A stretch of DNA of 64,000 nt. Source: Diplonema japonicum (lineage: Eukaryota; Protista; Euglenozoa: Diplonemea). The translations under genes were made by a program, and so were the position numbers. Below the pieces are notes generated by a model that worked only from the letters and a program-made list of their open reading frames with translations, did no database searches and was not told where the DNA came from. Shown one piece after another: positions 1-64,000 of the stretch; within the stretch, counting starts at the first letter, position 1; each line of letters starts with the position of its first letter. Location of the stretch: assembly GCA_964019335.1 (NCBI GenBank), contig OZ025659.1, forward strand, positions 434,001-498,000, read 5' to 3'.

Positions 1-2
1 GT

Positions 3-641
3 ATTGTGTTCTTGGAATGCGCTGCAGGTGTGAAGGAAGGCGCACGCACAGGGCTGGCGTCCGTTGTAACAGGGTGCATGTTCCTCACCACAGTGGTTTT
101 GACACCAATCTTCCAGAACGTGCCTTTATGCGCGTCTGCAGGGCCGTTGGTGTTCATCGGGTGCCTTATGATGTCACATGTGGGCGAGATCGAATGGCAG
201 GACCTCAAACACGCACTGCCTGCATTCCTCACAATTCTCATGATGCCCTTCACATCCTCCATCACGCCGGGCATAGGGTTTGGGTTGGCTTTCTACGTGT
301 TGATTCGTGTTGTTGATTATGCACATGATGCTATCAGTGCGGTACTGTGCAGGCCTAAATGCGCGTTGCATGTTGCCACCGAAAAGGGGGATTTCAAGAA
401 GGTCAAAGATCTCTTGGTGAAGCACCCTGAGGCCCTTGACCACACGGATTCTAATGGGAATACCGCGCTTCATGTTGCAGTTCACCACAGTCAAATCTCC
501 ATCATCAGATGTCTTATGGAACACGGTGCGGACCTTGAAGCGGCGAACAACGACCTTCAAACACCGATGGACATTGCGCTCCACGTCTCGAAAGGCGGTA
601 TCTCACCCATCGTCAGGCTGTTGCAGAGTAAAATAAATTAA
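3..641 (+). CDS. 5'-truncated AzgA/NCS2-type purine permease C-terminal half fused to ankyrin repeats
   Basis: FLECAAGVKEGARTGLASVVTG and ALPAFLTILMMPFTSSITPGIGFG match AzgA-family motifs. They are followed by ankyrin consensus ALHVATEKGDFKKVKDLL, GNTALHVAVHHSQISIIRCLMEHGADLE and QTPMDIA. The frame is open to the window start. Confidence 0.85.
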   Translation: MVFLECAAGVKEGARTGLASVVTGCMFLTTVVLTPIFQNVPLCASAGPLVFIGCLMMSHVGEIEWQDLKHALPAFLTILMMPFTSSITPGIGFGLAFYVLIRVVDYAHDAISAVLCRPKCALHVATEKGDFKKVKDLLVKHPEALDHTDSNGNTALHVAVHHSQISIIRCLMEHGADLEAANNDLQTPMDIALHVSKGGISPIVRLLQSKIN

Positions 642-1405
642 TGGAAGGGGGTTTTTTTTTTTATAAAAGTGCGACATGAACAAGCATTTAAAAAAGGTGG
701 GAGGGGGAAATAATTTTTAAAAAAAAGAGAAAATTTTCCTCCTGAAGAGGTCAGGATTATATGGCGAGGGGAGGCTAAAAATGCACCCCCTCTTTCCCCC
801 CCTCTTAATTGCGTTCTTGGTTTATGGCTTTTTCTTTTTTTTTTTTTTGAAATTTTACAGCCATGCCTATCTGTTTTTAACGATCTGTTTTATTTTTTAT
901 TATTCTTTTGAAGAATCACCTTGCTATATATATATTTAAATATTTTTTTTTTATTCTGTGACCCCTATTTCTCTTTTTCTCATTCTTTTTTTTGTTCCCG
1001 TTTCAAAGAAAAAAAAAAAAGAAGAACGAGAAGGGAGGAGGCACAGCAAACTAAGCAAGTGGCAAGTGACCCCCCCGATATCAGATCTCTTTTTAATCCC
1101 TTGTGGAGGGGGGTGAGAAGAAAAAAAAAGAAACTATACATTTTCTATTTAAACAAAATAAAAAGCAAGAAGGGGAAAAAAGCTGATGGATGTCCCCCCC
1201 CCCCCCCCTAAAACACCCCTTTAAAAAACAAAGAAAATCCCCCCTTCTCCTGTCCTTCTGTGCAATTTTTTTTTCTTTTTTTCTCTTCTAAAAAGGTGGG
1301 TTGAAGCTTTCTTTTTATTCTTTTCCGTGGTGTTTGCTTTTTTTTTTTCTTTTTTTTTTTTTTCTGAAAAATCTCATAACCCTAAACTACAGAAAGCGGG
1401 GAGAA

Positions 1406-1648
1406 ATGGATATTCAAGATATTGAAATGGTTCAGCGGCGAGAGGAGGATGAGGCCATGGTTATGATGAAGGAAGATTATGAGAGTGAAGAAGAAATCAC
1501 AGGCAGGTCCATGGGTGTGAACCTTTCTGAGCTTGATAAAAAGTACGACACGTGCAATGCAGTGATGTTGGGGGTGAAAATATGCTGCTTCACAGTGTCC
1601 ATTGCTACGATAGCTGTGGTGGCTGTTTTTCGTTCGGAAGGGAACTGA
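1406..1648 (+). CDS. small (80 aa) acidic protein with a C-terminal hydrophobic segment, possibly tail-anchored
   Basis: ATG at 1406 opens a non-homopolymeric ORF MDIQDIEMVQ...ICCFTVSIATIAVVAVFRSEGN inside low-complexity flanks. Confidence 0.55.
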   Translation: MDIQDIEMVQRREEDEAMVMMKEDYESEEEITGRSMGVNLSELDKKYDTCNAVMLGVKICCFTVSIATIAVVAVFRSEGN

Positions 1649-1726
1649 GTGGGGGGGAAGAAGAAAAAAAAAGAGAGAGAACCAAACTGCAAGGGGACAA
1701 TCCTTCCTTTGGGTCTCTCGGTATTT

Positions 1727-1772
<46 letters not shown>

Positions 1773-2136
1773 ATGTAATACACAGAAAGGGGAACTCCCC
1801 TCCCCTCCCTTCGATTCACCCATTATTCCAAAGCTTTCACACATTTCTTTTTTCCCCTTGCTTGGCAAGGGAAACAAAAACAGTACAAAACAAAAAGTCG
1901 GGGGAACAAAGCTTTGTTCGGCCTCTGCAGCATGGATAAAACCCGGCTTTTGCACTTTTTTTTTATACGCCATATGCACCCCCCCCCCCCCACCACCACC
2001 ACACCATATCTAACTCCTCACAACTCCACCAAACTTCTTTTTGGGTAAAATGGCGTGCAAACCCACAAAGGGCGTCGCCGGCTTACGTAGTTTTTAAAAA
2101 AACTTTCTTACCCCCACCCATTACTGAATTTCAACA

Positions 2137-4806
2137 ATGTCATCCAAGGGAGATATGGAGGTTTCGAACTCCTCGTTCCTCTCTGACAGATGGGAAGAAG
2201 GCAACCGTGCATGGGAGGCTGAGGTCGACGGCGTGACGGGTGGCGGGAGGGTCAGGTTCGCCGCCGACAGAGAAGACGGGAGCGAAAGGGAAGAAGAAGA
2301 GGCCCTACTGCGAGAACTGGCCGCCGACTCCAGCACGGAACCCAACGAAGAAGAAGAAGATGAAGAAGACGCAACACCACTGGCTGTAGTGGGCAACGTC
2401 CCGATAAACATCCGTGCCATCTCCAACACAGAGCTCCTCAAGGTGACCCCGGAAGATCTCGCCATGGAGTTCGAAGAGCGAATCGCACAAGTAGGATGGG
2501 AACTAGACGAGGCACGCGATGCACAGATTGAAATAGAACGCAACTGGAACGCAAAATACAAGGAATTGATGGTAAAGTACGAGCTACAAGACACGGAACT
2601 CTCCACCTCCCGAGGCCACGTCCAGGAGCTGACCGAGAAAATATCGAACTACAAAAAAAACCTGTGGATGCAAGCGGTTGACATCGACACCATCAAGATG
2701 GTAGAAGACGAGGTGAAGGAAGCAGTAGCCGAACGAGAGAAGGATCTTTTAAACCTCCGCATAGTCAAAAACGAGGAGATAAGATTGATCAGACAGCACC
2801 ATCAACGGGATCTCGATGAAGTATCACAAGCTCTTATAACACGTCTTGAGGAATCCCACAGCTTTTTGAAACAAAAGCGTGCGTTGCTCCCGGACATGGA
2901 CGACGCTAGCGACGACGAAAATCCTTACAACAGCATAAAAACAGACGTGAATCACACAACGCTCGGCGACCCCATTCAAATCTTGAATCTTCTGAAAAAG
3001 GTCACAGGGAAACCGGTCCACGACATTGTGTACGGCGCTGAGAAAAACGCTGGTATTGATACCCCTCTTGCAGAGTATAAAGAAAGAGAGCTCAAGCTTG
3101 TCAATGATCACATTGGGAAGACCCCGGCAGAGGTATCGGACGAGAAGAAAAAAGATCTGGCCGAACGTTTCGAAAATGCGAGAAAACTCCGCGCGGACGT
3201 TTTAGAAAACCTCACCGGCGATCTCGCAAACCAATTCACGGAATATCACAAAACCGAAACAGAAAGGGAACACCGCGCAGTAGAGAATTTCGCCATAATC
3301 GACGTACTGGAAGACCCGATCTTTTCGGTTTTGCTGGAATCCTCAAGATTCGGCGAAAAATTTGAAAACGTAATCCGGGAAAACGAGTTGTTAAAATCCC
3401 GTCTCCACGTCATCGGTGGAACAAAAAGCTCCGGGCTGGGATTGAAAGAACTAGAAGACAGAAAGCTGGAGCTAAAAGACATGGTGGAAAAACTCGAAAC
3501 AACCGCAGAGAAGCTAAACCGTCAATGTGTCAAACTCGAAGAACAGAAAACCGATCTAAAAGGAATACGTAAAGAGATAGCAGACGAGATCCAATCGATG
3601 TCTGAAACAATTGGAGGCGGTATGACTGAAGAACTAGGCCGTGTCGTTGGGAGTGAAAGCGACAGCGATGACACAACTTCTATCAATGAAGAAGACAGTT
3701 TTGAAAACGATCATTTCAACCCTGAACACGAGCCTGTCCTGGACCAGATAGCCGGTGTCGAATTCCTAGTTGAAGAGCCCGAGGAGGAAACCAAAACCCA
3801 ACACGAGCTGGAACAAAAACAATTCGCCGCCACCATGCGCAAGGAAGCCCACGTTTCATCCCTAGTTGAACAAATCCTTCAATATCTTGAATGCGGGGCG
3901 ACGATCTACCGCGTTCAGTCCGGGCAGATCTCTAAGGACTTCGCATACCTCACCGGAAACCGGTCGGTTATCAATATCTGTCAGATTCAAGAGGGCAAAC
4001 CCAACAGAAAAGCCACCATCGAGCTGATCATGCTCAAGGATATCAAGTCGATACTGATGGGCCAGTACACAGAGGGTTACAAAAGATTCGTGAAGGAATA
4101 TAAGGAGAATAAGATAATAGATCCCAACGAGCTACACAAGGTATCATACTTATTTAAAAAAAAAAAAAGTAAAAATAAATTTAAAAAAAAAATCCAGGTA
4201 CCGAAAGAAAATGGTGACGGTATTGAAGTTTACAACACTGGGATGTATTTCTATCGGAGTATATCTCTGAGGATGAGGAAGGGGAAGGTATTTTTTTTTT
4301 TTGTTGTTTTTTTTTAACAGGTAACAAATCTTTTTTTTTTTTCCCTTCAGACGTTCAATTTCATAGCGAACACTGATAACGACTTTGAGACGTGGACGGT
4401 TGGGTTACACCGCATCACCACGTTGGTGCCGCGTTACGAAAAGGGGTTAGAAACCATACCTTTTATGAGGGGCTACGAGGTGCTGAACCCCGATGAAAAA
4501 GCCTTCTGCGAAACATCTCACACACCTCCTTTGCTGTACCTCAACGCCAAGATGCAATGCATGAAACAGGAGTACAAGCACTATCTAACCTTGTACGACG
4601 TCAGGACGCTTTCGGGGTTCGATCTGCTGCATTCTCAAAAGGTTTTCGAGCTCTGGTTGTTGATGAGCTGGCTCGAGAAACGTTTCGTGTACCAAATAAA
4701 ATACCTGGAGATTTTCCCAGAGGAGGCCAGCAACCTTGTTGCGGAAATCGATGCCGCGAGGCAGAAGGAGAGAAAACAAGAAACCGATAGACTGCTGCAC
4801 GCTTAG
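2137..4806 (+). CDS. large coiled-coil protein with C-terminal PH-like domain; introns 4141-4197 and 4288-4350
   Basis: Acidic/heptad-rich ORF. Removing the GT-AG introns joins it in frame to TFNFIANTDNDFETWTVGLHRI (PH-domain C-terminal helix pattern) and to ORF 4423-4806. Confidence 0.75.
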
Positions 4807-4923
4807 AGTTTTTGTATTCTTCCCTCTTTTTTTTTTTATCCTTTTTTTATTTTTCCCTCTCCAAAAAAAAAAGGGGGGAAAAAAAAAAAGGCCAAAAAAA
4901 AAAAAAATGTACAAAGACCTAAA

Positions 4924-7083
4924 ATGCCACCCACAACCTTTACAGTCTCTGCGGTAAGTTTTCTCTCGAAACTGAGGGATTGTGCAACATGCAAGGAGCT
5001 CCTTGCCCTCTCAAGACAGAAACACTCTTCTTCACGGCTGAACAACATGGAGATAGACCATCTGGTTGCCTTCGGGATCAAAAAACTGGAGGACCCCCGC
5101 GAGACACCTGACTTTAAAGAAATCATGGACGACATCTGGACCCGCTACGGGAAGGAACTTGACAAGTACCAACCGAGAAACGTAGCATCGATTCTCCGCG
5201 GCTTCATCGCGGTGAAGCATAAAAAGACAACAGAGGCATGGGAACAAGGTGTCAAGGGGATACAACGAAACGGCGTGAAATTCCTCGCAACTGAAACAAC
5301 AGGGTCGCTGCTCAGCATCGGCGCCGATCTAAACCGACAGGAGTTTCTGGGCATGGTCTGCGAAGATTTCAGCGTGAAATCCTTTCGGTACGAAACACAT
5401 CTTCCATCAGTTTTGATTTCCTTTTTACGAGTCGTCGCGCTGGCGCAATCAACACCGCATACCCACAACCGTATTTTCGAGAAAATCTCAAAATACATAT
5501 CTAAACGCCAATTTCGAAAACTGAACCCGTCTCGTCAGGGTTTGTTCCTATGGTGCCAGGCTAAGTCGAACCTCGAATCGGGGCGAGCCATCTTGAAACA
5601 CCTCGCGCCGATGGTTGCAGGTTACATCGTGAACAACTATAAAGCAAAGGATTTCTCGCTGGTTCTTTGGGCGTACGCGACCGCAATGATCGTTTCAAGA
5701 GAGCTTCTTGACAAGTCCGAGTTGTACATCAAACTGACAAATTTGTCAAAATTTGAAGGGCAATCACTGTCGATGGCGCTGTGGGGGTGGAGGACGCTAA
5801 ACCCTGAAAAGGAAGAACTACTACAAACCGCTGTCATGGAGAAGTCAAAACACAAGCAAGGCCGGGGGCTGGGGACCATCGCCCTGTCCGTTTCAAGCAA
5901 ACGCAAAGGGGACTGCAAGAATTCTGACCAAGTGATGCAAAACACCATTTCGCAGGTTTCCGACAACACCCCTATGAAAGAGCTCTCCATGATCATACAT
6001 GCCATGAGCAAGGCAGGCTGGGATGTGACTGTCTTCACAGACATCATAAAATCCCGATGGGACGAAGTATCAGGACAAACCCTTGCACAAATTGTTACAG
6101 CGTTCTCTCGAACAACAGACACGACCATCATAAACAGTCTCAACGACAAGGTGTCGGTCGATACGCTTCGGACCATGTCCTTGCATGACATCCAAGTGGT
6201 CTTGCTGGCCTTGGCATCGATGAAAAAGGCGGACTCAAAATGGTTCCAGCTCTCTGAGCATCACACCGAACACTTGTTTTCGTCTCTCTCCCCCTCAAAC
6301 CTGCGCCACGCCTCTCTCGTACTGTGGGCCTGCATCAAGGCTAAAGTAACCTCTTCTCCTCTAATCGACATGGTTGAGGAGTATTATGTGAAATACGGGC
6401 TGCAACCGAACGTCAATGTGCTTCCTTTAACCGAGTACAGCGCTGTGGTGTCTAGTATGATCAAGCTTCACGTGAGCAGTACCCGTTTGCTGAACTTAGT
6501 AAACATGAAAATACTTTCTGTGACCAGCGCGACGAGGAGACATCCAAACTTCGCGAAGGATGTAGCGGACCTCTTGGTGTCTTGTAGGTTGGCCAAGTTC
6601 AAAAGCGGCAGCAACATAGTTAAAGCCGCCATGGAATGCGATATAGAAAAGCTTGGGTTTCAAGAAATCGCGAGGCTGGCCTCCAGTTTGGTGGCGGTCG
6701 GGAAGATTTCCAGTGCAACGCTGCGACGCGTGGAGACAGCCGTTCTTAATGAAACCTGGCCGAGAACACCAATCCGGGCAGAGGCGCTCACATTGCTCTG
6801 CAAAGATCTCATTAAACACGGCTACGGCGGATATAAGGGGATCTACTTCAAGCTGCGTTCCTTCATCATGGGGAACGACCTGCTTAAACAGCTTAGCACA
6901 AAGGGGATCGTCAACTTTGTGACTGTACTGAGCACAACTTCACTGTTGACACCCGAGAACACGTCGAAATGCGAAGAAGCAGTCAAACAGAAAGAGGACA
7001 GGTTTACAAGAAACGAAATCAAAGCCATTTCAAAGATGCTCAAGAGAAGCGGGGAAGTCGTAACTGCTGCTGCAGAACGTTGA
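4924..7083 (+). CDS. helical-repeat (OPR/FASTK-like) putative organellar RNA-binding protein
   Basis: 719-aa ORF with recurring roughly 37-39 aa motifs such as DFSLVLWAYATA, QSLSMALWGW, ELSMIIHAMSKAG and QTLAQIVTAFS. The N-terminus is basic and Ser-rich. Confidence 0.6.
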   Translation: MPPTTFTVSAVSFLSKLRDCATCKELLALSRQKHSSSRLNNMEIDHLVAFGIKKLEDPRETPDFKEIMDDIWTRYGKELDKYQPRNVASILRGFIAVKHKKTTEAWEQGVKGIQRNGVKFLATETTGSLLSIGADLNRQEFLGMVCEDFSVKSFRYETHLPSVLISFLRVVALAQSTPHTHNRIFEKISKYISKRQFRKLNPSRQGLFLWCQAKSNLESGRAILKHLAPMVAGYIVNNYKAKDFSLVLWAYATAMIVSRELLDKSELYIKLTNLSKFEGQSLSMALWGWRTLNPEKEELLQTAVMEKSKHKQGRGLGTIALSVSSKRKGDCKNSDQVMQNTISQVSDNTPMKELSMIIHAMSKAGWDVTVFTDIIKSRWDEVSGQTLAQIVTAFSRTTDTTIINSLNDKVSVDTLRTMSLHDIQVVLLALASMKKADSKWFQLSEHHTEHLFSSLSPSNLRHASLVLWACIKAKVTSSPLIDMVEEYYVKYGLQPNVNVLPLTEYSAVVSSMIKLHVSSTRLLNLVNMKILSVTSATRRHPNFAKDVADLLVSCRLAKFKSGSNIVKAAMECDIEKLGFQEIARLASSLVAVGKISSATLRRVETAVLNETWPRTPIRAEALTLLCKDLIKHGYGGYKGIYFKLRSFIMGNDLLKQLSTKGIVNFVTVLSTTSLLTPENTSKCEEAVKQKEDRFTRNEIKAISKMLKRSGEVVTAAAER

Positions 7084-7213
7084 AGGAAAAAAAAAAAAAA
7101 AAAAAAGAAGAAGAAGAAAAAATCTGTATTCCCCCTCCTGTAACTCTCTAAAATAAACTTTGGAAAAAAAAAAAAAAAAGGCGGGGGGTTGGATTTTTTT
7201 TACATAAAAGAAT

Positions 7214-7477
7214 ATGAAGGCAACGGCGGTGCTGTTGGCAAAGGAGCGGAGGTCGTGGCTGACACGGTGGAAACACCGCATGATGCTCAAGGTCTACCAG
7301 AACTACTGGTCGCTGTCGCCGGAACTGAACCACACCTTCGACACGAGCAGAGATTTCATGTTGCAAAGAATGGACACCACCGAGGGTGAGGCACAGGCGG
7401 GGAAGTATGTTACGTCGGAAATGAACCAGTTCGACGCTTCCTTCAAGGCAAATTCGTATGCTGAAAAAAACAACAAC

Positions 7478-7513
<36 letters not shown>

Positions 7514-8116
7514 CAGAGTTGTTTCGAAATCTCGAGTGATCAGTATGACTCCCATGGAGGCATACGAATCAGGTCAGAAACCCGCCCCCGGTGAGATGCA
7601 ATTCGTTCTTCCGAGAAAATGCACTTTCTACGATGCGGACACAAAATCCACACGATTCACAGTAGCACCGTTCTGGTGGAACATGATTCCCGGTGATGAA
7701 GGTCTTCAGGTAGACACGGCGTCGTACTACACTGGTGACGGGACGAGACAGGTGTTGGAGCCCACCATTGATAACATGCTACACGGGGACAACAAAGGCG
7801 AGACGTTCCTCCCCGCCACACCCGAGGAGGCTGCTGAGCTTGAAGCCGAGCAGAAATACGAGCGAGATGTTCGCAATTCCATGATGAAAGCTGTCGCAGA
7901 CCTCAACATAGTAGAGGTCCCCCCTTACTACATTATGGGCCAACGTACTTGGAACAATGTGATGCCTTGGTATGCGTGGGAAAAAAAAAAAAAAAAAAAA
8001 ACAACAAAAAAAAAAAAAAAAGGTACAAAGCGAAAGCCGCGAAAGGCACCCTCACACAGCAGGAAGAGAGCTCTCAGTCTTGGGACATGCTCGTCGCATG
8101 GAAGGACAAGGCGTAG
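7214..8116 (+). CDS. hypothetical protein, probably mitochondrial; introns 7456-7516 and 7970-8022
   Basis: Two GTATG...AG poly(A) introns join three ORF pieces in frame, ending WDMLVAWKDKA*. The N-terminus MKATAVLLAKERRSW resembles a short presequence. Confidence 0.7.
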
Positions 8117-8704
8117 AAAAGGTGGGATTGGGAGGGGGTTTTTTTTTCTTTGGTCCTGTAGTGTGTGTTTTTTTTTTTTTTTTATCCGGAAGTGTGTTGT
8201 GACTTTTTTTTATTTGGAAGAAATGTGGGGATGGGGGACAGATGGAGTGTAAAAGAGTAAAAGGTCGCTTGATATTCTTTTGTGAAAGGGTAGAGGAGGG
8301 GCAGAAGGGGTACCTACTACCACGTTATTCATTTCTCATTATTTTTTTTATATAATTCCTCTGCTGTTCTCACACCTCCCTCGCCCTTTCCTTGGGTGCT
8401 TACTCAAAGAAGAGAAAAAAAAGAAAAAAGAGACTTTGCTCTCTCGTAGTTTTTTTCTTTTTTCCATATGTTCCTTCCTTGTCCCCCCCCTTTCCATTCT
8501 CTTCCAGAATTAAGAAAAAAAAAACGATCAAGAAAATGTAAAATTCTTTTTATTTTTATTTTTTTTGTCCTCTTTATTTTTTTTTCCCCTTCTATTCCCC
8601 CCTTCTTTCTATTGTTTCATCTTTCAAGTTGGTCCGCTCCCTTTAAAAAACCCCCCCTCATTTAACAAACAGAGTACACAAGAAAGGGGAGAAGAAGAGA
8701 AAAA

Positions 8705-10339
8705 ATGGAAGCAATGGTGCAAGGAAGTGCAGTGAAACAAGTAAAACTGCAACTCCTGTCGCAGGTGTGCGCGTCCTTGATCAAGGAGCCCAACTACAAC
8801 GAACTGAACTCCGTAACAGGGAGGATCAAAGAGCTGGTGGAAAAGCTCTCGACCACAAACCCAGAGTTCATCCTGAAGCTTGCGCTGTACTTGAGGTCAG
8901 ATCTTAACATCAGAGGGACAGCTAACTTTATCGCAGCTCTTGCATCCACCATCCCTTCATGCATGCCCTATCTGAGAGCATACATACCAAAAATCGTCAA
9001 TCTCCCAACGGACTGGGTTCAAATCGCTCAAATGGCGCAGGGCATCCTTCAGAACCGCGTGCTCTGTTCGGAAGGGTCACCCGATATTAAGGGGCTTCCC
9101 ACGTCTCTTAGAAAAGCTTTAAAAGACAAGTTCCCGGAGTTCTCGGAGTACCAGCTGGCCAAGCACAACAAGGAGAACGCGATGCTGAGGAAAAACAGGA
9201 AGCAACGCCTTGCGAAACGCAAACGTGGTGAGGATGAGAATGATCCCGATGACGACGACGATGATAGTCTAAAGCAGTTCACTCTAAAGCGGCTGATCCG
9301 GATGCTGCACATCTCCGAGCCTGCCTACCACGTCATGTGCATTACCGGGCAGCGGTACCCCGAGAACGAGGAAGCATTCAAGTCTTCAAACTTGCAAGAA
9401 ACTCTTGCCTTTGAGCCCGAACGTGCCTCGAAGCGAATGCGCCTTGCTATCCCCGCCACGTGGGAAGTCCAGCTCTCCGAGAAGGGCAACACCTCGGCGT
9501 CGTGGGAAGCACTCCTCGACATGTCCCCGCCGCTCCCCTTCATGGCCATGCTGCGCAACATCAGGAACTTCATCCTCACAGGTATCACACCTGAACATCA
9601 TAAGAAAGTCCTTGACCGTCTACGCAACCCCGACCAGGTCGCCAACTCCCGTCTCTTCCCCTTCCGCTTCTTCTCCGCCTACGAAGCCATCCGTATCGAC
9701 CTCTCCACCATTTTCCGACCGCCAGCAGATCCAAAAGGCGGGAAGAAGGGTGGTAAAAAAGGAGGAAAAGGCTCCAAGGGTGGCAAAGGCAAAGGTGGCA
9801 AAGGAAACGAGCCCGAAGTATGGAGGAAACCTGCGAAGGTATTTGTTCCCACGGTGATGCCCACCACCAGCACGCTGACCGATTACCAAGAGGCGTTAGA
9901 CTGCGCTGTGAAGCACGCGACAGTGCACAACATCAAACCCATCTACGGGCGGACCGTCGTCATGTGCAACGTGAAGGAGAGTTTGAACTCCCCAGTGACA
10001 GCATCGGGTGCAAAGAATGTAGGATCAGTACGAACCATGCGTGAGGTGGCCCTCCTAATGGCGCTCATGTTCAAATATTCGTGTGAGGAGTGCGAGCTTC
10101 GCCTGTACGACTCCGAGACAGGCCAGTCGAAGACAGTCACGTCCCTCCAGGTATGCTGAAGACGACTACAGCCCACCACATCCACAGGACGGCACCATTC
10201 TGAAGAACATGCAGCACATCAATGACACCGTGGCGGAAATGCACCAGAAGGCGGTGGCAAACCCCGATGCAAAGGGGATGAAATTCCCGTTCGATTTGCT
10301 CAACAACGTGCTGAGGGACGAGGTGTGGCTCTACACGGG

Positions 10340-10374
<35 letters not shown>

Positions 10375-13300
10375 AGAAATGGATCGACAACATGGTTGTG
10401 GTGGACGACATCGCTGTGGGCGAGCAGGGCGACAACCTCACGGGGCACAACCCCTTGAAGACGGGTGGGGTGTCAGACTTCCTGACCAAGATACGCCAGA
10501 CGATCAACCCCGACATGCTATACGTGTCTGTGGACATCAACGGGGGCACCATGTGCAAGCTGCCAAAGGACAAGCAGAACGATGTCTACATGACCGGGTT
10601 CTCCGATTCCATTCTGCGATTCGTGGCTGAGCGCGGCTCTGGGCAGCTTGACTACGTGGAGCGTATCGACGAGGTGAAAAAGGTGAACAAGCAAAAGGTG
10701 AATTTCGAGTGCCTCGCTTCGCAGCATTCGACGGAGTACGAAACTGCAATGAGTGTTGATGATGAGGAGGAGGAGGAGGAAGAGGAAGAAGAAGACGAGG
10801 AAGATGAGGAAGAGTATGAGACCGAGACGCAGACCGGCACCAAGGCACTGTCCACGATCGGTGCCTCTACCCTAGCCCCGTTGCCGATCGGCGGTTGGTC
10901 TCATATCCGAGTCTTCATCTCGTCGACATTTGCAGACATGCAAAGCGAGAGACAGGTCATATCCGACACTGTGTTCCCCATGTTGCGAAAGTGGTGCCAT
11001 GCAAAAGGGCTCCGTGTGCATCTTACCGAAATCGATCTGCGATGGGGCATCACATCTACCGACGCAGCCCACGGCCTCTCTACCACCCTTTGTCTCAATG
11101 AGGTCGAACGCTGCAAGCCGTTCTTCATCGGGCTCGTGGGCGATCGCTACGGGCATTGTCCGTCGTCTTACGAGGTATGTCAATACATGTTCAATGGTAG
11201 CAACAACACTCAAGGCCAAGCCCGATGCCATCAATTCGAAAGCAAAAGGCTCGTCCCACGTCTTCGACTGGCTCAAAGACTGTCCTCCAGGCAAATCCGT
11301 AACAGAGCTCGAGATGATGCACGGTGCCCTCGGCATCGACCCCTCGGCACACGCCTTCTTCTACGTCAGAAACCAGCAAGCGCTGCTCCCTACTGTGCCT
11401 GCTAAGTTCAAGTATGTCAATATTGCTATTGTCACATCTTTTTTTGCGCAGGGCGTCATTCGCTTCGGAGTCGCCTGCCAAACAGACACAAGTCGACAGC
11501 TTGAAAGACTTGATCGTTCAGAAGGCTGCCGACGGCACCGTGGTCATGCGAAAGTACAACGCAAAGTGCAAGGTCGACGCACCTGAGCTAGTAGGGCTTG
11601 ATGGCTTTGCAAAGCAGATGACCACTGACCTCTGGCATGCCATCTCCAGCACGTGCAGCCCTGATGAGGACGATGAAGAAGAGGACGAGCTGCAGCTGTG
11701 GAGGTCTTACCACGACCAGGTGGTTCAAACGAAGGCGGCAAGGTTCGCAGGGCGGAGAGAGCTTCTGAAGACCGCTCTGGCTTGGGCAAACGGGATGCCA
11801 CATGACAACAGTGACCCTGGGATGGCCCTCGTGAGCGGTGAGGAAGGCACTGGTAAGTCGAGCTGCATGGCAGCTATTTCGAAGAAGTTGCAGAAGATGG
11901 GAACTGCTGTCGTGCTGACTCACTTTGTGGGGGCTTCACCTGGTTCGACCTCTGCCCACCACCTACTGTCGAGGATGGCAAAGGAATTTGCGAACATGCT
12001 AGGCGAGCCGTCACCGCCGGACACCTTTGCCGAGCTCCTCCTTGCCTTCCCCGTGCTTCTCAAGAAGCTCTCCTCCAACACACAGGTCATAGTGGTCTAT
12101 GACGGGCTTGAGCAGCTGGAACCGCATGACCAGGCAATGGCCATGCTCCCTGTGATCCTCCCTACAAGGCGCACAGCGTCGCAGATAAGGTTCCTCACAT
12201 CAGTGACGCATAGGTCCCCTTTCTTTAACGCGCTGTCGAAGAGGTCCCTGCCCCCGTATGTGATGGCTATACAAGACCTGGCTGCGCCTGAAAGGAAGGA
12301 GATCATCAGGAAGACCTTGATGCAGTACGGAAAGAAGTTCGAGGAGCGTGCAAAGAAGGGCAATGCTATGGGACCCCTTGCCAGGAAGATTGACGCCAAG
12401 TCGCCCGAATACCTTGCCATTGCACTGGAGCACATCCGTGTTCATGCTACACACGATACGCTTGTTAACAGCGTGCGCGACCTCCCCGCTACCCTTGCAA
12501 AGCTCCTCGAGTACCTCCTCGGCATGTGCGAAAGCCGATGCAGTAAGATCTGCGTCTCTGCGGTTCTAAGTGCACTTGCCATTTCACAGCCTGTCGGAGG
12601 TCTCAACGAGACCCAGTTGAGGGACTTCACGCACCAGCCGGCGTCTTACATCACACAGATTATCACCTTGATTGCGAGCCTCGTACGGTACGACAGCACT
12701 ACAGGGTGCTACAGCCTTGCCTCCACAGCTTTCCTGAAGGCCATCAAGAAGAAATACTGCAGCTCTGCAGCCGAAATTACGTCTGTGCACAAGAAACTTG
12801 TTATCTTCCATCTGACCGGGCAGGCGCCTGTGGGGACGTCGCGTGGCTACGGGACGGGTGCTACATTGGAGAAGGTTGAGTGGGGCAATCTGAGCTGCAG
12901 TGCGACGCGTGCCCTGATGCACCATGCCGTGCTGGGACAGGCGTGGGATGTGCTAGGGCTCATGCTGACGGATCTTGAATTTGTTGAGCACGCTGCCTCA
13001 TTGGGTTTGACGCTTGACGTGCTGGGGACTATGAACACAACCGTCGAATCTGGTAAACACCTTGCCAGGAAGCTGGACTCTTTCAAGGAGTACATAGAAG
13101 CCAACGCGCACCTGTTGCAGCGGTACCCGCAAGTCGCCCAGCAAGCAGCTTACAACTCTGTCGACAAGGAAGGCCCTGCAAATTCCGCACACAAATTAGA
13201 GCCAAAAGTGCCATGGTTCCAACACGTCAACAAAGAGGGTGACGCCCCGTTATGCACGCGCACCCAACAGTCCTCAGCTGCAGTTGTCGCCGTAGCCCTC

Positions 13301-15499
13301 TCGCGCGATGGTCGGTTCACCGCCATAGGGACGGAAGACTGGAAGATCCAACTGCTGACACAAAGGCAGGGCAAGGAGAAGCTCGTTATCAGAGGGCACA
13401 CGGGAAAGATCAATGGACTTGTTTTTACACCGACCAACGAGCACCTCATCAGCGCTAGCCAAGACGGAACAGTGGCCATGTGGTCTGTGAGGGATGGGTC
13501 GCGATTCCTGTACCTGCCGAAAGCCCACTCGAAGCCCGTGAATGCTGTATGCGTGGGGAAGACTGCGGACTACTTCGTGACGGCCGCCGATGACACCACC
13601 GTAAAAGTGTGGGACGTGTTGCACAAGAAAGCATGCAGAATCTTCAAGTATCACACAGGGCCCGTGACCACTGTGAGGGCCCATGTGGAGGGCAGGTTGT
13701 TCGCCTCTGCTTCGTGGGACACTACTATCAAAATCTACACAAACATTTCCCCCGACGCCCGGTGTGTCTCCACCATCCACACCAAGATGCGTGCCATCTG
13801 TGATGTAGCGTGGGCACCTACCTTGGTGCAAACCATCGCGGCAGCGAGTTGCGACGGGCGCGTGAGGCTCTTCGATGTTGTCGCCAAGCACGAGCTGCTC
13901 ACCATCGACGGGCACTACGGCAGGTCCGTGCGGTCCATCTCCTACTCCAACGATGGCAAGTGGATTGTGTCAGCCGACAGGCAAGGGTGCGTCAAGGTGT
14001 GGCGCGGGGGTGTTACCGGCGAAGAGGTCATAACATGTACAGGGCACCACAGGGCAGTGAACCAGGTGGTCTTCAGCAGCGACAACAAGACTGTGCTGTC
14101 CGCCTCATCTGACAACAATTTGAAATCGTGGAACCGCGACAGGGCTTCGAAGCAGTCGCTACACTCGGCAAGGATCACAGGGACTGCCATCCACGAGGGC
14201 AAAGTCGCTGTATCCGTCTCGAGGGACGGCTTTTTGAAAGCGGTTGAGCTCAACAACCGCTCGATGCCCTTAGTGATGGAGCACATCCAACCTGAGAAGC
14301 AAAAGCGTGTAGCGGTCACATCGGTGGCATTGACAATTGACGGAAAGCGTGCTGTGACAGGTGCATGCGACGGGCTAGTTCGTGTATGGCATCTGAAGAC
14401 AGGTCTCGGCGGTGCACAAGAAGGCCACCACCCCAGCCTCATATGCAAAGGACACTACAACGTGGTGTCGGGCGTTGCGACCGTGGGAAGCAACCAAGCG
14501 TTCAGTGTGTCGTGGGACCGTTCCATCAGAAAGTGGCTTCTGAATGAAGACTTCACCGGCGAGGCGGGGGACAATGTGGTGGACAAGGTACTGGCCATCC
14601 GCAGAGACGCCCACGACATGGAGATAACCTGCATCTCTGTCGACAGCAAAGGCACGACAGTGGCGACAGGGTCGTACGACTGCAGCGTGAGGGTGTGGTC
14701 GGCGAACAACCTGGAACCCATCAGAACACTGCAACAACACGCGAACTGGACCACCGGGGTTGTGTACCACCCCCTGGACACCGCACTACTCTGCAGCGTG
14801 TCACTAGACGGAACAATGGCGGTGTGGGACCTGGCAAGAAAGTCCAAAGAAGCACTTGTCGAGACAATGGAATGCGGGAAACAACTACGCTGCGTACAGT
14901 TCGCGTCGAACGATGTTGTGATATGCGGCGGCGACGAAGGAGTCAGCGCGTGGAGGGTGACACCGGAGACAAGCGGGCACGGGCTGGAGTGCTCGGCAGA
15001 ACCCGCTGGAGCATTCTTCTCAACAGCACCATGCAGTACTCTAGCTGCACATTACCAAGACTCCACAACACAAATATGGACAGGGGACATCCTGGGGAAC
15101 GCTTACCACTTGAAATTCAACGACGTGGGCAGCGTGTGGGCTGCACAAACCTTGCGTGTGATCCCAACTGACATTCCATCTGACATCCCTGACCAAGACT
15201 CACGTATACAGGAGGAAAGCGAAGTGGCTACCTCTGTTGGCGACAGCGAGTCCTATACGTCATGGGAAACAGTGGATGCTGCAGAGATCTTCCCAGGCCG
15301 TGGAGGGGTTTTCCGCAAGTTTGATTCTGGGGCTGAACGCAAGGCCTACCTCCTCGAGACCCGCCAGGCGTATATCGAGTCGCTTAAGCATCGTTCTGCT
15401 GGCAAAACACCTCCTTCTCAAATGGCGCAAGAACACTACAACCAGTCTGTCAAAACAGCTGAGGTCATCGTGATGCTGAAGGGAATGGGACTATGTTAG
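8705..15499 (+). CDS. TEP1: TEP1-like protein (TROVE + vWA-like + DUF4062 + NACHT + WD40); introns 10151-10187, 10323-10376, 11175-11214, 11412-11451
   Basis: TROVE motifs PEFILKLALYLRSDLNIR, LPFMAMLRNIRN and NSRLFPFRFFSAY. DUF4062 motifs RVFISSTFADMQSER and IDLRWGI. NACHT P-loop GEEGTGKS. Many GH...WD repeats follow. Four GT-AG introns restore one frame. Confidence 0.93.
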
Positions 15500-16085
15500 G
15501 AAAGTGAGGGCGGGGAACAAAAGAAGAAGAAAAAAAAAATCGCGAGAGAAAGCTGTCACCCCCTTCCTTACCCATTTTTTCCTCTTTTTTTTTTTTGGAA
15601 GAAAACAAACTAACGTCTTTTTTTCGTTTTAACTTTTTTTTTTTTTGTTTTAACCCGCGAGAAGGGGGAAAAAAAAAAGAAAGAAGAAGAAAAAATAGTT
15701 CCCTTTCCCTCCTTTTTTTTTTCGGGGGGGAAAAAAGCCACACAGAAAGAAAAAGAACCCCTCATACTATCTTTTTAAAAAAAAAAAGTGGAGAGGGAAT
15801 GGGAAATCAACGTCGATAGTTTTCTTCTTTTTTTCTTTTCAAAGAAAAACGCAAAATAATGGGGGGCTTTTTTTTACTTTTAAAAAAAAAAACTGACTTG
15901 ACCTTTAGTATCTCTCTCTCTCTTTCTTTTTTCTTGAAGAAAAAAACAAAATTCTTATGTTCTCTAACATCCCCCCCTCCCCCCTTTTTCTTTCATTCAG
16001 TGTTTTTTTTTTATTTTTTTTCACAATCCCCTTTTTTTTCGGCGCTTTAAAAAAACTTTGGAAAGGGAGGGGGGGAAAAAAAAGA

Positions 16086-19000
16086 ATGGAACTAGCCGAT
16101 TTTGCGGTTAGCGTTGTGGCGGCAAAGGTGCTGAAGGATGGAAAAGACTACAAGTCAGTTGCGCTCCTTGCAGACATGCTAACAGCAGCTGCTGGAGAGA
16201 TATCAACGGATGAGTGGATGTACATATGGTGTGAGGGGGTGACACCATTTTATTTCAAGAGGACAACTGAGGAATACGTGAGAGAAAAACTGATGCAAGC
16301 TGCAGTAGAGTTTGTTCGTAACGACGATTCTGGGGCCAAGGCGCTCATGGAGGTCACCAACGTACCCGATAAATTGACACTTACCCTCCGTATCCACTTG
16401 CTGTCCAGCAGCCCTGAGAGCTTCCCCTGCGGTCTGGGCGAACAGCTTCTTCAAAGCCTTCTCGAACTGGAGGATGAAGAATGGATCGGTGTCCAGCTTG
16501 CGAAACTCTTCAAAATCGTGACCCTCGCCCCCGACCAACGGCAGCAGATGTGGTCCGCCTTAGAGACCAAAGGCGGAGCTTCACCAGGCGCTGCAGTCTC
16601 CGCTCTCCGTCTCACCGAGATCTTCGGTACAGCCGATATCTCCGACACCTTTATTGAGAACACTCTCTCTCACCGCACGCGTGCCACCAGACGCATGGGG
16701 CTCCAGCTCATGAAAACCACATACGAGGCACAGGAATGGTGGGGGCCGTGGTCTGCAGCCTTCACCGTGATCTCGGACGAGCAGCCCTGGCATATTATCC
16801 ACCCCGCTTGGCAAGACGTCCTCGCCGTCATCCAAAAGGTCCCCGAGAACTGGTGCACTGTGCTGGCCCTTCGCGGCGCCTCGCACTCTGACAACAGAGT
16901 CGTGCGCAGGGTCTGCTGCGATGTCTTCACCGCCGACCTGCCGCTCAGCATCTCTCAAGCAGTCACCACCCCCGCCCTCGACGCAGGCTGCGAGATCCCC
17001 GTCACAAGCCCTGCTCTTTTGCGTCATCTCACTGCCATAGTCTCCGAAGACCCTTCGCTCGGCAGGGAGACAGCCGAAACCTTCTTTGCCTTGACGCCAA
17101 AGGACTACCCTCAAGACACACACGAGGAGATCGCCTCTCAGCTTGCCACGATCAGCAAGGCGTGGAGGGGCTCAGGCCACCCACCCTCCTGCTTGATTCC
17201 CTTGGCAGCTGCGTGTTTGAGGTTTGGAGTTGCGCAGCATGCTTGTGCACCATCAGCCCTGCTGTGCTTGGAGGCACTCCCCCTGAGTGCGCTTCCTGAT
17301 ACGGTAGCCAAGGCGAACCTCACAGATACAGAGAAGGCAGCATTCGTGAAGAAAGCGATTGCCGACGGGATAAAGGAGTACAGCCTGCTTGGCGCTGTCT
17401 CGATGGACACTCTCAAGGGTGCTGTAGGGGAGGTGGACGATAAGGCACAGAAGTTTGCCATTTGCGTTGTTGGGTGCGTTGGGGTGCCGTCCTCCTCTTC
17501 TGAGGAGTCTGTTACGCTGTGTGGTGAGGACTTCAGCTTTTCCTGGGTAGAAGAGTGCCTGCAGAGCCTAGACGAAGTGGTGTTGGAAGCTGTGTGTAGC
17601 GTGCTGTGTGCATCTAGCAACAAGCACCTTGCTGATGTCGCCGCGAGGGTCGCTGCCAAGATGCTGTCTGATGACAAGCCTGCTGCTGCACACCTTGCTA
17701 TAGCCGTCCCGCCCAGCTCGTGGTCCTCGCTGCCTGCCCCACGTCAGCTGGTGGAGCAATGGATACAGTCGGGGACCATCGGTTCAAAAGACACCACAAG
17801 CAAAATCACAATGTTCTGTAAACTAGGTGGTCTGTCCGACACTTCCGACTGGTTGGAAAGGGTAGTTAAGTTCTATGGCGGCCTGAAGGCTACAAAGAAA
17901 GCCAAAACACCTCGTGGTATCAAGGAGCTCATGGAGGCTGTCTTAGTCACGGGGAAGTACCTCAGCGAAGCATGGCAGGTGCTGTTGAAGTACCAACCGA
18001 AGTTCTCGGGCAGCAGGGAGGCGTACAAGGCGTACTTTACAGCAGCTGTCAAGGACCATGCGCATCTGAGGGGGCTCCCTAAGTTGGACGAGCGAGTCAT
18101 GCAGTCGTCGATCGTGGCCTCGCAGCTCACTGCAGTTGTATTGGGTGAGATGGATGATGCTGAGCTGCTTGCGAAGCTTGCCGTCCACTCACCTGCACCT
18201 AAATCACAGGCATTGGATGGGAACCACCCTGGTGTTGTGATCTCGAAGGCTCGGGAGAGGAAGGTTGATGCTTCGAAGTTCGCAGCTGCTGTGCTCGAGG
18301 AAGTGCGTAAGGATGTCGAACCCGAGGGCAACGATGGTTCTGCAGCCCAGTTGCGAAGAGTTAGGGAGTGGTGGGTGCTGTGCGCCCTGCTGCCCCAGGT
18401 GGTCCCTGCTACCGCCAACCTCATTGCCGCAGCCGCCGTCAACGAGCTCAAGGCAGCACGTGTGGTTCCGAGGACCAGGGTCCTTGTACAGAACGCATGG
18501 GCTGCAGCATGTGCCTTACACCCCACGGAATCAAACTGTCTGCCGTTGCTGAACTCTATCCTAGAAACACACACCACTGAGACACGACTAGCTGTCTCTT
18601 CCCTAGTAGTGGCGGCGCACCTCCTCCTCACCGACTCCGGCGTCGAGAAGAAGACTTTGACAGTCAACGTGCTCGGGTGGACCATGGCCATGCCGCACAC
18701 TGCGAAGGTTCATGCACAGCTGGTTCTCGCAGAGCTGCTGGAAAAGACCGACTTCGACTCCGAGTTTATGAAGTCTGTGAAGGGGTTCCTTGCTGAGAAC
18801 CCGCACCTGAAGGCGCTGAGGGGGCACGCAGGCATCGACAAGGCAGTCTCGTTGTATATCACCGAGACACCGCCTTTCATGCAGACATCTGTCGAAATGA
18901 AGACATTGAAGGCACTGAGGTTGGTGCAGAACAGGTTCAGCGAGTTGGAAGGGAATGAAAACGAAGTGGCGGCGCCGTCTGCAGGATGGGCGTCGAAGGG

Positions 19001-19661
19001 GAGCAGGAAATGCCCCGCGCGTGCGAGGGGGAAGACGGAAGTCGACGATGAAAGCGACGAAGGCACAGACGGTGAGGAGGAGATTGTGGACGCCACCCAC
19101 CAGCGACGTCCCACACCAGGCAGACCCATGGCGACTAAAGAACCTCAGGTATGTTTTTCTTCTTCTTGACATCCTTTCATCAACACACAGATATGCGTTG
19201 TTGGAAGCTTCCTGGACAACCTCCCCAACCAGGCTGGGTTGTGCAGAACGTTGGAGGCGCTCTTTGGAAGTGTAGCAGAGTGCACGCTTGCTAGTTTGAA
19301 GGCAGCACAGGAACCTGCCTTTTTGAGGATGTCGATGGCGAGCGAGAGGTGGCTGAAGCTGGTGGAGATACCGCCCGGCGAACGGCTGGCAACCTACATC
19401 CAGCGTAAGAGGCGGGAGGGATTCACTATCGTGGCCCTGGAGCAGACCGACACCTCTGTGCCCGCCCCCCTTTACACCTTTAAACAAAAAACCGTTATAA
19501 TCATTGGGAACGAGCAACTGGGGTGCCCGTCGTGGCTCCTGAGGAGACCGGAACTCGTACACGACTTCGTGGAACTGCCGCTAGACGGTGCCTCGAGGTC
19601 TCTTAACGCTCACGTAACAGCCGCAGCCATGCTATGGCAGTATAGGATGCAGACGTATTAG
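16086..19661 (+). CDS. Trm3/TARBP1-like tRNA Gm18 2'-O-methyltransferase (SpoU family); intron 19149-19190
   Basis: Long helical N-terminal region plus C-terminal SPOUT motifs LDNLPNQAGLCRT, IVALEQT, IIIGNEQLG and RSLNAHVTAA after splicing. Confidence 0.88.
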
Positions 19662-19834
19662 TGGCGTGTCCGCCCACCGTTTTTTTTTTTTTTTTTTATG
19701 TTTTTCTTTTTTATTTGCTAGCAATCAAATATAGTCATGGGTGGTCCTCTTTCTTTTCCTTTTTTAAATCTTTACAAAAAAAAAAAAAAAAAAAGAACAA
19801 AAAACAAAGAAACACAACAAACTTCCAGGAAGGA

Positions 19835-21444
19835 ATGGAGGTGTTTTGCACAACCCCAGATGGGTTGGAGTTCGTGCTGAAAGAGGAAATCTTAACGGTG
19901 GTGGATGAATCAGTATTCGAAGAGTTTGTGGAGTGCAAGGTACCGGGGATCGTGCGGTTTAAGGTGAACACGGACGTACCGGACAAACTACGAGACAGTA
20001 TTAAGAGGGTACACAGGTTGCGAAGCGTGGAGCACGTGTGCGGGTTGGTGTTGGAGTCCGGTCCGGACTATCCGTTCGACGATGTGAACGAGCTGGAGAG
20101 GCTTGCGAAGGAAGTCGGCGAAGAACGGTTCAAAAAAAACTGGGTGGACGCGATGAGGCTGTGGCATCTTGCTCTTCACAGCGACATGCTGTGCGAAGCA
20201 CCATTAAAGGAAACCGCGGAAAAACTAAAATCAAAGGTGTTGTTCCGGTGCACCGGGAGAAGGTTGGGCAAGGGCCTACGAACACACAAACCCAAGTACA
20301 AATCCCCCGATGTGGAACGGACCATCGGCGGTGTAATGTCAGAAAACTTTTCATGGAAGGCGTCAATGGTAATGCACACACTACAAACCCTGGTTGTCAT
20401 GGCAGGTGACAGAATTGTAATTGGTGTTTGCCTGCACGGGGCAAACCAAGTAAAAGCGTACTATGAAGTTAATCAGAACAGCAAGAAGGTCAGGGACACA
20501 ATATCAGTGGGGGAGTTTGCCAAAACGGCTTGGGAGAAATACCAGTATCAGTTGAAGCAAGACGACAAAGCGAAGAAGCTGCGAGAAGCTCTTTTGCAGG
20601 GCGAGACCATCGACATCAAAGAACCTGCAACAAAGGACCTCATCGCGAAGCTGAAGGCGTCTACCACCAACAACGAGATTCGAATCAACAAATCAGAAAA
20701 CTCCATGATCGTACCAATTGGCCACGCTTTGGTTAAACTGTCAGATATCAAACCTGGCGACATTGTGTGTGACCCGCTTGCAGGGTCAGGGACAACACTC
20801 CTTGAAGCGTCATTGGTGCAACCGCACACCGGTGCCATCTTCGGTGGAGACATGACTTTAAGCGAATGCAGCATCACCGCCACCAACATCGATTCTTTCC
20901 AGTTTCTTGCGGGGGACTGCGGATTGATTGTGCCCCCTACTACCTCGCACCCTGAAGAGGAGAAGGACGACGGTGCAAAGCCTCCTATGAAAAAGCGTAA
21001 AACGGCCGACCAAACTCATGTGAAATTCAACCACCCGCTCACTACATCTGTGTGCCACTGGAACGCGACGTCACTCCCCATCAGAACGGGGTCGGTTGAC
21101 GTTGTCATTACAGACCTTCCGTTTGGGAACCGATGTGCGAAGGGGTCGAAGAAGGCCTTCCCGATGTTTTTGTATGGATTTGAGAAGGGTGGAAAAAAAA
21201 AAATAAAAAAAAAATCGCAGCGAGGAATTTGCAAGGATCCTTCGGCCCGGTGGCAGGCTCACCTTTCTCGCCGTGCATGGCAAGCATTTAGACTTCATTC
21301 TGGGATCGGTATGAAAAAAAAAAAAAAAAAAAAAAGTTTTTTTTCTAGGAAAACGTCAAGAAATCGTTCAAGACACGCAAGGAGGCTTTCAAGGTGAACA
21401 TGGGTGAGATGTACCCGTCCATCTACTGTTTTGAGAGGGTTTAA
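19835..21444 (+). CDS. THUMP-domain RNA methyltransferase (THUMPD2/3-like); introns 21172-21220 and 21309-21348
   Basis: FCTTPDGLE, LRSVEH and FRCTGRR, SAM motif VCDPLAGSGTTLLEA, VDVVITDLPFG, and spliced EEFARILRPGGR. Confidence 0.88.
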
Positions 21445-21557
21445 AAAAAAAAGAAATCTTCTTTTTTTTCCTCATGTTCCCCAACACAACACCCCACCAA
21501 AGGAAATGTGAAACAAAAAAAAAAAAAAAAAAAAAACAAAAAAAAAAAACAAAAAAA

Positions 21558-22778
21558 ATGTCTGCAACATGGATCCTGGCGGTTACAATAATAAATGCTG
21601 TGCAATGGGACAGCACAGCGGAGGTGCACCGTGCAGTGTTCGCGTCTTGCAACAGAGTGTTTCAACACGAAGGAGGCGATGACGTCGCTCAACCGGCATG
21701 GGAAGGAATAGAAGCGTTCAGCCCGGAAGCCTTTTGGTGGGTGGGGGATGCTGTCTATCCCAAGGAAAGCAAAAGCGAAGACTCTTTAACAGAAAGTTAC
21801 ACCGCACAAAACAACATCGAAGGCTACAAACGCGTCAAGTCAAAACTCACCATGCTTGACGGCACATGGGACGATCACGACTATGGCGTGAACGACGGCG
21901 GCAAGGACAGTTACACACCTTCCGAGAAAACCGGTATTCAAAATGCGTTTCTAAACTTTTTAAACGTATCTATGAACACTCCCCGACGGGAGCGGAAGGG
22001 CGTGTATTCCGTCCATAAAGTATCTTCCCACGCCCATCCCGACAAATCAGTTGCTTTAATATTCTTAGACACCCGCACACACCGTGACCCGCACGCTATC
22101 CCATCCGTTGGAGGATATGATATTCCAGGTATTGCGCTTGTCTCAGCGCTGACGAGATTTCTATCCTCTGTGATAAACGTATATTCGCAGGGAGACGTTT
22201 TGGGCGATGAACAGTGGGAGTGGATGGAAGGAATTGTGAAGGATCTGTCGGAAGAGGTGCAGGGGTTCATCGTTGTGAGCAGTATCCAGGTGAACACAAG
22301 CAACCCTACTGTTGAGTCTTGGGGGCATTTCCCTGTCGCACGGAATCGGCTTTACACCCTTCTGAACGGGTCGAAAAGTGTACTTTTCGTCTCTGGTGAT
22401 GTACATTTTGCTGAAGTTTCTCCAAATGAACTGACGACCAGCGGTTTGACACACACATGCGGGACGCCGTTTTACGGTCCGCTGTGCCATGTCGCGCTTA
22501 ATACCTGGACCTCCCACAGGGCTACTCCCACATCGTTCGATATCTCCAAAAACTACCTCACAGTGACGTTCAACTGGGCGGCCGACACGCTGCAGTTCAC
22601 CGTGCGTGATGTGAGTAATCGTCCTTTGCTCTACAAGGACCATATTCTGGGGGTGCCCACGGTGCTCCATGACGCTCCTTTGTTCACGCTGTCGACAGAC
22701 CAGCGGGTGTTGATCTTCTGCGTCACAGGCACCATGCTGGCGGTGGCGGGGTTCCTGTTTATCACACCGCATGTATAG
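21558..22778 (+). CDS. PhoD-like alkaline phosphatase/phosphodiesterase with signal peptide and C-terminal TM
   Basis: FASCN, WVGDAVY, TWDDHDYGVNDG, FLDTRTHR, ESWGHFP and SGDVHFAE metallophosphatase motifs. Confidence 0.9.
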   Translation: MSATWILAVTIINAVQWDSTAEVHRAVFASCNRVFQHEGGDDVAQPAWEGIEAFSPEAFWWVGDAVYPKESKSEDSLTESYTAQNNIEGYKRVKSKLTMLDGTWDDHDYGVNDGGKDSYTPSEKTGIQNAFLNFLNVSMNTPRRERKGVYSVHKVSSHAHPDKSVALIFLDTRTHRDPHAIPSVGGYDIPGIALVSALTRFLSSVINVYSQGDVLGDEQWEWMEGIVKDLSEEVQGFIVVSSIQVNTSNPTVESWGHFPVARNRLYTLLNGSKSVLFVSGDVHFAEVSPNELTTSGLTHTCGTPFYGPLCHVALNTWTSHRATPTSFDISKNYLTVTFNWAADTLQFTVRDVSNRPLLYKDHILGVPTVLHDAPLFTLSTDQRVLIFCVTGTMLAVAGFLFITPHV

Positions 22779-22895
22779 AAACAAAAAGGAAAAAAAAAGT
22801 GTTTTTTTTTTTTCTTTTTCTTTCCCCCCCTCCTCCGTTTGATGCCCCTTCAAAAAAACCAGGAATATCCATCCCTCTTTTTTTAAACTACTAAA

Positions 22896-23640
22896 ATGGC
22901 CCTTACCGCGAACCTGTCCAGGAAGAGGAAGTTCGTTGCCGACGGTGTGTTCTACTGCGAGCTCAGCGAGTTCCTCAGGAGGGAGCTCGCCGAGGATGGT
23001 TTCTCCGGCGCCGAGGTCCGTGTGACCCCCCAGAGGACCGAGATCATCATCCAGGCCACCCGCTCCAAGGACGTATGTTTCCTCCTTTCCCCCAACACAA
23101 TAACAACAAAAAACAGGTGCTTGGTGAGGGCGGCAGGCGTATCCGTGAGCTCACCTCCGTGGTGCAGAAGAGGTTCGGGTTCCCCGAGGGTGGCGTTGAG
23201 TTGTACGCCGAGCGTGTGGCCAACAGGGGTCTGTCCTCCATTGCGCAGGCTGAGTCCCTGAGGTACAAGCTTGTGGGCGGTCTCCCCGTCCGTAGGGCCT
23301 GCTACGGTGTGATCAGGTTCGTGATGGAGTCTGGTGCCAAGGGTATTGAGCTGATTGTTGCCGGTAAGGTCAGGGGTCAGAGGGCCAAGGCCATGAAGTT
23401 CAAGGACGGGTACATGAAGTGCTCTGGTGACGTCCCCAGGACCTACGTGTCCTCGTGCACTCGTCACGTCTACATGAGGCAGGGTGTCCTTGGTCTTAAG
23501 TGCACCATCATGCTTGACTGGGACCCTACCGGTGCCAAGGTACTGTTGTTTTATTATTTTGGAAACGAAACCACCACACACCACAGGGGCCTACCAAGCA
23601 GCTGCCCGACGTCGTCACCGTGTACAACCCCAAGGAATAG
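22896..23640 (+). CDS. RPS3: 40S ribosomal protein S3 (uS3); introns 23073-23116 and 23540-23586
   Basis: [58 protein letters not shown], and spliced end [17 protein letters not shown]. Confidence 0.98.
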
Positions 23641-23775
23641 ACTGTTCCAGCACACAACCCCCTGCCCGCCTCGCCAGACCAAAATCACACCCAAAAGAAA
23701 AACCTGCAGAGGATCTCGGATACAGGGCGTACCACGGAAAACAAAAGAGGAATGCATTCATTTTCATTTTTTTAG

Positions 23776-25242
<1,467 letters not shown>

Positions 25243-25618
25243 GTGGAAGACTCGAGCAGGGAAAGTGGTGACAACACAACTCCCATCACTTCCTCTTCCC
25301 ATTCCCATTCCCATTCCCTTGTTTAGACCTCCCCAATTTTTTTTCTTGATGGGTCATTGGTAACACTTCCCCATCATGACCTTTTTTTTTTCTCCCTTTT
25401 TTTTTCTTTACTGTGCCTCGTGTTCTCGATGCACTTTAACGTTTTTTTTATTTTATTTAAGGGTGGTCCTCAAGTGGGATTTGCCCTTAAACATCGCCTT
25501 TTATTTTATTCTTCCCGGGACCCCACTTTTCTTTTTTAAATTCCCCTCTTTTTTGTTATTTCCTGCCCACTGTACCTTTTATGAATTACATTTTACTGAG
25601 GAAAAAAGAAAAATAACA

Positions 25619-27274
25619 ATGAGGTCGGCCGTCTTCATGGCCCTGGTGGCCGCGTCCGCCGGGTCGCTTGTGCAGGTGCATGAGCCCTCGATGATCCCTA
25701 ACGGGTGGAGGGCAACCTCCGAGAAGGTGGACAAGGACGGAAAGTTCCGTGTGACCGTGGGTGTGAAGAGGTCGAACAAGGCTGCTCTGGACAGGATCTT
25801 CGAGGAAGTGTCTTCCCCGCAGAGCGCCAACTACCTGCAGTACCCCACTTACGAGCAGATTGGTGACATCGTGAGGCCCTCTGCCGAGCACACCAGGATC
25901 GTGAAGGAGTGGCTCAGCACCAACGGTGTTGTGGTGACCAAAGTGCACCCCCACGGTGACTACATCCACGCTGAGGCGACCGTTGCTCAGATCCAGAAGA
26001 TGGCCAACGGTGAGTTCCTGACCTACGAGCACACAACCGGTGCCAAGATCTGGCGTCTCACCAGCGGTGTCCGCGTGCCTGCTGAGGTCGCCGCCGCCAT
26101 CGACACCTTCGCCGGGTTCCACGGCTTCCCCCTCAACCCTGTCGTTGTTGACAAGAAGCTGAAGGAGAAGCTCCAGGCCGCCGGCAAGGTCGACCCTGCC
26201 GTCTTCAGGAAGACCTACAACGTGTCCGCCGTCCCCAAGACTGGCAAGCAGAACATCCAGGCCATCGCGCAGTTCCAGGGCCAGTACGTCAACGACAAGA
26301 ACCTCGCCGACTTCTGCACCAAGTACGACGCGGGCGCCACCTGCAAGATCGCCAAGTACATCGGGAAGAACGAGCAGAACCCCGGGATCGAGTCCATGCT
26401 CGACGTTGAGTACATCATGTCCCTCAGCAACGAGGCCGAGACCTGGGTGTACTCCTACCCCAACTTCGACTTCTGCGCGGACCTCGGCACCTTCGGGTCT
26501 GACGTGACCGGCGAGTCGGTGCACCCGTTCAGCATCAGCATCAGCTACGGGAGCCAGAAGATCGACTACTGCTCCAAGACCATCACGACCCGTCTCTCCG
26601 ACGACATCCAGAAGATGGGGACCATGGGGATCACCGTCATGATCTCCTCTGGTGACGACGGCAGTGGTGGTGAGACCAGGCAGGGCAGCAACGGTGGCAA
26701 GCTGTCGCCCTCCTTCCCTGCGTCCATCCCCACCTGCATTGCTGTGGGGTCCACCTACTGGCTTGAGGGTACCACCGGTGAGCAGCAGGCGACCACCCAG
26801 TTCGGGTCAGGTGGTGGCTTCTCGTACGACTTCCCCGTCCCCAGCTTCCAGGCGCAGCAGGTGCAGAGCTACCTGTCCAACGTGAAGAAGCCCAACTCGA
26901 AGTACGCCACTGGTAGGGGTTCCCCTGACGTGTCCACCCTTGGTGAGTCCTTCACTGTCATGGAGGGCGGCCAGACCATCGCTGTCGGCGGGACCTCGTG
27001 CAGCTCCCCTTCGTTCGCTGGTCTTGTGACGCTTCTGAACGAGGCGTGCATTGCTGAGAGCGGGAAGACCCTTGGCTACGCCAACCCCCTCTTCTACCAG
27101 AACCCCAACATGTTCACCGACATCGTGAAGGGTACCAACGCCATCGGCGAGAACAGGGCCGCCGGGTGGGAGGCCATCAAGGGTTGGGACGCATCCACCG
27201 GTCTCGGGACACCCAACTTCGGCCACATGCTTGACATCGTGAAGCACGCATGCAAAAACGCTGCACGCAACTAG
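25619..27274 (+). CDS. sedolisin/tripeptidyl-peptidase I-like S53 peptidase (signal peptide + prodomain)
   Basis: Catalytic ESMLD (E-x3-D), oxyanion SSGDDG, nucleophile GGTSCSSP and Ca-site WDASTGLGTP. Confidence 0.93.
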   Translation: MRSAVFMALVAASAGSLVQVHEPSMIPNGWRATSEKVDKDGKFRVTVGVKRSNKAALDRIFEEVSSPQSANYLQYPTYEQIGDIVRPSAEHTRIVKEWLSTNGVVVTKVHPHGDYIHAEATVAQIQKMANGEFLTYEHTTGAKIWRLTSGVRVPAEVAAAIDTFAGFHGFPLNPVVVDKKLKEKLQAAGKVDPAVFRKTYNVSAVPKTGKQNIQAIAQFQGQYVNDKNLADFCTKYDAGATCKIAKYIGKNEQNPGIESMLDVEYIMSLSNEAETWVYSYPNFDFCADLGTFGSDVTGESVHPFSISISYGSQKIDYCSKTITTRLSDDIQKMGTMGITVMISSGDDGSGGETRQGSNGGKLSPSFPASIPTCIAVGSTYWLEGTTGEQQATTQFGSGGGFSYDFPVPSFQAQQVQSYLSNVKKPNSKYATGRGSPDVSTLGESFTVMEGGQTIAVGGTSCSSPSFAGLVTLLNEACIAESGKTLGYANPLFYQNPNMFTDIVKGTNAIGENRAAGWEAIKGWDASTGLGTPNFGHMLDIVKHACKNAARN

Positions 27275-27648
27275 GCTAAACGAGAAAAAAGAAAAAGGAA
27301 ACTAAAAATTCCGCCAATTCCACCAACCTGTATCTGCACGCAGCCGCTGGTGCGATGCGAAACAATTCTTCCTTTTAAATAAACCCTCGAAATTTTTCGT
27401 TCGCTTTTTCTTAAATTCTTTTTTTTTTCCCCCTCGTTCTTTCTTTTTTTCTTCTTCGCTATATCCATAGTGTGACGTGATTTCTTTCTTTTTTCTTATT
27501 CCCCTTGTTTTACTCGTCCCGACGTGTCCATGCGTTTTGATTCTGCCTCTGGACAATTTGAATCCCCTCGTCTTTTTTTTCTTTTTCTTTTTTTTTTTTT
27601 CTTTCCCCCTCATTATTTTTATTTTCCAGGAAAAATATTTTTTCTAAT

Positions 27649-28167
27649 ATGTATTTCGGAGCGTCGTGTGGTGGGTCGCTGTACGGGCCTGACACGTTAA
27701 TACAAGAGGAGTTGGGCATGATTCTATTTGAAGAGAAAAACCAGATTTGCTACAGCTGGCTTGTTGACAGATGTGGAGTGACAAGTGAAGAGGCAAGTAA
27801 ATCGCTAGAGCGGTTTGCTGAGGCGTACCCAGAAGAGGTTGTTGTCTCATATCTGGTTGAAGGGCTTGACAAATCGAGTGGCATCCCCATCAGTACCGTT
27901 ACTGAGGATCTTGCAGCGTTGCGTCCAACCTTAGCAGAAAATCTAAAAATAACTATCTACGGCTTGACCCCAAGGTCAGGTTCATTCTCTGAAGATGGTG
28001 AATCCTCACATATGGTCACGGATGAAGATGAGGCCACCCCACCGCACCGCCCACGCACATTCATATCACGAAAGCGGCGGCCTGCAGATTGCCAGCCTTG
28101 TGATATGGACACTGAAATGGGTGGATGCTATCAAAATGCTTATAAACGACAGAATGTTGGCTGTTGA
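27649..28167 (+). CDS. short protein resembling the N-terminal winged-helix of DNA polymerase delta subunit 3 (POLD3/Cdc27)
   Basis: ICYSWLVDRCGVTSEEASKSLERF...VVVSYLVEG parallels the POLD3 pattern VTYKWLS..LGV..NQAK.ML..Y...VTYLVSG. An alternative start is ATG 27718. Confidence 0.5.
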   Translation: MYFGASCGGSLYGPDTLIQEELGMILFEEKNQICYSWLVDRCGVTSEEASKSLERFAEAYPEEVVVSYLVEGLDKSSGIPISTVTEDLAALRPTLAENLKITIYGLTPRSGSFSEDGESSHMVTDEDEATPPHRPRTFISRKRRPADCQPCDMDTEMGGCYQNAYKRQNVGC

Positions 28168-29033
28168 GAAAAAAAAAAAAAAAAAAGAATGGGGTACAAA
28201 AAAAAATTTTTTTTTCCCCGTCGTTTGACAAAAAAAAAATTTTGCCAAAAGAATGTGTGTAAAGGCCCAATTTTTTTTGACACCCCCCCCCATCTCCCCC
28301 GTTACCCCATAATTTTGTTTGAGGTTTCTTTTTTTTTAAAAATTTTTTTTTTCTAATCTTTTCACTTCATTGTGAGAAACAAAACATTTACACATTTTTT
28401 TTTTCAAAACATTCAGAGCCGGGCTTTCCCGGTTCGGTTCTTCAAAATTGTCAAACGCACAAACCATCCGTCGGTCTATACCTTAACATCTTGGGGGGGG
28501 GGGGGGGGGGTGATAGGGGGATAGAGGGAAAAAAAAGGGGACTATGTTACTCCCCTCCTTTATTTTTTTACTCAAAAAAAAGGGGATTTCCCCCCATTTA
28601 TTTATATAGCGGGTAGCACTTACTTCCCTCTCATACTGTTATAGTGATTCCATCTTTGTCCCCTCTTCCCCCCCTTTTTTTTCTCCTCCCTCTTTCTTCT
28701 TTTATCAAGAAAACCGAGATATCATAGTCATCAACAGGTGTATGTGAGGGGAGAATGGGAGGGGGAGGGGATACTGTTACTAGTTACTTTCTGTTTGTTT
28801 GTTTTTTTTTTTTTTTTCTTCTTCTTTTTTTTTTTTCCGGTAGGACAGCCAGACCAAGGTTTCTTCGGGCCTAGGTCTAGTGTGTCACCTTAAATCAAAG
28901 TGAGGGAGCTGGTGCAACATTGGGAGACAAGGGGGGGGGGGGGAGAGGAGGGAGATACCTAACCCCACAGTTTTCTTTTTTGGGGGAACGACCCCAAAAG
29001 GGGAGCATCATAAGGTAGGCACGCCACCGCGGC

Positions 29034-29072
29034 GGGCCGTTGCTAACCACTTCGTTCCTGTCATAGTGAATT
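29034..29072 (+). repeat. 39-bp element duplicated at 31385-31423
   Basis: gggccgttgctaaccactWcgttcctRtcatagtgaatt, with 2 mismatches between copies. Confidence 0.85.
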
Positions 29073-29718
29073 TTTTTTTTCTTCTTCTTTTCTTTTGAAA
29101 CTATTGTGTCTTCTGAAGTTCTTTTTGCCGGCGGAAAAAAAAAAAAAAAAACCTGTTTCCCTATTCCTGTCTGTCCTGATAGCTCCACCTTCGGAGGGGC
29201 CCAGAAAGCCTAGACAGAAGGGAGATAACTTTTTAAAAAAAAAAAAGTGTGTATGTGTGTACGGTGTAATGCAAACGAGCGTCGCTTTCCCCCGCTTTTT
29301 TCTTCTTTTTTTTCTCCCCCGGGAAAAAAAAAAAAGAGTGAGTTGTGGAAAACTTAGAAGAAAGAAGGAAAAAAAAAAAAGGAAAAAAAAAAAAGAAAAA
29401 AAAACGACCCCCTGGGAGCAATATGTTTGCTCGGGGGGAGGGAAAGAAAGAAAAAAAAATATATATATCGATACTACGTTCTATTCTGAAAAAGGTTTTC
29501 CGGGGAAAAAAAAAATCAAAACGGGGAATGGGGGGAGGGGGAAATAAAATATCAAGCAGGTATCTTTCTTTTTTCGCCATGTGGGTCCCCTCCCCCCCAC
29601 CCCTTTTTATGTATTATTTTCTTCTTCTGGTGTGATCAAAAAAAAGTCCGGTTCCCCCCCCCCCTTTTTTTCTCATAGCAAAAAAAAAAAAAAGTAAAGC
29701 GGTGGGTGACAAAAAAAA

Positions 29719-31092
29719 ATGCGCACGTGGTGGAAAAAACACTCTGGCATCACCTGCGCGGCAGTAGGTGTGGCGGTATCACTACTAAGCGATATTTCAA
29801 TCTATGCAGTTCTCCCAACTGCATTTGGAGATTTGGGCCTGGAACAATGGCAGGTGGGGCTGGTGCTCAGCGCCAACAGATGGGTCCGGCTCCTCACAAA
29901 CTACCCCGTGGGGATCGCCGCGAAAACATACCCAGAGTACATCGGCGAGATGTTCTCGATGAGCCTCCTCCTTGGATGTATATGCAGCGCTTGCTACGCC
30001 ATATCACAACGCTTCTGGGTCCTGATGATAGGGCGTTGCTTATGGGGTGCTGCATGGTCTGCCATCCGTAACTCCGCACTTCTCTGTGTTAGAAATGTAG
30101 TTAAATCCGGTGATCTTCCAGCAGGTGAAGCAACAGGGTACTACGACGGTGTGAGCAGGGTGGGCGCTGTAGTGGGGCTTTTTGCGGGCGGGCCAATCTA
30201 CGATTCGTTGTCCTTCTCGTGGTTGTTTACATTTTGGGGTGCGATCGCGTTCGTTGCGGTCCCCTTGGGGAAGATATCCCATAGCATCACCATCAAGCAG
30301 CTCTCCACCTCAACATTCGAAGACACAACCTCAGGTCCCACAACATCATGCAGAACTGCATGCAAACAACCTCCACAAAAATTCGCCTTGCTCGCCATCG
30401 CTTTCATCACCGGATGCGTCTCATGGGGTTTGGTCATAGGCACCCTTGGGATGATCTTAAAGGAGCAGTACGGTGAAGAGGTTGACATGGGTGCCTTCAG
30501 CGTGAAGATAGCAACGTTTAACAGTATTGTGTTGGGTGTGAGGTGGACTTTAGAGGTGCTTGGGACACCGCTTCTTGGAAGGCTTTGCGACAGAGTCGGG
30601 CGGAAGAAGGCTTCCCTTGTCTCGTTTGTCATCGGGACCCTTGGGACGCTGTCGTGTTTGTTGCTTCCTGCGAAGTTCATGTTTGTTGGGATCATGTTGC
30701 TCTTCATCAGCGCATCTTCGGTCTCGATAGCAGCGCTCACGGAGGCTGTTGACACAGACATGATTTCTTCTTACGTTACGCTGCAGGACTTTGGATCTGC
30801 GGTTGGGCCTGTGTTAGGGTACACCCTACCCCATACGGGCCTCTCTGCTAAAGTGGGTGTTTTTTCCACTGTAGTGCTCTTGTATTCTCTTGGTATCCTG
30901 TGTTCGTTGAAGGCTTACGAAAATAGATTTTTGGTAGTCCTGGACACGGACGTCGCTGGGCTAGAAGTTGAACTGGACACAGTCCCCGAATTGGTCCCCG
31001 AACGCAGCAATGAGGAAGCTGCCCCAGAAGAGGTAGAGGAGGGTCCGAAGGAAACAGAAGACGATACCGTAGCGCTCGTCGATAAAGTTTGA
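29719..31092 (+). CDS. MFS transporter, paralog 1
   Basis: About 12 hydrophobic segments, VGLVLSANRWVRL, and MFS motif A GRLCDRVGRK. Confidence 0.9.
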   Translation: MRTWWKKHSGITCAAVGVAVSLLSDISIYAVLPTAFGDLGLEQWQVGLVLSANRWVRLLTNYPVGIAAKTYPEYIGEMFSMSLLLGCICSACYAISQRFWVLMIGRCLWGAAWSAIRNSALLCVRNVVKSGDLPAGEATGYYDGVSRVGAVVGLFAGGPIYDSLSFSWLFTFWGAIAFVAVPLGKISHSITIKQLSTSTFEDTTSGPTTSCRTACKQPPQKFALLAIAFITGCVSWGLVIGTLGMILKEQYGEEVDMGAFSVKIATFNSIVLGVRWTLEVLGTPLLGRLCDRVGRKKASLVSFVIGTLGTLSCLLLPAKFMFVGIMLLFISASSVSIAALTEAVDTDMISSYVTLQDFGSAVGPVLGYTLPHTGLSAKVGVFSTVVLLYSLGILCSLKAYENRFLVVLDTDVAGLEVELDTVPELVPERSNEEAAPEEVEEGPKETEDDTVALVDKV

Positions 31093-31384
31093 AAAAAAAA
31101 ATTTTTTTTTAGTTCCCCCTGGCCTCCTGTATCTCTTATATATTATGTTTTTTTTTTTTTTTTTTTTTTTTTTATTCTGATGGAGGCAACTGCTTTCTTT
31201 GGGCACGTTTCGAGTTTATGTTATTTTTTTTAAAAAAAAAAAAAAAAAAAAAGAGTGGTGGTAATTTTTTTATTCGGTTTTCTTGTTTTTTTTCTTTCTT
31301 TTTTTTTTCTTTTCTCCTCCATTTCCTGTTTTGAAGAGCTGCCCCGCTTGTCAGCGGTGTTTTTTTTTTATTGTTTTTTCTGGT

Positions 31385-31423
31385 GGGCCGTTGCTAACCA
31401 CTACGTTCCTATCATAGTGAATT
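31385..31423 (+). repeat. second copy of the 39-bp element upstream of MFS paralog 2
   Basis: Near-identical to 29034-29072. Confidence 0.85.
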
Positions 31424-31943
31424 CTTTTTTTATTAGGCGCTCCTCTTACAAGAAGAACAAAAAGAAAGAAAACGGAACACAAAAAAAAAAGTTGAAGCAT
31501 TTATTAAAACGACAGGGGGGACAAAAAGGGTTTTTTATCTCCAGTCGAGTACCCGAGTAGGAGGGAAGGAAAAAAAAAAAAAAACAAGAAAAAAAATCAA
31601 GAATTGTCCAATCAGCAGGCTGAGGACCGGATTGTATTTTTCGTCATCTGGTCCCTGTTCAGCACTGTGGGCTATTGAAACACAAAAATTCCTTCCCCCC
31701 CCAGGTTAGTCAATAAGCAGATACCATGCATTAATGTCTGTGAATAAAAAACTACATTCTACACGGCTTTCCCCCCTGAAATATCATTGTGTAGACCCCC
31801 CCCCCCCCCCCCCCCGCTTTGTTTCTTTTTTCTTTTTATTCTCCATTCCTTTCTTTTCCTTCTTCCTTCTTCACTTACTTAAAAAAAATATGGGGGATGG
31901 TTAATGCATCTTCAAGAATCAAAGTTTACAAAAAAAAAAAAAA

Positions 31944-32361
31944 AATAGCTATTTATTGCCAACAAATAATGAGTCATTATTTAACTCGAGTTCCCGAATT
32001 TTTTGCACTCGGGCCCGCAGGGCCCGAGTGCAAAAAAACGGTAACGAGTGTTAAATAATGGCTCATTTGGCGGCAAGTAAGTCGTTTTATTTCGCTTTTC
32101 GTCATTTGAGTCACTCACTCTTCACTGCTTTCACTGCTGTTTTTTTTCACGCAGGTCAGCTTTTTGGGGATTTTCCTAAGGTAATACAGGGTAGCTATTT
32201 CGCCGTGGCATTTAAAGGGGAAGTAAGGGGCACTTATTCCCACTTTTAAGGGCTGGAATGGCTAGTTAAATAATGGCGATTTCGCGTTAAATAATGGCCG
32301 TTTGCGCGTTAAATAATGAGGCCCCTAGTGAGTGAAGAAAATGACGAAGAGTGAAATAAAA
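31944..32361 (+). mobile_element. non-autonomous Crypton-like hairpin element A
   Basis: AATAGCTATT terminus, imperfect palindrome 31956-32076 with GGGCCC-GCA-GGGCCC apex, subterminal inverted repeats 32085-32119 / 32327-32361, and iterated TTAAATAATG. Confidence 0.8.
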
Positions 32362-32662
32362 AAATATAAAAAAAAAAAAAAAGGAAAAGAAAACGAGAAA
32401 GAGAAGAAAAAAAAAAACCTCCAGAGCCCGAAGCCTGAAATCTTTATTTTTTTCACTTTTCGCACCTTCTTCTTCTTTTTCTTTTTTTTTTTTTTTAGAT
32501 ATTTCATCCCTTCTTTCTTTTTCATCTTCATGTGTCGGTCGTTCAAGTACGAAAAAAAAAAAAAAAAAAAAAAACTGCCATCTAACTTGTTCAGTTTCAA
32601 ACGCCACTCCACCCCATTTTTAAAATTATTATATATCCTTCCGCACTCTACTCCTCCACAGG

Positions 32663-33982
32663 ATGCCTACATGGTGGAGCACACATGGGGGGATCACCCT
32701 GACTGCGGCGGCGGTAGCGATTTCATTGCTAGGTGACCTCTCGCTGTTCGCTGTTCTCCCCACGGCGTACAACACACTGGGCTTATCTTTATGGCAGGTC
32801 GGTGTTGTTCTGAGCGCAAGCAGGTGGGTGCGGCTTCTCACAAACTACCCTGTGGGGCTCATGGCCAAGGAACGCCCCGACCACATCGGCACCGTCTTCA
32901 GCACCGGTCTTTTCATCGGATGCTTCTGCAGCGCTTGCTTCGCGTTTTCCCAACAATTCTGGGTCCTCGTTGCCGGCCGCTGTTTATGGGGCTTAGCATG
33001 GTCTGCCATCCGTAACTCCGCACTGCTCTCTGTTCGAAATGTTATAAAATCCGGCGATCTTCCAGCAGGTGAAGCAACTGGGTACTACGACGGTGTGAGC
33101 AGGGTGGGCGCTGTAGTGGGGCTCATAGCTGCCGGTCCTATCTACGATTCGTTGTCCTTCTCGTGGTTGTTCGGGATATGGTGTGCGATCGCGTTCGTTG
33201 CGGTCCCCTTGGGGAAGGTTGCCCATAGTATCACCATCAAACAGCTTTCAATGTCCACCTTTGACGAACCGCAACTGTCTGGCCCGTCCGGATGCAGAAC
33301 TGCATGCAAACAACCTCCACAAAAATTCGCCTTGCTTGCAATATCCTTCATCACCGGGTCCGTCTCATGGGGTTTGGTAGTGGGTGCATTGGGGATGATC
33401 TTAAAGGAGCAGTACGGTGAAGAGGTTGACATGGGTGCCTTCAGCGTGAAGATAGCAACGTTTAACAGTATTGTGTTGGGTGTGAGGTGGACTTTAGAGG
33501 TGCTTGGGACACCGCTTCTTGGAAGGCTTTGCGACAGAGTCGGGCGGAAGAAGGCTTCCCTTGTCTCGTTTGTCATCGGGACCCTTGGGACGCTGTCGTG
33601 TTTGTTGCTTCCTGCGAAGTTCATGTTTGTTGGGATCATGTTGCTCTTCATCAGCGCATCTTCGGTCTCGATAGCAGCGCTCACGGAGGCTGTTGACACA
33701 GACATGATTTCTTCGTTTGTGAATTTGCAGGATCTTGGATCGTCTCTGGGCACAGTCACAGCTTATGCAATACCTTACACAGGTCTCTCTGCTAAAGTGG
33801 GTGTTTTCTCCACCATAGTAGTGTTGTACTTTTGTGGTGTGCTGTTGTCCTTTAAGGCCTACGAGAGCGCGGGCCGCAGTGACTTGTCACGACCGTTGAC
33901 AACCACGTCAGTCGAAAGGCTCTGGTGCTTGGATCTCAGTGACAGTGACCCCGATTTGGAAATGGATGTCGTGGAGGAGTGA
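32663..33982 (+). CDS. MFS transporter, paralog 2
   Basis: Colinear with 29719-31092 at offset 2944; 33392-33714 reads identical to 30448-30770. Confidence 0.9.
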   Translation: MPTWWSTHGGITLTAAAVAISLLGDLSLFAVLPTAYNTLGLSLWQVGVVLSASRWVRLLTNYPVGLMAKERPDHIGTVFSTGLFIGCFCSACFAFSQQFWVLVAGRCLWGLAWSAIRNSALLSVRNVIKSGDLPAGEATGYYDGVSRVGAVVGLIAAGPIYDSLSFSWLFGIWCAIAFVAVPLGKVAHSITIKQLSMSTFDEPQLSGPSGCRTACKQPPQKFALLAISFITGSVSWGLVVGALGMILKEQYGEEVDMGAFSVKIATFNSIVLGVRWTLEVLGTPLLGRLCDRVGRKKASLVSFVIGTLGTLSCLLLPAKFMFVGIMLLFISASSVSIAALTEAVDTDMISSFVNLQDLGSSLGTVTAYAIPYTGLSAKVGVFSTIVVLYFCGVLLSFKAYESAGRSDLSRPLTTTSVERLWCLDLSDSDPDLEMDVVEE

Positions 33983-34130
33983 GGGGGAAAAAAAAAGAAT
34001 AGAAAACGATTCACTCTTTCTGAAATTACTTCACGCCTGTCCCAACCTTCAGTACCGCAGCCTTCAACAACGCAATAATCAATACCAACTCTACAATGAC
34101 CACACCAAAACCACCCGAGGTGCCTGCTAA

Positions 34131-34871
34131 TATAGCTATTTACTGCCAACAAGTAATGACTTTACCGTTACCTCGAGGTTCCGCATTTTACCGTCGAGGG
34201 CCCGCAGGGCCCGAGATGGTAAATGCGGAACCGAGAGGTCGGTAAAGCATTACTTGGCGGTAGGTAAGTGGTTTTATTTCACGACACTCAGAAATTACTT
34301 CACCACGAGGGGCACAACGGGGTGACAAGGGGTACAACAAGAGAGGGGTTACAAAGGTTACAATACAAGTTGTTTTCCCTCCTTTTGTTGACTAAGAGCT
34401 GCCGCTGTCGCTGGCATTGCCACTGTAACCATCTCTAATCAAGCCTTCCCATACCTGGCGCGGCCGCTGGCTCCTTTTTTTCTGCTGCTTCGGTATTTTG
34501 AAGTCTTTTGGGGAGCTTGGGTAAGCTGACTAAGTTACCCTTACCCACAGAAGAGTTACCCCCAGAAACTGGGAACAAGGCCTAGCCAAAAGTGGGCAAA
34601 TTGGGAGGAAAAGGTAGTCCAACTTGGAACTGAGCCGAGGCAAAAGTTGGCCAATTGAGCTGAACCTGGGGGAAATAGCAAACTGAGAGGAAAAAGTAGC
34701 CCCACTGGGAACCGAACCGAGGCAAAAATTGGCCTACCGAGGCATATTATTTAACGGAAACCCCCTATTACTTCACGGAAAACAGGCCATTATTTCACCG
34801 TGAAGTAATGAGATTTAGCGTGAAGTAATGGGCCCCCCAGTGCGTGAAGTAATTTCTGAAGAGTGAAATAA
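34131..34871 (+). mobile_element. non-autonomous Crypton-like hairpin element B
   Basis: TATAGCTATTTACTGCCAACAA terminus homologous to element A, palindrome 34143-34263 with the same GGGCCC-GCA-GGGCCC apex, SIRs 34272-34303 / 34844-34871, iterated TGAAGTAAT, and AATAT at 34129-34133 and 34872-34876. Confidence 0.8.
34568..34741 (+). repeat. degenerate internal tandem repeat inside element B
   Basis: Three related units starting act(g/t)ggaac at 34568, 34622 and 34704, each followed by ccNagScaaaa.tggc. The motif gaggaaaa.gtag occurs twice. Confidence 0.6.
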
Positions 34872-34926
34872 AATATGATTCTGAAAGTAAAGATGGACCT
34901 AAGTCCCGCCTTCACCTAGCAGGGAC

Positions 34927-35100
34927 CTGTATTGTAATTCCATGAAATCCCAGTTTCCCCTCGTGCTGAAGTAATTTCTGAGTGTCGTGATATAAAACCA
35001 CTTACATGCCTCCAAGTAATGCTGTAACGCAGGGCTCTCGGTAAAATCGAGAACCTCTAGTGGCGTTGAAGTCATGACCTGTTGGCATTAAATAGCTATT
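34927..35100 (-). mobile_element. degenerate inverted copy (element C) of the hairpin end of element B
   Basis: The reverse complement reads aatagctatttaatgccaacagg...gcattacttggaggcatgtaagtggttttatatcacgacactcagaaattacttcagcacgagggg, matching 34131-34312 with the hairpin partly deleted. Confidence 0.8.
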
Positions 35101-35176
35101 AAATGTCTGTGTCCAATATTTTGTGTGAATGCACGATTCTTCAAGAAGTTTTTATTTTTTATTATTATTTTTTTTT

Positions 35177-36248
35177 TTTTATTTCACAGTTTATTTCCCT
35201 CGGCCTAAATTCTCAAAGAGCGGGGAACGTAAAGTAGTTTCCCCCGGGCAAATAAACTTTTAAGCCAAATTTAACAGGGCGGGGAAATAAACCCGTCCTG
35301 GGACCGTAACGAAGAGCGTCACGTGGCTGCCACTTTATCAAGTGACGAGGTTCAAGATTATATTGAACAAAAAAAAGGGACCGCTAACGCCGCTATCGTT
35401 GCTTGCATGTTTAGCGGGGGCATGAGAGCTTGCGAAGTGGTGTCGATGGAAATCAGCGACATTGTTAAGACTCAAGTTGATGGGAGTTTTATCTGCACCA
35501 TAGCACGTTCAAAGACGGGTGGGCACACAAAATTCCACATGTCTGGCATTTATGCATCAGCAATGGACTAGTACTTGTTGCTACGACCTAAGAAAGAGAC
35601 CAAGCGTCTGTTCCTTTCGGAGAGAGGAACGCCCAATGGCAAAAACAAGGTATACAAACTGGGGTACGATGTGGCATCCATCATCGGAAAGCCCGCCAAT
35701 GAGATATCCAAGTTTACGTCACACATTTTTCGACGTTCTGCGGCCACAGCTGCTGCTGAAAACGGCGCATCTATCTCCATGATGCAATCACATTTTGGAT
35801 GGAGAAACCCAAGCATGCCAGCAATGTACGTGGAACAGAGCACAAGCAGTGCGCAACACATGGCAGGACTTTTGAGTCAAATACAGACCAGCCCAGGACC
35901 AGGAAGCCCAAGCCAGTCACAGGACGTCAACATCAATATCAACATCCGCACACGCCAGGAGTAGATAGTACCCACACCCCTTTTTTCTTTTCTTTTGCCA
36001 TTTTTATTTTTTCATTCTACAAACAAGCGTGATAGTCCAGCGTATTCCGGAGTCCACGTCCCGCTCTTTGAGAATTTAGGCCTCGGGAAAATAAACTGTA
36101 AATAAAACGCCGTATTCCGGGGTAAAGTAGGGTTTACCTTTTCCCTCGACAGATTGTCCTGGCCCCTCGGAACCAATTTTTCCTCGGGAACCACAATCTG
36201 TCTCGGGGAAATAAACCCTACTTTATTGCCCCGGAATAAATAGTTATT
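35177..36248. mobile_element. Crypton-like tyrosine-recombinase element D (internal-deletion derivative)
   Basis: SIRs 35177-35224 / 36060-36107 share a 23-bp perfect core, cccgctctttgagaatttaggcc. The terminal palindrome is 36113-36238 and the terminus AATAGTTATT is at 36239-36248. The element encloses a YR ORF. Its architecture is the same as A/B but inverted. Confidence 0.85.
35323..35964 (+). pseudogene. tyrosine recombinase catalytic domain (CryptonI-like), in-frame TAG at 35569-35571, N-terminal core-binding domain missing
   Basis: ORFs 35323-35571 and 35575-35964 are in one frame. Motifs are GGMRACEV (R), RSKTG (K), SHIFRRSAAT (HxxR), HFGWRN (W) and AMYVE (Y). Confidence 0.9.
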
Positions 36249-36494
36249 TTTTTTTTTTCTTTTCCCGATACGATAAGATGGCATCTTTTTTTTCCAGCTT
36301 TCTTTTTTCCTGCCGTTTTATATATTCAAACCCGGCGAAAAAAGAAGAAGAAAAAAAAAACTAATTCGATGATGCCTTCTCTTTAACGCATGCTTTCAAG
36401 GCAAAGGCTCACCCCCCTCCCCACTTGCTAACATTCTTGATAACTTTAATGAGGCCTCCCTGGCCTTCCTCTCTCTTCCTCTCTCTTGTTCTTA

Positions 36495-36580
36495 CTGTAA
36501 ACAAAAAATACCGGACGGACAAACTCCCGGACGCGACGGAAACCCGGACGTTTGTCCGTCCGGCATTTTTTGTTTTACAG
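36495..36580. repeat. 86-bp foldback / mini inverted-repeat element
   Basis: ctgtaaacaaaaaataccggacggacaaac ... gtttgtccgtccggcattttttgttttacag, with about 30-bp arms and internal ccggacg repeats. Confidence 0.85.
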
Positions 36581-36635
36581 CATAATATTTTTTTTTTCTT
36601 TGTTTCCCCCCTAAGTACACCATTTTTTTTTTTAA

Positions 36636-37290
36636 CCCATAAAGGACCGCTATTTTTCGTCTAAAAAGTCGATTTTGAACTTTTCGTTCAAATACCAAAA
36701 ATAAAATGGCGAGGGTGGAGTTAGAGGGTGTACCTATATTATTTTTACTACCCCATTTCTGGAGCGCGAAGCGGCCTGCATTTCAGCCCCAGACGCGCCC
36801 AAATTTTGGTGGTAGAGCAGCATTTGAGAGAAACAACTCTTGCAAAGGGCACATGCTATCCGCCACACACTTGCTGACGCTGAATGGGTATTCTGGGAGC
36901 AATTTCCGGGTTTTCCTGATGGTCCCCATGCAGTGGAAATCCGCATTGTAACCTGGTACCTTGCGAAATATTTTCCTCCCCACCTTCTCGATTTTGTCAT
37001 CCCATTCCATATCCGGGATATCCCCATCATCCGGTGACACTGACCCTTCTTCAGAAGTGCTTTCGGCACTACTCCTTATGGGGTGTAAAAAAAACAATGT
37101 CTGTGCCACTATTTTTTTTCTCCCCTTGCAGTTTGGATGCAAAAATTTACGAGCGATACAGCGTTCAGTATAAAAAAAGTCGCGCAATAAGGCCCCTCTT
37201 TAAAGAGTGGGCATGCAGAGCACTAAAAATGCCTTAGCAGAATTTAAAAAAAAATTTTTAGCTGAATATTCAGCTCCGGTCCTTTATGGG
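36636..37290 (-). mobile_element. non-autonomous piggyBac-type element (655 bp)
   Basis: Perfect 14-bp TIRs CCCATAAAGGACCG (36636-36649) / CGGTCCTTTATGGG (37277-37290), flanked by TTAA at 36632-36635 and 37291-37294. Minus-strand acidic and Cys-rich remnants lie inside. Confidence 0.85.
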
Positions 37291-37356
37291 TTAAAAGAAA
37301 ATCTCCAGTCCCTTTGGGGGAGGGGTTTCTGCAAGAAAAAAAAAAAGAAAAAAAAA

Positions 37357-38034
37357 ATGGAGGAGTTTTTGCTGCCGGGTGACATAGACACACACGCGCT
37401 GGAGAGAGAGTGGAAGGGCAAGTGGAAATCTGTGAAAAACGACAACGAGAATATGGAAAGGAGGGTAGAGTATATCAAGGAGACCATGAGGGTTTACTGC
37501 AACGTGTTCGATAAGCCCGAAGGGTTCCGGAACGAGGTACTGAGGAGGGGGTTGCAGGAGGCGGAGAAGTGTAAAAACACCAACAACGAATGTTTAAGGC
37601 TATGGTGCCTAATGGCAAGAGGGGTATATGTGGGGCGGTTTTCCAAAGAAGCTGTCAGCCTCCGACACGCCGTTAAAGAACACGCTGGGAAGCTCCTTGC
37701 AGCCTTCCCCGATGACCCCAATACAAAAGAATACCTCGGCGACGTAGTCACCGACTCCGCATCCTTCACAACCCAGAGGCGTGCCACTAGTTACCTCATG
37801 GGCAACGAATTACCCCCTTCGCCTCCCTTTTCCGAGGCTGTCCCATTTTATGAGGAAGCTTATACACACTCGCCCACCCCTTCCCGGACTGTCAAACTTG
37901 CTCATGCTTACCACAAATCAGGGTCCTCTGAGAAGGCCAAATCCCTTTTTGAACAGTGTTCCAAGCAGAAGCCAACCAACACCTTGGAGACAGCGATCAA
38001 CGAGGAGTGTACGTGGATGTTTAGCGTGCTTTGA
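37357..38034 (+). CDS. RMDN (regulator of microtubule dynamics)-like TPR protein
   Basis: VKEHAGKLLAAFPDDPNTKEYLG, QRRATSYLMGNELPPSPPFSEAVPFYEEA and KLAHAYHKSGSSEKAK parallel RMD1/FAM82 C-terminal TPR motifs. Confidence 0.7.
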   Translation: MEEFLLPGDIDTHALEREWKGKWKSVKNDNENMERRVEYIKETMRVYCNVFDKPEGFRNEVLRRGLQEAEKCKNTNNECLRLWCLMARGVYVGRFSKEAVSLRHAVKEHAGKLLAAFPDDPNTKEYLGDVVTDSASFTTQRRATSYLMGNELPPSPPFSEAVPFYEEAYTHSPTPSRTVKLAHAYHKSGSSEKAKSLFEQCSKQKPTNTLETAINEECTWMFSVL

Positions 38035-38073
38035 TTATAATTTTTTTTTTACAATACAATAACAAAAAAAAAC

Positions 38074-38764
38074 TGCTTCGTTGTCACCGTCCTCGGCGTC
38101 CTTCGTTTCCTTAGCCTTTCGGGCTGCTGCCGCTCTCCTCTTCGCGCTCTCGCTCAGGAAGGGCATGGGCACCTTCGGGTTGTTGTAGGTGCCTGCTGCC
38201 GGGAGCGTTGTGCCCTCACGCACCGACAGCGCCACGTAATGGGCGGCAGCGAACCCCAGGTATATGGGGTTGCTCTCTACCGCGTTGCGCGAGGGGAAGG
38301 AGGTGCACAACAGCTCCCCGTCCTTCACCTGGTAGCAGGCCAGGTGGCGCCGGCACACCACGCTGAGCGCGAGGAGCTGCAGGATGTCCCCACGCTCCGT
38401 CCTTCACTGCTTGCACATATTCCCCGTACAGCAGTGCACTGTTGTCGGTTGATGCCAGGTGGCTAGCCACCAGCTCCCTCAAGGCCGATCCAGCAGAGGT
38501 GCCCTGATGGATCGCTACTGATGTCGCCTCGTAGAGGCAGTCTCCCTCCGTCTTGGAGAAGTCTTTGATCGAGAACCCTTCTCCCAGCTTCGCCTGAAGC
38601 TCCGCCTTCGCCTTGCCCACCTCGCTTCCCGTTCCCGTCCCGCGGCCGGAGCCTTCGCCGCTACCACCACCCCCCATGTGGCAGCGTTGCCCGGGGTTCA
38701 ACCTCGAGGAGGTCGCTCCCACCGCACTGGACGTCGATGATAGTGTTGGTGTTGATGTTGCCAT
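38074..38764 (-). pseudogene. OTU-like cysteine protease fragment with frameshift at 38388-38391
   Basis: EGDCLYEA (catalytic Cys at 38537-38539), LRELVASHL and GAWG, then in a shifted frame ILQLLALS...IYLGFAAAHYVAL (His). It is the only clearly recognisable minus-strand protein domain in the window. Confidence 0.7.
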
Positions 38765-38845
38765 AATGTTTCTTTTAACCCAAATTCAGAACCCCTGAAA
38801 AAAAAAGGTGTTTCTGTTGGGAGAAAAAAAGTCAAAAAAAAAAAA

Positions 38846-40417
38846 ATGTTGCGCAGCACCGTCCGCCGGTTGTACAGGGAGGCGGTGAAAGTACCGAAAG
38901 CAGATGAAATGATGGCGGTGCTCCACGGGCACCAGGTCGACGTGGCAAGCGCATGGATGAAAAAAGGGGCGGATTGTTGTTGGTTGGGGGATTTTGCCGT
39001 CCTGCTGGAGGCTTACAAAATGCTGGACGAGCAGGTGGAAAAGGAGTGGGTCGTGGGCAACGGCGGCAAGGGCGCGAAAACCTGGAGCGACTTCGCAAAA
39101 TACTGCAAACAAAAACAAATATTCTACAAAATGTGGGTCCCGAACCCGATCACCGTCCTCTCCAATGCTGTGAACGACGAGGCACTCTCAACTTGGGTGA
39201 CGACAATGTACCCCCCAGCAAACTTTAACTACCTCCCCCTCCCTGTTTTAATGTCCTTAATACGCTCATTCAAGACATTTTCCCAAGGGAAAGCATACAC
39301 ATATATCGGCCGGAACAATTCAATGAAACCTTCCCACACGCTTTCGTCCCATCCTGATGATCACCCGGCTGGCAGGTTGGTCCGGAATTGGGTTCTATCC
39401 GCACTCCGTGAAAAACTCTTTGACGGTGCTCAACGGGTTCTTATACCAAACGCGGGTTCATTGGGAGGCTCGCTTCCCTTGATATTCACGACGATGAAAT
39501 ATTTCAACGGGCACGTCCATGCTCTGGATCCAGACTCAGAAGTTGTTAAGAGCTTGCAGTATAACCATAATTTGTTGAAAGTGAGGGGTGCGCCTCGATG
39601 GAAAAATTTGAAAGCAGAGGTATCTGCGAATCTAACCCCAAGGGACAGGTTCAGAAGGTTTAATTTAACAGTCTTCGCCCCGCCATGGGTAACCGACACA
39701 GATCAAGAAATATGTTCCTCGTTCGACAGGTACTATGACCTTTCAGGACAAGACGATAGAAGAGACTGGTTACCAAGCCGGGATTTGTTCGGGAATGTGA
39801 CTGTTTTAACTGATTTTTTCGAGGAAATTCAGTATGCAATGGATGCTGGGGGGCATGTGGTGGTTGTATGGTCGAACTTCGGCAACATTGTGGACGGGTC
39901 TGGGGAGCATCCTATCATTAAAGAGCTTGAGGGTAACACGAGGTATTCCCTGCATCACTTTGAGGATGTACCGTTCAAACCCTTTTCGAAAAAGTTTTTA
40001 GAGGCACAGCCGCACCCATTCTTGTTCGAGCTAAACAGACGGCTCCGCGTTGAGTTGTGGGTTTTGAAAGTGAATCGCATGCTGCTCCCTATGCCACCGC
40101 TTGTGCACGTTGAATCACAGGATTCATCACTTGTTCCTTCTACGCCGGAACAACTTGTTTCAAAAAAGCGTGAAGAAGACGTGGAGCTGACAGAATATTT
40201 CCACCCGCCTCTGCCGTTCCTTGGGAACTATATGAAACGACCGGGGAAAACGCTCATCAAAGAGGGAGGGCGGCCAGACCCCGACACTGTGTTGGAAACA
40301 CAGGAGCAGCAAGCAAAAGACCTGCTCAGACAGCAAAACAAACAGCGCCGCGACAGGGTCAAAACCGCGCTCCAACAACTGGGGATTGAACCGAAAAGGC
40401 CAGGAAAGCGGAAGTAG
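38846..40417 (+). CDS. putative mitochondrial class I methyltransferase-like protein (degenerate HemK/MTS-like)
   Basis: Presequence-like MLRSTVRRL; VLIPNAGSLGG, HVHALDPD, FNLTVFAPPW and MDAGGHVVVVWSN. Confidence 0.6.
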   Translation: MLRSTVRRLYREAVKVPKADEMMAVLHGHQVDVASAWMKKGADCCWLGDFAVLLEAYKMLDEQVEKEWVVGNGGKGAKTWSDFAKYCKQKQIFYKMWVPNPITVLSNAVNDEALSTWVTTMYPPANFNYLPLPVLMSLIRSFKTFSQGKAYTYIGRNNSMKPSHTLSSHPDDHPAGRLVRNWVLSALREKLFDGAQRVLIPNAGSLGGSLPLIFTTMKYFNGHVHALDPDSEVVKSLQYNHNLLKVRGAPRWKNLKAEVSANLTPRDRFRRFNLTVFAPPWVTDTDQEICSSFDRYYDLSGQDDRRDWLPSRDLFGNVTVLTDFFEEIQYAMDAGGHVVVVWSNFGNIVDGSGEHPIIKELEGNTRYSLHHFEDVPFKPFSKKFLEAQPHPFLFELNRRLRVELWVLKVNRMLLPMPPLVHVESQDSSLVPSTPEQLVSKKREEDVELTEYFHPPLPFLGNYMKRPGKTLIKEGGRPDPDTVLETQEQQAKDLLRQQNKQRRDRVKTALQQLGIEPKRPGKRK

Positions 40418-40442
40418 TGAAAAAAAAAAAATGTATCATCTT

Positions 40443-40479
<37 letters not shown>

Positions 40480-40539
40480 CCCTCCGAGGAAATTTTTGAA
40501 GGAAAAAAAAAAAAGGTGGGAGAGGAGGGGGGAAAAAAA

Positions 40540-40971
40540 ATGACTAAGGAACTTTTCTACCGAAAAAGATGGCTTGTGCTGAAGTACAACATACTCCCTC
40601 ACTGCGAATACGGTCCGAAGGGTCTGCTGACCCCGAATATGCAAAAATTTTACGGTAATGCGAATTTAAAAAAGAGGAAAAAGTCCCAAATGAAAAAAAA
40701 AAAAAAAAAGGTTCGTTGACCAGTAGGCTATTCCACTACCACCATTACGCAAGCGACACAATGGGAGACAAACCACAATGGACCAGAACCTTTATGTTCG
40801 GGTCCAAGAGACCAAATTACATGATGTGGAACGTTGGCGATGGCGGTCACCGAATGTGGAAGTATGCTCGGAAAAAAAAAAAAAAAAAAACACAGCCACG
40901 CATGGCAGAGATACAGAGTGTCTGAGTTTGAACAACCGTACATCGATTTGAGGGGACCTGAACCGCGATGA
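40540..40971 (+). CDS. small basic/aromatic hypothetical protein, possibly mitochondrial; introns 40655-40710 and 40862-40895
   Basis: Two GT-AG poly(A) introns join MTKELFYRKRW...FYG|SLTSRLFH...RMWN|HAWQRYRVSEFEQPYIDLRGPEPR* in frame. Confidence 0.75.
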
Positions 40972-41125
40972 GAAAAAAAAAAATGCAACTACAACAGCTA
41001 CGACGCGGAGAGAGAGTGTTTTCAGTCTTTTTATATAAAAAGAAGAGGGGGAAAAAAAAAATTGTCTCTCCTTTCTTTCTTACTCTTTCTTTTAGATAAA
41101 AAGAAAAAAAACCCCTCCAAAAAAA

Positions 41126-41581
41126 ATGTCGTCAGATGATTCCCGCAAGACCCACATAACCGAGACCATCAGAAAATTCACAGAAACCGTGCAAGAAGGG
41201 AAGGACGCTGTTGCCACACTCGTGAAGGAGGTCAAGCTCAAAAGCGACGAGGTCGGGATGCTTCAGGAGGAAGTCGCGGTGCTGACAAAAAGACGCAATG
41301 AAAGAAGAAAGAGATGCACCGTTCTGAAGGCTGAGATAGAGAAGTTTCGCACACAACAAACAGCACAGGCCACCCAGGCCAAGGTCATACACTCCACCAT
41401 CGCAGACCTCACACAAGCTAAGAACCGCCTCTCTACCAATCTCCACAACGCACTTCAGACGCAGCTCGCCACTTACACAGAAACTGCCAACATTATGCAT
41501 TCTAAAAACACCGCGCTCCTTGCAAACATCACACCCGAAACCATATTCAGTCGTGCTGTGAAGGAGGCCTGTGCTGCATGA
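41126..41581 (+). CDS. coiled-coil hypothetical protein
   Basis: 151-aa heptad-rich ORF with a poly(A)-preceded ATG. Confidence 0.7.
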   Translation: MSSDDSRKTHITETIRKFTETVQEGKDAVATLVKEVKLKSDEVGMLQEEVAVLTKRRNERRKRCTVLKAEIEKFRTQQTAQATQAKVIHSTIADLTQAKNRLSTNLHNALQTQLATYTETANIMHSKNTALLANITPETIFSRAVKEACAA

Positions 41582-41716
41582 TGCTGAGGGCAAAACCACC
41601 CACACGACATTTTAACAATCTCTCATATCTATATTTATATTTTTTTCTTTTTTCTTTTTTCTTTTCCAGCTCAATTTTCTAACGACTCTTTCCAAAAGAA
41701 GAAGAAAAAAAAAAAA

Positions 41717-42289
41717 ATGAATGCAACACCAGTGACATATCTTGTGACCCTCTTGGTCTGTGGCTGTGCAGCCAGGGAAATGGGGGCCCACCCCGATCAA
41801 GACGGTAGCCGGAGTAAGGGAGTTGACGTGGCTGAGGGGGCGAGGCGGGCGAACAGTGACAATGTCGGGCCGACAGCACACTTTTTAAACCATGAGAACA
41901 ACATGAACCTTTCATGTGCTGTGTGCGCTGTGGCCTTTGAGGAGTTTCACAAAGGGTTAAAAAGCAAGAAGAAAGAGCTGAAGGGGAACATCGACAGAAA
42001 CACCGTCTCTGTCAGTGTGCAGGACGCCCTCAGGTCATCTTGCATCTCTATTCAAAAGTCCTATGCCATTCGATGGGAGGAGGCCGGCGACCGGCCCCTT
42101 GAATACGGTATTTACGGCAAGCCTGCCATTTTACCGGCGAACAAAGGCACCCCCGACCAAATCACGTGGGGCAGGCAGTTCATCCAACACCGCTGCGAGT
42201 GGTTGATGAACAAGTATAGTTTGGAAATCGCCATCAAGTTCGCCGAGCAAGAACTCCCGCGGCCGAAGTGCCCCATCACCGGATGTTGA
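41717..42289 (+). CDS. secreted saposin-like/Canopy-like protein
   Basis: Signal peptide, LSCAVCAVAFEEF, a central Cys, FIQHRCEWLM and C-terminal Cys. Confidence 0.55.
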   Translation: MNATPVTYLVTLLVCGCAAREMGAHPDQDGSRSKGVDVAEGARRANSDNVGPTAHFLNHENNMNLSCAVCAVAFEEFHKGLKSKKKELKGNIDRNTVSVSVQDALRSSCISIQKSYAIRWEEAGDRPLEYGIYGKPAILPANKGTPDQITWGRQFIQHRCEWLMNKYSLEIAIKFAEQELPRPKCPITGC

Positions 42290-42572
42290 AAAAAAAAAAA
42301 AAAATCTTTTTTTTTTTTGATTTACACTGCTTTTGTTATTTCCCCCCTTGCTTCCCGCTCTTAAAAATTTGTTCCTATTATGTTTACCCCCCCCCCCCCC
42401 CCCCTTATGCGGAAAAAAACAAAACAAAAAATGCAATTTTTTTCTTTTCAGGAAGGGGCGGCGGGGTTCATCTTCTTCAAAGGGGAAGGAAAAAAAAAAG
42501 AAAAGAGAGTGAGAGAAAAAGAGTTGAACTCCGGAGGTTGCATAAGGGAACTATATTTTATATCCTAGACAC

Positions 42573-44698
42573 ATGGCATCCGAGCCTCAAAACATCGAAG
42601 CCCTGACGGTGCAGCTGAATGCACTTCGGGCGTTGCAAAGCGGGGGGACGCCTCACCTAGAGGCTGCGATCCAAGAGGTAGAGACAAGGATCGCGGAACA
42701 AGTTGCGTTGCAAGAAGCACCGAAAGAGGAAGCAGCGGAAGAAGAAGAAGAGGAAGAAACACCACCACCGACAACGGAAGAAAAACCCCCACCAGCACCT
42801 ATGAGTGAAGAGGCCATCATGAAAAAAATGCAAAGCACCCCTCTGGTGGTGGCTACATCACGTGCATGTGAACACAACACGTGGGACAACGTGAGGACAA
42901 AGAAGGGACAAGTCTTCTTGAGATGCAGGCTATGCGACTCTCAATGGCGAACACCTGTTGAATCGCTCGATCGGTGCCCGCTTTTCAACACACCAGGAGG
43001 GTGCTTAAAAGCCGCCGACTGCCCACAGCTCCACCTCCACTCTCGCAAACAATCTCTTCAAGAACGTATCGCCTTGCACGGTAGCACTGTTCTAGAGCGA
43101 GTCCCCCCCGGCTCCCATGCTGAAGAAGACGAAAAAGACGCCAAAAACGACGATACTCAAGAGGAAAACGCAGTCGCCACGACTAAACCCTGCACCCACA
43201 ACACATGGGACAATGTTAGAACCAAAAAAGGGCAAGTGTTCCTTCGATGCCGTGAGTGTGAAAGCCAATGGCGGACTCCCGTTGAAGAACTCGACAGATG
43301 TGCTGGCTTCAACACAACAACAGGCTGCCAAGTCCAAAACTGCAAACAACTGCACCTGCACACCCGGAAGCAATCCCTAGCCGAAAGGCTAGCAAAACAC
43401 GGTGCCGGCATCTTAGAAAAAGTCCCCGGGCCTGAACAAGCAGGCGGCGCTTTAGTATTCACATTGCAGAAAGTGCAAGGCGGGAGCATTGGTATGAACG
43501 TGAAGGGCAACACCGTGACAAAAGTGGAACAAGGAAGCCCGGCATCGTATGCCGGTCTGCGGGAAGGAATGGTGGTGATGGGAATCAACCACAGACAGGT
43601 GGGGAATTCGACAAAAGAAGTGGTGGCGGTGATGCGAGACGCTTGGCTGTCGAGCAACGAGATCAAAGTGATCATCAAAGCACCGCAGCACCCTTACATG
43701 CAGGGCGACGGCAATGTTTCCAACAACTCTTCCTTCCACAGCCACGGGCAGCACCATCCCAACCACATGGAGTACGACCTGTCGGATATCCTCACCATAT
43801 CCACAAACCCCTCCTCGGCAATGCCTACCACACCTCAGCATCCTACCCCAGCCTGGTACCAGCAGTCATGGCAACCCCAGCCTCCAAACCCACCAAGCAA
43901 TATCTATTCTAATACGCAAGATACACAATCCCAGTGTTCTGGGTCTTCCTATGGAGCTGGCGCGGTATGCTGTGTAGTGGTTCTGTATTGCACGCCCCCC
44001 CCCCCACACACAGGTTGATATCACGTTTGCCGTTCAGAAGAAGTACCAAACGGAGCCGCTGGGACTGGTATGTGAAGTAGAAGCACGTTATTTATACTAT
44101 ACAGAGCGTGAAGCGAGACATGGTGACGAAGGTGGCTGCGGGAAGTCCTGCAGCGCTTGCAGGGATTGTGGAGGGGATGAAGATCATGATGGTGAACTCA
44201 GCTCCCGTCGGCGGGACCACGAACGAGGTTGTGGCAATGGTGCGACACGCATGGCAGTGCGGAAATCTGATACATGTGACCGCGCGGACCCCCGGGTCCA
44301 CAGCACCGCCACCCCTTGAGCCTTCTATCAGCGATGTGATGTCCGAGTCGCAAGGTTCACAAACACCCCGTACCACCACCCACTCGCCTTATGCCGTTGA
44401 AGCGCCTAACCAGCAGCACAACACCGACCACTCTCCTCCTCTTTTACATAACATGCCTGGCGTGCGACCACAGCCGCAGACAACTAGCATAGAGATCGAG
44501 ACCTTGGTGGTCATCAGGAAGCACGAAGCAACCACTTTTGGAGCGGTATGTGTCCCTCTTAAACATCACCTTTTTGTCGCCACACCACAATACAGGCTGT
44601 CAAGGGAAACAGAGTGAGCAAGGTGGCACCAGGCAGCGCTGCGGCGGCAGCGGGGATCTATGAAGGTGTGATGGTTTTCTTTTTTTTTTATTTCTTAC

Positions 44699-44729
<31 letters not shown>

Positions 44730-45738
44730 AATGTACGTGCTGTCAGTGAACGGGGAACCTGTCGAGAAGACAACGATCGCGGTAGTGACGGCGGTGCGGT
44801 CGGCGTGGAAGCAGGACGAGCCCTCGATGGAGGTGGTGGTTCGAGCGACCATCACAAAAACCATCAGGCAACCGGAGGCACCGACAGACGCCTGCAGCGT
44901 GAGCACAGGCGCCATGAGCGTCTCGGAAGGATCAAGCAACTGGCAAGAAGTGTACTCCCTCCCAGACGACTCCTGCAACGTAAAGCTCCCCTGCGTGGCG
45001 ACCGTGACTGTGGGCGGCACTGCGTTGATATGGCCTGCTGTGGAAATCAAAGACTGCGATGCTGAATCGCCTGGCTGGCACGACAGGCCTTACGAACTGT
45101 TCAACTTCCCGTCCTTTTTGAAAAACAGCGTTTTGTACCAACCCCCGCACAAGGACGTCCCAGCAGGCTCACTGCACAGTGTATACCTGCATCAAGAATG
45201 TGATGTGTACCTTGCTCATTCCAACGCATTGGGGAGGGATGGTGGATTCCCTGGTGTTATTGAGAAGCACGGTTGGACGAAGGAAGACGAAGCCCCAGAG
45301 TGGAAAGGAAGCCCTGTTGCCGCACTTGGGATGTCTATGTGGCACATTAAGGTGCGCAAGGGTGAGACAGTCGCACTGCCAACCACGAAGACGGCACAGA
45401 GTACCTTCTGCTTGTTTTTGGTCCGGACGGGACCGTTGGATGAAGATGCAGGTAGCCTTCCCAACATGTCTTTCTCCACGTTTGACGGTGACGATGCTGC
45501 CAGCAACGCAACAGGAGGCAGGATGTCCCGCCAGCACAACTCAAGCACCCCGACACCTTCGCTCCCCGATGACTGCTCTAACAACGGCGACCATACCCCC
45601 CGATCGGTGAAGTCTGTTTACTCCGCTGGAGGGTCTCGATCACTCACGGTACCGCCTGTGAGAAAAACTAGAAAACGATCCTCGACCGGCACCAAGTTGA
45701 AGCTTACTAGTGATATTCAAAAAGTTGTCAAGGATTGA
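42573..45738 (+). CDS. multidomain protein: 2x Zn-binding module (CxH..CxxC + CCCH) + 3 PDZ + C-terminal domain; introns 43965-44013, 44068-44104, 44546-44595, 44666-44728
   Basis: Duplicated HNTWDNVRTKKGQVFLRCRxCxSQWRTP module. PDZ-like motifs VTKVEQGSPASYAGLREGM, VTKVAAGSPAALAGIVEGM and VSKVAPGSAAAAAGIYEGM. Four introns restore one frame. Confidence 0.85.
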
Positions 45739-46299
45739 TGTTTTTTTTTTTTTTTTTTTTTCCGGATTTTTTTTTTGGGGGGGGGAGAAACAAGCCTATA
45801 AAAAAAATTGAAAAAGAGGGGGGGAAAAAAAGTGGAAAAAAAAAAAAAAAAAAGTGATGGAGCAAACCCAGAAGAGAACTAAGAAACAAGGGAAAAAGTA
45901 TGAGTTTTTTATTATTATTATTATTTTTTGTTTGTGTAATTTGTTATTGTTCCCCCCCCACCTCTTATCCCCGTCCCCCCCCTTTTTTTTAAAAGAGAAT
46001 TTAGATGGGTGGCTTTAACGAAAGGAGATGGAAGGAAGGAAAAAAAAAGGGGAGAGGAAAAGCCTGTTCGGCGCTTGATTAACCTGTGGTATACAAAAGC
46101 AGAAATAAAGAAATCGATCTAACCCCCCCATCCCCATCGCACACGTCTTCTTTCTTACTTCTTATTTTTTTTCTCTTTTTTTTGATTCTCCACCCGGGAG
46201 ACTTGCATTAAGGGTGTTAATGCGTGATCAGGGTCAGGTGGCTACCCCCTCATTATGCATTCCTAGAGGGGGTGAACGGGAAAAAAGAAAGAAAGAAAG

Positions 46300-46330
<31 letters not shown>

Positions 46331-46431
46331 TGAATGGAAACACTCCATTTTTCAGGGTGTCCCCTACCCACTCATATCCCCTTTCTTTGTTATGTAGAAG
46401 AAGAATTCTTTAAAAAAACTTTTTTGACTTG

Positions 46432-46472
<41 letters not shown>

Positions 46473-46600
46473 TATATAAACCCTGCGCCTACCTTTAAGA
46501 ACAAAAAAAAGGGGGGAAAAAAACAATTTTTTTGCATTAACAATTATTATATTGTCTGTTCTAAGACCATTCGTTGCCGAAACAGTTCGTTGATTTTATA

Positions 46601-46637
<37 letters not shown>

Positions 46638-47656
46638 GGAAAGCGATATAATTCGTTCCGAACTTCAAATCGCTAGAACTGCTTAGAATAGTTTTCCCCC
46701 CCCCCTTTTTTTTTCTCCTTTTCTAGCTTTCTTTTTTCTTTTTTCATAAAAGTTTTTCGTGCCCTCTGCGTTGTACCCGTTTCCGTGTTAATTACAAGCC
46801 CCCTTTGTGAAATCACGGGTTTGGAAGAGGGAAGGGAGGGTTGATTTACACCCCCTTTTTATTTTGCAGGGAAAATCGCAAGAATGAAGAAAAAAAAAAA
46901 GGAAAAAAAAAACGTGTCCTTTTATTATTCTTCTTGAGTGTACCCTATTCAAAAATGTACAAAGGCATTCGCCCACCCTGTAGAAAAAAAAAAAAAAGGT
47001 CGAGTCAAAAAAAAAAGTTTCGTGTTCATTTTTTTTTTTAAAAAAAAAGTTACTTGTTTCTTTCTTTTTTTTAATGAGGTAAAGCCAACATGGCTTGACA
47101 TGTACGATGGGTCAAAAAGCCTTTTAAAAAAATAGGGAAGGGGTATTTTTTGTTAACATTGGACCCCCCCAAAAAAACTCAAAGGGCAAGGTTCCCTGAT
47201 TGGCAATTTCTCTTTTTTGACCCTTCGAAAAATGACTAACGAAAAAAAAAAAAGAGCTGATGTATCAGTCTTTTTTCAAGGGTTCACATTTTTTTTTTTT
47301 TTTTCAACGCCTCTCTTCCAAAGAGATGGCTGAATACATGAAAAAAAAGAGAAGGGGAAGGGGGGGGGAAAAAAGAAGAAATATCTGAGGGAGTGACACC
47401 CCAGTCATTAACGGCGTTGTATTTTGCTCTCTCTACTCTTCTTTTTTTTTTACCCCCCCTTTTTTTTTTACCCTCCCCGTTGCTTCTCTATCTTCTTTTT
47501 TTTCCTTCTTTCTTCTCTTCTTCTCCTCCCGAGTGAATCTCATGTGAGCATGTTCCCCCCTCCCCCCTCCCTCGGGGGGGGGGGGGGGGGGAAATGGCTA
47601 TTAACTACCGCAATGACATTACCTTGAGGTTCTCTGATTTTTTTTTTTTTTGGGAA

Positions 47657-47708
47657 AACGCAGAAGAAACTACAGCTCGGCGAGGTGCGCCCCTGTGTAA
47701 TCAAGTAG
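47657..47708 (+). repeat. dispersed about 52-bp repeat, second copy 56336-56386
   Basis: aacgcagaagaaRctacaRctcggc(c)gaggWgcgcccc..tgtaatcaagtag at both sites. Confidence 0.75.
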
Positions 47709-48681
47709 ACAGGGCGCCGCCAACACTGGCCTTCTTTATCTCTTATATCTTTTCTTTGCGGGACTGCGTAAAGTGGTTTTATTTCACCACACTCTGAAAT
47801 TTCTTCACCAATGCTTGATATGTGAGCGTTTTTCTAAAGCCCACTGAGAAAACTTACAGGGATCTTCAAGGATAATGAAATAATAAAAAAAAAAAAAAAA
47901 CAATAAAAATCCTTTTTTTTAATTAACAAACTTACTCTCTCCCTGCCTTCTCTTGCTTCTTGAACAAATCCCACACCTCTCCCCCCCCCAAAAAAAAGAA
48001 AGAAAAACCACAGGTTAGAAAGTGCAACGCAGGAGGGTAAGAGAGAGGGGGGAAAGTAAGTAACAGGGGGGAAAAAAACGCTGTTCCCTAGGCCGTCTCG
48101 TTTCCCACTCATGTTTATAATTCTCTTTTTCTCTCTCTCTCTTTTTTTTTTTTTTTTCTCCTCTTCATTTTTCGGTTTATGCGCAAAGTTCTGAATCAAA
48201 ACAGGCAAAAAAAAGAATAGCCCCACCCCATCCTTTGTCTTTTCGAAATGGAGAGAGTAGAGGAGGGTAGCTTTTTTTTTTATATTTCTATTTACTCTCA
48301 ATCCTCCGCCCCCATACACCCCCCTTTTTTTTTGCGATTCTCCCTGTGTTTTTTTCCCCCCCTCTTCATATTCCCATGGCCTTGTTTCTATTTCTCTCTC
48401 GCTCCTTAAAAAAGAAAAAAAAAGAGTTTTTTTATTCTTCTTTTTCCCCCTTCAAAATAACAAAAAAATAAAATAAAAAGAAATGGCTTGCTCTGTGTGG
48501 GTTTTTTATTCCTGCCTCCCCCCCTCCCCCCACCCCACCCGTTCCTTCACATGCCTCCCCCCCTCACCTCCCCCAACTCCCCGCATTTTTTTAAAAGGCA
48601 TTCCAGCAAAACTGTTTCAAAAAAAAAAGGGGAATGCTGGGATGTGTTCTGATTATTTAAAAAAAAAGGCAAACAGCAAAC

Positions 48682-48714
<33 letters not shown>

Positions 48715-48717
<3 letters not shown>

Positions 48718-49371
48718 TCGAAGATCGGGGTTCAGAAGAAGGCACCGAGCTGGAAAGCTGACGCGCTGCAACCGGACGGCAACCTTGTGTCGATCGCCTC
48801 CGAGGACTACAAGGGGAAGTACCTGGTCCTGTTCTTCTACCCGTTGGACTTTACATTCGTGTGCCCAACAGAGATCTGTCAGTTCAGCGATAGGGTAAAG
48901 GAATTCAATGACATTGGGTGTGAAGTGGTGGGGTGTTCCGTGGACTCAAAGTTCAGCCATCTTGCGTGGACGAAGAAAGACAGGAAATCAGGCGGGCTTG
49001 GGAAAATGAACATCTCTCTCATTTCTGACATCACCAAAAAGATCAGCCACGACTATGGTGTCCTCATCAGAGATGGCTCCGACCAAGGCATTTCTCTCCG
49101 TGGCCTGTTCATAATCGACCCCAAGGGGATTGTGAGGCACACCACGATTAACGATCTCCCCGTTGGCCGTAACATTGATGAGGTGCTTCGAGTTGTCAAA
49201 GCCTTCCAGTTTACCGACGCCAATGGTGACGTAATGCCATGTGGTTGGACCCCCGGTTCCAAGACCATGAAGGCTGACCCCGAAGCCTCACTGGAATATT
49301 TTTCTACTGTAGAAAACAGGAAGCGTCCGAGAGACGAAACCGAGGAATCTCGAAAGATGCCCAAGGCATAG
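48715..49371 (+). CDS. typical 2-Cys peroxiredoxin (Prx1/AhpC) with MPC resolving motif and basic C-terminal tail
   Basis: [35 protein letters not shown] and EYF. Confidence 0.95.
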
Positions 49372-50080
49372 AAAAAAAAAAAAAAAAAAGATTTTTTTTT
49401 TTTTTTAGTAGATTTTTTTTTTTTTTTAAAGGGAAGGGGGGGAAAAAAATCTTTTTTTTTCATATTTTCTCCTACAAACAAGCCAGATTTTTTCCCCCCC
49501 TCCTTTTGCCCCTCGATTTTTAACGTTAGATTATTTTTTTTTTTTTTCGCATGAACAAGAAAAACAATACATTGATAATGAATAATATTGCTAAAAGAGT
49601 AGTGGTGGCATTGTTGGGCTTATCCTTCTACAGGTTAATCCCGGCTGTGCACAAACAATCAACCGACTCTTTTTCTTCTTTTTTTATTTTTTTTTTTTCA
49701 TATTTATTGTGAAGAGCAGGGGAAAGAACAAGGGGCCTTCTTTAAGAAGGTTTATTATTTACCGTAAAAGGGAAAAGAAAAATTACCAGAAGGAAAATCA
49801 TCCGCTTCCGGACATTTTTCCTTCCCGTGTTTTTTTTTTTTTTTTTTTTTCTTTTTACAGTTATTTCAATTTCTTTTCTTTTTATAAATATCTTCTCCTT
49901 TCTTTCGCCTTCATTATCCGCAACGCTTCTTCCTCTTTCGTTTTTTTTTTTTCTTCTTTTTTTTTCTACTTCTTGCCTTTAAAACCCCCCCCCCCCCCAC
50001 ACAGAAAAAAAAGAAGAAGAAAAAAAGAAAAAAAGAGAGGAAGACGGAAATGAATTGGACAAGCAAATGAGAAATCGACA

Positions 50081-52168
50081 ATGTCCGAAGGTTCAGGCAG
50101 CCCTACAAAGAACCAGAGTACAAGGCAACGGTTGTCCTTGCTTCCTCTAGCAGACGGCGGGGAATGGACCGCGGTGGTAGAGAGCCCGAGCCCGCAAGGA
50201 CGGCCGCTGGGAGATCCAGACACAGTACCCGACTTGATGCAGGCGCTGTCGTCGCCCCCCGCATCTCGTCCGCCCGCTCCACCTGTACCTCCACCAATTC
50301 TAAACCCGGAGCTTGAGAACAAAACATACACATTATACAAAACAGGTGAGTTCAACGGGTTCGGTTTCCACTTAGACAAAACAACTCTCTCTCTTACCAG
50401 GGTTGACAAAGGAGGCCCCGCTGACGCAGCGAACATACAAGAAAGCAACGGCCTCATCCTCGTCATGGTGGACGGCATAAAGGTAGACGATGTAGCAAGC
50501 GTTGAAGAGAACCTCATCGGGAAGACACAGATCAAACTGACATTTTCGAAAAAACGTCTTTCCGTATTTATGACGATGCCGCTGAAGTCGAGCGTGTATA
50601 GCAACACATCGCAAAACGAACTTGACACCCCGAGGCGGTTGGATGTAACATCTGAAACCGCTGAGGAAAACGACCAACGTTTTAAAGTCAAAGCCCGGTG
50701 GGACCGCGCGTTATCTGCGTCTCTGTTCAAAGTGCAGAAACAAAAGGACGCGAAACCACCGCAGGAATCGGTGTCGATTATGTCTTTATACACCACAAGA
50801 ACAATTTCACACGCGGGGTACGAGACAATCGCACTGGCGTTCTGCTTGATTGTCGTGACATGTTTAATGTGTCTTCCATTGATAGTGTGGCTTCGGGTTG
50901 GGTCATGGTATACTGAAATTAGCCCGAAATACTATGAAGTTTCAAGTAGAGCGCGTACAGATTGGGCTGGGATGGAATGGTTTGCACTGGTTACCGCGCA
51001 ACTTGCGATTACAATTAGCATGGTTCCCATGGAAGCATGGAGATGGATCGTTACGCTGAAAGTAATAGGAACTGCTGCGATTTTAATGTGGATCAACACC
51101 ACAAAAATCGAGGGGCGAACATCCGACTTTGATTACCTCCCAGGGATATTAATATTGATTTGTATATCCATTGCCGATGTTGCCTATCTGTACGCGGTAA
51201 AACGAAGTAACTCATGGGTGATCTTATTCGCAACGACTGTGTCGATTGGCTACATTGCACTTTTGTACTTTTTTATACTTCGACCTTACGAAGCCTCTGG
51301 GTCATGGTTGAAACTGCTCATTCGTGCGGTGGCGCTTCCCGTTTCGCATCATTTTTTCGTGAATATTTTGACAACCGTAGGAAGGCACTTGTCTAATCCA
51401 GAAGCGCCGTTTTTAACCATCGCAATGAGTATAATGGTCACATCTGGGTCATCGGCAGCTGGGAGGTTCATGATGTTAAACAGTGAACAGTGGGTTCAGG
51501 TTACATTAATGTTCGTCGTGGCGTTGCTAGAGTTCTGCGACCGTGCGTTTTACCTCAAAAAAGTTAGTTTGATCGATCGATTTGTGTGTATAAAACTTAA
51601 AAAGATGACCGAGGACGATTTTGAAGATTGGTTGGCCGGTGTTTGGTTTCAAGATTCCGTGTCCGCAGATTTCTTCTTCGGCATCACATCGGAGGTGTGC
51701 GCTATAACTGGAGCGAGTTTGCTAGCTTACGTTTCATGGGACGACGCAAGATACTTCTTTGATTTGTACGGCCCCAACGGTTCCCCAGGTGTTTGGTCAG
51801 GGGTGTATTTATTTCTTCAACTGTTGCTTGAGTGTATTGTGACAATTTTGTCGCTTCCCTTGCAGACGAACCACCTCGACATGAAGCTGCCTCTGCTCGA
51901 GTTCCTTGTCAGGTTTGCCAGCAGGCCTCGGCTGACTTTTCTCGCCTTCACCGCTATTTTCGTCTCGCTCACCACTGTGCTGTCATCGTCGCAGATTGTT
52001 CTGAAGTACCCTGCCTGCTCGGAGCTTGTGTCGCCCGATCTTCAAGAGTCATGCCCGAGGTTCCACCTCTCCTCAGAGTCTGGTGGGATCGTCTTCCCTG
52101 CGTTGAACACTACGTATTGCTGCGGATGGGACTCTTATTTGGAAAATATTTGGGTTCACTTTCCTTGA
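50081..52168 (+). CDS. multi-pass membrane protein with N-terminal PDZ-like domain
   Basis: GFGFHL...LTRVDKGGPADAANI...LVMVDGIKV, followed by about 10 hydrophobic segments and a Cys-containing C-terminal loop. Confidence 0.75.
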   Translation: MSEGSGSPTKNQSTRQRLSLLPLADGGEWTAVVESPSPQGRPLGDPDTVPDLMQALSSPPASRPPAPPVPPPILNPELENKTYTLYKTGEFNGFGFHLDKTTLSLTRVDKGGPADAANIQESNGLILVMVDGIKVDDVASVEENLIGKTQIKLTFSKKRLSVFMTMPLKSSVYSNTSQNELDTPRRLDVTSETAEENDQRFKVKARWDRALSASLFKVQKQKDAKPPQESVSIMSLYTTRTISHAGYETIALAFCLIVVTCLMCLPLIVWLRVGSWYTEISPKYYEVSSRARTDWAGMEWFALVTAQLAITISMVPMEAWRWIVTLKVIGTAAILMWINTTKIEGRTSDFDYLPGILILICISIADVAYLYAVKRSNSWVILFATTVSIGYIALLYFFILRPYEASGSWLKLLIRAVALPVSHHFFVNILTTVGRHLSNPEAPFLTIAMSIMVTSGSSAAGRFMMLNSEQWVQVTLMFVVALLEFCDRAFYLKKVSLIDRFVCIKLKKMTEDDFEDWLAGVWFQDSVSADFFFGITSEVCAITGASLLAYVSWDDARYFFDLYGPNGSPGVWSGVYLFLQLLLECIVTILSLPLQTNHLDMKLPLLEFLVRFASRPRLTFLAFTAIFVSLTTVLSSSQIVLKYPACSELVSPDLQESCPRFHLSSESGGIVFPALNTTYCCGWDSYLENIWVHFP

Positions 52169-52199
52169 AATGGAAATGCGGGAGGGGGGGGGATACTAC

Positions 52200-52330
52200 C
52201 TTCGGATTTCTAATGTGAAGCCTACTGTTTCGTCACGGGATTTTTTTTTTTTTTAAAGAAGCACATAGGAATTTTACTCCGGGTCTCATGAGCATGAAAG
52301 AAGGTGAGGCTTCACATTAGAAATCCGAAG
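52200..52330. repeat. perfect 24-bp inverted repeat just downstream of a stop codon
   Basis: cttcggatttctaatgtgaagcct (52200-52223) / aggcttcacattagaaatccgaag (52307-52330). Confidence 0.9.
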
Positions 52331-52341
52331 CGAAAGCTATG

Positions 52342-52377
<36 letters not shown>

Positions 52378-52444
52378 GGCGTTTGTATAGAGGTTACAAA
52401 AGAATTAGAAGAGAAAAAAAAAAAAACTATTTGTAACCCCGTCT

Positions 52445-52487
<43 letters not shown>

Positions 52488-53605
52488 TACAAAAAAAAAT
52501 CTATGGGTGTATCATGTTGTTTCTCTTTTTTTTCTTCATTTTTCTTTTTTGGATACCTTTTTTTTTTTTTTTTTTTGAAAAAAATGAGCTCATTCAGAAA
52601 AGAAAATGTCCACAACTGACCGAAATAGTTCTAAGTAAACTTCGTGTGCAGACGGACACAAGAGTCGCAATTGAAATAACGGCTTGTCCTTTTTTTTCTC
52701 TTTTTTTTTTCCTGCTCAAATATGCAAAACAAGAAAATTTTGGAGTGGACATTTTTTCCCTGCTGAGCTCATGTGATGTCCAATTCGTAGGGAACCGGAG
52801 AACAGCAAACCGAAGCGAAATACCTAATGCAAAAAAAAGGGGGGGGGGGAAGGGGGAAAAAAAAAGGAGAAAAAAAAAGAAACGACAGGTAAATTAAAGA
52901 GAATGGAAAAGAAAAAAAAAAGAAGAAAAAAATGTGGCGTTCTCTTTTAAAAAAAAAAAAAGTCCCCTTCTTCGTTTTTCTTTTTGGTCGTTACCATGTG
53001 AAAACTTGGTTTGACTTGGTTTGACTTGGTTTGTGTGTTTTATTTAGTTTTATTTTTTTTTTTTATTCCCTGTTTTCAGTTCCGGTTTTTTTTTTTTTTT
53101 TTTTTTTTTTTTTCCTTCCTGCCTCCTTTCCCCTTCTTTTCTTCGTTTGAAACAAAATATGAGTTTGAAATAAAATAAAAAGAAGAAAAGATGAAAAACA
53201 AATTAAAACCCACTTGCGAACAAGAAAATAAAGAAGTGGGGGGGGGGGGTCATAAACTGTTTTCACTTTATCGTATACATATATGGTGTCACCTCTTTGG
53301 GTGACAACCTCTGTATCTGTTAGTCAAGTTGAGGATGTGAGAGTACTGGGGGCAAAGCGCCCATTCATTCCCCCCATCCCATCCCATCCCCCTCAATAGT
53401 CCACAGTCACTCCGGGTAGGGGGATACAAAAAAAAGGAGAGGTCACTTTTATTTTATTTTTTTATTTCTTTTTTTATTTTTCACCATTTATGTTGTTCAG
53501 AACTCTTCTACCACTTCCCCCTTTCCTCTCATCTTATGTTATGATTTTTATTTTTCCCCCCTTTTTGTAAGGACCCTTCTAAAACCGAGAAATTTTTAGG
53601 ACACA

Positions 53606-53637
<32 letters not shown>

Positions 53638-53640
<3 letters not shown>

Positions 53641-54943
53641 AGAGGGAAAATACCCCGATGTGTCGCGCAACGCCAGCAAAGACGGCGAGCAACAATAAAA
53701 GCAAAGTATGAAAAGGATCCGGACGTGCCGGTTCCGTCGCTGCACGCTGTGGGGGTGCGGGTCAAGGATATCGCGAGATCGATAACATTCTGGAAACAGG
53801 TTTTCGGGTGGGAGGTGATGCACGTGGCCAACGTCGATTCCGTAGGTTTCACCATGGCCTACATAGGCCCCAGGTTCCCCAACCAGTTCACCCCTGCCAG
53901 ACTATCAACAAAATCCAATCTAAGAACCGGCAAAGACCTGACACCCCAACCGGGAACGATGGACGCTCACGACTACGTATTCCACAACCACGGCACCTGC
54001 CTTAAACTAATAGAACTCCAAGAACACCGGTACAACCACCGATTCACAATCTCCGACGGGAACACAGCACCCCATCTGGGTTTCGGTGGGATAGGCGTGC
54101 TAACAGAGAATCTAGACGAATTCTGTCGGACGCTCCACGTCAACTCCATTCCCATCGTCGCTGAGCCTTCTCAAGACGATGATTCTGTTTTAATCAAAGA
54201 CCCCAATGGTTATGCTGTTCGAATTGCGCAGCTTAACCACGGTTTGTACAAGGAATCCAAGCACACGAGCCTGTTAAACACGATCCATGCTTGTCGGGTA
54301 CGGGTCAAGAATCCTGAATTCTCGCTTTTTTTCTACGAGGAGCTCATGGGTATGAAGCTTATCTGTAAGACGCAGCACCCTTCCCTCCCTATCACCCGGT
54401 ACTACCTGTGCACCTCTGCGCAGCTCGGGATCGACCAGCCTGCGCTGTATCCTTTTCCCGACCCCGCATCTCAGGAGGCCTTGATATTGCTGAACAGTTT
54501 GAAAATCAGTTTTTTAGAGCTGCAGCACCACCACGGCACGGAGTCCAGGGAGGACTTCGAGTACCACTCCGGGAACTCGGAGCCAGTGGGGTTTGCGAAT
54601 ATCAATTTCATGGTGGAAAATGTAGATGTATGGCACGGGGGGGGGGGGGGGGGTTATTTAAAAAAAGAAGGGGAAAAAAAAAAAAAAACCTCCAGGCCAC
54701 TGTAAAACTCATGCTCGATGCAGGCATCTTTGTCATCAAAAACAAAGGTGAGGGCGCATTCCCGCAGTCGGCTTATTTTATGGACCCTGATGGGTATTGG
54801 GTGGAGGTATGTTTTTTTTTTTTTTTTTTCCTTTTTCTGTTCCCCATCCAAACCCCTCCCCCTTTAAGGTGTATCCCAGATGTATGCGCGATTTTGTCAT
54901 TGTAGACGACGGTGAGGACCGTAGCCGCGCTCGGAGCAGTTGA
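53638..54943 (+). CDS. two-domain glyoxalase I-like (VOC) protein with degenerate metal ligands; introns 54628-54695 and 54807-54868
   Basis: VRVKDIARSITFW...FG, IKDPNGYAV, VRVKNPEFSLFFYEELMGMKL, FLELQHHHGTE, YHSGNSEPVGF and spliced MDPDGYWVEV. Confidence 0.85.
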
Positions 54944-55037
54944 TTTACTCTTTTTTTTTTTTTTTTCCGACCTGCCATCTCATCGTAAGAGGAAGAAGGA
55001 AAAAAAAAAAAAAAAAAAACAAGAACATGCCACGGTA

Positions 55038-55532
55038 ATGAGCAGCCCTTCACCAAGGATACCCTGTCGAGAGTCAGGCGACGAGGAAGAGAGCGTTCCT
55101 GATGTTCACGATATCAGCCATGAAGTGAACCCTGTAGTGAAGCACTTGTCGGAAAAGAGCAGGCGGTTGGAGAGGGAGAACATGGAACAGAGTAGGCAAA
55201 TCGAGGAGCTCAAATCAGAGCTCGTGTTTTCCCAAAGGGAGTCCGAGTATTGGAAACAGCTTGCTACTGCGTTCAGCGGTGAGGACGTGGTTGCAGTCCA
55301 GAACCAGAAGATCCAGCAGCTAACCGCGAAACTCAAAGAAAAAAAAGCCAGGATAGCCAATATGCGGCATTTGCTTCAAATGCACTTAAATCTACGTCAA
55401 CCTGTGTCCGATTTGAACCTACTCCAGGCTATACAAGGAAGTATTTCACCCTCCCCTTCCCCTGCCCGGGACTACGGCCCACCAACCTTTATAAGAAGAA
55501 CTGAGGTATACATGGGGGAAGTGGGGTTATGA
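55038..55532 (+). CDS. small coiled-coil hypothetical protein
   Basis: Heptad-rich ORF KSRRLERENMEQSRQIEELKSEL...KIQQLTAKLKEKK. Confidence 0.65.
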   Translation: MSSPSPRIPCRESGDEEESVPDVHDISHEVNPVVKHLSEKSRRLERENMEQSRQIEELKSELVFSQRESEYWKQLATAFSGEDVVAVQNQKIQQLTAKLKEKKARIANMRHLLQMHLNLRQPVSDLNLLQAIQGSISPSPSPARDYGPPTFIRRTEVYMGEVGL

Positions 55533-56335
55533 GGGGGGAAAAAAAAAAAAAAAAAAACACACACATATATATATATTTGAAACGTAGTTTAAGCCCCGGC
55601 CATTCTTAAGGGGTGCAGGAAAAAAAAAAAAAAAAAAATGAAGGTTGGGATTAAAAAAAAAATGGGGGAAACGGGAGGGGGGGGCAGGAGGATGCAACTC
55701 GTTTTCACAGGTGGTTCCTATGCATGTCAGTAACACCCCTTACGGGAATTGGTGTGTATGAGGGATCGTGTCCTGCGGGGAATGAGAAAAACCCCCGCCT
55801 TTCTTTCTCTTGTTTCTTCCCTTTTTTTTTCACCCTCCTTTTTTTTTCCCTTTTTTTTTTGAACCCCTTGCATATGGGATGGATTTCTTCGGAAAGCCAG
55901 CTTAACGGAGATTGATGCAACAAAAAAAAAAAAAAAAAAAAAGAAATAATGGGGAAAAAAAAACGAAACAAAAAAAAAATTAAACACCCAACACAGAATT
56001 CAAAACCATCACCCGGAAGAAATGTAGAGTAAAAAAAAAAAAAAGAAAGGAAAAAAGAAATGTAGAGTAAAAAACACACACACACACAACACAAAAACGC
56101 TCACTTATGTTTTTTTTGGTGGTGGGGATAACATGGAAATATAAGAAGTACATCAGATGTGTTGTTCGCTGTTGACCTCCTCGTCGGTCATCACCGGGAG
56201 CGCCCGAGTGGAAGAACGTAACGCAGATGCTCAGGGTGACGAACAGGCAGCAAACTGCACGAACGCAGAATCTTGGTTACCCGGGACGCCCCGGCTAGGG
56301 TTGAGCACACCGCACGCATTAAGGACACGACGCGG

Positions 56336-56386
56336 AACGCAGAAGAAGCTACAACTCGGCCGAGGAGCGCCCCCTGTAATCAAGTA
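56336..56386 (+). repeat. second copy of the dispersed repeat, at the end of a GC-rich non-genic block 56157-56386
   Basis: Similarity to 47657-47708. Confidence 0.75.
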
Positions 56387-56551
56387 GGTAGTTCGTGCTT
56401 CATTGCACGCTTAACGCCACCTAGTGTTGCAATCAAAGCCCCATTTTTTTTTTTTTTGTTTCTGTTTTCCCCGTTATCTTGTTGTCTTACGTCGTATCAA
56501 AAAAAAAAAAAAAAACAGCGCTTCATCACAAAAAAAAAAAAGAGGGAAAAA

Positions 56552-57271
56552 ATGACCAGCATCGGTAGGTTCATTCTGGTGGGTGCCCCTGGGTCGGGGA
56601 AGGGGACGCAGTCACCTGCGATTGTGGAGAACTTCGGTGTGTGCCACATTGCCACCGGTGACGCGCTTAGGGCCGCCATGGCAGCGGGGACAGAGGCAGG
56701 GAAGGCGGCAAAGGACGCCGTGAACTCCGGAAAGCTTGTGAGCGACGACATTGTGACGAAGATCGTGGCTGACGCCATCGAGGAGCCGCAGTGCAAGGGG
56801 GGCTTCGTTCTGGACGGGTTCCCCAGGACCGAGAACCAGGCGAACATCCTCGACAAGATGCTTGCGAACAAGGGGCAGTCCATCGACAAGGTCGTCTCCA
56901 TTGAGGTCCCCAAGGAGACCCTCATCGAAAGGCTCTCCGGAAGGTGGATCCACAAGAAATCAGGACGCAGCTACCACACCGTTTTCAACGTTTGTGAATT
57001 TAAAAAAAAAAAAGTTTTTTTTTTTTCCTCTGAATTATCATAACACCCACAGCCGCCCAAGGCCGCGAAGGTTGACGACGTGACCGGTGAGGCGCTGGAG
57101 CAGCGTCCCGATGACAAGCCTGAGACTGCCGTGTCCCGTCTTGCCACCTTCGACTCCGACACCAAGCCTGTCCTCTCCCACTACGGGGCTCTCAACAAGG
57201 TTGTCACCATCGACGGTAACAGGAACATGACTACTGTTGCGTGCGATGTTGGCAGGGTGGTATGTAGTGGG

Positions 57272-57320
<49 letters not shown>

Positions 57321-57361
57321 AGCTTGGTGCCGCCATCCAGACCAAGTCCTCCTCCGCGTGA
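56552..57361 (+). CDS. adenylate kinase (AK2/ADK1-type, long LID); introns 56990-57052 and 57260-57322
   Basis: GAPGSGKGTQ, HIATGDALR, GFVLDGFPRT, GRWIHKKSGRSYH and spliced NPPKAAKVDDVTGEALEQRPDD. Confidence 0.96.
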
Positions 57362-57881
57362 GCGAAGTTGGCGGGGAAAAAAAAAAAAAAATCACGTATC
57401 GATTTTTTTTTTTTTTTGTTTTTTTTCCAGTGGTGCGCCCTATACAGACACGATGAGAGCGCCCATTTTTTTTGTTTTTCCCTGGTGGGGTCGGTTTTCT
57501 TTTTGCTTCGCACGTTCTCCTCCCCATCATAGGTTTTTTTTTTTCTATTTTTATTTTTTTAATATTTCTTGCGTAAAAAACAACACTCCTAACCCCCCCC
57601 TCTAGTGGTGATTTTTTTTTGTTCCTCGTTTTTTTATTTTTCGTAGTTTTTATTTTTTTTCCAAAAGGGGGTTGTTGTTTTTTTTTTTTTTTTTTTTTTT
57701 TTTGAAGAAAAGATGATTGCCGTCTTCTTTTCTTTCAGTGTGTCTTTTTTTTTTCTTCTTTTTTTTTTGAACTGGGAGGGGAGGAAAAACCAACCAACTA
57801 TTTTTATTCATTTTGTTATCCTCTTTTTTTAAATACTACCAAAAAAAAAAAAAGAAAGGGAGGGAGGCGTTTAAAAAAAAA

Positions 57882-58650
57882 ATGGCTAATGAAATAGAGC
57901 ATGTGAAAGCAACGAAATCGGATTACTACGCAATGTTTAATATCCCCAAAACAGCAACAGCTGAAGAGATCAACAAGGCATACAAGAAACTTGCGTTCCA
58001 ACTCCACCCCGACAAAAATTCGCACAAGGACGCCGAAGATCTGTTCAAATTGGTGGGGTCTGCGAAAAAGATTTTACTGGATCCTGAAAAGAGGAATATT
58101 TATGACACGAAAGGAGAAGTTTCCGATCAGGAGGCTATGAACATCCCGCTGCCTGTCTTTGTGGCTGGAGTGTTAGAATGGATCTTCAAGGGTACTGTTT
58201 ACCAGGAGTCAAGAGAGCAACCACACCCAGACGGATCAACACCTCTTCCTCCTAATAGAAGCCCAGCTTGGCATTTGGTCCCCATTTTTATGTACATTAT
58301 TGTGCTTTTGGTATGAGAAAAAAGAAAAAAAAAAAAAAAAATAGGTAGCGGTCCTGCAGCCCACCTCCGACATCTACGGTGTCTCTCTCCAGCCCGACAG
58401 TTCGGCAGGCATCACGACCCCTACCCACCTCACCTCGATTCCTTTTCCCTTCTACACCACTCAAGAGACCCATCTTGCTATTCACAGATCAGAAGAAGCA
58501 AGCGCCAAAGCGGAGGATGCTGTCATGAAAGCGTACAATAAGCTGAAAAGAAAACGGTGTGCGGCCGCCAAGGCCGTGTCGCTGCAAATGAAGGATCGCG
58601 GTGTGGCAGGCAGCGAAGCGCACATCAAATCCGTTTGCTCCGTTGTTTAA
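57882..58650 (+). CDS. DNAJB12/14-like membrane J-domain protein; intron 58311-58344
   Basis: J domain DYYAMF...INKAYKKLAFQLHPDKN, TM segment WHLVPIFMYIIVLLVAVL, and a spliced lumenal domain with two Cys ending at TAA 58648-58650. Confidence 0.85.
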
Positions 58651-58741
58651 AACAACAAAAAAAAAAAAGATTTCCTTTATTTTTCATCTCTTTCTCTTGT
58701 CTTTTTTTTCAAGTTTTTTCCCCCCAGGGAGAAGAAAAAAA

Positions 58742-59848
58742 ATGCGGTCGAGGAGTAAAGACATCGGCCGTCCCCTCCCATGGGGGGGTTCTGGTGGGCG
58801 GGTGCGGGAAGACGTCCCCCCATGGGTGCCTCCTCCAGCGACGTCGAGCCCTTCGAGGTATCGGAACCCGTCTCCGCCTATGTTGAAGAGGAGAAGGTCG
58901 ATGAGTAGCAGCCGGCGCTCGGCAAGCGGCGGAAGCAGCTACATGACACGGGGCACCACCCCGAGGAAAGGCCAGTCGCAACGAGACGAACGTGAGCCGC
59001 GATCGTCAAGAAGAAGCCGCCAACACCACCACAGCCACAGCCACCACTACCATGATGAACAGCACAAACAGCAATATCAGCACCAGGGTGGTGCAGTGAG
59101 CTGGCAGGATGTCGGCAGCTCACTAACAGAAATCCGGCACCTCATCGAGAAGAAGGCTTCTAGCAGAACCACCCCGCGCTCCGAGCTCTCATCCAGAAGC
59201 ATATCCCCGCTCCGGCCCGTGAAGACCCAAGCACAACGGGAACACCAACAACATCACCTACAACAGCAATCCGAAAGAGAGCTTCGTAAAGAGCTAGAAG
59301 CACTTGACTCTGCTCTATCCACCCACAAATCCTCGAGAGGGCACATAACTGCACCCCCTGTGACCCCTCCTATGTCGCACAGTACGAGATTCACCGTTTC
59401 CTCTCATAAAGAACAGATGTCTGCAACGCAGATGTCAGCAACGACTGTGGAGCAGGATGAGATTGAACTCAGCGATGTGGATTTTGAAGACCCTGGGCTT
59501 TTGGATTTTGAAACGCCGGCGCACAGCGAGCTTCGCATGAGCGAGATCAAGCAGATGATCGCTTCAAAAAGAGACAAGGGTGCCGAGAGGAAGAAGACCT
59601 CCGGAAGCCTGCCTCCTTCCCTCTCAAAGGCGTGGAAGTCCCTGATCTCCTCCATGGTGTTGTCCTTGCACAACTCCGACAACTTGACGCAGTTTGTCGA
59701 ACCGACACCCGAGCCACTCCCTGAAACGACACTGTCGGCGTGTTTATCTGACATCCTGGGACGGACCGGAGAACAGGCAAAGGTCGCACCGGAGGCATGC
59801 AACAGCAGGGAAGAGCTTGTGACTCAATTGGCTCATATGTTGATGTAA
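58742..59848 (+). CDS. Ser/Arg-rich low-complexity hypothetical protein
   Basis: 368-aa ORF from ATG 58742 with RS-rich, His/Gln-rich and short coiled-coil segments. Confidence 0.65.
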   Translation: MRSRSKDIGRPLPWGGSGGRVREDVPPWVPPPATSSPSRYRNPSPPMLKRRRSMSSSRRSASGGSSYMTRGTTPRKGQSQRDEREPRSSRRSRQHHHSHSHHYHDEQHKQQYQHQGGAVSWQDVGSSLTEIRHLIEKKASSRTTPRSELSSRSISPLRPVKTQAQREHQQHHLQQQSERELRKELEALDSALSTHKSSRGHITAPPVTPPMSHSTRFTVSSHKEQMSATQMSATTVEQDEIELSDVDFEDPGLLDFETPAHSELRMSEIKQMIASKRDKGAERKKTSGSLPPSLSKAWKSLISSMVLSLHNSDNLTQFVEPTPEPLPETTLSACLSDILGRTGEQAKVAPEACNSREELVTQLAHMLM

Positions 59849-59870
59849 TCTTTTTTTTTTTTTTTTTTTT

Positions 59871-60720
59871 GGTGATGCAGGCGCCGGCGTCGGCACCGCC
59901 ATCTGCGACCTCCGGTACCGCATCCACCACCAGTTCGTGGAATGGGCGCGAAGGATGGAACTGGAGAACGAACAGGAGAGGAAGACCATGGAGGCCCGGC
60001 TCGTCGACATGGAGAGGAAGAACGCGTCGACATAGAGAGGAAGAACGCGTCGACATGGAGAGGAAGAACGCGTCGACATGGATAGGAAGAACGTGTCGAC
60101 GGCCAACTTGTTGATGTTCGTGCAACAGAACGTGCAAACGCTGAGCGAGCAGATGGGAGTGATGGCTGCACGTCTGGAGCAGTTGGACGTAATTGCTTCT
60201 GCGGTGAACAGCCTCGCACAGGCGGTGGGCTCAATCCAGAAGGAGATGCAGGAACAGGCGAAAGCGGCAAGGAAGACAGGCGGGAAGAGGAAGTGCGAGG
60301 GCGAGCCGGGCAACAAGAAAGCGGCCTCAGGTGCCCTTGTCCCCACCGCTGGAATAGGCAGGGAGATGACGCCGATGATCATGCCCAACAGCGCCCCCCT
60401 TTGTGCCGCGGCAGCTAGCGGGACACCTGTGCAGCAGCAGCTAACCCCGATGGTCGCCCCCCTGGCTGTCCAGGACATCGACACCGAGTTCAATTGAAGT
60501 GCGGACTGGGACGTCCGGAGGGACGTCCAGTCGGGTGGCGCCAGGGACCCCGATTCGCTCATAATCACCACACTCAATGTGGGGTCCCTGAGCAACAAAG
60601 TTGACGAGGTCCTGGCTATGAGGAGCGACGTGACATGCCTGCAGGAAGTGAAGCTGACAGAGCACGGCCAGGAGATGGTTGAGAGACAGGTTTGCACGCT
60701 GTGGAAGGTCAGCCTTCCCC
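59871..60720 (+). mobile_element. degenerate non-LTR retrotransposon-like fragment (coiled-coil region + start of APE/EEP endonuclease)
   Basis: A single frame interrupted by TAG 60033-60035 and TGA 60495-60497 continues into LIITTLNVGSLSNKVDEVLAMRSDVTCLQEVKLT (APE motifs I and II). It is truncated afterwards. Confidence 0.65.
60004..60100 (+). repeat. 23-nt tandem repeat, about 4.2 copies
   Basis: tcgacatggagaggaagaacgcg units at 60004, 60027, 60050 and 60073, with no spacers. Confidence 0.9.
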
Positions 60721-61102
60721 GCCAACGCCAAATCAAGGGTACACACCCTTCGACATCTTGGGGGCCCGACGGCACACGGCTACAACAGGAGACCACTCTT
60801 CTCCTCGAGCCAAACCGCCCCCTACCTAGCACGACTCCAAGCAATGTTTCTCGCCCAGATGCCGTCCATCTCATCGCGACAAACAGCCACCGCAGGCACC
60901 AGACAGCAACCGCAGAACGGTGACCGATTAGTGTGCATTTCTACCTGAACAGTGAGCACCCCCATGCACACTGAAATTTTATCGAGTTTTTTTTTTTGTA
61001 ACTCCCCTTTTGTACCTTGTTTTTTATTCTTTTTTTTTCTTTCCCCCGCAAGAAAGAAAAGAGAAAAAAAAAAGCGAGAAGGTAAAAAAAAAAAAAAAAA
61101 AA

Positions 61103-64000
61103 ATGGTCCGGAATGCTAAGGATCTGCTCCAAACGTTCAGCTTGCGTGTGACGGGTGGTGTCTGTGGGGACATGCTAGTCGGCTGCGCGAAGGGGACCCG
61201 CGGGGGGCTAATCCAGCTGGTCGGGGATAAGAACACGATTGTCAAACCGATCAAATGCTGTTTGGACATGATGAAAGAGGACAAAACAATATGGGATGAA
61301 TTCCTGGTAAAACTAGCGAAGGTAGAGCGGTACGCAGGGCTGGACACCAAGGCCCGAGAAAAAAAAGTCTGGAAGGAAGCAAAGGACGTATCGACGAATC
61401 TCCCCGTCTCACAAGGCGTCGAAGGCATGCGCATAAGAGTCCTCTCCTTGCCGCAGACCATCGTCGAACGAGTCGACGAGGCAAACATGCAAAGAATCTT
61501 GGAGAAGGAGGACGGTTGGCGTGTTCAGGACCTCCTGGCCATTGACGGCCTCTCCGTACCAGGATCCACGAAGCCCTCCCTTGTCTTCCTAACGGGTTGG
61601 TGGAAGGTCACAACAGACACAACCATGGTGCCCGTCGACAAAAACCTGGATTTTTCCGGAACGTGTATTGACATCACCAGCGGTGCACAATACGCAGATA
61701 CTCTGCTGATACCCGATACGGTTACTCATATGTACGTTCTTACAAATTTCGCGTCGAAATATCGGAAAACAACGAAGGGCTACGTTCGCGACGGTGACGG
61801 TACCGATATTGGGTTTTTGGTCCCGCCGATGAACGCAAAGCGGCCTGGGTTCGAAGTCGTTGGAAACGAGAAGACCGCGCTTGACGAAGCTTTCAACCAC
61901 TTCGGAACAGGAATCTTCAAATCCGCATTGCAAAAAATGATCAGATTCACCCCGAAAAACGTTTGCCTCCCGTCGGGTGCCTCCATCCCTGGCGACGTTG
62001 TCGTCCGTTACCTGTTCTGCAGGCTGCGTGATTCAAACGGGCAGTTCGTTCCAGACATCCAACGATGGGTGGGCGGGGTTGAAAGTCTTGCGAAGCGTGG
62101 AGCGGTTTCCGGATTTGAAGACAGCAACCCTTCTCTCGATGCAAGCGGCGTCGCTTCGCTCTTCAGCGGGGCGCTCCTTGCTCAACGAGTCCCTTCTTGG
62201 AAACCCTGCCAAGAAACGCAGGAGAAATGGCTCGCAACCCTTTTAAAACTCTACAACTCCCCCACCGCAGCCACATACAGTATCAAGGCAGGCCTTGCAC
62301 TCAAACCGTACACCCTCCCTGATAGTGAGAACCCCATCCAAGCATCGTCCGCCATTCTAGACGAGCTACGATCTTTCCAAGGTGATCTTGCCCTCACTAG
62401 GAATACAGCCCATCTTTACACTACTAAAAAAGCCTTAGCGACCACTACGTACAAGGCAAGGCCAGCTACGATGCCGCTTCCCGAGCATGCTATTGATCAG
62501 CATGTCAACCCCAACATCGTGTACCTGTTCCCGTACCCCATTGAGTTTGGACTCGGTGCACCCGGAGCGCCGTTCAAACCGTTGCTGTCCGAATTCTTCG
62601 TCGAGGTGACGGGCGTGAACCCCAGGAAGACCAACGCGAACGGTTTTGAAGCCCGCGGGTTCGTCAAAAAATGCAGGTCCGTTCAGACCACGTTTAGAAA
62701 AATCCTGCAAGCCACCCCAACCCCACGGAAATCCATCAAAACAATGACGGTTCAAGAGGAAGTTGACAGCTCGTGGATAGCGGGGATGGTGGGTGTTGTC
62801 AATGTAGGGAAAGTCAACGGAGTGGCCATGGTTGTCACCTTGAGCGTGGAAGACCCTTTAAAACTCGTGGCGGTCCGCGCTCCTGCAAGGGGTGCAACCG
62901 ACAACATGCTACACGATGCGGAAAGACAGGAGGAGGCAAAGCTTCGCTGCAAGAACATGTTGAAGAAAGGTGTTGCCATGAACAACATACGCCCGGCACC
63001 GCATTCTTCCCTCGCGTCGTGCGAGGCTGTGCTCCACTGCGACGAAGACAATAACCCAGAGTCGTTCTCCGTCCGAGCAAAGGGGGGAAAGCTCACACCG
63101 TGGGACGAAGCAAAATCTCTAAAGCTCACCATCCCCGTGCATAAGCCACTCCCTGTCAACCTTGACACCGCTGTTAACTATTCTGGCGACGGTGTTGAAG
63201 AGGACTTCGAAGAAAAGCTCAAAGAGATCCTTGACAAAACCGACAAGAAGGTTACAAGACGCAGTCTTATGTACATCTCTGAGAACAAAACGAGATTTCG
63301 CATGAGCAACGTGTCCCGTGATGGTGGGGGGACGGAAGGCGCAGTCGTGAAAGAGGACATCGGTGTGTACCAGCTGCTGATGAACATTTCAGTGGTTTGT
63401 CCTGTCGCAGTTGCGCCTGTCCGGCACCATCCGTTTTCATTCGCGGTGAAAAGCCTTCCCATGCTGTGGAGGGTGCGCAGGCTCATAACAGAGCACCTTT
63501 CTACAACTGAAACCAGTGAAGCCTCAGCTTGGCCTTCTGACATCGACGACAGGTTGAACAGAGTTGTGATGCCACATCAGAAAGAAGCTTTGCAGGACAT
63601 GATCAACGCGCACCACCGCAAGCTCCACGGAAACTTCTTATACATCCCTCCTGGAATGGGGAAGACGCTCATCGTCATGTTGTACATCAGATGGTTGGCT
63701 CAGAACAACAGGCTGCCCCCTTACGTCGTGTATACTCTGCCTAAGTCGGCGATGAAGAGTGTTTTGCATGAAATCGTAGCGTTGGGGATGCCGGTGACGG
63801 TGGTACGGCCTGTGAAGTCGAAACAGGTTGTGAAGCTGGCCAAGGAGCTGTTTGAAGGTGTAGACCCTGACCTTGTGAAGGTGGACGACAAGGCGGAAAT
63901 GACAAAATACAGAATAATCATGGCCGAGCACGACGATCTGAGGTTGTGCGAGGAACGCCTCACAGGCCTTGCTTCTGAAGGGTTTCTCTTCATCAACGAC
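61103..64000 (+). CDS. 3'-truncated large superfamily-2 helicase with long uncharacterised N-terminal region (absent from ORF track)
   Basis: An ATG after poly(A) opens 966 codons to the window end. Motifs are Q motif MPHQKEAL, Walker A PPGMGKT (63647-63667), motif Ia YTLPKSA, and a Walker B start FLFIND at the edge. Confidence 0.88.
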   Translation, partial: MVRNAKDLLQTFSLRVTGGVCGDMLVGCAKGTRGGLIQLVGDKNTIVKPIKCCLDMMKEDKTIWDEFLVKLAKVERYAGLDTKAREKKVWKEAKDVSTNLPVSQGVEGMRIRVLSLPQTIVERVDEANMQRILEKEDGWRVQDLLAIDGLSVPGSTKPSLVFLTGWWKVTTDTTMVPVDKNLDFSGTCIDITSGAQYADTLLIPDTVTHMYVLTNFASKYRKTTKGYVRDGDGTDIGFLVPPMNAKRPGFEVVGNEKTALDEAFNHFGTGIFKSALQKMIRFTPKNVCLPSGASIPGDVVVRYLFCRLRDSNGQFVPDIQRWVGGVESLAKRGAVSGFEDSNPSLDASGVASLFSGALLAQRVPSWKPCQETQEKWLATLLKLYNSPTAATYSIKAGLALKPYTLPDSENPIQASSAILDELRSFQGDLALTRNTAHLYTTKKALATTTYKARPATMPLPEHAIDQHVNPNIVYLFPYPIEFGLGAPGAPFKPLLSEFFVEVTGVNPRKTNANGFEARGFVKKCRSVQTTFRKILQATPTPRKSIKTMTVQEEVDSSWIAGMVGVVNVGKVNGVAMVVTLSVEDPLKLVAVRAPARGATDNMLHDAERQEEAKLRCKNMLKKGVAMNNIRPAPHSSLASCEAVLHCDEDNNPESFSVRAKGGKLTPWDEAKSLKLTIPVHKPLPVNLDTAVNYSGDGVEEDFEEKLKEILDKTDKKVTRRSLMYISENKTRFRMSNVSRDGGGTEGAVVKEDIGVYQLLMNISVVCPVAVAPVRHHPFSFAVKSLPMLWRVRRLITEHLSTTETSEASAWPSDIDDRLNRVVMPHQKEALQDMINAHHRKLHGNFLYIPPGMGKTLIVMLYIRWLAQNNRLPPYVVYTLPKSAMKSVLHEIVALGMPVTVVRPVKSKQVVKLAKELFEGVDPDLVKVDDKAEMTKYRIIMAEHDDLRLCEERLTGLASEGFLFIND

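Follow-up and report, generated by a model that had tools for sequence, protein, structure and literature searches.

Tyrosine-recombinase elements and putative folded single strands

To our knowledge, the way in which eukaryotic Cryptons move is unsolved, and tyrosine recombinases (YRs) that recombine folded single-stranded DNA are known from bacteria only, where they act on integron cassettes, CTX-type phages and a few integrative elements. In DIRS1, the ends of a single-stranded intermediate are believed to be brought into line by an internal region that is complementary to where the left end starts and the right end finishes. Cryptons, found in fungi, stramenopiles, animals and green algae, carry a single YR ORF with the full catalytic set and no reverse transcriptase (RT), and their non-autonomous derivatives outnumber the autonomous copies. 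In those described, terminal inverted repeats and palindromes are absent and the only repeats are direct ones of 4–6 bp (PMC3212892; PMC13465315), and in Chlamydomonas they excise cleanly yet rise in copy number (bioRxiv 10.1101/2022.05.23.493040). The integron integrase IntI acts on attC as a folded single-strand site (PMC3458562), and bacterial strand-biased integrative elements that circularise by means of a YR are also known (PMC9345347).

Here we describe a large family of small DNA-type transposons, probably still active, in Diplonema japonicum. The window, that is, the whole stretch of DNA analysed (64,000 nt; contig OZ025659.1, positions 434,001–498,000), holds elements A, B and D and a fragment, C, among genes that all lie on one strand and show no evident introns, which suggests a euglenozoan-like protist. 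The strand-polar hairpin ends of these elements hint at recombination through a single strand, a mechanism that has so far been described only for integrons and phages of bacteria.

Elements within the window

As a sequence-only reading of the window had noticed, A, B and D are organised alike. The terminus is followed by a palindrome of about 120 nt and then by GTTTTATTT with a subterminal inverted repeat; beyond the body comes the partner repeat, whose end reads GTGAAATAA. The features are listed below.

31944–32362, + strand: element A, non-autonomous, about 420 bp
31945, + strand: terminus of A, ATAGCTATTTATT
31957–32076, + strand: palindrome of A, GCA loop at 32017–32019
32072–32119, + strand: splint and left subterminal repeat (SIR-L) of A
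32268, 32289 and 32311, + strand: three AAATAATG direct repeats of A
32327–32361, + strand: right subterminal repeat (SIR-R) of A, ending in GTGAAATAA
34131–34875, + strand: element B, non-autonomous, about 745 bp
34132, + strand: terminus of B
34144–34263, + strand: palindrome of B, two CGAG/CGAG sites, GCA loop at 34204–34206
34272–34303, + strand: left subterminal repeat (SIR-L) of B
34803 and 34823, + strand: AAGTAATG repeats of B
34844–34873, + strand: right subterminal repeat (SIR-R) of B
34957–35102, − strand: fragment C, an inverted B-like left end with terminus at 35089–35102 and the palindrome centre deleted
35177–36250, − strand: element D, internally deleted, 1,072 bp (sister copies 1.36–1.40 kb)
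36237–36249, − strand: terminus of D
36108–36236, − strand: palindrome of D
36060–36107 and 35177–35224, − strand: subterminal inverted repeats of D
35296–35964, + strand: YR pseudogene of D, catalytic domain only, stop-interrupted, antisense to the CGAG strand of D

All coordinates given in that reading agreed with the sequence, both for CGAG facing CGAG (+ strand 31987/32045 in A; 34174/34232 and 34195/34212 in B) and for the two GCA loops. The same applies to D, where CTCG on the + strand, equivalent to CGAG on the element strand, stands at 36145/36202, at 36166/36183 and, in the subterminal repeats, at 35199/36082. The inner site of A is a corrected, perfectly paired CTCG..CGAG; most copies of its family have GA at 32009–32010. 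Palindromes of the window copies fold well beyond chance (z = −7.5 to −11.8), the fold of fragment C is weak (z about −1.9), and C makes a 73-nt inverted repeat with the left end of B. Both pieces of the D pseudogene match Pfam PF00589, the profile match running through two TAG stops, and its relatives elsewhere in the genome are 86–94% identical.

The family in the genome and its recombinase

The whole comparative data set comes from one genome of 62.5 Mb, from which 60 loci were fetched as genome stretches, while the wider tallies (A, B, E-type, D-long and junctions) are counts of short pattern matches. A pattern search with the terminus motif returned 743 genome matches versus one for the reversed control, and more than 700 ends fall into at least eight subfamilies; the layout thus recurs genome-wide, supporting the Crypton-like YR family proposed from the window. 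Elements span 0.4–1.7 kb, the autonomous ones (1.56–1.69 kb) having a single frame of 377–440 aa between both ends. As in Cryptons, non-autonomous copies predominate, and only four copies have an intact YR. Scans of metagenomes with the YR protein profile and with the terminus+CGAG+GTTTTAT pattern gave no match.

The four intact genes, which the sequence-only reading had suggested looking for, were recovered by a profile search of the genome and encode a Cre-like YR of some 377 aa in which the catalytic residues are complete and invariant: R142, K169, H249, R252, W275 and Y284 (R, K, H-x-x-R, W, Y). The protein matches Pfam PF00589, and its AlphaFold model (pLDDT 87) retrieves Cre in Foldseek (E 9e-12, TM 0.64/0.74), with IntI at rank 40. 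Its catalytic set and its predicted two-domain Cre/Xer-like fold place it in the tyrosine recombinase superfamily. With the intact YR as query, a word-based protein search gave no match and an exhaustive one 1,413 relatives, the best of them 33–40% identical and located on contigs of 1.3–2 kb, and a sequence search of the PDB gave only a weak match to XerA.

An association with reverse transcriptase was rejected, as no YR match was fused to an RT match or lay beside one. Gene content, a YR without RT, therefore supports the assignment of these elements to YR transposons of the Crypton type. Their ends are unlike those of Cryptons, which have no terminal inverted repeats and only 4–6-bp terminal direct repeats: here we find a terminal hairpin of 70–200 nt, subterminal inverted repeats of 35–48 nt and an internal stretch complementary to both termini.

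A hairpin conserved in pairing

The hairpin adjoins the left terminus, and its sequence is free whereas its pairing is kept. Between subfamilies the palindrome sequence is wholly different, the pairing being held by compensatory change: both sides had changed in 27 of 52 pairs, and the covariation score was 0.327 versus 0.154 for shuffled alignments, with none of 500 shuffles reaching it and a slid alignment giving at most 0.156. Short conserved sequences around an imperfect palindrome that is free in sequence and length, with structure rather than sequence maintained, are equally a property of integron attC sites. Within the palindromes CGAG is dense (22.8/kb versus 2.6/kb in the flanks), its positions across unrelated stems cluster at 42–43, 62–64 and 81–83 nt from the terminus, and the resulting tandem sheared G·A pairs, CGAG opposite CGAG, recur about every 21 nt along the stem on the same strand. 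Loop tips read C-GCA-G or GC-GNA-GC, where N may be A, C, T or G, often as GCGAAGC. Over the genomic copies, which the sequence-only reading had proposed to compare, pairing was kept through compensatory change, and CGAG/CGAG and GNA tips were kept on the same strand relative to the YR. The E-type ends are T- or Y-shaped, with two mini-hairpins inside a long stem, and occur in flip and flop forms like parvovirus inverted terminal repeats; in contrast to parvoviruses, these elements lack a Rep/HUH gene, have a hairpin at just one end and show flips as a minority rather than at 1:1.

These stems could also serve classical duplex recombination, in which a double-stranded circle would be formed and the YR would act on a duplex core as in the Goodwin Crypton model, with the palindrome as a protein-binding array or a cruciform (a Holliday-junction-like substrate) and CGAG as a directional duplex signal. 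Family-specific 8-mers are present in both hairpin arms, with three direct copies near the right end, like arm-type sites. However, conservation is limited to the four nucleotides of CGAG, whose neighbours on both sides can be any base; the CGAGs always face each other while the rest of the stem covaries, which marks a structural pair rather than a duplex motif; and loop tips obey the GNA rule with N free. We consider duplex recombination rather unlikely, and further observations on it are given below.

Strand polarity

Among 12 subfamily representatives, opposed mismatches on the element strand comprise 52 A·G versus 2 C·T, so that the non-random CGAG/CGAG mismatches seen in the window are real and strongly biased to a single strand. 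G·T and A·C are balanced (10 versus 9), and the suggestion that G-T mismatches are polar as well consequently fails; strand symmetry, which would have spoken against a polar fold, is seen for G·T/A·C but not for A·G/C·T. CGAG/CGAG occurs in almost every copy and CTCG/CTCG in two. In families A, D and E alike, the CGAG strand is the one antisense to the YR gene, as had been stated for D. In every subfamily examined, the G·A and GNA features lie on one strand relative to the element and the YR gene, even though flips are mutationally easy. Non-Watson-Crick features thus mark one strand as they encode strand choice in attC, differing in kind: tandem G·A and GNA loops here, extrahelical bases there.

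The polarity is not absolute, since exact flipped variants exist. Family B has 35 favoured copies versus one exactly flipped (1/36), and E-type tips are GNA in 87 and flipped in 13 (13/100). The inner site of family A is GA/GA in 42 of 64 copies and corrected to Watson-Crick in 31%, and D-long tips are flipped in seven of eight; from these we infer that the innermost features are dispensable or that such copies are dead. Flips recur on at least three backgrounds, so polarity would randomise if neutral, and as exact flipped variants are only minorities, it looks selected and not frozen. Selection on the strand-polar fold is well supported. We find it hardly credible that polarity is an inherited accident, with arm-to-arm replication correction keeping the palindromes and CGAG/CGAG left as a neutral ancestral relic. 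Quasi-palindrome correction and inversion events are indeed abundant, and palindrome centres are frequently deleted, but the same processes should erase or flip the mismatches, which remain in place, equally far from the terminus, in lineages with YRs only 32–40% identical and with no stem sequence in common.

Folding both strands with a DNA nearest-neighbour model made the top strand more stable in nine of ten families, the direction expected, although by only 0.9–7.6 kcal/mol and with family G opposite; that both strands fold almost equally well agrees with the duplex explanation. RNA parameters favour the top strand in all ten families, by 2.6–18.6 kcal/mol. The folded molecule might be an RNA with the top-strand sequence, antisense to the YR mRNA, that acts as a regulator, small-RNA precursor or guide. 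Tandem G·A in CGAG context is stable in RNA too, all genes of the window lie on one strand, which makes read-through transcription likely, and about 60% of copies are in the sense orientation of neighbouring ORFs. Yet copies are not strictly oriented with respect to host genes (24 versus 14), G·U-type pairs do not exceed A·C, unlike in typical conserved RNA structures, and GNA triloops, GCGAAGC in particular, are hallmarks of DNA hairpins. Searches of Rfam and for tRNAs found no match, and on balance an RNA role appears quite unlikely.

The internal stretch and the joined ends

Directly after the hairpin comes an internal stretch, RGTAAGTNGTT then TTATTTCAC, that pairs in one unbroken run with the left terminus, ATAGCTATTTAYT, and the right one, GTGAAATAA, in B with a T-A to C-G compensation. 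Because it pairs with both, joined ends fold into one hairpin of 230–300 nt, as simulated joined ends did in eight of eight families; folding of the strand or joining of the ends thus places the two termini next to each other on this splint. Such a stretch is new here and resembles the DIRS internal complementary region. The inverted repeats are likewise shared with DIRS1, but RT/RNase H genes are absent, the elements are only 0.4–1.7 kb and the complementary region abuts a large hairpin.

The genome contains 29 exact head-to-tail junctions of GTGAAATAA with TAGCTATTT, the A-to-B type among them. Their core is also near-palindromic as a duplex, AAATAAT-AGCT-ATTTATT, making a classical duplex site possible and favouring the duplex explanation; against it, the right junction never contains the central TAGCTA, which a 6–8-bp overlap region would leave there. 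The data support a crossover point at the base of the fold beside the conserved core, as in attC, which also lacks overlap-region duplication, and in CTX attP(+), where two inverted stretches at one element end fold to a one-strand site for XerC/D. CTX relies on host recombinases and a phage single-stranded genome, while the elements here encode their own YR; compared with integrons, the enzyme is nearest Cre in fold, the host is eukaryotic and the mechanism is proposed from sequence.

A proposed folded single strand as recombination site

Taken as a whole, the explanation that the recombination site is the folded single 'top' strand, antisense to the YR gene, seems to us evenly poised between right and wrong. 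The YR would bind the family-specific 8-mers in the stems, cleave the top strand at both termini where these lie together and join them, and a single-stranded circle would be peeled out as in integron cassette excision or IS200/IS605. In the hairpin of the circle, the core site could then act as a pseudo-duplex that exchanges one strand with an A-rich target, and replication would complete the event. The proposed logic, one strand folding, ends meeting and a single-stranded circle leaving for fixed-polarity insertion without duplication, is that of IS200/IS605 and the strand-biased integrative elements, both bacterial, the former using an HUH enzyme. Tentatively, and with somewhat more doubt than belief, these may be the first eukaryotic transposons with a YR acting on folded single-stranded DNA, the splint aligning the termini, the single-stranded circle being peeled and the G·A-studded hairpin being the integration site.

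If true, this model would explain clean excision together with copy gain of the Crypton type, extend an important bacterial mechanism to eukaryotes, link Cryptons mechanistically with DIRS elements, and could yield a compact recombinase that inserts single-stranded DNA. The family offers a concrete design (conserved core, structure-fixed hairpin with phased one-strand G·A, splint and small intact recombinase), and its hundreds of natural variants, flipped, corrected or deleted, are a ready mutational series.

Insertion sites

As in Cryptons, whose ends share a short identity with the target, insertions show no general target duplication, and a very short A-rich stretch shared by both junctions is possible, in keeping with the short-direct-repeat model of duplex recombination (PMC3212892). 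Flanks are A-rich with fixed polarity, the right ones often as long A runs. These runs, the long target duplications of two copies, the internal stretch mirroring the DIRS layout (PMC6681497) and at least 150 RT-coding elements in the genome would suit retro-mobilisation in trans, with a foreign RT making single-stranded cDNA, the splint circularising it and the YR integrating it as in DIRS1. This we regard as very unlikely: besides the lack of RT in or beside YR copies, the RNA would be the antisense of the YR gene, A-richness extends to the left flanks, and junctions are exact and untailed.

Element B is polymorphic for presence. Contigs of three studies carry an empty allele absent from the assembly (34134 joined to 34871), which is 2 nt away from what clean excision would leave. 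Read as a conservative exchange with an overlap of ATA, ATAATA, TAATA or AA, it has no exact fit, being 2–6 nt off depending on the overlap. The target duplications of the two copies mentioned above, 17 and 24 bp long, are not predicted by the folded-strand model.

Element copies and diversity of the family

The source assembly comprises 62.5 Mb in 132 contigs, and the window is part of contig C12 (G000:C12:434001-498000). Nearly all long ORFs of the window were found on the + strand in the ORF survey, a layout that suggests polycistronic gene arrays. Four copies of a single repeat family sit between or after two MFS-transporter genes:

29719–31092, MFS-transporter gene 1, tandem paralogue of gene 2
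31944–32362, + strand, element A
32663–33982, MFS-transporter gene 2, tandem paralogue of gene 1
34131–34875, + strand, element B
34957–35102, fragment C, an inverted B-like left-end fragment
35177–36250, minus strand, element D, with a broken tyrosine recombinase (YR) gene on the + strand

The second transporter gene is thus flanked by A upstream and B downstream. The coordinates of the sequence-only reading were all correct when checked against the sequence, and its palindromes gave z-scores of −7.5 to −11.8 on folding. Both pieces of the D gene match PF00589, with two TAG stops within the profile match. A separate palindrome with perfect arms (TGTAAACAAAAAATACCGGACGGACAAAC / GTTTGTCCGTCCGGCATTTTTTGTTTTACA) at 36497–36580, falling in a stretch of very high contig depth in the runs (36536–36900), probably represents a different repeat family.

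The terminus pattern AATARCTATTTAYT has 743 genome matches, against one for the reversed control. From 90 loci plus the window we obtained 80 distinct termini and 44 complete elements (0.23–2.45 kb), all comparative data coming from this single genome. At least eight subfamilies (labelled A, B, D, E with E2–E4, F, G and H) share a 13-nt terminus, a hairpin, a GTTTTAT-type motif, subterminal inverted repeats and a GTGAAATAA-type right end; apart from this layout, their hairpins have no sequence in common. E-type hairpins are T- or Y-shaped, with two mini-hairpins, each CAC-GA-GC-GNA-GC-GA-GTG, within a long stem (loci L048, L034, L054, L003:2853 and others). Three identical E-type copies with degraded YR genes lie 16–35 kb apart (G000:C69:32150, 67556 and 83155), which suggests a large segmental repeat.

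Conserved pairing and strand polarity

Compensatory changes do accompany the proposed hairpins. In an alignment of A, B, H and D representatives, scored against the structure from individual folds, both sides were altered in 27 of 52 pairs. The covariation score, of a kind that relatedness of the sequences can inflate, was 0.327, compared to 0.154 when shuffled (reached by 0 of 500 shuffles) and at most 0.156 with slid partners. The effect is nevertheless large, and stem sequences have turned over completely from one family to the next; together these show that pairing, not sequence, is conserved.

Mismatches were counted on the top strand, the one with ATAGCTATTT at the left end.

Opposed non-Watson–Crick positions, top strand, folds of 12 subfamily representatives
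A·G, 52
C·T, 2
G·T, 10
A·C, 9
T·T, 5

The sequence-only reading had proposed that CGAG opposite CGAG is non-random and favours one strand, and the A·G excess over C·T bears this out. Its further claim that G-T mismatches carry a strand signal fails, as G·T and A·C show no asymmetry. The strand bias comes entirely from G·A pairs, nearly all of them CGAG facing CGAG. The loop tips are C-GCA-G in A and B, as had been described, and GC-GNA-GC elsewhere (N being A, C, T or G). GCGAAGC forms a DNA mini-hairpin of exceptional stability, and tandem G·A pairs adopt a stable sheared form in a Py-GA-Pu context. That the structure acts as an RNA hairpin is improbable, the G·U-type excess being absent and the loops being of DNA type.

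CGAG is ninefold denser in the hairpins than in the flanks, and its starts cluster at 42–43, 62–64 and 81–83 nt from the terminus, approximately two helical turns apart, across families with unrelated stems. The surrounding bases vary freely, which favours a structural pair over a duplex recognition motif. A classical duplex or cruciform site is, in our view, an unlikely explanation of the ends.

Exact reverse complements of inner hairpin parts are also present. In one B copy (locus L085) the whole inner 85 nt is flipped. Counting by eye the first 100 of 234 matches, we found 35 GA/GA and one flipped in family B, and 42 GA/GA, 21 corrected to perfect pairs and one TC/TC in family A. Among the first 100 matches listed for the first E-type mini-hairpin, likewise counted by eye, 87 had the GNA orientation and 13 were exactly flipped, and such flips occur on at least three subfamily backgrounds. 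The exact flipping of either mini-hairpin recalls, by analogy, the flip and flop forms seen in the terminal repeats of parvoviruses. The D-long tip is flipped in seven of eight copies, and the hairpin centre, lying between the CGAG repeats, is missing from many copies. Flips, corrections and centre loss are known mutational habits of quasi-palindromes, so polarity can change with ease. Yet in every lineage the G·A pairs of the stem sites have stayed on one and the same strand, which speaks for selection on their polarity; the innermost features seem less constrained. Neutral inheritance of these features appears to us hardly credible.

Both ends form a single structure

RNAalifold paired the conserved terminus with RGTAAGTNGTT, the stretch directly after the hairpin, and family B shows a T-A to C-G compensation in this pairing. 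The nine bases that follow, TTATTTCAC, base-pair in turn with the right terminus GTGAAATAA, and therefore one internal stretch (the splint) is contiguously complementary to both termini. It resembles the internal complementary region in the layout of DIRS elements (PMC6681497). In simulated folds, the right end joined to the left end gave a single 230–300-nt hairpin in eight of eight families. When both strands of the joined ends were folded with DNA parameters, the predicted advantage of the top strand held in nine of 10 families (0.9–7.6 kcal/mol) and failed in one; RNA parameters gave a stabler top strand in all 10. We have also found 29 natural head-to-tail junctions, some joining different families, all with exact GTGAAATAA|TAGCTATTT-type spacing.

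This end anatomy fits the design expected of a site working as a folded single strand, a reading that we hold to be about evenly balanced and that would follow the same logic as integron attC (PMC3458562) and CTX attP. For a one-strand excision, the two ends would meet on the DIRS-like splint, with top-strand cleavage predicted at GTGAAATAA|TAGC and a predicted circle junction reading GTGAAATAATAGCTATTT.

Full-text literature searches turned up no account of a eukaryotic YR transposon whose sites are folded single strands. Cryptons, to which the sequence-only reading had likened these elements, are described without inverted repeats and with 4–6-bp direct repeats only (PMC3212892; PMC13465315). 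The words "hairpin" and "palindrome" are absent from the text of these two papers and from the VIPER/TATE study of kinetoplastid tyrosine-recombinase elements (PMC6681497). Active Chlamydomonas Cryptons combine clean excision with copy gain (10.1101/2022.05.23.493040), for which a one-strand mechanism would account.

The recombinase

Autonomous family A copies (1.56–1.69 kb) have one single frame. A profile search of the genome recovered four intact YR copies, including one of 377 aa (G000:C36:2369-3460), the remaining matches being fragments or pseudogenes. R, K, H-x-x-R, W and Y are invariant in the protein. Its structure model (pLDDT 87) superposes on Cre (TM 0.64/0.74), followed by XerH, XerA, IntI and Tn1549 Int. 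The YRs of families A, D and E have pairwise identities of only 32–40%, and in each the gene is antisense to the top strand, extending what had been noted for D. An 8-mer particular to each family occurs in both arms of the hairpin, and again as three direct copies spaced ~21 nt apart ahead of the right repeat; these 8-mers are likely recombinase binding sites.

In the same search, no YR match was fused to or adjoined a reverse transcriptase, and we regard retro-mobilisation in trans as very improbable. The genome holds at least 150 reverse-transcriptase matches (frames of 1,400–2,100 aa) clustered in a few contigs (C51, C52, C61, C13, C18 and others), apparently retroelement islands with no relation to the YR family.

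Insertion sites

On either side of the elements the top strand is rich in A (~90% at −5 to −1, ~80% at +1 to +10), the elements sitting in A runs with fixed polarity. Long homopolymer runs (C20; A or T of 20–30) are common in intergenic DNA, e.g., at 31797–31816 in the window and at many loci. Comparison of the complete elements revealed no general target duplication, and the conserved TAGCTA was never present at the right junction, where a two-strand exchange with a 6–8-bp overlap region would carry it. Two copies (L025:1087-2751 and L064, the latter on the minus strand) have 17- and 24-bp direct target duplications with a few filler bases, which may derive from aberrant or repair-mediated insertion; other copies have no such long duplications.

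An allele without B, absent from the assembly, was found in contigs of three independent studies, with 34134 joined to 34871, AT between them and ATAATA replacing the element. Its depth is equal to or higher than that of the occupied junctions. This empty allele departs by 2 nt from what a clean removal would leave, and represents either an excision product or a polymorphism for presence of the element.
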